Assembly: GCA_019358935.1 (NCBI GenBank)
Contig: JAHHIK010000067.1
Location: forward strand, 1 to 47,209
Length of the DNA stretch: 47,209 bases
Reading direction: 5' to 3'
From: Tolypothrix carrinoi HA7290-LM1
GTDB taxonomy: Bacteria > Cyanobacteriota > Cyanobacteriia > Cyanobacteriales > Nostocaceae
Shown: in pieces, positions 1 through 47,209 of the stretch
Numbering within the stretch: position 1 is the first letter of the stretch
Layout: each line of letters begins with the position of its first letter
Notes under the pieces: generated by a model
What the model saw: only the letters and a program-made list of their open reading frames with translations
Database searches by the model: none
Told to the model about the DNA's origin: nothing
Made by a program: the position numbers and the translations under genes

Positions 1-126
1 ACGAGTTAAAAACTAGGGTAGTGAAAATTCTGGAAGCGCTGACTGTTGATGTCATCACTTCTTTGGCAGCTTGGGATTACATTATCCAAGCATTATCTGT
101 AGCAGGTATTTAACAAAATGGTATTA
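1..126 (+). mobile_element. Right end of an IS630-family-like element: transposase C-terminus plus terminal inverted repeat
   Basis: Frame from position 3 reads ELKTRVVKILEALTVDVITSLAAWDYIIQALSVAGI*, resembling cyanobacterial IS630-type transposase tails. It is followed by CAAAATGGTATTA, exactly where the intron RT homology on the minus strand stops. Confidence 0.6.
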
Positions 127-1092
127 GTTACGTCTTCTTGTGGTCGAAGTATTATCACCATGTCGCCCTGATATCTTACGCTGGTTTGCGTTTTCCTGCC
201 TTGGTTGTCTTTTGATGAGTGAACTTCTTCAATCCCGTTGAGAGCGATGTTAGCGATCGCGTGGACTTACCACCCCACCTTGAGGAGTTCCTTGTTCTGG
301 AAATTCAGGATTCACCCCGGCTTTTAAACATCGGAATATCCCTACCTTAATGCCCCTTCGGGCAATAAGGTTTTTCATTATTGTGGTATGGTTAATCAGG
401 CGCAAGCACTTCTCAATATCGAGTTCTATAACTCGTTTATTGATTCCATTTGCATTGGACTTTAGGTTTATCTGTAGGATTTTCTGAGCATCAGGTGCCG
501 AGCGTCCCGGACGAAATCCATAACTCATGGAGTGGAATAGTGCCTCGTGCGCTGGATAAGAGTGCGTCGGATTGCTCTTGCATTGCCAAGAAAGGTCCGC
601 AATAGTTGGGATTTTAAGCATCCGGGTACTCCCGTCCTTTTAGGAATGGGGTTTCACTCATGTTAGACAAAAATGGACAGCCTTGTTTACTAGATCCTCG
701 ATACCCCACGACATTTTACAGATGTTGGCTGTCCAATGAGTGTCCAGGTTCAGTCCAAGGGATACTTCGTAACTTTTGATGTTTCCAGTTGTTACTGAAT
801 GCCTTCAGCAATTCCTCTAGTCCAAAACGTTCCTTAAAAGTAAGGGATTTTTTGCCACCTTTGGGAGTGCTGTCTTCTTCCCAGCGTAAAGCTTGTGTTA
901 CTTGACGAATAGCCAATAATCTAGCCACACGGGATTTGAGAATAAGCTTTTGAAGAAACATCCCCGAATCGCTTGTTACCTTCTTGAATTGCTTTAAACG
1001 ATCGCTTTTGTAGGCAAAATAAGTCGCGCCGGAATTTCTTCCAGTTGAGATTTTCCCAAGATTCACGCTTTTCCGTAACTGTGTCCAATCAT
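127..1092 (-). pseudogene. Group II intron RT/maturase, frameshifted
   Basis: Motifs LQKLILKS..ARLLAIRQVTQ, SYGFRPGRSA, ELDIEKC, GTPQGGVVSP. YADD is changed to YQGD at 162-173. Multiple frameshifts. Confidence 0.9.
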
Positions 1093-1465
1093 GCTCTAAC
1101 TCTAGTAAGTGTTTTTTGAATACCTTGCAGCAAATGGAGCCGCATCCTACCCGATATCATTGGAATTCCGTATCTCGTCTTACCTACAAAGGGGTTCGAC
1201 CTTTTCCAAGACCTTTGGTTCGTTTTTATTCGTTCCCTCGGTTAGATTGTTCGTTCCGCTCTTGTGGAGCCATTTCGACCATTGGAACCCCTGGACTCTT
1301 GCCGCTATTTACAGGATATGCGGCGAGATTGTCTCCAATGAAGTCGGGGTTTTATGTTGTGCCCCGCTCAGTCATAGGTCGCTTTTCACCATAGAAACCC
1401 CCTGGCGATCGCCAGTGTCATCTCACAACAGATGTCTGATTGCGCCGAGTTAAGAGCTTTACCCT

Positions 1466-3173
1466 GTCGGGTAAGGTTCGAGCGTCACCGCTCTCCCCTC
1501 CCCTAAGAACGCAGCATGAGACTTTCGCACTCACTGCGCTCAAGCCTTACATAAGCGCGAGTTGCCTTGGATTTTGTGTGTACCTGCTTATGACACGAAG
1601 AGTGTAGATGCGCTTATGTTTTTTACGTCGTCAAGTCCACCTTGAGCAACAGGTACGATGTGATGGGTTTCTATTTCCTCTCCATTGAATAATGGTTCAC
1701 CACAGGTACATTTCCAGTTTTGGTTTTGAGCGATTTTATAATTCCGAGAGTTTTTCTCCCAGTAGCTCTTACCATATTTTTGGTGGCGTTTTTCCCAATA
1801 TTCTTTGAGAGAGGGGTCATCCGGTGACGCTTCCCCTTTAACCTTTACATGGCGTTCGATGGGCGTGTACGCTATCGGGTATAGGTAAAAATCCTTTTCT
1901 TTCCCTTGGCGGTCGCTAATTGTGGTAGCGAACGTCCATTTATTGCCATTTATGGTTTTGAAGTAACGTTTCCGAACCCATTTTTTGTTTTTGTTGGGGT
2001 GTCTACGCGAGGCCCAACACCAAAGATATCTCCATAATCTTGAGGAGATGTAACTAAAGGTTTCTTTGCTGACTACTCCTTTGTAGTAGTTGGCAAAACC
2101 TCGGAAAATCGGATTCAGTCTTTTAATGACTAACTCTTGTTCACACCCATTCATTGCTTTAATTTCTTTCCCAATTCGCTTACAAAAGTCTAAGACTTTC
2201 TTCTTCGAGGGTTTGATGAGCAATTTGCCATTGTAATTTTGATGGTTGAAGCCGAGGAAGTCGAAACCATCTTCCATTGACGTGATTAATGTCTTCTTTG
2301 CGCACTCGATTCAAACCTCTTTCTGACAACCATTGCTGAATCTGGATTTGGGCGTTTTCGAGACTTTCCTCATCTCTAGCAGTGACGATAAAGTCATAGC
2401 GCGTATATAACCACGCCAAGTTTGGGATTGGTAGTTTTAATAAATGTTTCTAAGCCATGCAATCCGATATTGGCGAGGAGCGGGGAACAAACCCCTCCTT
2501 GTGGTGTGCCTGTCTTTGTCGGGTTATACTTCCCTTCAAAGATGAATCCAGCTTTTAACCATCCTTTGATTAGGTTTTTCTTTGGGAAGTTTCCTAACTG
2601 TTTAAGGATAGATTCATGGGCAATGTTATCGAAGAATCCTTGAATATCCGCTTCTAGAACCCAAGTGTCTCTGTCACCCTTGACTAGAGATGAAGTTTTG
2701 GGCGATAGCATCAAGACAACTTCTTCCACATCTGAAGCCATAGGAATTTGCTTCAAACACAGCTTCCCATTCGGGATAAGAGTGAATTAACTATCATTGC
2801 CTGTTCGATTCTGTCACGCACAGTTGGGATACAAGCGCGGTCGAAACTTACCGTTGGCTTTAGGTATCATCACCCGTTTAGTAGGGTTTTGATTACCGCC
2901 ATTCCAGTTATTTACCAGATTCACTCGCTGCTCTGGGGTATTGATAATTTCTTTATCAATTCCTGCCGTTGCTTTACCTTGATTTGTCTTTTGGATTTTC
3001 CGAACAGATAACAATCGGACTAAACGACCATTTCAGGTCGCGCGGGCAGGTAGGGAGTCATGCCTGAGTCTTTTAGAAGGGACTTGCACCCTTATCAGAC
3101 CGAGAGTTCAGCCTTGTGGCTGGAAGCCTTATGTACGGGCTTTCACCGTGATTCACCAATCAACGAATCGCAC
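1466..3173 (-). mobile_element. Inner group II intron, internally deleted
   Basis: 5' end GTGCGATTCGTT at 3173. Domain V-like GAGCGCAGTGAG..GAAAGTCTCATGCTGCGTTC, and domain VI ending CCCGAC at 1466. Only about 160 nt lie between the 5' end and RT domain 0. Confidence 0.85.
1588..3014 (-). pseudogene. Group II intron RT-maturase-HNH protein, frameshifted
   Basis: Split ORFs carry NQGKATAGID, WVLEADIQGFFDNI, GTPQGGVCSPLLANIGL, GFDFLGF, the maturase X region and an HNH motif (ETHHIVP). Frameshift at YADD (about 2395-2405). Confidence 0.92.
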
Positions 3174-3272
3174 CCTGTAATCAGGTCGGTGTGTGGAGTG
3201 TGTCACAAGAAAGGGATTTAGTCGCCCGGTCAGAATTTATAGATATATCTAAATTAATGCGTCGTGTTTTCT

Positions 3273-4259
3273 ATGCAAATTTATCATTCCCGCACAGTTA
3301 CTTATAGCCCTGCTTATACAATTGTTCCGACATACGAGTGCTTTAATCGCTGTACCTACTGCAACTTTCGGACAGATTCGGGCAAAAGTCCCTGGATGAC
3401 TGTATCAGCCGCAGAAAATCTTTTAAAACAGCTTCAAAGCAAAGGTGTCTGTGAAATTTTGATACTCAGTGGTGAAGTGCATCCCTCTTCGTCGCGGCGT
3501 CAAGCCTGGTTTCAGCGGATTTATGATTTATGTAAATTGGCACTTTCAATGGGGTTTCTGCCGCATACCAATGCCGGAGTGCTGAGTTATGAAGAAATGC
3601 AAAAATTAAAGACAGTTAATGTATCTATGGGGTTGATGTTAGAGCAATTAAATCCAGTATTGTTAAATACAGTACATAAATACGCACCAAGTAAAGTCCC
3701 AGAAGTGCGGTTGCAACAATTAGAGTGGGCAGGTAAGTTGCAAATTCCTTTTACAACAGGGTTACTACTGGGAATAGGGGAAACTGAGGATGATTGGTGG
3801 GAAACATTAGAAGCTATAACTCGCCTGCATCAGCGTTACCATCACATTCAAGAAGTCATCTTGCAACCTCATAGTCCTGGATATCAGCAAACGTTTGATG
3901 CACCTGGTTTAGTTCTGTATAAATTACCAGAAGTCGTTTTTAAGGCACGTCAAATTCTCCCGCCAGATATTACCATTCAAATTCCACCGAATTTAGTCAA
4001 AGATGACCGATGGTTACTCGCTTGTATGAAAGCTGGTGCAAGGGATTTAGGGGGAATTGGACCAAAAGATGAAGTCAATCCCGATTATCTGCATCTTCAA
4101 GTGGAGGCGTTGCAAGAAATTTTACAGCACGCTGGCTGGCAAGTTGTGCCGAGGTTGCCAATTTATCCGCAGTTTGATGATTGGTTATCGGTGGAATTGC
4201 TTTCCTCGGTGAAGCAATGGCGGACTGTCGCCTATAAGCTACAAGAAGACAGTCTATAA
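3273..4259 (+). CDS. cofG: FO synthase subunit 1 (radical SAM)
   Basis: VTYSPAYTIVPTYECFNRCTYCNF radical SAM motif; PHTNAG, SMGLMLE and IPFTTGLLLGIGE. Confidence 0.9.
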   Translation: MQIYHSRTVTYSPAYTIVPTYECFNRCTYCNFRTDSGKSPWMTVSAAENLLKQLQSKGVCEILILSGEVHPSSSRRQAWFQRIYDLCKLALSMGFLPHTNAGVLSYEEMQKLKTVNVSMGLMLEQLNPVLLNTVHKYAPSKVPEVRLQQLEWAGKLQIPFTTGLLLGIGETEDDWWETLEAITRLHQRYHHIQEVILQPHSPGYQQTFDAPGLVLYKLPEVVFKARQILPPDITIQIPPNLVKDDRWLLACMKAGARDLGGIGPKDEVNPDYLHLQVEALQEILQHAGWQVVPRLPIYPQFDDWLSVELLSSVKQWRTVAYKLQEDSL

Positions 4260-4269
4260 GGTAAGCTCA

Positions 4270-4355
4270 TAGCATTTTGGATTTTGGATTGTGAAATCCT
4301 GATTGCGTAAGAGTTTCAACAATCCATTTTCAAGATTCTTTTTTCATGCTTGGTA
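4270..4355. mobile_element. 86-bp MITE with TA(G/C)CA..TGGTA termini and a TCA target duplication
   Basis: TCA flanks both sides; shares GTTTCAACAATCCATTT and the terminal motifs with the element at 19360-19437. Confidence 0.6.
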
Positions 4356-4616
4356 TCAGAACTGGATTTTAAAACAAAAGTGGGCGTTGTCTCTTGACTC
4401 GCCGATACCGCGTCTAGGGCTAAAATATGATTTTTGATTATAATGGTACGTTTTTATTATTTATACAAATACAGCAAAATCTCAAAGATGCATTCGATAC
4501 TTGAATACAATTTTTATCCCAGTCGCAGTTTAAGAAATAAAACGAATTATGAGAATTGCTGATTGACACGTACAATCATTGAGGCTGAGTAGTGGTAGTC
4601 ATAACGAAGTAATCAG

Positions 4617-4708
4617 GCGATGTCTGACGACAAGCCCTTCGGGTTCGGGAGTTCGCAATCGACGGGAACCGCCAAGACTGCGACTCCCTCACCGCTCCGC
4701 GTCTACGC
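4617..4708. repeat. Short dispersed repeat inserted in a HIP1 site, containing a nested hairpin repeat (4635-4693)
   Basis: GCGAT[GTCTGACGACAAG..GCTCCGCGTCTA]CGC. The inner CCCTTCGGGTTCG..TCACC element recurs at 7747-7805. Confidence 0.6.
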
Positions 4709-4907
4709 TTAACTGAAGCTAAATCTCAATTGCAATTAAATATTTTTAACTTATTTTCTCTCACTTCTTTGGTTTGCACTTCTTTGACTCGACAAATTTC
4801 TCTTTTTTTCAACTACATACTCCAAAAAATGCCTCATCTGTGGCAATCTGGGAAACAGAGATTTTTTCATCTGATATTTTAGCTACAGCAAATTTACCTA
4901 AGAGGTT

Positions 4908-6134
4908 ATGCAAACCTTACCAACACTTACTACTTCAAACACCGCATCCAGTCAAGCCACTTTTGACACAACTATTAAACGGCGCAAAACCCGTCCTGTG
5001 AGAGTTGGCAATGTCACTATTGGGGGCGGCTTCCCCGTGGTAGTGCAGTCGATGATTAATGAAGATACACTTGATATTGATGGTTCTGTAGCAGCAATTC
5101 GGCGTTTGCACGAAATTGGCTGTGAAATTGTCCGAGTCACAGTACCAAGTATGGCTCATGCGAAAGCATTGGCAGAAATTAAACAAAAATTAATTAAAAC
5201 TTACCAAGACGTACCCATTGTTGCTGATGTGCATCACAATGGCATGAAAATTGCCTTGGAAGTCGCCAAACACATAGAAAAAGTCCGGATTAATCCTGGT
5301 TTATATGTGTTTGAAAAGCCAAATGCGAATAGAAGCGAATTCTCCAAAACGGAATTTGATGAAATCGGCGAAAAAGTCCGCGAAACTTTAGAACCTCTAG
5401 TAGTTTCTTTGCGCGACCAAGGTAAATCAATGCGAATCGGCGTAAATCACGGTTCCCTTGCCGAAAGGATGCTATTTACCTACGGCGACACGCCAGAAGG
5501 AATGGTAGAATCTGCTTTGGAATTCATTCGCATCTGTGAATCTTTGGATTTTCATAATTTGGTTATTTCCATGAAAGCTTCACGAGTGCCGGTGATGGTA
5601 GCCGCATATCGCTTGATGGCAAAGCGGATGGACGAATTCGGTATGGATTATCCTTTACATTTGGGCGTGACAGAAGCTGGTGATGGCGAATACGGACGGA
5701 TTAAGTCCACTGCGGGTATTGCCACCTTGCTAGCTGATGGCATTGGCGATACAATTCGCGTCTCTCTAACTGAAGCACCAGAAAAAGAGATTCCCGTCTG
5801 TTACAGCATTTTGCAAGCTTTAGGATTGCGAAAGACGATGGTGGAGTACGTCGCGTGTCCTTCTTGCGGACGTACTTTGTTTAATTTAGAAGAAGTGCTG
5901 CACAAAGTCCGGGAAGCAACAAAACACCTCACTGGGCTAGATATTGCTGTTATGGGTTGCATTGTCAATGGTCTGGGAGAAATGGCTGATGCTGACTATG
6001 GTTATGTCGGCAAGACTCCTGGATATATTTCTCTCTATCGAGGGAGAGAAGAAATCAAAAAAGTACCAGAAGATAAAGGTGTAGAGGAGTTAATTAATTT
6101 GATTAAAGCAGACGATCGCTGGGTAGAACCGTAA
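4908..6134 (+). CDS. ispG: (E)-4-hydroxy-3-methylbut-2-enyl-diphosphate synthase
   Basis: [43 protein letters not shown] and AVMGCIVNG motifs. Confidence 0.97.
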
Positions 6135-6360
6135 ATAAATTAGAGGCTAGGGACGTTTGGGCGCTTGGGCTAGTTGAAACAAATTCTTAAATGCTAATCC
6201 TAGTTACCAGTCAAGCGTCCAAGCGTCCCCAATCGCCAGAAAAACCGGATTGCAAATCATTTTTCTGAAATAAGAATACATGCCTGGTCTTTACGGTGAT
6301 ACCCTGTGTTAGATTGAGCATACTGAATATATTTTTTCCTTAGCCTTTGCAGCTGTCATT

Positions 6361-7644
6361 ATGGTGATTACAAGAAATGGACTTGTTTTGGGTGCTACGG
6401 CAGTAACGTTAACCACAATTGCTGTTACTAGTCTTGGCATTCACTCCCAAGGACAGGCTTTATTTAAAGAAAGTCCCAAAGAATTGGTAGACGAGGTTTG
6501 GCAAATTGTTCAACGCCAATACGTAGACGGTACTTTTAATAAGTTAGATTGGCAGGCTGTTCGTCGTGAGTACTTGAGCAAGTCCTACACCAACAAGCAA
6601 GAAGCTTACAAATCCATCCGGGAAATGCTGAAAAAGCTGGATGATCCTTACACCCGGTTTATGGACCCTGAGGAGTTCAAGAATATGCAAGTGGACACCT
6701 CTGGCGAATTGATAGGCATAGGCATCACAATTAGTCAAGATGAAAAAACGAAACAGCTGGTTGTAATTGCTCCGATTGAGGATACACCGGCTTTTAAGGC
6801 TGGAATTCTGGCAAAGGACAAGATCCTCAAAATTGACGGTAAATCGACTAAGGGAATGGATACCACTCAGGCAGTATCCTTAATTCGTGGTGAACCAAAT
6901 ACTACCGTAAGTTTAACTGTTGATCGTAACGGTCAACAAAAAGATTTTCAAATTAAACGCGCACGGATTGAAATCCATCCTGTGAAGTATTCCCAAAAGC
7001 AAACACCAGCAGGGAACACCGGATACATTCGCTTAAACCAGTTCAGCGCTAATGCGGCTAAGGAAATGCAAACCGCAATTAAAGATTTAGAAAGCAAAAA
7101 GGTTGCGGGCTATGTTCTGGATCTGCGCGGAAACCCAGGTGGTTTATTATTCGCTAGTGTGGACATTGCCCGAATGTTTATAAATAGCGGTACGATTGTC
7201 TCAACTATTCCTCGCCAAGGTCAGGCAGAAAAAGAAGTGGCAAACGGACGCGCTTTGACAAATAAACCGCTGGTGGTGTTGGTAGATAAAGGTTCCGCTA
7301 GTGCTAGTGAAATCCTCTCCGGCGCGTTGCAGGATAATAAGCGTGCTGTTATAGTTGGTACTCAAACCTTTGGTAAAGGTTTGGTACAATCGGTGCGCCC
7401 TCTAGACGATGGTTCAGGATTAGCAGTAACGATCGCAAAATATCATACCCCACTTGGCAAAGATATTAATAAGCATGGAATAGACCCAGATGTCAAGGTA
7501 GATTTGACTGATGCCCAAAAACAAGAGTTATGGCTGCGCGATCGCGATAAACTTGCGACACTAGCAGATCCGCAATTCGCTAAAGCAGTGGAAGTTTTGG
7601 GTAAAGAAATTGCTGGAAAAGGTACTACAAGGGCAGAAAAATGA
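6361..7644 (+). CDS. ctpC: Carboxyl-terminal processing protease (S41, PDZ domain)
   Basis: DPYTRF, GIGI (PDZ), DLRGNPGG, SASASEI, TFGKG. Paralog letter inferred from the N-terminus and linkage to ispG. Confidence 0.85.
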   Translation: MVITRNGLVLGATAVTLTTIAVTSLGIHSQGQALFKESPKELVDEVWQIVQRQYVDGTFNKLDWQAVRREYLSKSYTNKQEAYKSIREMLKKLDDPYTRFMDPEEFKNMQVDTSGELIGIGITISQDEKTKQLVVIAPIEDTPAFKAGILAKDKILKIDGKSTKGMDTTQAVSLIRGEPNTTVSLTVDRNGQQKDFQIKRARIEIHPVKYSQKQTPAGNTGYIRLNQFSANAAKEMQTAIKDLESKKVAGYVLDLRGNPGGLLFASVDIARMFINSGTIVSTIPRQGQAEKEVANGRALTNKPLVVLVDKGSASASEILSGALQDNKRAVIVGTQTFGKGLVQSVRPLDDGSGLAVTIAKYHTPLGKDINKHGIDPDVKVDLTDAQKQELWLRDRDKLATLADPQFAKAVEVLGKEIAGKGTTRAEK

Positions 7645-7728
7645 AATGGGTAATGGGTAATGGGTAATGGGTAATGGGTAATGGGTAATGGGTAATGGGT
7701 AATGGGTAATGGGTAATGGGTAATGGGT
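7645..7728. repeat. STRR heptamer array (TAATGGG)n
   Basis: About 12 tandem copies directly after the ctpC stop. Confidence 0.95.
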
Positions 7729-7746
7729 AAAAAAATCTTACTTTTG

Positions 7747-7805
7747 CCCTTCGGGTTCGCCACTTGCTTACTGCTGTGGAAACCCGTCCACCGCAGTGGC
7801 TCACC
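7747..7805. repeat. Short hairpin-forming dispersed repeat
   Basis: Same termini as 4635-4693 (CCCTTCGGGTTCG..TCACC). Confidence 0.6.
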
Positions 7806-7827
7806 TTTTTACTTTTTACTTTTAGCT

Positions 7828-8016
7828 TTACACGGGTTGACATTTGCCTGAGCGAATCAGTCCGACGCGACGGGCGATCGCTTCTCCTTCTGATGTAAAG
7901 GGTCCCCATTGTTCTATAATTTCTGGATTATCGTCTTCGGTTACTTCAAGGCTTGGGACGATTTCGCAATTTCCGGCAGGGCGCTTGACTATATGCCAAG
8001 ATTGTGCATTATTCAT
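7828..8016 (-). CDS. Small conserved cyanobacterial hypothetical protein
   Basis: W.IVK...G.CEI and WGPF.S..EAIARRVGLIRSGKCQP pattern. Confidence 0.75.
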   Translation of the reverse strand: MNNAQSWHIVKRPAGNCEIVPSLEVTEDDNPEIIEQWGPFTSEGEAIARRVGLIRSGKCQPV

Positions 8017-8132
8017 ACTTGATATAGAATTTTGTTTGTTACAGGAAAGATTTTACGGCATCCTGAAAGCATCTCCACGCTTATAAAGTAGATTGCTAGG
8101 ATAAGCAGTAAGAATCTTGTCTTTGTGATGTT

Positions 8133-8918
8133 ATGCCTTCACCGTTTCCAGGGATGAACCCTTACCTAGAAAATCCTGAACTGTGGTCAGAGTGTCATCA
8201 TTGGATGATTACAGCGATCGCAGAGTTTTTAGTTCCTCAACTGCGACCAAAATACCGAGTAGCGGTTGAAAAACGAGTATATCAAATGACAGATGATAAT
8301 TCTATTCTAGTTGGTATCCCTGATGTGGTTGTCGGACGTTCTTTAACAACTACAGAAAAAAAATTATCTAATATTGCAGTCGCTTCACCACCTGCAAAAC
8401 CAGTGATTGTCAACCTTCCTATGTTAGAGGAAGTGCGGGAAGGATATCTAGAAGTGCGGGAAGTCGGAACAGGAGAAGTTGTGACAGCGATTGAGATTCT
8501 TTCACCAAAAAATAAGCGTTCAAAACAAGGAAGAAAAGCTTACGAAAGCAAGCGTCAGCAGGTATTAAATAGTTTGACTCATCTGGTAGAAATTGACTTG
8601 CTGCGTAGCGGTGAACCTATGCCCATTTTGGGTAATCAAATTCAATCAGACTATCGCATTTTGGTAAGTCGCAGCGAATCTCGTCCGAAAGCAGAATTAT
8701 ACCCTTTTGGATTGCAAGAGAAAATTCCAGCTTTTTTGTTACCGCTACATCGAGGTGATACAGAACCATTAGTAGACTTGCAAGCGGTGATACACGGTGT
8801 ATACGATCGCGCTGGATTTGATTTGGCTATAGATTATACCCGCGAACCTGTTCCATCCCTTGCGGAAGCTGATGTTGCTTGGGCTAATGCATTGTTACAA
8901 CAGCAAGAATTACGTTAA
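8133..8918 (+). CDS. DUF4058 family protein (restriction endonuclease-like)
   Basis: MPSPFPGMNPYLE start; IEILSPKNK and HLVEIDLLRSG. Confidence 0.9.
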   Translation: MPSPFPGMNPYLENPELWSECHHWMITAIAEFLVPQLRPKYRVAVEKRVYQMTDDNSILVGIPDVVVGRSLTTTEKKLSNIAVASPPAKPVIVNLPMLEEVREGYLEVREVGTGEVVTAIEILSPKNKRSKQGRKAYESKRQQVLNSLTHLVEIDLLRSGEPMPILGNQIQSDYRILVSRSESRPKAELYPFGLQEKIPAFLLPLHRGDTEPLVDLQAVIHGVYDRAGFDLAIDYTREPVPSLAEADVAWANALLQQQELR

Positions 8919-9479
8919 GTTTTTAACCCACTGCCGAAATGCCCTCAGTGTTGGACTTCTGCCTACAGTTCGGCTTTGTTCGATAAACTGAGGAATTGCT
9001 GACAAAATAGGCAACTTAGGAAAAGCTGGGCTAATTTCCGACTGTATATATTTACCATTCTGAAGAATATTAATTTGTAGCTTACCATCTTCATATCGCC
9101 ACAATTCAGGGACTCCTAATGCTTCGTAAGCATTTAGTTGAGTTTTGGAAGTAACATCAACTTCAATCGCTAAATCGGGTGGTGGGTCAATACTCAAGTC
9201 GATTCGCTCTTTACCAATCATTAAAGCATGATTTTGAATATAGAAAGAATCATCAGGTTCAACACCACCAGCCATATCTTCACGTTTAAAGGTGGTTGAG
9301 CCAAATGACTCACAGTCAATTTCTAACTCCTCTAGCAAGATTTTTACTAAGTCACCAATAATGACTTTAGCTTTTTCATGCTTGAGTAATGGCATTCTTA
9401 TCTCCAAAGTTCCCTGGCTATAAGCTAAACGTGCGGCTCGATGGTCGCCAAGTTCTTCTATAATTGCCTCAAATTCCTG
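8910..9479 (-). pseudogene. Uma2-family endonuclease, 5'-truncated
   Basis: QEFEAIIEELGDHRAARLAYSQGTLEIRMP, EPDDSFYI, PPDLAIEVD, GVPELWRY. The N-terminus is replaced by the SMI1/KNR4 fragment. Confidence 0.8.
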
Positions 9480-9783
9480 ATCGTAAAGTTATGTATTCGT
9501 CCGTACCTTCACCATAATTAAATGTATCTTGGTCGAAGTTTATAACATCTTCTAATGGTAAGAATGCCATTGATGGATAGAATAAAATATTTTGTCTTTC
9601 TCTAGTTCCATTTCTCCATCGATACAGTTCATAGTATTCTCCAGGTAACTGAAATGGGAAATGTTTAGTGATTTCTTCAATTTGCTCATTAGTTCAACCT
9701 GGTAAAAAAGACGCAGCAAACTCAGGTTGATTTTGCTGTAACCAATGCATAATCATGTTTAATGCTTCTGCTAGTTGCGACAT
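9480..9783 (-). pseudogene. SMI1/KNR4-family immunity protein fragment
   Basis: MSQLAEALNMIMHWLQQNQPEFAASFLPG*TNEQIEE..PFQLPGEYYELYRWRNG, with an in-frame TGA and a 3' truncation. Confidence 0.7.
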
Positions 9784-9844
9784 TTCATTTATATTTACGA
9801 CTTTCAGCTAACAGTTATAGCTTAAGTTTATATAAACCAACACC

Positions 9845-9975
9845 TGTGGAAATTCATCACTTTGGATTTTGGGACGCGCAAATTTGGGCAACAGCGCGAC
9901 TTAACCAAATTGAAGAAGTTTATAGTGAAGACTTTGCATCGGGTGCTACAGTTGAAGGCGTCCGGTTTACGAATC
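9845..9975 (+). pseudogene. PIN-domain (VapC-like) toxin C-terminal fragment
   Basis: FGFWDAQIWATARL..VYSEDFASGATVEGVRFTN; the N-terminal half is missing. Confidence 0.7.
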
Positions 9976-10067
9976 ATGAGTGCAGAAAACTTGTAGTCAA
10001 GGGACTTCCAAGGAGCGATCGCGTGGTTGCGCTAAAATGTACACCATAACAGTGCAATCGATTTGTC

Positions 10068-10268
10068 ATGAAAATTAAGGCGGTTATCTGGCAAGAAGAC
10101 GGTATATGGTGTGCTTCTGTACCTGCCTTACCAGGATGTCATACATGGGGAGAAAGCTACGAACACTTGTTAGAGATGCTTAAAGATGCGATCCAGGGTT
10201 GGCTTGAAGTTGCTAGCCAAAAGGAGGAACTTGAAGCCGAAGATAACAGCAGAGGTACGGTGCAATGA
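10068..10268 (+). CDS. HicB-family antitoxin
   Basis: WCASVPALPGCHTWGESYEHLLEMLKDAIQGWL; no adjacent hicA. Confidence 0.85.
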   Translation: MKIKAVIWQEDGIWCASVPALPGCHTWGESYEHLLEMLKDAIQGWLEVASQKEELEAEDNSRGTVQ

Positions 10269-10612
10269 GCCAAGTTTTAACGCTGGAATTAAGCGATGAG
10301 ATGTATACATTCTTAAAGCAACAAGCTGAAGTTGCAGGTGTATCCATATCAGAGTGGATAACCACCTCTGTTGAACAACAGTCCGGTTTGCAGAAAAAAC
10401 AGCAAACTGAGGTAGAAAAAGAAGCAGCACGTCAGCGTTTCCGTCACCATGCTGGAGCTATTGACTTGGGCTACCCTACAGCAGGCAAGAATGAAAGCAG
10501 TGAACTACCCAACACTGACCTGAGTACAGGTACAGTGTGGGGCTTCTTCCGCTTCAAGCTAAAAATAATTAAGGACACCCATGAGAGAGTGTCCCTAGGA
10601 AAAATTGTTTGA
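10265..10612 (+). pseudogene. Antitoxin-like hypothetical protein with its C-terminus replaced by an IS end
   Basis: MSQVLTLELSDE..RFRHHAGAIDLGYPT; the reading runs into an IS605-type hairpin at 10500. Confidence 0.55.
10500..10548 (-). mobile_element. Orphan IS200/IS605-type end hairpin
   Basis: GTGAACTACCCAACACTGACCTGAGTACAGGTACAGTGTGGGGCTTC; the CCTG-AGTA-CAGG loop resembles the tnpB element end at about 33393-33406. Confidence 0.55.
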
Positions 10613-10637
10613 TCTCAAACTAATCTAAAATCCAAAA

Positions 10638-12689
<2,052 letters not shown>

Positions 12690-12964
12690 AAAACCTCCCT
12701 TGCGGTGAGCTACACCAGCCGCATTATGCTGATTTATTTTGGGTGACAATCTTTATACATGATTGTTACCCGTCTTTAATTTGTCATTATCCTTCTTTTA
12801 ACCTGGTTAACAAAAAATCGTAGCTTGTTGTAAGATTTACCTGAAGAAAATTTAAGTTGCACAAACTTTGATACAAAATTCCAAAGTTTTGTAAAATTAT
12901 TCAGTTAAAACCAAACTTTTTGTGAATGAAACGTCACTAAAGATGTTACGAGGAGCGAAAGTTA

Positions 12965-13894
12965 ATGAAATTATCATTCTATAAATATCGCATAGCTGGG
13001 CTGGTAAGTTTGATGTTACTGGCTGGTAGCATCGTCTTCCCCTCCCCCTCTCTCCCCCTCTCCCCCTCTCCCATAAAGCTGGCGCAATATAATAACAATC
13101 AAACTGCTACAGATTGGTTAAATCAAGGCTTGCAGGCGATAAATGTCGGAAGGGTTGAAGATGCGATCGCCTATTTTGGTCAAGCAATTAAGCTAGATCC
13201 GAATTTGGCACCGGCACATTATAATTTAGGGTTAGCGCTGCGACAGGTGGGACAATTACAACCTGCGGCAGATGCATTTTATCGCGCAACTCTAGCCGAT
13301 CCCAAATTTGCTCCGGCTTTTGCTAATTTGGGTGGATCGTTGTTGGAAGGTAATAATTTACAACAGGCAAATGATTACTTGCAACGAGCGTTGCAACTCG
13401 ATTCAAAGCTGGGTTTTGCTCATTATAATTTTGGCTTGCTACGAGAACAACAAGGCGATTGGGATAAAGCGATCGCATCTTTTAAAAAAGCAATGCAATA
13501 TAGTCAAAATGCTCCAGAACCAGCTTATCATTTGGGGATATGTTATCTTCAACAAAATAAAGTTGATAAAGCAAAAGATGCATTTCGCAAAGCTGTAAAA
13601 ATTAATCCGAAGTATTCAGAAGCTCATTATAATTTGGGAACGATTTGGTATAACCAAGGTAAATCACAAGAAGCTTTAGAAGCATTTAGAAAATCGGCTG
13701 AGGCAAACTCGAATTATCCCAACGCTTATTACGGTGCGGGGTTAGTTTTTATGCAATTAAGACAATATCCGTCAGCCGTACAGGTATTACAATATGCCAG
13801 AGATTTATATAATGCTCAGAATAATACTTTGTGGGCAAGAAATGCCGACCAATTGTTACAACAATTACAGAATTTAAATTATCAATCCCGTTGA
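12965..13894 (+). CDS. Secreted TPR-repeat protein
   Basis: Signal peptide followed by about 7 TPR units (AHYNLG..). Confidence 0.9.
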   Translation: MKLSFYKYRIAGLVSLMLLAGSIVFPSPSLPLSPSPIKLAQYNNNQTATDWLNQGLQAINVGRVEDAIAYFGQAIKLDPNLAPAHYNLGLALRQVGQLQPAADAFYRATLADPKFAPAFANLGGSLLEGNNLQQANDYLQRALQLDSKLGFAHYNFGLLREQQGDWDKAIASFKKAMQYSQNAPEPAYHLGICYLQQNKVDKAKDAFRKAVKINPKYSEAHYNLGTIWYNQGKSQEALEAFRKSAEANSNYPNAYYGAGLVFMQLRQYPSAVQVLQYARDLYNAQNNTLWARNADQLLQQLQNLNYQSR

Positions 13895-13963
13895 GGTGCG
13901 ATTGCTTCACATTGGGTAACAATAGAATTATTGGTTGGGCTGGTGTAGTCGTAAATTGTTCCC

Positions 13964-14530
13964 ATGAGAATGCAAATGTACAAGCAAAAGCGCTTCAAGA
14001 GTCAATTTTTATTAGGCGATCGCTGGTTTGATCGACATTCAATTGTTCGCAACATGGAGGCTTTCCAAGACTTAATCGTTATAGTTCTGTGTTTGACTTT
14101 GTTCGCTGTTATGGTAATGCAGTTGTGGGGGATATTTAACGCCCTCATGAAGCCATTAGATTATAAAATTGTGACAGCCAAGATACTATTCATCTTGATT
14201 TTGGTCGAGTTATTTCGATTGCTCATGGTTTACTTACAAGAGCATAGTATTTCTGTTGGCGTAGCAGTAGAGGTAACAATTGTATCTGTATTGCGAGAAG
14301 TAGTTGTTCACGGAGCGTTAGAAATTTCTTCGATGCAAACAGCAGCAATGTGTGGCTTATTGTTTATTCTCGGTGCGCTACTAGTTGTGTGTGCCAAAAC
14401 GCCACATATGGATTGCATTAGTGCTAATACCAAATCTTGCCCTATTAGGCATCGAGGAGGTAGAGAACATCAAAACGAGTTTGAATTCTCACATCCTCAT
14501 CACTGTGATGAAAATCAACCGGTTGCATAA
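13964..14530 (+). CDS. PsiE-family membrane protein
   Basis: ILFILILVELFRLLMVYL and EVTIVSVLREVV; four hydrophobic segments. Confidence 0.85.
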   Translation: MRMQMYKQKRFKSQFLLGDRWFDRHSIVRNMEAFQDLIVIVLCLTLFAVMVMQLWGIFNALMKPLDYKIVTAKILFILILVELFRLLMVYLQEHSISVGVAVEVTIVSVLREVVVHGALEISSMQTAAMCGLLFILGALLVVCAKTPHMDCISANTKSCPIRHRGGREHQNEFEFSHPHHCDENQPVA

Positions 14531-14750
14531 TCAATTCTCAGCCTGAGATGCCCGACTTTTTTCATAAGTCGGGGTTCTAAAGTCTTTCAGCACTTTGAAA
14601 ATGCAGCTACACGAGTGATGAAATTCAACAAGTGCCAGCAGGCATCATACTAAGGTTGTTAATAATGTATCTGTAACTACGCTTTTGGGCAGATGAATGA
14701 CTCTTTGAGGATGGGTACAAATTAATAAGTACCACTAGGAGGGTTAATTT

Positions 14751-14987
14751 ATGACTACAGGTAACGGAAATTCTCAACCTATTAGCGATCTTGAGTATGA
14801 TTTTATCACTGTGTTGCACAATAAGGCTGAAGCAGTTAAAGCTTACGACTCTTACATCCAAGACGCACAGCAAGCAGGTTCTCAACCTTGTGTAGAGTTG
14901 TTCGAGAAGTTGCGCTCCTCTGATATCGAACAAGCACAGGAAATCCGCCGCCATCTTCAACAAGTCATGCAGCATGGTAAAATGTAG
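14751..14987 (+). CDS. Small conserved hypothetical protein (ferritin-like helix pair)
   Basis: AGGAGG RBS; ISDLEYDFITVLHNKAEAVKAYDSYIQDAQ. Confidence 0.8.
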   Translation: MTTGNGNSQPISDLEYDFITVLHNKAEAVKAYDSYIQDAQQAGSQPCVELFEKLRSSDIEQAQEIRRHLQQVMQHGKM

Positions 14988-15158
14988 GTTGCTCCTGACG
15001 GGGTGTAAGTTTTGCGCCTAAATTTTGAATAGAATTAACAAAAAAGCGATCGCCTGCAAATTCCAGATAGAAGTTGGAAAAAGAGCGATCGCTTTTTGCC
15101 AGGAGTGTAAATAAACGCAAACTGAATGTAGTAAGCGGCTTTATCGTCGCTTCGCTCC

Positions 15159-15368
15159 TGGGTGTGGGGGAGCCAGTGCGGTGGGCGGCTCTGCCGACTT
15201 GTAGCATCTGGCGTTGTGGGGTGTGGGGTGTGGGGAAAACTTTCATGTTTTGTACATCCCACACCCAGGAGCAATTGGGTTTAAAACCCCACCGTCGCAA
15301 TAAGTGTCTCCAATTGGTTCGGTGCTGCACCGATCCAATTGACCCCTACACCCACTCAGCCACCCCCA
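15159..15368. repeat. Dispersed element with GGGTGTG/CACCCC heptamer arms and a nested hairpin repeat
   Basis: Inverted heptamer arms; same architecture at 37301-37492. Confidence 0.55.
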
Positions 15369-15476
15369 ACAAGAGCTGTTCAACCGTTAAAATTCTTGCA
15401 ATTGGGCAATTGAGCGATAAATCGCTCACTACATTGTAGAGTAATATACAGTCTACCTATTTATTAGAGCAAAATT

Positions 15477-15875
15477 ATGATTTTTGCTGGCAAACGACCG
15501 AACAATTTAGGTGTGAATAGTGGGAAATTAGCACCTTGCCCTAATAGCCCGAACTGTGTTTCTAGTCAAAGTTCGGATGTAGGTCATTCAATTGCAGCGC
15601 TGAGTTATAGTTCTACCCCAGAAGAAGCGATCGCTAAACTCAAAAGTGTGATTCAATCTTTGTCAAGAACCAAAATCATCACAGAAAGCAACGATTATTT
15701 GTATGCAGAATTTAAAAGCGCTTTGATGGGTTTTGTTGATGATGTAGAATTTTATCTAGACCGCAAAGCGAACGTTATCCAAGTTCGCTCTGCGTCGCGT
15801 TTGGGTCAAAGCGATTTGGGTGTAAATCGCAAACGCATAGAAACGATTAGAGCCAAACTAGCCGAAGTTCAATAG
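15477..15875 (+). CDS. DUF1499 family protein
   Basis: LAPCPNSPNCVSSQ, GFVDDVEF, RSASRLGQSDLGVNRKR. Confidence 0.92.
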   Translation: MIFAGKRPNNLGVNSGKLAPCPNSPNCVSSQSSDVGHSIAALSYSSTPEEAIAKLKSVIQSLSRTKIITESNDYLYAEFKSALMGFVDDVEFYLDRKANVIQVRSASRLGQSDLGVNRKRIETIRAKLAEVQ

Positions 15876-15924
15876 AACCAACTTTAGCTAGACGAAAATT
15901 AATGACTTTCTGTTTACGATCAAT

Positions 15925-16017
15925 CAAGATTTATGCAAAAACTCTCTCAAACCTCATTCCTCTGTGTCCTCTGCGCTCTCTGCGGTTCGTTTTCTGCTCC
16001 TAAAAGCGTAAGTCTTA
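15925..16017. repeat. Dispersed MITE-like repeat (CTCTGTGTC/CTCTGCG core)
   Basis: AAGATTTATGC..GCGTAAGTCTT termini; reverse-oriented relative at 39450-39533. Confidence 0.6.
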
Positions 16018-16056
16018 TGGATAATCAGTTCTTGTCACACAAAAAACCCCATCATT

Positions 16057-17598
16057 ATGACCCCAGCAGTTAGCACCGTAACCGTTTCCCCAATGGATCG
16101 GTATAATCAGGCGTTAATTGATAACCTTCATCCCCCAGATTGGGTTAACCCTGAACCTGCACCAAGTTACAACTTAGTTGTCATTGGTGCGGGTACGGCA
16201 GGATTGGTGACTGCTGCGGGTGCAGCGTTGTTAGGTGCGAAAGTGGCTTTGATAGAAAAGCATTTGATGGGTGGTGATTGTACTAATGTGGGTTGTGTAC
16301 CATCAAAAACGCTGATTCGCTCTGCGCGGGTAGTTGCAGATATCCATTACGCGCAAAAATTTGGCATTAACAAACCTCGTAATATTGATATTGATTTTCC
16401 CGCAGTGATGGAGCGGTTGCGACGAATACGGACAGAAATTAGTCCGAATGATTCTGCTAAACGCTTTCAGGAAGAATTCGGCGTAGATGTGTTTTTTGGC
16501 GAGGCTCGATTCAGAGATACTGATACGGTAGAAGTGGGAGAAAGTATTTTACACTTTAAAAAAGCGGCGATCGCTACAGGTTCGCGCCCTACTAAATTAC
16601 CGATTGATGGTTTAAATAAAGCTGGATATCTCACTAATGAAACGGTGTTTTCTCTGACACAATGCCCGAATCGATTGGCGGTAATTGGTGGAGGCTACAT
16701 CGGTTGCGAATTAGCTCAGACGTTTCAACGCTTAGGCTCACAAGTAATTTTACTACAAAAAGGTTCGCGTTTGCTGAGTCGTGAAGATGCTGAAGCAGCA
16801 GAGATTATTCAAAAAGCTTTTGTGCGCGAGGGTATTGAATTACTTTTTGAGTCGAAAATTAAACGCATTGAACGCAACGATGCAGAAAAAGTCATTCATT
16901 ACGAGATTAACGGACAAGAGTCAGCGCTTGCAGTTGATGAAATTTTAGTAGCGACAGGGCGATCGCCTAATGTGGAAAACTTGAATCTGGAAGCTGTGGG
17001 TGTAGAATACGATGAAAAGCAAGGTGTTATTATCAATGACTACTTACAGACAACGAATCCCCGGATTTATGCGGTGGGTGATGTCTGCATGAAGTGGAAG
17101 TTTACTCATGCTGCTGATGCTGCGGCTCGGATTGTGATTCAAAATGCGCTGTTTTCGATTTTTGGGCTGGGACGTAAAAAGCTGAGTTCTTTAATTATGC
17201 CTTGGTGTACTTATACCGACCCAGAAGTGGCTCATGTAGGTATGTATCCGGAAGAAGCTGAGGAGAAGGGTATTGAAGTTGATACATTTAGCGTTCCTCT
17301 CAACGATGTTGATCGAGCGATCGTTGATGGGGAAACTGAAGGATTTACCAAGTTATATGTAAAAAAGGGAACAGATAAGATTTTAGGAGCAACGATAGTC
17401 GCTCGACATGCGGGTGAGATGATTAGCGAGGTGACTTTAGCAATAACTAATAATTTGGGTTTGAGTGCGATCGCCAAAACAATTCACCCATATCCTACCC
17501 AAGCAGAAGCTATCCGCAAAGCCGCTGATAAGTATAGCATTGCCCGTTTAAACAGCTTTAAGAAGTTATCCTCGGCTTGGTTAGCGTGGAAACGTTAA
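16057..17598 (+). CDS. Pyridine nucleotide-disulfide oxidoreductase (MerA/LpdA-like)
   Basis: GAGTAG, GGDCTNVGCVPSK, GGGYIG, AVGD, HPYPTQAE; no C-terminal Cys pair. Confidence 0.9.
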   Translation: MTPAVSTVTVSPMDRYNQALIDNLHPPDWVNPEPAPSYNLVVIGAGTAGLVTAAGAALLGAKVALIEKHLMGGDCTNVGCVPSKTLIRSARVVADIHYAQKFGINKPRNIDIDFPAVMERLRRIRTEISPNDSAKRFQEEFGVDVFFGEARFRDTDTVEVGESILHFKKAAIATGSRPTKLPIDGLNKAGYLTNETVFSLTQCPNRLAVIGGGYIGCELAQTFQRLGSQVILLQKGSRLLSREDAEAAEIIQKAFVREGIELLFESKIKRIERNDAEKVIHYEINGQESALAVDEILVATGRSPNVENLNLEAVGVEYDEKQGVIINDYLQTTNPRIYAVGDVCMKWKFTHAADAAARIVIQNALFSIFGLGRKKLSSLIMPWCTYTDPEVAHVGMYPEEAEEKGIEVDTFSVPLNDVDRAIVDGETEGFTKLYVKKGTDKILGATIVARHAGEMISEVTLAITNNLGLSAIAKTIHPYPTQAEAIRKAADKYSIARLNSFKKLSSAWLAWKR

Positions 17599-17602
17599 TG
17601 TA

Positions 17603-17764
17603 GGGAGCATCCCAATTTGGCAAAAAGCCCTCAGGCTATAAGCCGCTGGCTCTACGAACAAAGCCTGCCTTCGCAGGCTCTAAAACTCATATAGCCTGCG
17701 AAGGCAGGCTTTGTTTGTGTAGCGATACCCTTCAAGGGTATTGCGGCAAAATTGGGATGCTCCC
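17603..17764. mobile_element. 162-bp MITE with 16-bp TIR and an imperfect 8-bp TSD
   Basis: GGGAGCATCCCAATTT..AAATTGGGATGCTCCC; flanks TTAATGTA and TTAATGCA; internal 22-bp inverted repeat. Confidence 0.85.
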
Positions 17765-17768
17765 TTAA

Positions 17769-18071
17769 TGCATCGACTGACAATGCGATTGTATCGAGTG
17801 ACAATGCGATTGTATCGAGTGACAATGCGATTGTATCGAGTGACAATGCCATTGCATCGAGTGACAATGCGATTGTATCGAGTGACAATGCGATTGTATC
17901 GGGTGACAATGCGATTGTATCGGGTGACAATGCCATTGCATCGAGTGACAATGCCATTGCATCGGGTGACAATGCCATTGCATCGAGTGACAATGCGATT
18001 GCATCGAGTGACAATGCGATTGTATCGGGTGACAATGCGATTGTATCGACTGACAATGCGATTATATCGAC
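17769..18071. repeat. 21-bp tandem array, 14 units (GACAATGCGATTGTATCGAGT consensus)
   Basis: GACAATG recurs every 21 nt from 17779 to 18052. Confidence 0.95.
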
Positions 18072-18339
18072 CTGCAAAAATTAACCCACCTTTGTTTAAC
18101 CTTGCCCTATCTAATACCAAATTGGCAAAGGATGTATGTTCCACAACAGGGTAAGTATATTTTTGCATCTATTAGTGAGATGAATTTAATCTCTACCCAG
18201 AGAAAGTTTTTACAAATAGCGAAAGCAAGTAAGGTGTTAACAACAACACCATGTTCAGTGTTGTTACTACAGCCAAGTCAAATTCTGCCTGAGATTTCTC
18301 GACCTATTCTCAATAATGTAAGTAAAGAGGATTTGTGCA

Positions 18340-18714
18340 ATGAAAAAGATGATAATTGCCTTGTTTATCATGCTTTCCTTGACCCTATCGCTAGGTCAGG
18401 GGCAAGCTCTTGCTGCAAGCGACTGCTTGAAAACGCTAAATACTGGCGCAGCTACAACCATACCAGTATTTTACGAAGACCAAGCTGCTTTCTACGGCTG
18501 GTCGGGAGGTGTGATTACTAATGATATGTACTACAACTCCTGCGGTTCAACTGTGACTCTCAAAGTTAACTATGCTGACTGGAACAAAGCCCGAGAAGCA
18601 GGAAAGCTAGATGGAATTCGATATATATACAAAGCAAAGGATGGTCCAATTCAGGTTAGGAAGGTTGCAGGAACTCAACCCACGGATGTGAAAATTGAGG
18701 ATTTCTACAGCTAA
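18340..18714 (+). CDS. Secreted hypothetical protein
   Basis: GAGG RBS, signal peptide ending ALA, two Cys, downstream hairpin. Confidence 0.75.
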   Translation: MKKMIIALFIMLSLTLSLGQGQALAASDCLKTLNTGAATTIPVFYEDQAAFYGWSGGVITNDMYYNSCGSTVTLKVNYADWNKAREAGKLDGIRYIYKAKDGPIQVRKVAGTQPTDVKIEDFYS

Positions 18715-18722
18715 GGAAGACT

Positions 18723-18755
18723 AAGACCCTCACCAATTTACTGATGAGGGTTTTC
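18723..18755 (+). terminator. Putative intrinsic terminator
   Basis: GACCCTCA..TGAGGGTT stem followed by T residues. Confidence 0.5.
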
Positions 18756-18884
18756 GCTTTGAAGCTGACATCATCGGCTAGTCTTTCCTAAATTGGGAGA
18801 ATGTATTCAGAATGGCGATCGCTCTTTTAGTCTGCAAGACTCGTGAGCGATCGCACTATTGTTGCTCACTAACAACCCTCATCA

Positions 18885-18945
18885 GTTAACTTTTAATCGC
18901 ACCTCTGACTAAAATCACCGTACTCTCTACATTAGATGCGATCGC
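18885..18945 (-). repeat. Duplicate of the CLC gene 3' end (matches 19504-19564), bounded by HIP1
   Basis: 61 bp with 4 mismatches; includes the stop codon and ends at GCGATCGC. Confidence 0.92.
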
Positions 18946-18955
18946 GAAGTGACTT

Positions 18956-19453
18956 TTATTTTTTTTCAGCGCAGCCTTCTAAAACTGTGTTATTCAGGAT
19001 GAAAGTTGCTGAGTAAGGATACTGTTTGTCAGACATTCCATCGCTACAGGTACTATCTTTCTTAATAATTAACATACTGTTGGGTTTACCCTGCAATCGG
19101 TAAACTCTTACTATGTCTGCGGTACGCCCTGCGGCTTTGATTGGTGTAACATAAGGAAAAGTTTGCTTTTTTGCATTTGGCGAAGAGTAGACAATTCCGC
19201 TTTTGCTTACAGTTACATTCCAAAACGGTTCAGTACCTACGCTATTAAATTCATCAATTTTAGTGTTATTTTGAGCTATTAAAGGTGGTGCGTCATTGGC
19301 GAAACTGCTATTACCAGTGAATAAGATTGCACCAAATCCGAGTATAATCACATAGCTAATACCATTTGGGATTTGAGATTTGTTGCTATGCAAGCGTTTC
19401 AACAATCCATTTGTCGCAATCATTTTTTATATTGGTATAATTTTATTTTTCAT
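18956..19453 (-). CDS. COG3650-like secreted protein with a MITE in its 5' end
   Basis: GTEPFW and CSDGMSD..YPY..GCA motifs. Original start MKNKI at 19453; the current open frame starts at 19423. Confidence 0.75.
19360..19437. mobile_element. 78-bp MITE with a TAA target duplication
   Basis: TAA|TACCATTT..ATTGGTA|TAA; removal restores MKNKISYVIILG. Confidence 0.8.
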
Positions 19454-19504
19454 GTTTTAATTTTCACATGAAATATGTTTATTTTGCGTCTTTGTAGATA
19501 AAGG

Positions 19505-22378
19505 TTAACTTTTAATCGCACCCCTGACTAAAATCACTGTACTCTCTACACTGGATGCGATCGCTTCCGGAATATTGCCTTTAACCGCTTGCTGTAACAA
19601 TCCTTCTCGCGAAGCACCTAAAACCACTACATCATAACCTTCGGTTTTTACTAAGTTAATTATTCCTTCAGAAACCGATTCCGCTTTCACAGGTTCAGCG
19701 GTAACAGTGCTAGACAGTTTACGACGACGAATCAATTGACGAATCGATTGTTCTAAAACTGTCATATCTGGTTTTAACTCAGATGGCTTAAATACCCGTG
19801 TGAGGCGAATTTTCGGATCTTTCCCCAATGTCACTAACGCAGGTAGTAATTTAATTGCCAATAAAGCATTCGGACCACCTGCCATTGGTACTAACCAACT
19901 GTTGAAGCGAGGAGTGGGAGAGAGGGGGAGGGGGGGAGTGGGGGAGGGGGGAGAGGGGGGAGACAAGGGAGAGGGGGGAGACAAGGGAGACAAGGGAGAG
20001 GGGGGAGACAAGGGAGACAAGGGAGAGGGGGGAGACAAGGGAGAGGGGGGAGACAAGGGAGAAATTTTTTCATGTCCCCCTTGTCTTCCTTGTCCCCCTT
20101 GTCTTCCTTGTCCCCCTTGTCTTCCTTGTCCCCCATGTCCCCCTTGTCCCCCTTGTCCCCCATGTCCCCCTTGTCTCCTTTCCTCAACACTCGCAGCCAA
20201 CTTCACTAGCAATAAATCGCAGGTAGCTTGCTTAATTAAGGTATCAACAACATTACCAAAAATCTTACCTGGGGTAGATGTATTTCCTTTCCATCCCATT
20301 AAAAGTATATCTATATGTTGTTCGTTGATAGTTTCTAAAATTGCTTGGGCTGCATCGTGAGCAACGCGAATCTGTGTATGTAGAGGAATTTCCCACTTTT
20401 TAGCCATGACTTCGGCTTGTCTAAGCAAGCGACGACTTTTTGCAGTTCTGACTGTTGTTTCTGATGGGGAACTGTGGCGGGATACTAAAATAACTTGGAT
20501 GCATTCTATTTCATAATGGCGATCGCGGGCAATTGAGAAAGCCATTTCTAATAATGTTGCTGCTGTTTCCGGATTCGCTATTGGTACTAATAATTTGCCT
20601 CTGCCAATGCTAGGCGATCGCGTTTGATAAACTACATAAGAAGGTTCGGGTTGCGGTCCTGACGATGCATTTTTACAATTAAGATGATCTGCTTCCGCGC
20701 GAATTATATCTGCACGGGTAATAATCCCAATCAGCCTTCGTCCTTGGAGTACCGGCAAGCGACTGATTTTATAACGGTCTAATAAATAGAGTACATTGCT
20801 TAAGTTATGGGTGGGTGATACTGTCACCGGACTGCTAGTCATGATTTCCTTTAAAGGAATATCATTTGCTAGATTGCGTGAGCCTATTTTGAGTAAATCT
20901 GATTGGGTGACAATTCCGACTAACTTATTTTCTTCTACCACCGGGAAACCACGATGATGAGAACGGGCAAATGCCTGCATTGCTTCTTCTAAAGTTGTCT
21001 CTGCTTCTAGAGTTTCCACTCGTTCCTGCATTACTTGTTTTGCAGTTAACTGTGTCAATATTCCTTCACTAGAAGCTTGTCTATTAATGGTTATGCCATT
21101 TATAAACAGAAGTTTATCATACAACGAGCCTGGTACAACTTTGTCAGCAACTAAGTAAGATGTCACAGAAACAATCATTAAAGGTAGCACCAGATTGAAA
21201 TCTGTAGTCATCTCAAATACAATCACAATTGCTGTAATTGGTACTTTAGAAACCGCGCTGAAAAATCCTCCCATTCCCGCTAGTGCATAAGTTGTCGGAG
21301 AACCTCCACCCAAAAAGTGGAACTCGCCTACACCGACTAAATAGCCTAAAGTAGAACCTAAGATGAGACTGGGTGCGAATAAACCTCCCGGCGCTCCCGA
21401 ACCAAATGCAATCAAAGTTAAGATAAACTGAGCTACAAAGGCGATCGCTGCCCAAGAAGCATTGGCATTACCAGTAATTATTTGTTCTCGCAAGCCAGTA
21501 TTATCACGAAAATACGCTGGCAGCATTGCCATGATAATTCCGGAAACCAAACCAGCTAACGCCACCCGCAACGGTAAGCTGATGTGCAGACTGCGATAAA
21601 ATTTTATACTTGCAATCAAACCGCGATTAAATACCGCACCTAGCAACCCCGCAAAAATTCCCAACAGTACGAAAAAGGGAATTTCCGGAATCGAGAAGCT
21701 GGTAGAATACTTTATCGATTCTAGGTTAAGTAGCAAACTGCCACCACCCAACAGTCGAGAAATGACTCCACCAATAAACGAAGCGATGATGGCGGTTCCC
21801 AGAGTCATTCCCGATAAATCTTGAAGTAACTCCTCGACAATAAATAATACCCCAGCAATGGGAGCGTTGAAAGCTGCTGCCAAACCTGCACCCGCACCTG
21901 CCGCAATCATTTGACGGCGATGATCTGGAGAAGTGGGAACCAAGCGACTCATTCCCGCAGCCAAACCCGCACCTAATTGGACGGTAGGTCCTTGTCGTCC
22001 CAAAGTTATTCCCGAACCTAAAGCAATAATTGCACTAATTAACTTGACACCTGCCACGCGCCATGATAATTTCATTGGTACATTCGCAAGCGAAGCTTTA
22101 ACTTGAGGAATACCACTACCAGAAGCCTCAGGTGCAAACCTTTCCACTAAAAATCCAGCGAGAAAGCCAAAAGTCACACCAACTGCTGGTAATACGAACC
22201 ACGCAGGAAAAACATGGGACGTATGAACTCGCCATGTCCCTAACCATCCCGATCCGAATTTCAGAAATACAGCAGATAAAGCAGCGACGACACCAATCAA
22301 ACAAGCTTCGGCGATCGCTAAACCTCTTCTAGGTTGCCAAAAACGGCGAAACCGCTGATTAAGAACAGCAAGCGACAT
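19505..22378 (-). CDS. CLC chloride channel/transporter with CBS and USP domains
   Basis: GSGIP, GRQGP, AFNAPIAG, GGLFAP; CBS pair; two USP-like domains; in-frame repeat insert. Confidence 0.93.
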   Translation of the reverse strand: MSLAVLNQRFRRFWQPRRGLAIAEACLIGVVAALSAVFLKFGSGWLGTWRVHTSHVFPAWFVLPAVGVTFGFLAGFLVERFAPEASGSGIPQVKASLANVPMKLSWRVAGVKLISAIIALGSGITLGRQGPTVQLGAGLAAGMSRLVPTSPDHRRQMIAAGAGAGLAAAFNAPIAGVLFIVEELLQDLSGMTLGTAIIASFIGGVISRLLGGGSLLLNLESIKYSTSFSIPEIPFFVLLGIFAGLLGAVFNRGLIASIKFYRSLHISLPLRVALAGLVSGIIMAMLPAYFRDNTGLREQIITGNANASWAAIAFVAQFILTLIAFGSGAPGGLFAPSLILGSTLGYLVGVGEFHFLGGGSPTTYALAGMGGFFSAVSKVPITAIVIVFEMTTDFNLVLPLMIVSVTSYLVADKVVPGSLYDKLLFINGITINRQASSEGILTQLTAKQVMQERVETLEAETTLEEAMQAFARSHHRGFPVVEENKLVGIVTQSDLLKIGSRNLANDIPLKEIMTSSPVTVSPTHNLSNVLYLLDRYKISRLPVLQGRRLIGIITRADIIRAEADHLNCKNASSGPQPEPSYVVYQTRSPSIGRGKLLVPIANPETAATLLEMAFSIARDRHYEIECIQVILVSRHSSPSETTVRTAKSRRLLRQAEVMAKKWEIPLHTQIRVAHDAAQAILETINEQHIDILLMGWKGNTSTPGKIFGNVVDTLIKQATCDLLLVKLAASVEERRQGGHGGQGGQGGHGGQGRQGGQGRQGGQGRQGGHEKISPLSPPSPLSPPSPLSPLSPPSPLSPLSPPSPLSPPSPPSPTPPLPLSPTPRFNSWLVPMAGGPNALLAIKLLPALVTLGKDPKIRLTRVFKPSELKPDMTVLEQSIRQLIRRRKLSSTVTAEPVKAESVSEGIINLVKTEGYDVVVLGASREGLLQQAVKGNIPEAIASSVESTVILVRGAIKS
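19910..20182. repeat. Inverted G-rich/C-rich tandem repeat inside the CLC coding sequence
   Basis: GGGGGAGACAAGGGAGA units followed by CCTTGTC(C/T) 9-mer units. Confidence 0.9.
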
Positions 22379-22408
22379 AAAATTAAAGATTTAAATTAGA
22401 AAACACCC

Positions 22409-22782
22409 ATTGGTAATTGGTAATTGGTAATTGGGAATTGGGAATTGGTAATTGGTAATTGGTAATTGGTCATTGGTAATTGCTAATTGCTAATTGGTAA
22501 TTGCTAATTGGTAATTGCTAATTGCTAGCTTGTTCTTATCCATTACCCATTCCCCATTCCCCATTACCCATTCCCCATTCCCCATTCCCCATTACCCATT
22601 CCCCATTCCCCATTCCCCATTCCCCATTACCCATTACCCATTCCCCATTACCCATTACCCATTACCCATTCCCCATTCCCCATTCCCCATTCCCCATTAC
22701 CCATTACCCATTACCCATTCCCCATTACCCATTACCCATTCCCCATTCCCCATTCCCCATTACCCATTAGCCATTACCCATT
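22409..22782. repeat. Opposed STRR heptamer arrays (TAATTGG)n and (CCCATT[A/C])n
   Basis: Arrays fill almost all of the CLC-TldD intergenic space. Confidence 0.95.
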
Positions 22783-22792
22783 CGCCAATCCT

Positions 22793-24106
22793 TCAAGTTT
22801 TTCTCCCGGTGGTAGAAAGTCCATCCACTATCAGAGACGGAGTATAACAAGAACCATTCCAATCGGCATCCCCACCAAGTAAAACCACTTGTTTAAGAGC
22901 AGTATAGACATTACCTGCAATCATAGTATCTTTAACCCGCCCAATTACTTGACCTTTTTGGACGCGGTAGCCCAAATCAATATTGATCGAAAAGTCGCCA
23001 GAAATGCCATTACCACCGCCCAACATTTGATCTACAATCAAGCCATTATCCAACTTTTGAATCAAATCTTGTAGCGAAGCTGAACCAGGCTCGATTAAGA
23101 AATTAAATAAACCAGGGGTAGGATAGCTACCTAAATCAGGGCGAAAACCATTACCAGTGCTAAGAGTACCTAATTGATGTCCGATAGTGCGATCGCCATA
23201 AAAATTTTGCAAAACTCCATTTTGGATAAACACCAAAAGCTGAGTCGGTGTACCTTCATCATCAAAAGGACAGCTATAAGGTCCGGCAACTGGGTCTTGG
23301 TATAAAGTCAGAGTTGGTGCCATTACTGGTTTACCAATCCGGTCAGCCCAAGGAGAAGTTTTTTCCAGCACTCGTTTACCATTTAAAGCAGCTTGCACAG
23401 TACCCCAAAGCATATCAGCAGCTTTAGAAGTAAATAATACTGGAACGCGACCGTTAGGGGCTGAAACATTTTTTTTTGCCCACATCAAGCGCTGTAAAAT
23501 TTGGTTAGCTACTTTCTCAGGATGTAAATCACCCCGCTGAGTTTGACCATCAGCGACACTCAAAAAATCATCGCCGCGTACCCATTCAGCTTCTACATAA
23601 GAGTTAAGAGTTGTATCAGTGTAGTAACAATCTAAACCTTTAGTGTTGACAAGTCTGGTAGTTTCCACATCGCATTCCCACTCAGCCGTACAGAGAACAT
23701 CCGGGTAAGCATCGCGAATGATAGCGATCGCTTGTTTGCCCCAGCTTACCAACACCTCTATCGGCACATCTTCCCCCAAGTTTGGGTAAAAAGACTGAGA
23801 CTTGCTATTTAATTCTACAGATTCTGGTTGATTTAATTGACTTAGAGACAGCGCTCGTTCCACCATTGCCGCAGCGGTGACAGAACCGTAAGCCACTGTT
23901 AGTCCCGGACACCCATTCCGCCACAACCGCAGTGCTGTACCTTCAGCTTGATTGGTTTCTAGCTGTTTTAGACGATTTGCCTCAAAAAACACAGGTCGAG
24001 AAAGCGATCGCGACTGATACACCTCAGCCGCTTCTGCCCCCGACTTGATAGCTAGTTCCAACAACTGTTCTGCTAGTGTATCTTGTGACAAATTTTCAGA
24101 ACCCAT
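22793..24106 (-). CDS. TldD/PmbA family protein
   Basis: AEAAEVYQSRS, PFDDEGTP, GNGFR, SGDFS, MIAGNVY. Start MGSENLS; the longer ORF is repeat-derived. Confidence 0.9.
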   Translation of the reverse strand: MGSENLSQDTLAEQLLELAIKSGAEAAEVYQSRSLSRPVFFEANRLKQLETNQAEGTALRLWRNGCPGLTVAYGSVTAAAMVERALSLSQLNQPESVELNSKSQSFYPNLGEDVPIEVLVSWGKQAIAIIRDAYPDVLCTAEWECDVETTRLVNTKGLDCYYTDTTLNSYVEAEWVRGDDFLSVADGQTQRGDLHPEKVANQILQRLMWAKKNVSAPNGRVPVLFTSKAADMLWGTVQAALNGKRVLEKTSPWADRIGKPVMAPTLTLYQDPVAGPYSCPFDDEGTPTQLLVFIQNGVLQNFYGDRTIGHQLGTLSTGNGFRPDLGSYPTPGLFNFLIEPGSASLQDLIQKLDNGLIVDQMLGGGNGISGDFSINIDLGYRVQKGQVIGRVKDTMIAGNVYTALKQVVLLGGDADWNGSCYTPSLIVDGLSTTGRKT

Positions 24107-24119
24107 GACCCTTGATGAT

Positions 24120-24325
24120 TTTTGGATTGGGAATTGGGAATGGGTAATGGGTAATTGGTAATAGGTAATGGGTAATGGGTAATGGGTAATGGGTAATGGG
24201 TAATGGAAAAAGCTTTTTATTCCTTTCCCCTTTTCCCTTTCCCCCTTGTCTCCTTGTCCCCATCTCCCCACTCCCCATTACCCATTACCAATTCCCTATG
24301 CCCAATTCCCAATGCCCAATTCCCT
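24120..24325. repeat. STRR arrays between Tab2 and TldD
   Basis: (TAATGGG)n and CCCATTA/CCCAATT units. Confidence 0.85.
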
Positions 24326-24333
24326 AACTAAAT

Positions 24334-25197
24334 TTACGGCAAATTGACCTCTTGCAACAGCCAGAAGCCAGCAAAAGATTCGGCTTGGCGATCGGACTGC
24401 ACACCGATAAAATGAACTCCGTTAGCTTTTTGCTTTGCTTCTTCAAAACCTTTGGCTTCTGCTATAGTTTGCGGATTTTTGATATTCGCCAAAATCCAGC
24501 TTTCAGTCGCACCAGTTTCTAAAATTAATCTCGTCCCTTTATTTGTGTCAAGTCTCAACCAAGCCAATTCTAAACCAGACATCCAACCCGCTAAAGGTAA
24601 CGCTCTTGGTGAGAAAATTAACACACCAGGAATGCGGGTTTCCGGTGACAAATTCGCAAATTCTATCGGGAAAGATTCACCAAAGCCGATTTCCCACTCA
24701 TGCATTTCCGCAAAATCCGCACCTGTTAAGGTAACAAATAGCCATTGCTGTCCTTCCAAAGCATCCGGTAAACGTTGAGGTAAAGGACTTTCCAAACGCA
24801 CTGAAGTATTAGTTCCCTCTTGATACCCAGGTTCTTGAGGATACACCTGTTCCATCCGCTGTTGCAGCCATTGATTAAGCATCAAAGTGCGACGGCTAGC
24901 TTGAGCGGGAATGCCCACATCCTGGCAAGCTTTAGTTATCATATTATTCATTTGCCGCCGGAAAAAGCGGATTTTCAGCGGTGCTTCTCCAGCTTGATTG
25001 ATTGCTTCTTGCAAAGCTGTCCGCAACCAACCTGAGTTTACCTGCGTACTGGGGCAATACTGAGCATAGCGAAATAAAGAATCAGCTTTTGTGCGCGTAT
25101 CCAAAGGACTCTCGCACACCAACACCTCCCAAATCTTTTTGTTGTTTTCGTCCAAAATCGGACGGGAGTAATAATCGAGTTCCCAAATACTGCCCAT
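24334..25197 (-). CDS. Tab2/Atab2 (DUF1092) RNA-binding protein
   Basis: WELDYYSRPILDEN.KK.WE, IRFFRRQM, PLAGWMSGLE, FAGFWLL. Confidence 0.92.
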   Translation of the reverse strand: MGSIWELDYYSRPILDENNKKIWEVLVCESPLDTRTKADSLFRYAQYCPSTQVNSGWLRTALQEAINQAGEAPLKIRFFRRQMNNMITKACQDVGIPAQASRRTLMLNQWLQQRMEQVYPQEPGYQEGTNTSVRLESPLPQRLPDALEGQQWLFVTLTGADFAEMHEWEIGFGESFPIEFANLSPETRIPGVLIFSPRALPLAGWMSGLELAWLRLDTNKGTRLILETGATESWILANIKNPQTIAEAKGFEEAKQKANGVHFIGVQSDRQAESFAGFWLLQEVNLP

Positions 25198-25457
25198 GTT
25201 ATGCCGTTTAAGTCTGGCGACTTCATATTTTTTCTTATATTTTCATGATATAAGGCGTTGGTTGCGAGTCTACTTATTCCTAAAGTTATTCTCGTAATAA
25301 GCGCTCTTTGCGCTTTTAATGGGCACGCGCATTGCCCACTACGTGTGACAGTTACGTAAGTCCACGCCTTGTGGATGATGACGATTTTCATTTATATTTA
25401 TTAAACTTTTAGAGATATCAGCACAAATATGTATAGCAATATCTGTGTCAAACTAAA

Positions 25458-25712
25458 ATGAAATTACCTGAACTAGATTTAGAAACGATTGACAGAGTTA
25501 TCGAAATGGCATGGGAAGATAGAACGCCATTTGAAGCAATTGAAAAACAATTTGGTTTACAGGAACAACAGGTTATTACCCTCATGCGTCGCGAAATGAA
25601 GCCATCCAGCTTTCGGATGTGGCGCGAACGTGTTGAAGGACGCAATACTAAGCATTTGCACAAGCGAGAATTTGTGGCTGGTCGATTTAAGTCAGATAAT
25701 CAAAAAACTTAA
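25458..25712 (+). CDS. TIGR03643/DUF2805 family protein
   Basis: DRVIEMAWEDRTPFEAI and SFRMWRERV. Confidence 0.9.
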   Translation: MKLPELDLETIDRVIEMAWEDRTPFEAIEKQFGLQEQQVITLMRREMKPSSFRMWRERVEGRNTKHLHKREFVAGRFKSDNQKT

Positions 25713-25744
25713 GCTTGCGCTTCTCATCTTTCCCTATTATTTAG

Positions 25745-26141
25745 CAAACAACCTCGTCATCAGCTTGACAATAAAAAGCGTCATCGTCATGGATGCCAAA
25801 AGTGTCGCCACCTAGCATAGCGATATAATTAGCTTCACAAAGGATGCACTTGGGTGTAGAAATTAGCAGCCAAGTTATAGGTTTTCGCCAATTGATTGAT
25901 TATTGGTGCGTTGGGATTACCGATAATCTGGTCGTAAGATTTGTTTTCCTCGATAATGACGAAAATATGTTGGTATTTAGGAATCGCTTTATCTTCCTTC
26001 GTGGGGACTGAAGCAGAAGAGTGCTGTGTTTTCCGTGATAGTCTGTTTTGCATCTTTAGTTTTGGATGAGCAAGCGATCGCTATCAAACTCAAACTAAAT
26101 ACACAAAGTCCCAGAATAATCTTTTTCGGCGTTGGGCGCAT
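25745..26141 (-). pseudogene. Lipoprotein phosphoesterase, frameshifted and 3'-truncated
   Basis: MRPTPKK..LIAIAC lipobox; HIFVIIEENKSYDQIIG; after a frameshift, EANYIAMLGGDTFGIHDDDAFYC. Confidence 0.8.
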
Positions 26142-26192
26142 ATCAATAACGTGGTATATTTGTTGAGAAATTTACTTTTATGACCCTTCCAA

Positions 26193-26867
26193 GTGACCAA
26201 GCTGCATCTACAAGTAACCGGATTCCAAGAACTTCATTCAGAATTTATATCTAAACAGTCTAACATTGGTACTTACAGTATTAATGGACTTAATATCATT
26301 GCCCTATCGAATGTATATCATCCAGAAGCAGAATCCACCACCTTGTTTTTATTGAAAGCTATTCTCAAAAAATATCAACACCTAAATAACAAGAAAGGAC
26401 GGTTGCTGGACTTAGGGTGTGGTACAGGTCTTATTGGACTATGTTGTAGTGAATATGTAGAAGAATTGTACCTTTCTGACATAAACGAAAATGCTGTATT
26501 TTGCACCCAGATTAATGCATTCCTAAATTACATGCAGCCAAACATATACCATTCCAACCTCTTCGAGTCCTTACCTGATATCTTATTTGATGTTATCATT
26601 TTTAATTTACCTTTGTTAGACAAAAAAATTGAGACGAGCGCAGAAGTGGCAACTAACGATTTAGATGGTCAAATATTCCTGAATTTTATGAAACAAGTTC
26701 CTAAATACATTGCCGCCAAAGGAGAAGTATTTTTTACTTATTCAAATCTGGGAAATTTAGAACTTATTAAGATAATTCCCGAATGCTTTATCGTTGAAAA
26801 AATCGCAAATGAGGAAGATAAAAAAACCGGAATAGCCAGATATGTTTTTCACCTGAAAGTGAAGTAA
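26193..26867 (+). CDS. Class I SAM-dependent methyltransferase (HemK/MTS-like)
   Basis: LLDLGCGTG, SDIN, SNLFE, FDVIIFNLP. Confidence 0.85.
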   Translation: MTKLHLQVTGFQELHSEFISKQSNIGTYSINGLNIIALSNVYHPEAESTTLFLLKAILKKYQHLNNKKGRLLDLGCGTGLIGLCCSEYVEELYLSDINENAVFCTQINAFLNYMQPNIYHSNLFESLPDILFDVIIFNLPLLDKKIETSAEVATNDLDGQIFLNFMKQVPKYIAAKGEVFFTYSNLGNLELIKIIPECFIVEKIANEEDKKTGIARYVFHLKVK

Positions 26868-26949
26868 ATATGTTTTTCACAAGTCTAAGTGTGAAAAATT
26901 TTATTTCTTTTTGTGAAAAAAAATTAGAGAATAAGGAGTACAGTAATTA

Positions 26950-27246
26950 ATGTCAGGATACAAGCTAAACGAAGTAGAACTACAAAATGCAATCTCCAAT
27001 CTGCCCGGTTGGACAGTAAAAGAAGGCAAATTGCACAAAGAATATAAGTTTAGTTCCTTTGCCGAAGCAATGGGTTGGATGGTTAGCGTCGCTATCTACA
27101 CCGAGAAAATAGGGCATCACCCCATATGGTTGAACATTTACAACTTGGTTCAAGTTGATTTGATGACCTACGACCTAGGTAATGTCATCAGTAACCTGGA
27201 CGTAGAACTGGCTAATAAAATGGAGGAACTAAGTAGGTCAGTGTGA
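26950..27246 (+). CDS. Pterin-4a-carbinolamine dehydratase family protein
   Basis: LPGW, F.SF.EA, GHHP, YN.V.V.L.T.D, S.LDVELA; AAGGAG RBS. Confidence 0.88.
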   Translation: MSGYKLNEVELQNAISNLPGWTVKEGKLHKEYKFSSFAEAMGWMVSVAIYTEKIGHHPIWLNIYNLVQVDLMTYDLGNVISNLDVELANKMEELSRSV

Positions 27247-27351
27247 ATAAATTACAACTTTGAAGTGGGGAATTTATAAAGGCGATCGCTCCAGTAGTCC
27301 TGTTGTTGTCTCCATAATAGAAATACACAGCATGTCGGAGTCAAAGGTTTT

Positions 27352-27894
27352 ATGTCACTCACGCTTGAAGACTTGGAAAAAATGCAACAGCAGTACCCCG
27401 ACTATCGGATGGAACTAATTCAGGGTAATATTATTGTTATGAGTCCATCAGGATATGAGTCAGATGAAGTTGCAGCCGCGATGATCTCCCAGTTAGATCA
27501 GTGGGTTCGACCTCGCAAAATCGGACGGGTAGCAGCTTCCAGCGCTGGTTTTAGATTACCAAATTCAGACTTACGCGCACCGGATGCATCATTTGTTTTA
27601 GCAGAACGCTTGCGTCGCAGTCCTAAATCTTTTGCTCAGTTGGCTCCTGATTTGACGGTTGAGGTCAAGTCACCCAGCGATAAATTAGAGGAAGTTCGGG
27701 CAAAAATTCAAGAATTTCTCGCGGTGGGAACTAGAGTAGGAATTCTAATTAACCCAGATGAGCGGATTGTTGAGGTTTACTATTCCAGACAAGAAGCGGT
27801 GATACTTCGCGATCAAGATGTTCTCACGGTTCCCGATTTGCTTCCAGGTTGGGAGGTGCAGATTTCCGATTTGTGGTCACCAGAGTTTGATTAA
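27352..27894 (+). CDS. Uma2-family endonuclease
   Basis: MELIQG, RAPDASFV, APDLTVEVKSPSD, LLPGW. Confidence 0.92.
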   Translation: MSLTLEDLEKMQQQYPDYRMELIQGNIIVMSPSGYESDEVAAAMISQLDQWVRPRKIGRVAASSAGFRLPNSDLRAPDASFVLAERLRRSPKSFAQLAPDLTVEVKSPSDKLEEVRAKIQEFLAVGTRVGILINPDERIVEVYYSRQEAVILRDQDVLTVPDLLPGWEVQISDLWSPEFD

Positions 27895-28005
27895 GATACA
27901 GCAACTTTTATTGGCAAATGCCTTAACGATTTGCAATGCCCCTCAACCCTTGTAAACACAGAGGCGGTAAAATAGTTCTATTTTCAAAGCTTCAAAAAAA
28001 GAACT

Positions 28006-28743
28006 ATGACGATGCATCCGATCCAACGTGCATTTGCTAACCGCCACGCTCTCAAAGTTATTAGCGGCTTAAATAACTTTGATGCCGATCGCACAGCCGC
28101 TATTGTTAAAGCAGCCGATCTTGGTGGTGCTACTTTTGTTGATATTGCCGCAGATCCGGCTTTGGTTCAATTAGCAAAAACATTGACAAGTTTACCGATT
28201 TGTGTATCGGCAGTTGAACCGGAAAAATTTGTTCAAGCTGTTGCCGCTGGTGCTGATTTAATTGAAATCGGCAATTTTGATTCTTTCTATGCTCAAGGAC
28301 GCCGCTTTGAGGCTGAGGAAGTTTTAGCGCTGACGAGCGAAACTCGCGCCTTACTGCCAGAAATCACCTTATCTGTAACCGTTCCCCACATCCTGACACT
28401 AGATAGACAGGTACAGCTAGCCGAGGAATTGGTAAAAGCAGGTGCTGACATCATCCAAACCGAAGGTGGTACTAGCAGCCAACCTACACACCCCGGAACT
28501 CTAGGATTAATTGAAAAAGCTGCTCCCACCTTGGCAGCAGCTTATGAAATTTCTCGTGTAGTATCAGTGCCAGTATTGTGTGCTTCTGGTATTTCTAACG
28601 TCACAGCAGCATTAGCGATCGCTAGCGGTGCAGCTGGTGTTGGCGTCGGTTCCGCCATTAATCAACTTAACAGCGAAGTAGCAATGATTGCTGCTGTGCG
28701 CGGTTTGGTGGAAGCTTTGGCAAAAACAAAAGTGCTGAGTTAA
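28006..28743 (+). CDS. DUF561 (Ycf23-like) protein
   Basis: LKVISGLNNFD, EIGNFDSFY, IQTEGG, GVGVGSA. Confidence 0.9.
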   Translation: MTMHPIQRAFANRHALKVISGLNNFDADRTAAIVKAADLGGATFVDIAADPALVQLAKTLTSLPICVSAVEPEKFVQAVAAGADLIEIGNFDSFYAQGRRFEAEEVLALTSETRALLPEITLSVTVPHILTLDRQVQLAEELVKAGADIIQTEGGTSSQPTHPGTLGLIEKAAPTLAAAYEISRVVSVPVLCASGISNVTAALAIASGAAGVGVGSAINQLNSEVAMIAAVRGLVEALAKTKVLS

Positions 28744-29888
28744 CTCCTAACTTCCTTCAACGCATAAATTACTTGGTCTTGCTGTTGTTGTGAAAGTTCT
28801 GGGAACATGGGCAAAGATAAAACCTCATTGCAGGTTTGTTCTGCAACAGGCAATTGTCCTGCCCTGTAGCCCAGACTTTGATAAACTGGCTGTAAATGTA
28901 AGGGGTGGGGATAATAAATCATCGTACTTACACCCAAAGATTGCAACTGATCGCGAACCCAGTCGCGATGTTTAGCGCTGGAACCATTTCGCCCTTCAGA
29001 TAGTACAAGAATTGTGTATTGATTCCAAACCCCTGAACCACCAGTTAATTCTTGAGGGGGGATGATACCAGGAATTGATGTGAGTAACTGATGGTAACGT
29101 TGAGCGATCGCTCGTCGCTGATTATTCCAACTATCAAGATAACGCAGTTTAATTTGAAGAATAGCAGCTTGTAAAGCATCCAAGCGACTATTTACACCTA
29201 TTTCCTCGTGAATATAGCGATTTTTACTACCATGATCTTTTAATATTCGCAGCTTGGCAGCAATTTCTGGATCATTAGTTGTTATCGCTCCCCCATCACC
29301 GCAACCACCAAGATTTTTAGTTGGGTAGAAACTAAAGCAACCGATGTGTCCAATGCTTCCTACTCTTTGCCCTGCCCAACTTGCGCCTGTAGACTGGGCG
29401 CAATCTTCAATTACTATTAGATTGTGAACTTTGGCTAAATCCATTAAAGCAGTCATATCCACAGGTTGTCCAAATAAATGAACTGGGATAATTGCCTTCG
29501 TTTTGGGTGTAATCGCTGCTGCTATTTGCTGCAAATCCAAATTATAGGTAGTAGCGTCAATATCAACAAATACTGGCTTTGCACCCACAACGCTGACTAC
29601 TTCTGATGTCGCAATAAAAGTAAAAGGTGTAGTAATCACCTCGTCCCCCGAACCAATTCCCAAAGCTCGTAAAGCTAAGTAGAGTGCATCAGTACCAGAG
29701 TTACAGCTTACACATTGACTAACACCATGATAAGCGGCAAACTGTTGCTCAAAGCTGGCAACTACAGAACCGCCGATATAACGTCCAGAAGCCAAAAGTT
29801 CTAAAACAGCCGCACTCACTTCTGCTTCAATGGTGCTGTATTGCTGCTTGTTATCAAAGGCAGGGATAGTATTTATGCTTTGGATCAT
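28740..29888 (-). CDS. DegT/DnrJ/EryC1/StrS aminotransferase
   Basis: NSGTDAL, PVHLFG, EDCAQS, SFYPTKNLG..GDGG, NSRLD. Confidence 0.95.
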   Translation of the reverse strand: MIQSINTIPAFDNKQQYSTIEAEVSAAVLELLASGRYIGGSVVASFEQQFAAYHGVSQCVSCNSGTDALYLALRALGIGSGDEVITTPFTFIATSEVVSVVGAKPVFVDIDATTYNLDLQQIAAAITPKTKAIIPVHLFGQPVDMTALMDLAKVHNLIVIEDCAQSTGASWAGQRVGSIGHIGCFSFYPTKNLGGCGDGGAITTNDPEIAAKLRILKDHGSKNRYIHEEIGVNSRLDALQAAILQIKLRYLDSWNNQRRAIAQRYHQLLTSIPGIIPPQELTGGSGVWNQYTILVLSEGRNGSSAKHRDWVRDQLQSLGVSTMIYYPHPLHLQPVYQSLGYRAGQLPVAEQTCNEVLSLPMFPELSQQQQDQVIYALKEVRS

Positions 29889-30230
29889 GAGTTTTCATTT
29901 TATTTGAATATTGGTGACTGGGGATTAGGGACGCTTGGACTGTAAAAAATGAATGATGACATAATTCTGCTCCAATCCTTAATTCCCAATCGCTGCACGA
30001 AACACTTTGACGGTCAATTTTTGCGCTTTTGAATTGTTGATCGAAAAGCTATTTAAAGACTGTCGAACAGAAACCGCCTAAGTAAGGGTTTTTACTTAGG
30101 TTTATAATTGGTAAAGCTACCAATCGTTGGCATAAAGGGTGATATATATCAACCAAGATCCAACACCTTGAATTAAAGTTCCAAGTGTGTAGGCGAATGA
30201 GCGAAAAAAATTTCAAAAGGTAGAAAATCC

Positions 30231-31007
30231 ATGCAGGATTTGATCAAGTTGGATTTGGTTGATTTGGTTATTGGTGTAGGATTAATGGCGATCGCCATTG
30301 GTTTATCTGCGCTTTCGAGACTAGGACTAGAATTAAACTTAGCCCTCGCTACCGGGAGAACCATCCTACAACTACTTGTGTTGGGATACGTTTTAGACTT
30401 CATCTTTGCTTTTAATAACCCTTGGGCAGTTTTGGGGATTTTGGCAATAATGCTGACGATAGCAGCGATTGTCGCACGAAATCGCATCAGTCAGAAAATA
30501 CCCCAGGTTTTGCCGTTAGTCTGGGGAGCAATTTTCATCAGCACTTTTATCACACTGTTTTACACCAACTTCTTAATTATTCAACCAGATAGATGGTATG
30601 AACCGCAGTATTTGGTTCCTTTGGGGGGGATAATCTTAGGTAATGCCATGAATGCAGCAGCGATCGCCGGGGAACGTCTTGTTAGTACAATTAACTCCAG
30701 CCAGCTAGAAATTGAAACCCACTTAAGCTTAGGGGCAACACCTATGCAGGCAATTACTCAATACCGCAAAGACGCCATCAAAGCCGGATTAATTCCCACT
30801 TTAAATCAGATGACGCTTATTGGTATGGTCGCACTACCACCAATCACCACCGGACAGTTGCTAGGTGGAGTAACTCCCCTTGATGCTGTATCATACGAAA
30901 TTTTGATTATATTCGCGATCGCCTTCACCAACTTGCTAACAACTGTGTTAATTACTCGCGGTTTGTGTCGCCAGTTTTTTAACTCCACCGCGCAGCTGGT
31001 GAGGTGA
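30231..31007 (+). CDS. fetB: UPF0014 ABC permease (FetB/YbbM-like)
   Basis: R.ILQL..LGYVL, P..GIILGNAMN, LSLGAT, G.V.LP..TGQ.LGG. Confidence 0.85.
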   Translation: MQDLIKLDLVDLVIGVGLMAIAIGLSALSRLGLELNLALATGRTILQLLVLGYVLDFIFAFNNPWAVLGILAIMLTIAAIVARNRISQKIPQVLPLVWGAIFISTFITLFYTNFLIIQPDRWYEPQYLVPLGGIILGNAMNAAAIAGERLVSTINSSQLEIETHLSLGATPMQAITQYRKDAIKAGLIPTLNQMTLIGMVALPPITTGQLLGGVTPLDAVSYEILIIFAIAFTNLLTTVLITRGLCRQFFNSTAQLVR

Positions 31008-31013
31008 GGCAAA

Positions 31014-31247
31014 GTGGGGGAGGGGGAGGGGAGGAGGGGGCAGGGGGCAGGGGGCAGGGGGCAGGGGGACAAGGGGGACAAGGGGGACAAGGGGGACAAG
31101 GGGGACAAGGGGGACAAGGGGGACAAGGGGGACAAGGGGGACAAGGACGAATTTCTCCCTTGTCTTCCCCCTCTCCCTTGTCTCCCCCCTCTCCCTTGTC
31201 TCCCCCCTCTCCCTTGTCTCCCTTGTCTCCCCATCTCCCCATCTCCC
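31014..31247. repeat. Inverted GGGGACAAG / CCCTTGTCT tandem arrays between convergent genes
   Basis: 7-, 9- and 18-nt units with complementary arms. Confidence 0.9.
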
Positions 31248-33032
31248 CTAACCTTCGAGCGATCGCGTATGCACTACTTGACCTTGGGCATCATAGACGA
31301 TTAAAGGTAGGTTAGCGTTTTCACTAATGGCACTTAATGCTTCTTGCAATACTTGCAAATGATTGGTGATACCAGCAAAAGAACTTGGGTCTTGAGGATT
31401 GGCGTTAGCTAAACTATTTTGCAGTGCTTGTTCATACTCAGCGGTGATTTTGACGGTAATTCCTTTGTTGTTTATGGTGAAGGTGCAAATCCGAATTCTA
31501 CTCGAACAAGTTTTCACCAAGTCTGTGCGGGTTTGTTCCAAATTAAGCGCAATTTGGGCTTGTTGTTCTGCTTGTTTGAAAGCATTTGCATAAGGTTCAA
31601 TCAAAAGTTGCGCTTGTGAGTAATAAAAGCTGTCAGCCCGAATCTGTTTGACGGTGTTCAAAGCCAGATACCAGTTTGCCCGCGCTGCTTGCCATTGGTT
31701 TTGTTGCTGATATGCTTTGGCTTGGTTGGCTGTGTTAATGGCTTGTTGGTAAGATTTGGCAGCTAATTGTTCAGTAGCGGCGCGATCGCGTGCGGTTGCT
31801 AGTTTCGGTCTATAATCAGCTAGGAGATTTTGCGCTTGTTCGTATTCTGGGCTAGTCTTGGGAATAATAACCAAGGCATTAACTACTACCTGCCAAGTAG
31901 ACTGCACTTTTTGCAAGTCTTTAAGAGATTTAACTTTAGTTTCCCACTGTGCAGCTACTTTGGCTACAGATTTTGCTGCTGCCAATTTTTTAGACCATTT
32001 TTCTTCATTAAGTAACTGCTGATTTACAGTTTGCAATCTCAAGCGATACAAAGATAATTTGCGCTGCACCAGTCCATAAAGTTCGTTTTCAGGATTGATA
32101 CCTTCCAATGGTGCGATCGCCTGTCGCCAAAGTTGTTGTTTATTATGTAGTTCTCGTATATTATTTACCGGAGTTTGAGTTTCTAGCTCTGCTAAAGATG
32201 CTGATTGCAAAGCTTTGAGAACCAACTTAATTTTTTCTGACTGCCCTGATAAACTTGTAGAAAGTTGCTCTGCTTCTTGGTGTCGTGGCGACCAAGCAGG
32301 AATGTTTTTTAAAGCGGTGCTAGCAGTTTCAAATTGCGCGTGCAGCTTTGCTAATTCTTCAACAGACCTAGCATTGCGCGTTAATTGCTGGGATGATTTT
32401 TGTAAAGAAGCCGCTGTTTGTATCTCAAAACATTCAGACATTACACAAGGACGAGTCAACAAGTAAGCACCGCTGCCTAACAATGCAATTCCTGACAAAG
32501 CAGCACCCACTATAATCGGTTTGATTGAAGGCGATCGCTTTAATGTTGTCACAAAAAACAAATCCGGCGCATCCGCCATCGGGTCAAACGCTTCCTCCTC
32601 CACAGTTGATGGAGAATAAATTAAAGAAGATAACGGAGAAATTTCTCCCCCTTCTCCCCCTTGTCCCCCTTCTCCCCCTTGTCCCCCTTGTCCCCCTTCT
32701 CCCCCTTGTCCCCCTTCTCCCCCTTCTCCCCCCACTCTCACTATCAAAGAATGCTTGGCGTAAGGAAGTTTCTCGCCGGCGATTCTAAGAAAAATTTCTA
32801 CTTGTTGGTTTCTGCAACCTGGAAGCGATTCAAGTGCTTCCTCTAGTACTGCGAAAACTTGCTGGGTATGAGTTGTCACACTTAGAGGATGTTCAGTTAG
32901 AATCATTAGCTGGTCATTTTTGACAGCACACTTAACGCGGAAAAGTTCACCAGATAAGACTTCTGCACGTAAGTGTTCCTGCAAAATTGTTGCCAAAAGC
33001 TGTAAATCTTCTTGCTGGACTTCTACTTTCAT
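31248..33032 (-). CDS. Conserved cyanobacterial membrane-anchored helical protein
   Basis: One TM followed by LTRPCV..C and repeated W..AI..L..IP..S..Y..AQ units; in-frame GGEGGQ repeat. Start uncertain (33032 or 33134). Confidence 0.8.
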   Translation of the reverse strand: MKVEVQQEDLQLLATILQEHLRAEVLSGELFRVKCAVKNDQLMILTEHPLSVTTHTQQVFAVLEEALESLPGCRNQQVEIFLRIAGEKLPYAKHSLIVRVGGEGGEGGQGGEGGQGGQGGEGGQGGEGGEISPLSSLIYSPSTVEEEAFDPMADAPDLFFVTTLKRSPSIKPIIVGAALSGIALLGSGAYLLTRPCVMSECFEIQTAASLQKSSQQLTRNARSVEELAKLHAQFETASTALKNIPAWSPRHQEAEQLSTSLSGQSEKIKLVLKALQSASLAELETQTPVNNIRELHNKQQLWRQAIAPLEGINPENELYGLVQRKLSLYRLRLQTVNQQLLNEEKWSKKLAAAKSVAKVAAQWETKVKSLKDLQKVQSTWQVVVNALVIIPKTSPEYEQAQNLLADYRPKLATARDRAATEQLAAKSYQQAINTANQAKAYQQQNQWQAARANWYLALNTVKQIRADSFYYSQAQLLIEPYANAFKQAEQQAQIALNLEQTRTDLVKTCSSRIRICTFTINNKGITVKITAEYEQALQNSLANANPQDPSSFAGITNHLQVLQEALSAISENANLPLIVYDAQGQVVHTRSLEG

Positions 33033-33370
33033 ACATCGATTCCGCTGGTCTTCTATATTGTTTTTACTATCTTCGAGTGTATAGAATGAATAACTTCCGT
33101 TTTTTGATTGCAAATGCACAGTTTGATCAACCACAGCCTTAAAGTCCGAACGAACAACTTTTTAACACAACTTACAATTTTTTACTAAAAATTCAACTTT
33201 CTTAAAACTTAATAATTCTTAAATATCGGGTTTTAACGTTTGGTTGTTGACTATTGACCGCAAATGTGAAGAGGCTTTTTGTGCCTGATTATGAAGCCTT
33301 GAATTTCAAAGAAAGCAAATCGTTTCAATATCAAACGAATCATGACTGTAAAGGTGTTGTTTGAGAAATA

Positions 33371-34674
33371 TTGACATCCTCCCACCGCGCTCCCTGGAGT
33401 ACCAGGTTAGCTCAGGTTTCCAAAGATTGCTCTTTGGGCTTCGTCTTTCCACGAGTCGGCTTACTTGGAGGATTTTCATCACCCAAGCAGAGGTCGTTCT
33501 CTCCAGAGGCGTTAGTTCCGACGTGACCCGCCGTACGTAGTGCCTTTTCTAATATGTTTCGTGCAGCGTTATGATCTCTGTCTTGGATATGTCCACAATG
33601 AGGACAAGTATGTGTTCTGGTTGATAGCGTTTTCTTGACAACCTTCCCACAATTGGAGCAATCTTGCGAAGTGTAGTGAGGTGGAACAGCAACTGTAACC
33701 ACACCGTATACCTTACCAAAGTACTTAATCCATTCTCTAAATTGAGTCCACGCTGCATCAGAAATGGATTTGGCGAGATGCCTGTTTCTCACCATGTTTC
33801 GCACCTTCAAGTCCTCATACGCCACGAGGTCGTTAGACATCACTACGCACCTTGCCGTCTTCATGGCAAAGTCTTTACGCTGGCGACTTACCTTGAGGTG
33901 TTTACGAGCCAATTTATTTCTAAACTTGACTCTATTCTTGGAACCTTTTTGAGTCTTAGACATACGACGTTGAAGTCGTTTCAAAGACTTTTCACTTTTA
34001 CGGAGATGACGCGGATTGGCAACTGTTTGCCCGTCGGAATCAGTGTAGAAGTGTTTTAGCCCAACATCTACGCCAAGGGTCTTGAGCGTCGGTTCTCGAT
34101 TCTCTTTGCGGTCATGGTCGATGCAGAATTGAGCATAATATCGATCTGCGCGGCGAACAACCCTGACTCGCTTAATCTGCGAAATCTGATAAAAATGCAG
34201 GTCACGGGTTCCCCACATTTTGAATTGACCCGCTTCAAAACCATCTGTGAAAGTGATAAACCGTCTATCCTCAGAAAGCTTCCATCCCGACGTTTTATAT
34301 TCCACAGATACGTTAGTCTGAAGACGCTTAAACTGAGGGTACCCTTTTTTACCGGACTTTTTCGCTTTACAGTTATCAAAAAAACGAGATATTGCAGCCC
34401 AAGTTCTTTCCGACATAGCCTGACGAGCCATCGAGTTGAGCTTTTTGACCCAAGGAAAATCGGGATTATCGGAAAGAACTTTGCAATATGCCGACAAGTC
34501 GTTTCTGGTTTTAGCGTGACCGTCTATCCAGTACCGAAGACAAGCGTTGCGGACAAACAAACCAGTCCGCAAAGCTTCATCAAGCTTGCGGTACTGGCTG
34601 TCTATTCCTTCCAACTTGGCTTCGTATACTATCATGAGGCAATCTTACCACGACTTATGTATGGTAAAACAGCG
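33371..34674 (-). mobile_element. Non-autonomous IS200/IS605-family element (tnpB only)
   Basis: Right end GGGAGGATGTCAA ending at 33371 with a subterminal hairpin; no tnpA; left end not resolved. Confidence 0.75.
33412..34635 (-). CDS. tnpB: RNA-guided endonuclease TnpB
   Basis: RuvC motifs GVDVG, YEDL and DRDHNAARNI; zinc finger CSNC..CPHC; all intact. Confidence 0.93.
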   Translation of the reverse strand: MIVYEAKLEGIDSQYRKLDEALRTGLFVRNACLRYWIDGHAKTRNDLSAYCKVLSDNPDFPWVKKLNSMARQAMSERTWAAISRFFDNCKAKKSGKKGYPQFKRLQTNVSVEYKTSGWKLSEDRRFITFTDGFEAGQFKMWGTRDLHFYQISQIKRVRVVRRADRYYAQFCIDHDRKENREPTLKTLGVDVGLKHFYTDSDGQTVANPRHLRKSEKSLKRLQRRMSKTQKGSKNRVKFRNKLARKHLKVSRQRKDFAMKTARCVVMSNDLVAYEDLKVRNMVRNRHLAKSISDAAWTQFREWIKYFGKVYGVVTVAVPPHYTSQDCSNCGKVVKKTLSTRTHTCPHCGHIQDRDHNAARNILEKALRTAGHVGTNASGENDLCLGDENPPSKPTRGKTKPKEQSLET

Positions 34675-34914
34675 TTGAAGAAGGCAGCTATGCTGAGGGC
34701 AGAGGGCAGAAGGAACAAGTCAGAAGGGGATGAAAAAAGGCGTGTCGCCGGACAGAACCTTCTGTCCGGCGAACCGCCGCCCCCTCCTGACTTGGAGCCA
34801 CTGAACAAGAGTTCAGTGGGGGTCTTAAACCCTTGTTCCCTTCGGTCACACTTCTAGGGCAGGAGGCAGTATTCCTTCAGCATAGCTGCCTCCTGCCCTC
34901 TGCCTTTTTTGATA
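34675..34914. mobile_element. Dispersed structured element with GGCAGA heptamer arms
   Basis: AAGGCAG..CTGCCTT inverted arms; internal hairpins GCCGGACAGAA/TTCTGTCCGGC and CCACTGAAC/GTTCAGTGG. Confidence 0.65.
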
Positions 34915-35098
34915 ATAACTCGCTTGTTCCCATGAAGACAGAGATTGTCAAAACCTCGACTGCACCCCGCCCTGTTTCTGTTACACAGAAAATTGGTTAA
35001 GGTGCGTCTCGGTTTTGACCGTCGATTCCGGAACGCCGCTTTCCTGTGTACAGTATGGCGGGAGCCTTCTCTCCGAACTAGGTAAAATATTAGTTACT
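34915..35098 (+). ncRNA. ssrS: 6S RNA
   Basis: Rod-like fold: GTCAAAACC/GGTTTTGAC and GCACC/GGTGC inner stem, closing stem GCTTGTTC..GAAG / CTTC..GAACTAGGT. G-U pairs favour the + strand; matches my recollection of cyanobacterial 6S sequences. Ends approximate. Confidence 0.8.
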
Positions 35099-35169
35099 CG
35101 GCTTCTAGCTCTAGCTCTTTGCGTCACGATCGCATAACCCAACCTCATCAATGGTAAAGTTAATCTGGT

Positions 35170-35209
35170 AAGTGGCAAGAATGATTGCTTCATCTCATTC
35201 TTACCACTT
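35170..35209. terminator. Hairpin between convergent ssrS and argS
   Basis: AAGTGGCAAGAATGA..TCATTCTTACCACTT. Confidence 0.55.
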
Positions 35210-35275
35210 GGTAGAGTGACTATTTACAAGTTTAGCTTGGGTTAACGTGAGGAAATCTTAAAGCGATTGGAACAT

Positions 35276-37045
35276 CTACATCCTTTCCAATACCTCAATT
35301 CCCAACAAGGAAAGTCCCAGTTTCAGAGTTTTAGCAGTTAAATCGCATAGCACTAATCTAGATGTCCGCAAGGGTTCTTCTGCATCCAACACTCTAACCC
35401 CACGATCGCGATCGTAAAATAGATTGAACTTCTGGCTTAGTTGAAACAAATACTCACACAGACGATTGGGTAACAAATCTTGCTCGATCGCACTAATCAC
35501 TTCGTCTAACTGTAATATATGCTTTGCCAACGTTATCTCTGTTTCATGCTGCAATAAAACTTTCGCATTGTCTCCTAACTGCTCAAAGTTAATGTCACCC
35601 TTGCGGCTAATTCCCTGAATCCGCGCATAAGCATACAACATATAAGGTGCTGTATTACCTTGGAGAGCCAGCATTTTATCATAGCTAAAGATGTAGCTGC
35701 TGGTGCGGTTTTGACTGAGGTCAGCATATTTAACCGCACTGATACCAACTACCTCAGCAACTTTGTTGATGAATTCTTCAGTTTCTTGGCGCTCTTCTTG
35801 TTGTAATCTTTTTTCTAGGTCAGCACGGACTTTGGCGATCGCACCATCCAACAAGTCCTGCAATCGTACCGCATCCCCAGACCGAGTTTTCAACTTCTGA
35901 CCATCTTCACCCAACACCAAACCAAAGGGTGCGTGAACAAACTCTATATTATCTCTAATCCAACCAGCTCGCCGTCCCACCTGAAAAATCTGGACAAAAT
36001 GATTAGTCTGTTCTGCACCAACTGGATAAATCACTCGTTGAGCTTTATCTACCTTAACCCGATAACGAATTGCGGCTAAATCCGTAGCTGCGTAATTATA
36101 ACCCCCATCCGACTTTTGCACAATTAAAGGTAGAGGTTCACCATCCCTATTTGTAAAGCCTTCAAGAAAAACGCATTGCGCTCCTTGATTTTCTACTAAC
36201 AGCCCCAGTTTGTCCAACTCTTCTACTACTTCAGGCAACAATGCATTATAGAAGGATTCACCGCGCTCAATAAACGAAGCAATCCCCATTAAATTGTAAA
36301 TTACTTGGTATGCTCTACTAGATAGTTGACAGACAATTTTCCATGCTAATAGAGTTTTTTCATCACCAGCTTGTAACTGTACCACCGCTTGTCGAGCAAC
36401 TTCCTTAAACTCCTCATCGGTATCAAACCGTTTTTTAGCCTGACGGTAAAATGAAGACAAATCTCCTAAATCTAGTGTCTCATCGGTTGTCAGTGCTTCT
36501 GGATATTCGGTTTGCAAGTAGGCTATAAGCATCCCAAAGGGAGTTCCCCAGTCTCCTACATGACTAATCCGCAGTACATCATCACCGACAAATTCTAAAA
36601 TTCGGGAAATGCAATCTCCAATTACTGCTGGACGCAAATGTCCTACATGCATTTCTTTGGCTATGTTCGGACTGGGATAATCCACAATTACGTGCTTTGG
36701 GTTCTTGGTCGGTGCTATCCCCAAGCGAGGATCGGTCTGAATCGCGTTGAGTTGTCCTTCCAGGTATACTGTTTTCAGTTTGAGATTGATAAAGCCAGGA
36801 CCAGCAATTTCTGGGGGTTCGCAGATATCACTTACATCCAATTTGTCAAGGATAGCGAGTGCGATCGCTCTTGGTTGCTGTCCTAACTTTTTCGCTAAGG
36901 ATAAGGATACATTCGCTTGATAATCACCAAACTTAGGATTATTTGTAGATACCAAAATTGGGTCAATTTCGGCGTATTCCGCGCCAAAAGCCGCTCCCAT
37001 CGCTTGTTGAAATTTTACTTTAAGTTGTTCTTGTGTAGCGTTCAT
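35276..37045 (-). CDS. argS: Arginine--tRNA ligase
   Basis: [38 protein letters not shown]. Confidence 0.97.
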
Positions 37046-37176
37046 GTTTAATTTACGGTTCTGCCAAATATCTGGCTTTTATTTTAAGTTTCGGCTTACA
37101 GATGCATTGTAAGCTTTACTCCTACTTCCAGATAATTTTGTATTATAATACTACATATATTTGTTGGTGTGGAGGT

Positions 37177-37235
37177 GCGATGGGCGCAGCCTTGCCGTAG
37201 GCGATGGCGCGGAGCGTCCGCAAAGAAGCGATCGC
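37177..37235. repeat. Stacked short dispersed repeats at a HIP1 site
   Basis: GCGAT-GGGCGCAGCC..GCGAT-GGCGCGGAGCG..GCGATCGC. Confidence 0.55.
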
Positions 37236-37300
37236 AACTCCACAGTATAAATCTAAAAGCTTAATAAAATTATTAAATTACTTGTATTTGATGATTTCAA

Positions 37301-37492
37301 AGGGTGTAGGGTTGCATGGTTAGGGTGTGGGGTGTGGGGAACCCACGTTTTAAAACGTGGGATTGTAACAAGGACACTGTTTTTAGGAGCGCTTTGCGTC
37401 GAGAAAAACATCTTTTTTTAAACTGAGCTTTAAACCCACAAAGTAAGTTTTTATTTAAACCCCTACACCCAACACCCAACACCCCACACCCT
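37301..37492. repeat. Element with GGGTGT/ACACCC heptamer arms
   Basis: Inverted arms; internal palindrome CCCACGTTTTAAAACGTGGG. Confidence 0.6.
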
Positions 37493-37520
37493 GTTTTTTT
37501 GTAACAGAGGTCATAGTCAA

Positions 37521-37859
37521 ATGGATACCCGATTAAAGTATCAAGAAATAATAAAAAATATACTAAACGAACACGCAGAATATCGTGCATGTATACCTGA
37601 TAGCTATGATTCGCAAGTTTTATTTGACGATGAGCGAGGACGTTATCTTGTTTTAGATATTGGTTGGAACGATGATAAATATTTACACGCAACACCCATT
37701 CATCTAGATTTAATTGATGACAAAATTTGGATTCAATTTGATGACACAGACGAAGGTATTGCTAACGATTTATTAGCAGCAGGCGTTCTTAAAGATGATA
37801 TTGTACTTGGTTTTCGCCATCCTCAAGTACGACAATATACAAACTTTGCAGCGAGTTAG
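37521..37859 (+). CDS. xisI: XisI-family protein
   Basis: FDDERGRYL, IHLDLIDDKIWIQ.D.T.EGIA, IVLGF.HP; no xisH nearby. Confidence 0.9.
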   Translation: MDTRLKYQEIIKNILNEHAEYRACIPDSYDSQVLFDDERGRYLVLDIGWNDDKYLHATPIHLDLIDDKIWIQFDDTDEGIANDLLAAGVLKDDIVLGFRHPQVRQYTNFAAS

Positions 37860-37997
37860 ACCAATTTTTGATGATTCGCGCCGATTATTTTTTTAGTTTT
37901 GAAGGTGTGTGGGTGAATTGCGAACTTAGAAGTTAGTATTTGCGCGATAGCGTTCGCGTAAGCGTCCGCTCTGCGGAAGCGCTGCCGCCTTGCGGCG

Positions 37998-38104
37998 GAT
38001 CGCACGCAGCAATCAACTCAAGCGATCGCACCTGCTTGACTTATTTAATTCTCATACTCAAATTTAACCACTTTGACTGCGTAATCGGCGCACTACTGGA
38101 AATA
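37998..38104 (-). repeat. Duplicate of the nadC 3' end plus downstream DNA (matches 38477-38583)
   Basis: 107 bp with 3 mismatches; the left edge is a HIP1 site. Confidence 0.93.
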
Positions 38105-38118
38105 ATGTTGCAAGATAG

Positions 38119-38459
38119 ACCGTTCCCATAAGTTGAGGAATCGTTCCCGTAAGTTCGGGAACCGTTCCCATAAGTTCGGGAACCGTTCCCATAAGTTCGG
38201 GAACCGTTCCCTTAAGTTGGGGAACCGTTCCCGTAAGTTCGGGAATCGTTCCCGTAAGTTCGGGAATCGTTCCCGTAAGTTCGGGAATCGTTCCCGTAAG
38301 TTCGGGAATCGTTCCCGTAAGTTCGGGAACCGTTCCCGTAAGTTCGGGAATCGTTCCCGTAAGTTCGGGAACCGTTCCCATAAGTTCGGGGAACCGTTCC
38401 CATAAGTTCGGGAACCGTTCCCATAAGTTCGGGAACCGTTCCCATAAGTTCGGGAACCG
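38119..38459. repeat. 21-bp tandem array, about 16 units (GGGAACCGTTCCCGTAAGTTC consensus)
   Basis: CGTTCCC recurs every 21 nt from 38121 to 38437, with one 22-nt unit. Confidence 0.95.
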
Positions 38460-38519
38460 CTTGTCAGCACTTAGGCGATCGCACGCAGCAATCAACTCAA
38501 GCGATCGCACCTGCTTGAC

Positions 38520-39386
38520 TTATTGAATTTTCATACTCAAATCTAACCACTTTGACTGCGTAATCGGCGCACTACTGGAAATATAATCTACACCCGTCTG
38601 AGCTATAGCGCGAAGAGTTTCTAAAGTCACATTACCTGAGGCTTCAATTTTGACGCGACTATCGAACTGGCGAATTATCTGTACCGCCTCACGCATCAAA
38701 TCAAGGGACATGTTGTCTAACATAATAATATCAGCTTTATGCTCTAAGGCTTCTTTCACTTGGTCTAAATTTTCTGTCTCAACTTCTATTGTTAGGGGAT
38801 ATGGAATTTGAGAACGGATGCGGTTAATTGCTTCCCCAATTCCTCCCGCTGCCGCAATATGATTATCTTTAATCATCACTGCATCATCCAAACCCATGCG
38901 GTGATTTATCGCTCCTCCTACAGCAGTTGCATACTTTTCCAAAATCCTTAACCCTGGTGTAGTTTTGCGCGTATCAACCAACTGAGCTGGTAAATCAACT
39001 ATTTCCGCTGTATATTTACGAGTTAGAGTAGCAATACCACTCAGACGCATCGCTAAGTTCAGAGCAACCCTTTCCCCGATTAATAATGCATCTAGTGAAC
39101 CTTGCATTTCTGCGATTACTTCCCCAGGTTCGCACTGTTGTCCTTCAGATGCAACAGCCACAAAGCTGACTTTTTGGTTTAAAAGTTGAAAGACTCTGGC
39201 AGCGATTGGTAAGCCGGCTATCACTCCTGATGCTTTCGCCACCCATTTGGCTTGTCCTTCTATTGTATTCTCAGATAAAAGGCTTTGGGTTGTGCGATCG
39301 CCTCTCCCAATATCTTCGATTAACCAGCTTTGTAATAATTGATCTAATATCAGAAATGGCGGTAATACAGGTGTGGAAATTTTCAT
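38520..39386 (-). CDS. nadC: Quinolinate phosphoribosyltransferase
   Basis: ED.G.GD.T, ERVALN, DTRKTTPG, HRMGLDD, KDNH, EVE, MLDN, EASG. Confidence 0.97.
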   Translation of the reverse strand: MKISTPVLPPFLILDQLLQSWLIEDIGRGDRTTQSLLSENTIEGQAKWVAKASGVIAGLPIAARVFQLLNQKVSFVAVASEGQQCEPGEVIAEMQGSLDALLIGERVALNLAMRLSGIATLTRKYTAEIVDLPAQLVDTRKTTPGLRILEKYATAVGGAINHRMGLDDAVMIKDNHIAAAGGIGEAINRIRSQIPYPLTIEVETENLDQVKEALEHKADIIMLDNMSLDLMREAVQIIRQFDSRVKIEASGNVTLETLRAIAQTGVDYISSSAPITQSKWLDLSMKIQ

Positions 39387-39449
39387 TATTTAAACAAAAC
39401 TAATGTTTATAGAATAACTTAAGAGAAATATTCGCTCTTTGATTAAACT

Positions 39450-39533
39450 CAGGATTTAGGCAGAATTATGGGAAAACGAACCGCAGAGGACACAGAGAAC
39501 ACAGAGTTTGGGAAAGTTTTTGCCTAAGTCTTG
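39450..39533. repeat. MITE-like dispersed repeat
   Basis: CAGGATTTAGGCA..TGCCTAAGTCTTG termini; related to 15925-16017. Confidence 0.6.
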
Positions 39534-39581
39534 AAGTTAAAGGCAAAATAGTCATATTCTTGCATCTACATTTTTCTTTCC

Positions 39582-41060
39582 ATGAATACTATTCCCACGT
39601 TACACAATTACATTAATGGTCAATGGTGTGCATCTACTGCTACAGAATATTTAGAAGTTATCAACCCAGCGACGATAGAAATTTTGGCTAAAGTCCCTTT
39701 GTCGCCTGTATCTGAAGTTAATCAAGCGGCTGATGCGGCGGCATCCGCATTTGTAACATGGCGACGCACTCCACCGTCGGAACGGGTGCAATATTTATTT
39801 AAACTCAAGAATCTGCTAGAAGAACATTTTGAGGATTTGGCACGGACGATTACTTTAGAATGCGGTAAAACGCTGGCTGAGTCTAAAGGTGAAATGCGTC
39901 GGGCAATTGAAAATGTAGAGGTTGCTTGCGGTATTCCGATGATGATGCAGGGAACTAATTTAGAAGATGTGGCAAAGGGCATTGATGAAATGATGATTCG
40001 GCAACCGTTGGGAGTTGCAGCGGTAATTTGTCCTTTCAATTTTCCGGGGATGATTCCATTTTGGTTTTTGCCGTATGCGATCGCTTGCGGGAATACCTAC
40101 ATTGTCAAGCCTTCGGAAAAAGTGCCGCTAACTATGCAAAAAATCTTTCAGCTTTTAGAACAAACTAATTTGCCCAAAGGTGTAATTAATTTAATCAACG
40201 GTGCGAAAGAAGCTGTAGATGCAATTTTAGATCATCCGAAAATTCGCGCAATTAGTTTTGTTGGTTCAACACCAGTCGCTAAATATATTTATAGTCGTGG
40301 GGCAGGTAATGGAAAACGCCTCCAATGTCAAGGGGGCGCGAAAAATCCGATTATAGTCTTGCCGGATGCAGATATGGCTATGACTACCCGAATTGCGGCT
40401 GATAGTGCTTTTGGTTGTGCTGGACAACGTTGTTTAGCGGCTTCAATTGCGGTGACTGTGGGAGAAGCGCGTCATACATTTACGGACGCGATCGCCGAAA
40501 CTGCAAAAAACCGCATTGTCGGTAATGGTTTAGACCAAGGCGTAGAAATGGGACCAGTAATTGATGTCCGCAGTAAAACGCGGATTGAAAGTTTAATTGA
40601 AAAAGGAGCAAATCAAGGGGCAAAATTATTAGTAGATGGTCGCAGTCCTCAGATTACAGGCTATAAAAATGGTAATTTTATTCGCCCAACGATTCTGCAA
40701 AATGTAGATCCAGTTGGTGAAATTGCCCGCACAGAAATTTTTGGTCCCGTACTGAGTTTAATTCACCTGAATAGTATTGAGGAAGCGATCGCTTTAGTTA
40801 ATAGCGGTCAATACGGCAACATGGCTTGTTTATTTACTACCAGTGGCGCAGCAGCTCGTAAATTCCGCTATGAGGCAGAAGCTGGTAATATCGGCATCAA
40901 CATTGGTGTTGCCGCACCTATGGCATTTTTTCCCTTTAGCGGTTGGAAAGAAAGCTTTTTTGGTGACTTACACGGGCAAAGCAATCACGCAGTAGAATTT
41001 TTTACTCAAACTAAAGTAGTAGTTGAACGCTGGCGCGATGAATGGGCACGGCAATTTTAA
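39582..41060 (+). CDS. mmsA: CoA-acylating methylmalonate-semialdehyde dehydrogenase
   Basis: [45 protein letters not shown]. Confidence 0.9.
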
Positions 41061-41067
41061 AAGAAGT

Positions 41068-41538
41068 ATGATTTATTGCCACAAAATGACAAAGGAATTA
41101 CTGAGTGATGCTTTTGGTTTACTCAGTGAATTTCTCAAGAAAGACGAATACTATCTTGACAGTAGCAGTGCTTACGGTGATGGTGGTAATGATGCTTTAC
41201 AAAGCGCTCTGGAACTGTTTTTGCAACACCCAGAAATCGGCTTTGTCTGGCTGGCTTATCATGACACAAAACCTGTTGGCGTTTGCGTAGTTTGCTTTGC
41301 CATCTCTACATCTATAGGGGCAGTTGTGGCAAAACTTGATGATGTGTTTGTTACAACAAATATGCAAAACCAAAAAGTCGGTTCCACACTAATTACTTCT
41401 CTGAAAGAAGAACTACGCCTATTAAATATTCGCCGAATTGATACGAGTGTGCATTTACACAACAGTGCGGCACGTCGTTTTTACGAAAAACATGACTTTT
41501 TGCGATTAAATGAAGAACGATTATCTTGTCAGCTTTAA
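41068..41538 (+). CDS. GNAT-family acetyltransferase
   Basis: LDDVFV..QNQKVGS and N..ARRFYEKH.F. Confidence 0.8.
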   Translation: MIYCHKMTKELLSDAFGLLSEFLKKDEYYLDSSSAYGDGGNDALQSALELFLQHPEIGFVWLAYHDTKPVGVCVVCFAISTSIGAVVAKLDDVFVTTNMQNQKVGSTLITSLKEELRLLNIRRIDTSVHLHNSAARRFYEKHDFLRLNEERLSCQL

Positions 41539-41726
41539 CACATCAGAATAATATCATGGGAGCGCAAATCACACATACTGTAGAAACGTTCGGTCCGGAA
41601 CGTCTCTACGACGGTAGCGATGTTTTTATTACTCAGTTGGTAAAAAAATTGGTTACGGATTCTGGAATCGGAGTTTTCTGGTGGGTATTTACCTCAAGAT
41701 TAAAACCAACTACATAACTTATCTCC

Positions 41727-41993
41727 ATGAAATATCTTACCCCAGAAATAATTCGAGCTATGACCCCTATGTTTATTGCAAGTGTGGGAGCCATCATTGG
41801 TGTTGCTGTTTTATTCTCACCAGGCATTAGTGATGCAAAAACGTCTGCTGGTTTTGGTCTTGCTGGAACAGCGATCGCTGGTGCGGCTGGACTTGCTCAA
41901 AGTAGCAAAAATGAGCCGGACTTTTCAGTGAAGAAGCAGGGGGACAAGTTAGAAGTTAAAACCCCAGACTCTGAGCATAGTGACAGAGATTAA
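41727..41993 (+). CDS. Small membrane hypothetical protein
   Basis: Two hydrophobic segments; AGFGLAGTAIAGAAGLAQ. Confidence 0.7.
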   Translation: MKYLTPEIIRAMTPMFIASVGAIIGVAVLFSPGISDAKTSAGFGLAGTAIAGAAGLAQSSKNEPDFSVKKQGDKLEVKTPDSEHSDRD

Positions 41994-42111
41994 TTTTTTG
42001 GGCACTCAAGTGATGTGAAATTCGTCACAGTACAGGTTTATTGACCAACGTGCATTTAGTGATAATTTTGACAAAAAGTTGATCTAAATGCAGGTAATTG
42101 AGGAGAAGAAC

Positions 42112-42501
42112 GTGAAAACAGCGGTTATTGCCAAAACACTAATTACATCGTTTAGTTTATTAGCTTTACTTGCCCCAGGTCGAGCATCCGCTCAAATCGT
42201 TCCCCAACCGTGGGTTTCTGTTGGTAGCCAAGAAGGTGATATAACTTATTCTGTAGGAGCGAGAGCTTTGAATCTAGGGGCTGAATTGGGATTTGGTCCT
42301 GACGGTTCTACTGGTGTAGATGTACTAAAATTCATTTCTTTGCCAGTGATTTCACCTTATGTAGGAGTTGGATTATATTCAGCAGATAAAGGTGTTGCCG
42401 TTTCCGGAGGAGTTCAGGTGGGCGCTACCGATAATGTTTTTGTCGGTGCGGGTTACAATTCTGTTCGCGGATTTAATGGACAATTGGGAGTAAGATTTTA
42501 G
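42112..42501 (+). CDS. Small outer-membrane beta-barrel protein
   Basis: GAGGAG RBS, signal peptide (ASA), alternating beta pattern, terminal GVRF. Confidence 0.8.
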   Translation: MKTAVIAKTLITSFSLLALLAPGRASAQIVPQPWVSVGSQEGDITYSVGARALNLGAELGFGPDGSTGVDVLKFISLPVISPYVGVGLYSADKGVAVSGGVQVGATDNVFVGAGYNSVRGFNGQLGVRF

Positions 42502-42580
42502 TTTTTTCTAATCTTATTTGTGTATAAAAAAGGGTCAAGATTGAAGAAGAAAGAAATTCTTCTTTCTTGTCCCATTTGCT

Positions 42581-43462
42581 TTATTTAAGTGCCTTTTTGA
42601 CTAATTCGGGAATTTGAGAAGGACGTTCGGCTACTGGTATATTTGCTTTTTTGAAAGCGGCTAATTTACTTTTTGCTGTGCCAAAGTCAGGATCGCGTCC
42701 GATAACCGCTGCTAAAGTTCCTGTTTGACGCCAATGTTTTCCTGGTGGTGCGTGTGTACCTGCGATGTAGCCAATGACCGGTTTATCAATGGCTTCAGCA
42801 ATGTACCGCGCTGCAACTTCTTCACTACCTCCACCAGGTTGACCAACTATAACGATCGCTTCTGTATTTTCATCTTCATCCAGAATTTGCAGCCATTGCA
42901 AAAAAGATGAACCCACGATCGCATCACTACCAATACTCACACTTATCGATTGCCCCAAATCAGCTCTTGTTAATTCCCAAGCGATTTCATAGGTGAGGGT
43001 GCTGCTACGACTGACGATTCCCACCGATCCTGGAGTATAGAATTCACTAGGTTGAGTACCTAAGAGAATTTTGCCGGGGACGATGATTCCTGGACTATTT
43101 GGTCCGACGACCACAGTTTCTTTAGCTTCAGCTTTGCGAAGTAATTCCACCATATCCAAAGGTGGCACGCCTGCGGAGATGATAATTAATTGGCGGATAT
43201 CAGATGCGATCGCTTCCAATGCTGCGTCCAGCACTTGGTAAGGGTGTACGCAAATAATTGTGGTATCAATTTGCCCAAATTCTCCTACCGCTTTTTCTAC
43301 TAAGTCAAATACCAGCAAATCGTGCAGTTGCTGTCCACCATATCCAGGATTCACACCACCTACCAAATTCGTGCCATAAGCTTTCATTTGAGCTACATGA
43401 GTTGCTGAGATGAATTCACTGAAGCCTTGAATTAACACTTTACTGTCTGGCGTTAAGTTCAT
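42581..43462 (-). CDS. sucD: Succinyl-CoA synthetase alpha-like protein (degenerate active site)
   Basis: KVLIQG, YGTNLVGGVNPG, GPNSPG, SRSSTLTYE, IGSD, KPVI.YIAG; GHAGA is absent. Confidence 0.88.
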   Translation of the reverse strand: MNLTPDSKVLIQGFSEFISATHVAQMKAYGTNLVGGVNPGYGGQQLHDLLVFDLVEKAVGEFGQIDTTIICVHPYQVLDAALEAIASDIRQLIIISAGVPPLDMVELLRKAEAKETVVVGPNSPGIIVPGKILLGTQPSEFYTPGSVGIVSRSSTLTYEIAWELTRADLGQSISVSIGSDAIVGSSFLQWLQILDEDENTEAIVIVGQPGGGSEEVAARYIAEAIDKPVIGYIAGTHAPPGKHWRQTGTLAAVIGRDPDFGTAKSKLAAFKKANIPVAERPSQIPELVKKALK

Positions 43463-43597
43463 AAAAAAGTTAGATAAGTTTGGTGCCACAGCAGCGATTA
43501 GCCGCCGATATAGACTTGATAAATCGCCTCTATTAGGTAAGCGCAAGTTTACATGTGGTTTGGATTAAATTTTATCCCTTCTATGGGGGTAAGATTT

Positions 43598-44821
43598 TCA
43601 AAACTTTCTATAAGATTTGGCAAGATGAACCGCTTCGGCTACTGCCTCATCTAAATTTTCTACTACTATTAGCGCATCGCTCTGGGTTTCTATTGTTGCT
43701 AAATAATCTCTGGTTGCATTTAAATCAGAACCGCCAAGACGGATAACAAAGCGCGGAAATTTATTTTCTCGGCGGCTTTTATTACCATTAGAGCGTAACA
43801 CATGTGGTTTGAGTTCGTTCTTGTCGTGTTGCAAAAACGCGAGAATAATTTCAGCGATTTCAGGAGGTTGAGGAACGGTACCCAAAAGGTTAATGAGGAT
43901 GACTTGAATGCTTTTGTCAGCTGCCAACATTTTCAGACCTTTTGTTAGGCGATCGCTAAAAGTAGTGGTGGGAGTGTCTGTGGGAAAAGCATGGCGCAGA
44001 TTCAAACAAAGACCAGGCTTACCCCCAGCATTAGCGACTAAATCCAAAGTTGCCATTACTGAACCAGCACCATTACCCAAAATGCCGATTTTACCATGCA
44101 TTTCTATTCCATCCCAATCATGCAAATGCTTATTTGTCTGATTAGCGGGATGACGGTTGGCTATTTTTTCAGCCATCGCTGCCATATCGGGATGACGAGC
44201 GATCGCTCGTTCGTTGACTCTGATATTACCATTAAGCGCCATCACGCTTCCGCTCTGACTCACCCCCAGAGGATTAATTTCTACTAAGTCCAGGTCTTTT
44301 TCCACAAATAACTGATACATTTTTTCCATCACGGTGCCGATAGATTGCATCATTGCACCCTGCAAACCCATTTTTAAAGCTAATCTTCGTGCATAATATG
44401 GCGAGAATTCTTGTTCAACAACTACATGTTGTATTTTCTCTGCGGCTAATTCCCAATCTATGTTCGCTTCTTTACCACCTAAAAGAACCGGTCGGCAAAG
44501 AGCGGTATCTAAAACTACTGCTAAATAATATTCTTGATCGGCATTGTATTTAGATTCTGCCAGCAAAACTTCTGGTAACTCGCCTAAAATTGGCAAATTG
44601 AAGATATTTTGCGCGGCGGCGATCGCATCAATGGTAGTCTCTACAAATCTGACTCCACCAGCTTTTGCCCGTTCTTGGGCATGTACTTGAGATTTTAGTA
44701 CAATCGGATAACGGATTTTTAAACGTTTTAAATCTGTGGGATGGTCAATTCGTTGTGATGGCAATACGGGAATGCCTATACTTCCAAACCATTCTTTTAC
44801 TTGATACTCTAATAAATCCAT
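43598..44821 (-). CDS. sucC: Succinyl-CoA synthetase beta-like protein (degenerate motifs)
   Basis: MDLLEYQ.K, KSQV..KAGGV, EINPL, NGAG..MAT.D. Confidence 0.88.
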   Translation of the reverse strand: MDLLEYQVKEWFGSIGIPVLPSQRIDHPTDLKRLKIRYPIVLKSQVHAQERAKAGGVRFVETTIDAIAAAQNIFNLPILGELPEVLLAESKYNADQEYYLAVVLDTALCRPVLLGGKEANIDWELAAEKIQHVVVEQEFSPYYARRLALKMGLQGAMMQSIGTVMEKMYQLFVEKDLDLVEINPLGVSQSGSVMALNGNIRVNERAIARHPDMAAMAEKIANRHPANQTNKHLHDWDGIEMHGKIGILGNGAGSVMATLDLVANAGGKPGLCLNLRHAFPTDTPTTTFSDRLTKGLKMLAADKSIQVILINLLGTVPQPPEIAEIILAFLQHDKNELKPHVLRSNGNKSRRENKFPRFVIRLGGSDLNATRDYLATIETQSDALIVVENLDEAVAEAVHLAKSYRKF

Positions 44822-45425
44822 TAACACGCACCTTGTATAGCTATTTACAAAAAGTTTCTTAGCTGCAAATGAATTGCACGCATCAAGCCTTTATTGGCTA
44901 TAAACATTTTTCTCTCATTAATTTTATCCAATTCGGTACATGAAGCAAATTTTTGACAATAGCAAATCTATTCTTGTAATGTCAATAATACATAACTAAT
45001 TTTCAAAAGGAAAATCGACAGCATCTAAGATAACCAGGATTTTCCTCTAATATCACTGTTCAAGTAGCTTTTGCCGACTATTTAGATAATTTAGTTACTA
45101 GCGCATTGTTACGATAAAATTAACTACGGTAGCTCGCGTGCGTTTTATTGCCACATTCAATGCAGTAAAAATGCTCACAGATTGTATTATGACCATTTGA
45201 TTTGTAATTTTTAATTACCATTGAATTGAATAAGAACGCCATCTAGTTGTATAAAAACCTAGAGATGCGCTATTGTTGCATCTGTGCCAAAAAACCGTAC
45301 CTATATTTGGTTAAACTATTAGAACTCTTTTAAACTTTTATCGCTATGCCATAAGTTTAATTAGGTTGACTTACTTAAAAGTTCATTCAGAAACTACTAA
45401 CTATTGCTAATAAAGGCGTGTAAAT

Positions 45426-45602
45426 ATGCTAACTAACAACTTTAGACGATTTGTATTGGCATTCATGGTTACAGCGGCTGTCGTATTGAGTTTGACTATG
45501 CTCAAGCCAACAGTCACGGCTCAGACATCAATAAACTTGGCGCAAAAGGCAAAGGCAGAAGTTTCCCGAACCATAGGAATGCCAGTTGATAACCTCCTTT
45601 GA
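45426..45602 (+). pseudogene. 5' fragment of a secreted protein gene fused to the IS110 remnant
   Basis: MLTNNFRRFVLAFMVTAAVVLSLTMLKPTVTAQ.. ends just after transposase homology begins. Confidence 0.45.
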
Positions 45603-46461
45603 ACCTAAAACAGAAGAGGAACTTCCAACAACAAAGAAAAAACGCAGAAAAAAGCCAACCGCAAACCACCCAAATTTTGATTTGCATTTCTTTCTTTACC
45701 GGATAGCAGGTGTCGATTTCACGTTGATTGATGGTCTTGATGCTTTAACCGTACAAACCATTTTGTCGGAAGTTGGATTAGACCCCGGACGCTTTCCAAC
45801 TGTCAGTAGATCGAAAACTTTTGTCAGTTGACGCTCATAATGAGGGTTTCAGCCGTCGGTTTTGGGACTGGCAATCATAGCCAGTTGCGATCGCTCACCA
45901 AGCCCACTCAGAACAAAAGTTCTTGAAACGCAGATTACAAGCTGATTTCGTCGTGTGGTATTCCCAAGCGGAAATCAAGGACTGGTAAGGCTTCTGGAAA
46001 ACTTTTCGGTCTACTGACTGTTAAACACTTTACCTCATGGTTGGGTCTATGCCCTGGTCAAAAGATTACTGGTGGTAAGGTCAAAAGTTCTAAAACTCGT
46101 CCAGTTGTGAATCGTGCTGCAACTTCATTCCGGATGGCGGCTTTTTCTCTAACCCAAAGTCGTTCTGCGTATGTGTCTTTTTACCGACGCTTGCGTTCTC
46201 GTTTGGGTGCCCCGAAAGCGATTACTGCTACTGCACACAAAGAGCGCACGTTTATTTTACCAAATGTGGACAACTGCTGTACAGTATGCTGACCCTGGCA
46301 TGAACTACTATGAGCAGCGATACCAGGATTTGATACTGCACAATCTCAAGAAGAAAGAGTCATGCTTTCGGTCTTGAGCTTGTTCCTAAATCTCAAGACA
46401 CGCAAGATTCTCAACTTTCTCAAACCCCTGCTACATAAGCCTTACAGAATGTGTTTCTTGA
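45586..46461 (+). pseudogene. IS110-family transposase, 3' half only, frameshifted
   Basis: GVDFT.IDG, SEVGLD..RFPTVKHFTSWLGLCP, TGGKV, FYRRLRSRLGAPKAITATAHK, YEQRYQ. Confidence 0.88.
45804..46016. mobile_element. 213-bp MITE with 19-bp TIR and 5-bp TSD ACTGT
   Basis: TIR CAGTAGA(T/C)CGAAAA(C/G)TTTT; removal restores RFPTVKHFTSW. Confidence 0.92.
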
Positions 46462-46906
46462 ACGTATCCATCGGTGGCGATCGCACACCAATATACATCC
46501 AATGCATACAATTTCAAGCCAACCAACATAAAAGCCTACTTTGATATATGAGCTTCACACAAAGGGTTTCACAGATCCACCCTTACTGACTACGATTGCC
46601 TCCTTTGCGCAAAGTCATCGTCACGAAGTGCCCGCCTCCGGGCGATCGCACTCGCGGGAAAACATCCCACTTACACCATCTCTTACAACCGAAGCTACAT
46701 AAGCCTTATAGAATGTGTTTCTTGAGAGTTAACAAATAGTCACGCAACAGCGTATCTAACAACACCCAGAGCCGTAAAACATCAAACTTGCTAAAAACTC
46801 TATTACTTACCTTCTCGACTTCCAGCAGCGCTACTAAGTTAAAACCTTTTATTTGCAATACTTTTAGGCTGCGGGGAAAAATATTCAATATTTTTTGAGA
46901 AAATAG

Positions 46907-46935
46907 TTGACAACAAATTGTAGACTCGCTATATT
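46907..46935 (+). promoter_or_regulatory. rRNA operon sigma70-type promoter
   Basis: TTGACA-N17-TATATT about 170 nt upstream of 16S; boxA-like GAACCATGAAAA near 46988. Confidence 0.75.
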
Positions 46936-47100
46936 GAATAAGTGCCGGATGAGCGAGCGCGTTCACAAGCGGACTCGTCAGGCGAGCGAACCATGAAAAG
47001 ATTATAGTTTGAAAGACAGTATAAAGCAACTTGTGCGCGTCAGTCAAATAATAGACCAGACTGAGGTCATTTAATTTCAGTCGAGCTAAACAAACAAACC

Positions 47101-47209
<109 letters not shown>

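Follow-up and report, generated by a model that had tools for sequence, protein, structure and literature searches.

In Tolypothrix carrinoi HA7290-LM1 (GCA_019358935.1, contig JAHHIK010000067.1), the 3' end of a CLC chloride channel gene occurs twice, with a cargo gene between the two copies, and both copies begin at the octamer HIP1. This raises the question of whether a crossover between two HIP1 sites, only 8 bp long, can complete the capture of a foreign gene, as the original prediction held: homology within the CLC gene would have joined the incoming DNA on one side and HIP1 on the other, without an integrase. Papers of 2015, 2018, and 2026 (PMC4390886, PMC5861425, and PMC13756078), in the text available from them, call the function of HIP1 unresolved, and one of the three states that evidence tying HIP1 to homologous recombination is lacking, though it notes site-specific cases. 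The window is the whole stretch of DNA analyzed (47,209 nt), to which all coordinates refer, and G000 is the genome analyzed.

The CLC gene end and its orphan copy

The features of the locus are as follows.

19505..22378, minus strand: gene for a CLC chloride channel of 957 amino acids that also has CBS and Usp domains (PF00654, PF00571, PF00582); the homology anchor
19504..19564, minus strand: CLC 3' end, working copy, with the in-gene HIP1 (19564-19557) at its start; self-alignment
19359..19438, minus strand: repeated piece of ~80 bp in the 5' end of the cargo ORF; present in G000, G009, and G008 and missing from L005 and L031
18956..19423, minus strand: cargo ORF, 155 amino acids, hypothetical protein conserved in cyanobacteria; directly after CLC in the donor-type loci L003, L005, and L031
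18955..18955, minus strand: visible join, a single A between the cargo stop codon and the insert arm
18946..18954, minus strand: right arm (AGTCACTTC) of a 24-nt SDR5-like insert that occupies HIP1 sites; the left arm is absent
18885..18945, minus strand: orphan CLC 3' end, whose HIP1 (18945-18938) doubles as the insert's right end; self-alignment
18726..18751, minus strand: hairpin resembling a terminator, located between the orphan and the convergent gene of 124 aa; consensus match only
18340..18714, plus strand: 124-aa gene, located behind the CLC end in cargo-less G006 and behind the orphan in G000 and G009
16057..17598, plus strand: FAD-containing oxidoreductase (PRK06370 type), the immediate neighbor behind the cargo in donor-type loci

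The 61-bp duplication of the CLC end originally described is present: positions 18885 to 18945 and 19504 to 19564 are direct repeats spaced by 619 bp and identical at 57 of 61 positions. In both copies, read in the direction of the gene, the first bases are the HIP1 octamer and the last lies one base past the CLC stop codon. The four codon differences are those originally described, namely, TCC/TCT, AGT/AAT (S/N), ACA/ACG, and AGG/AGA, and since each of the four orphan variants was also found in the intact CLC allele of some relative, both copies are allele-like, as had been proposed. The claim that identity begins exactly at HIP1 holds for the working copy against the orphan but fails for the orphan against a third copy on contig C97, where the match is 70 bp long and runs 9 bp past HIP1.

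The unit between the repeats contains one long ORF, and none of the six proteins scanned at or around the site is an integrase, in agreement with the prediction. The cargo protein, first described as COG3650-like, matched no Pfam family and no NCBIfam family significantly; the ESM Atlas and five of six plasmid matches annotate it as "hypothetical protein." Integrases acting at gene 3' ends leave attL and attR sites in which the gene end is restored and the old end is displaced. Both traits are seen at the CLC site, which differs in that its 619-bp unit lacks an integrase and in that the orphans of this one gene are not of constant length (61 to 70 bp, compared with 180 bp in G021). G021, a genome of another genus, carries an independent CLC-end duplication (180 bp, 90.6% identity, 2.46-kb spacing) with a different cargo, and this orphan starts 121 bp upstream of HIP1, indicating that HIP1 is dispensable for duplication at the CLC gene.

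Donor-type and cargo-less relatives

Ten genomes of the same genus were compared, nine of which had a match to the locus, and the in-gene HIP1 of the CLC end was kept in all nine. The layout behind the CLC end was unreadable in one of these (G001). Donor-like strains had been predicted, and two of the nine (G008 and G002) indeed read CLC-cargo-oxidoreductase with no orphan; metagenome contig L031 is a third donor-type locus with the same order, likewise lacking an orphan. Empty-site strains were also found, five of the nine being cargo-less (G003, G004, G005, G006, and G010), but none had the predicted CLC end matching the orphan. The cargo-less tails differ from the orphan at 4 to 8 positions per 60 bases, and the most similar tail, with 1 difference, is found in G009, in its intact copy that bears the cargo. 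Among named records, the CLC ends most like this one come from the Tolypothrix, Hassallia, and Nostoc group; these records may overlap the genomes above and are not counted separately.

The ninth genome, G009, has the identical cargo-orphan join, and the DNA behind its orphan is the DNA found behind the intact CLC end of G006. Its two tails differ at 1 of the first 55 bases, the last bases of the orphan being of the cargo-less type. The 124-aa gene is not at the corresponding position in donor-type loci. In addition, the join is bridged by contigs of two further metagenomes, X5 (18400-19564) and X7 (18876-19352), with 4 of 24 listed runs compared. The capture scar behind the CLC gene is real. 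Together, the layouts of the relatives and the orphan variants suggest that a donor allele was placed in front of a displaced recipient tail and that alleles were shuffled later.

A tandem duplication arising in situ in a single CLC-cargo genome, with subsequent decay, would fit the nearly identical tails of G009. However, cargo-less-type rather than donor-type DNA lies behind the orphan (G009 being like G006), and the differences between the copies are standing allelic variants rather than decay. This explanation is largely refuted, and we consider it very improbable.

The visible join lies within an insert that targets HIP1

The proposed 8-bp HIP1 crossover at the CLC site would place a HIP1 behind the cargo in donors, which was the case in none of the three donor loci; the first HIP1 follows 181 to 188 bp further on, within the gene for the FAD-containing oxidoreductase. 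Identity with the donors runs up to the cargo stop codon and no further, and the visible join (18954/18956) is located inside the SDR5-like insert. The third CLC-end copy, at G000:C97:29628-29752, contains the whole 24-nt insert within the same HIP1, and the nine bases outside the orphan HIP1 (18954-18946) match this copy. CLC-end fragments with a whole insert in the same HIP1 were also present in G009 and X7. The C97 copy shows decay, carries the insert in its other end variant, and differs from the orphan at two further bases; it retains ~35 bp of upstream CLC sequence and has a different downstream neighbor.

The insert family comprises 14 whole copies in the genome, each of 24 nt, among ~7,900 HIP1 sites. 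Comparison of the C97 copy with intact CLC, together with the 14 whole copies, places the insertion point between bases 3 and 4 of HIP1. As judged by eye, 18 of 20 right-arm matches are accompanied by a left arm, and the exact 9-mer of the arm precedes only 3 of 15,805 HIP1 flanks, the two besides the orphan being whole inserts. The published SDR5 is a small dispersed repeat of Nostocaceae (Elhai et al. 2008) that is 21 nt long and located between HIP1 bases 3 and 4, according to the available text of PMC4390886, PMC5861425, and PMC13756078. The insert at the CLC site resembles that description in being short and in lying between the third and fourth HIP1 bases; it is 24 nt rather than 21 nt long, so we call it SDR5-like, a likeness judged by description. 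It also differs from SDR5, as described there, in that a half copy sits at a gene capture junction. Stalling driven by an insert hairpin was considered but finds no support in folding energy, the whole insert in its context folding no better than shuffled sequences (z = -0.41).

Six of the 14 whole inserts lie inside ORFs of at least 150 codons, and a functional CLC allele could therefore have borne one. An intact CLC gene with the insert in its HIP1 was found in none of 389 family genomes by an exact-pattern search run without a positive control and in none of 14 loci inspected. The insert arm was not seen at the cargo end in any of the three donor-type loci. The orphan begins in the middle of the insert, and since the working copy has no insert, HIP1 only looks like the edge of the orphan. 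The mechanism proposed for the CLC join, an 8-bp HIP1 crossover, is probably wrong.

A probable one-sided replacement at the recipient's own CLC tail

The reading that we favor, with a probability of about 0.6, is a one-sided replacement with an illegitimate far join within the HIP1-targeting insert, at the recipient's own CLC tail. Homologous recombination inside CLC would have replaced the end of a cargo-less allele with that of a donor CLC-cargo allele, and an illegitimate join would have connected the far end of the donor DNA to the CLC tail of the recipient itself, leaving this tail as the orphan. That tail would have borne the 24-nt SDR5-like insert in its HIP1, as suggested by the half insert at the junction and the whole copy in the C97 fragment. 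The apparent start of the repeat at HIP1 would then reflect the target site of the insert and not a crossover between two octamers.

Two routes to the far join, with about even odds, can be envisaged: (i) the join may have formed directly in the insert hairpin; or (ii) it may have formed at the left edge of the insert via the five bases AAGCG, ~15 bases being lost later. Microhomology at the visible join amounts to 0 to 2 bp, and one A is unexplained. With respect to the second route, the donor sequence at the cargo stop codon is TAAGCG, and the CLC bases leading to the insertion point are GAAGCG; the shared AAGCG occurs at a frequency of 0.0014 per position, and a join at this motif plus a loss of ~15 bases reproduces the present sequence save one base. 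As a hint from the sequence, the AAGCG match may keep the HIP1 cut point in play at the CLC join. As counterpoints, no intermediate with a whole insert behind the cargo was present among the loci examined, no cargo-less allele resembles the orphan closely, and the exact-pattern search of 389 family genomes gave no intact CLC gene with the insert.

The decay, the other end variant, and the two additional differences of the whole-insert copy on C97 mean that the insert may postdate the orphaning. Accordingly, the orphan could be older and trimmed: the duplication would have begun upstream of HIP1, the insert would have entered the dead copy, a piece would have been copied to C97, and a deletion would have cut the orphan back to the middle of the insert. 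The upstream start of the G021 orphan, the decay of the C97 copy and its ~35 bp of upstream CLC, the 0 of 389 genomes with an insert in an intact CLC gene, and the secondary trimming of another orphan (at locus C112, see below) all speak for this sequence of events. We nevertheless consider it unlikely, given that no longer orphan exists at the CLC locus of G000, G009, X5, or X7 and that the downstream neighbor of the C97 copy is different.

A Campbell-type single crossover, in which a donor fragment reaching from mid-insert to the cargo stop codon was circularized and integrated via the 61-bp homology, would yield the identical final layout, with the cargo between two direct copies of the gene end. 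The single difference among the first 55 bases of the G009 tails and the cargo-less type of the last bases of the orphan would be in keeping with it. So would the 7- to about 100-fold increase in integration caused by a HIP1 ending a homology arm in PCC 7002, as given in the available text of bioRxiv 10.1101/2024.09.10.611283; this arm-end effect could also favor short HIP1-ended homologies. However, a homology of just 61 bp is very short for insertion-duplication of this type, a donor with insert and cargo together is required and was not among the three donors, and no circle or excised joint was seen in the contigs of four runs, although contigs lose rare forms. Such an integration therefore seems improbable.

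Relation to known recombination processes

The one-sided replacement that we prefer resembles homology-facilitated illegitimate recombination (HFIR). In the available text of PMC3240628, HFIR involves one homologous anchor, 3 to 10 bp of microhomology at the illegitimate join, and RecA-dependent uptake of linear DNA by transformation, and it usually deletes recipient DNA of a size similar to that of the insertion. Similarly, the event that would have formed the CLC site combines one homologous anchor and one illegitimate join with the gain of a foreign gene without an integrase, and CLC, as the anchor, is common to donor-type CLC-cargo alleles and cargo-less alleles. Compared with HFIR as described in that text, the microhomology at the CLC site is 0 to 2 bp as visible and 5 bp assuming one later deletion, the join lies inside a small repeat, and 61 to 70 bp of recipient DNA is duplicated while at most ~15 bp is lost. 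Because the site duplicates rather than deletes, we do not class it as a member of HFIR.

Recombination from HIP1 to HIP1 is represented by the smtB deletion (Gupta 1993) and by plasmid recombination in PCC 7002 (Akiyama 1998), as cited in the available text of PMC4390886, PMC13756078, and PMC9239245. The joins at loci C56 and C112 and the enrichment of repeat edges at HIP1 are alike, whereas the CLC site has no donor-side HIP1. The published cases, as far as that text describes them, are single loci or laboratory constructs, and the literature searched yielded no count of breakpoints across a genome. We regard the CLC scar as a HIP1-biased variant of one-sided recombination, for which HIP1 is a hotspot and not a requirement.

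HIP1 at repeat edges across the genome

The genome contains 7,903 HIP1 sites, or one per 1,007 bp. Self-comparison yielded 472 local direct repeats (30 to 600 bp, at least 85% identity, at most 12 kb apart), of which 149 were kept after the removal of 323 multicopy or tandem-like repeats. Duplicate boundaries coincide with HIP1 above chance, as the original prediction anticipated: 16 of the 149 have an edge exactly at HIP1 in both copies, compared with 0.30 expected. Within 3 bp of HIP1, the count rises to 25 of 149 (2.1 expected; shifted control mean, 2.7, and maximum, 8 in 500), corresponding to 19 of 118 independent loci. Among the HIP1 sites inside repeats, 27 of 56 are no more than 3 bp from an edge, compared with 7.6 expected. 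Three of 22 gene-end orphans start at HIP1 (about 0.09 expected, by arithmetic from HIP1 density), and the other 19 start elsewhere.

In 1.2 Mb from two relatives, HIP1 edges were seen in 4 of 25 repeats (0.36 expected), one being the same event as in G000. Cross-genome alignments end exactly at HIP1 in 15 of 1,313 cases (13 of 891 with G001 and 2 of 422 with G009) and within 3 bp of it in 23 of 1,313 (2.8 expected).

Three other sources of such edges were examined and rejected: (i) SDR5-like halves are not a general source, since 2 of 49 edge flanks resemble multicopy insert ends, against a 1.9% background; (ii) gradual decay stopping at a conserved HIP1 is contradicted by the 40 bp outside 27 HIP1 edges, which are 24% identical, compared with 27% outside 269 other edges, the edges being sharp; and (iii) insertions of a cargo between two HIP1 sites are not a common class, as 2 of 49 clean indels of at least 100 bp touch HIP1 and none does so on both sides.

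The counts show statistically that HIP1 is a real recombination hotspot in the genus, for deletions, switches, and some gene-end captures, the mechanism of which we infer. The general idea of a role for HIP1 thus has strong statistical support as a bias; with HIP1 at only about 1 to 2% of all breakpoints and at 3 of the 22 gene-end orphans, it is not the main route of gene gain. A published count of HIP1 at natural duplicate edges was not found in the literature searched, most subscription papers lying outside that search. That natural duplicates end exactly at HIP1 50-fold more often than expected is evidence, at the population level, for cutting or joining of DNA there. The same count can be made for any genome of a cyanobacterium, and the excess provides a testable lead on the role of HIP1.

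Individual joins at HIP1

Relatives were compared for 17 of the 19 HIP1-edge loci. C56, a switch-type join, has HIP1 in both parents, and at C112, which lies within an orphan, 348 bp have been deleted between two HIP1 sites. The partner at C31 matches HIP1 at seven of eight bases, and at C54, the partner HIP1 is present and the switch occurs some bases further in. C58 and C107 are gene-end captures resembling the CLC site; no donors for their orphans were found, the relatives giving only empty sites and genomes of the same layout. At C1, as at the CLC site, the partner lacks HIP1. The remaining loci compared were ambiguous or lacked an informative partner. Crossovers between 8-bp HIP1 sites therefore do happen, the clearest being one deletion and one switch, and no capture is demonstrated through one.

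The existence of such joins, the strong enrichment of HIP1 at repeat edges, and the full HIP1 in which the insert variant of the orphan terminates are the arguments for a HIP1-by-HIP1 crossover at the CLC site after all, either at the next HIP1 of the donor or at a donor HIP1 regenerated by the insert, with insertion and deletion reshaping the junction later. Three events would be required, however, the cargo is followed by neither HIP1 nor an insert arm in any of the three donors (the next HIP1 being 181 to 188 bp away), and the same insert subfamily occurs in CLC context at C97, with only 14 of ~7,900 HIP1 sites occupied. Such a history is unlikely. The CLC site is a caution: where the match between two copies ends at HIP1, the edge may have been left by an insert that targets HIP1 or by a deletion at a later time, and both donor and empty alleles are therefore needed before a HIP1 crossover is called.

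More tentatively, the one-sided replacement at CLC and the joins elsewhere might share a HIP1-opening activity in Nostocales. Such an activity would cut at GCG^ATCGC and join the opened site to any available end, HIP1 on one partner sufficing, and might place the SDR5-like inserts, make the HIP1-to-HIP1 deletions, and supply the second join in integrase-free capture behind conserved gene ends. If this is true, the CLC scar would be a join through AAGCG that was blurred by the later loss of half the insert, and C1, where the partner joined to a HIP1 end has no HIP1 itself, would be a further join of this kind.

Duplicated gene ends and cargo genes at the CLC locus and elsewhere

The 3' end of the chloride channel (CLC) gene is a recurrent capture slot, with an independent 180-bp duplication of the CLC end flanking two other genes in a genome from another genus (G021, locus L051). 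A further CLC-end fragment, at G000:C97:29628-29752 (L070) in T. carrinoi (G000) and also at L045, contains the whole 24-nt SDR5-like insert and is followed by 21-nt tandem repeats. The fragment interrupts a broken gene, which we take to be DUF4079-like. The left edge of the fragment is without HIP1. The loop of the insert in the CLC-end fragment differs between the versions of G000 and the same-genus relative G009, hinting that conversion may occur among the insert copies. Separately, a second small element was found nested in the loop of 24-nt inserts at G000:C14:5708-5762 and on contig C184 near position 8282, which suggests that the loop is itself a target.

At the CLC locus of the window, a 40-bp piece bounded by two HIP1 sites (18815-18854) lies behind the orphan CLC end. 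In the relative G006, the sequence of this piece is reversed in direction relative to CLC, and the HIP1 site there carries another small insert. The 5' end of the cargo gene contains an 80-bp repeated piece (within 19359-19453). Reading from the upstream ATG (19453) hits a stop in G000 but stays open in G009, and the N terminus of the cargo protein therefore differs between the strains. The Usp region of CLC also contains, at 19921-20181, 9-nt repeat blocks in inverted arrangement that are translated in frame.

Other gene ends of G000 show related arrangements. At C52:21583-36372 (L067), an intact long gene carries a 24-nt insert that keeps the reading frame and sits in a HIP1 site close to the end of the gene; it is followed by two orphan tails, each starting at or next to a HIP1 site, with several cargo genes in between. 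Two more gene-end captures (C58:24780-25949, L052, and C107:20570-21403, L058) have HIP1 at the orphan start, and both have clean empty sites in relatives. At C58, an insert-like end lies outside the HIP1 site of the orphan, and the relative G001 has two cassettes stacked at this locus. Judging from N-terminal sequence, the cargo between HIP1-edged repeats at the G000 loci L054, L056, L058, L059, L061, and L065 presumably often resembles small toxin-antitoxin, Uma2, or XisH/XisI-type genes.
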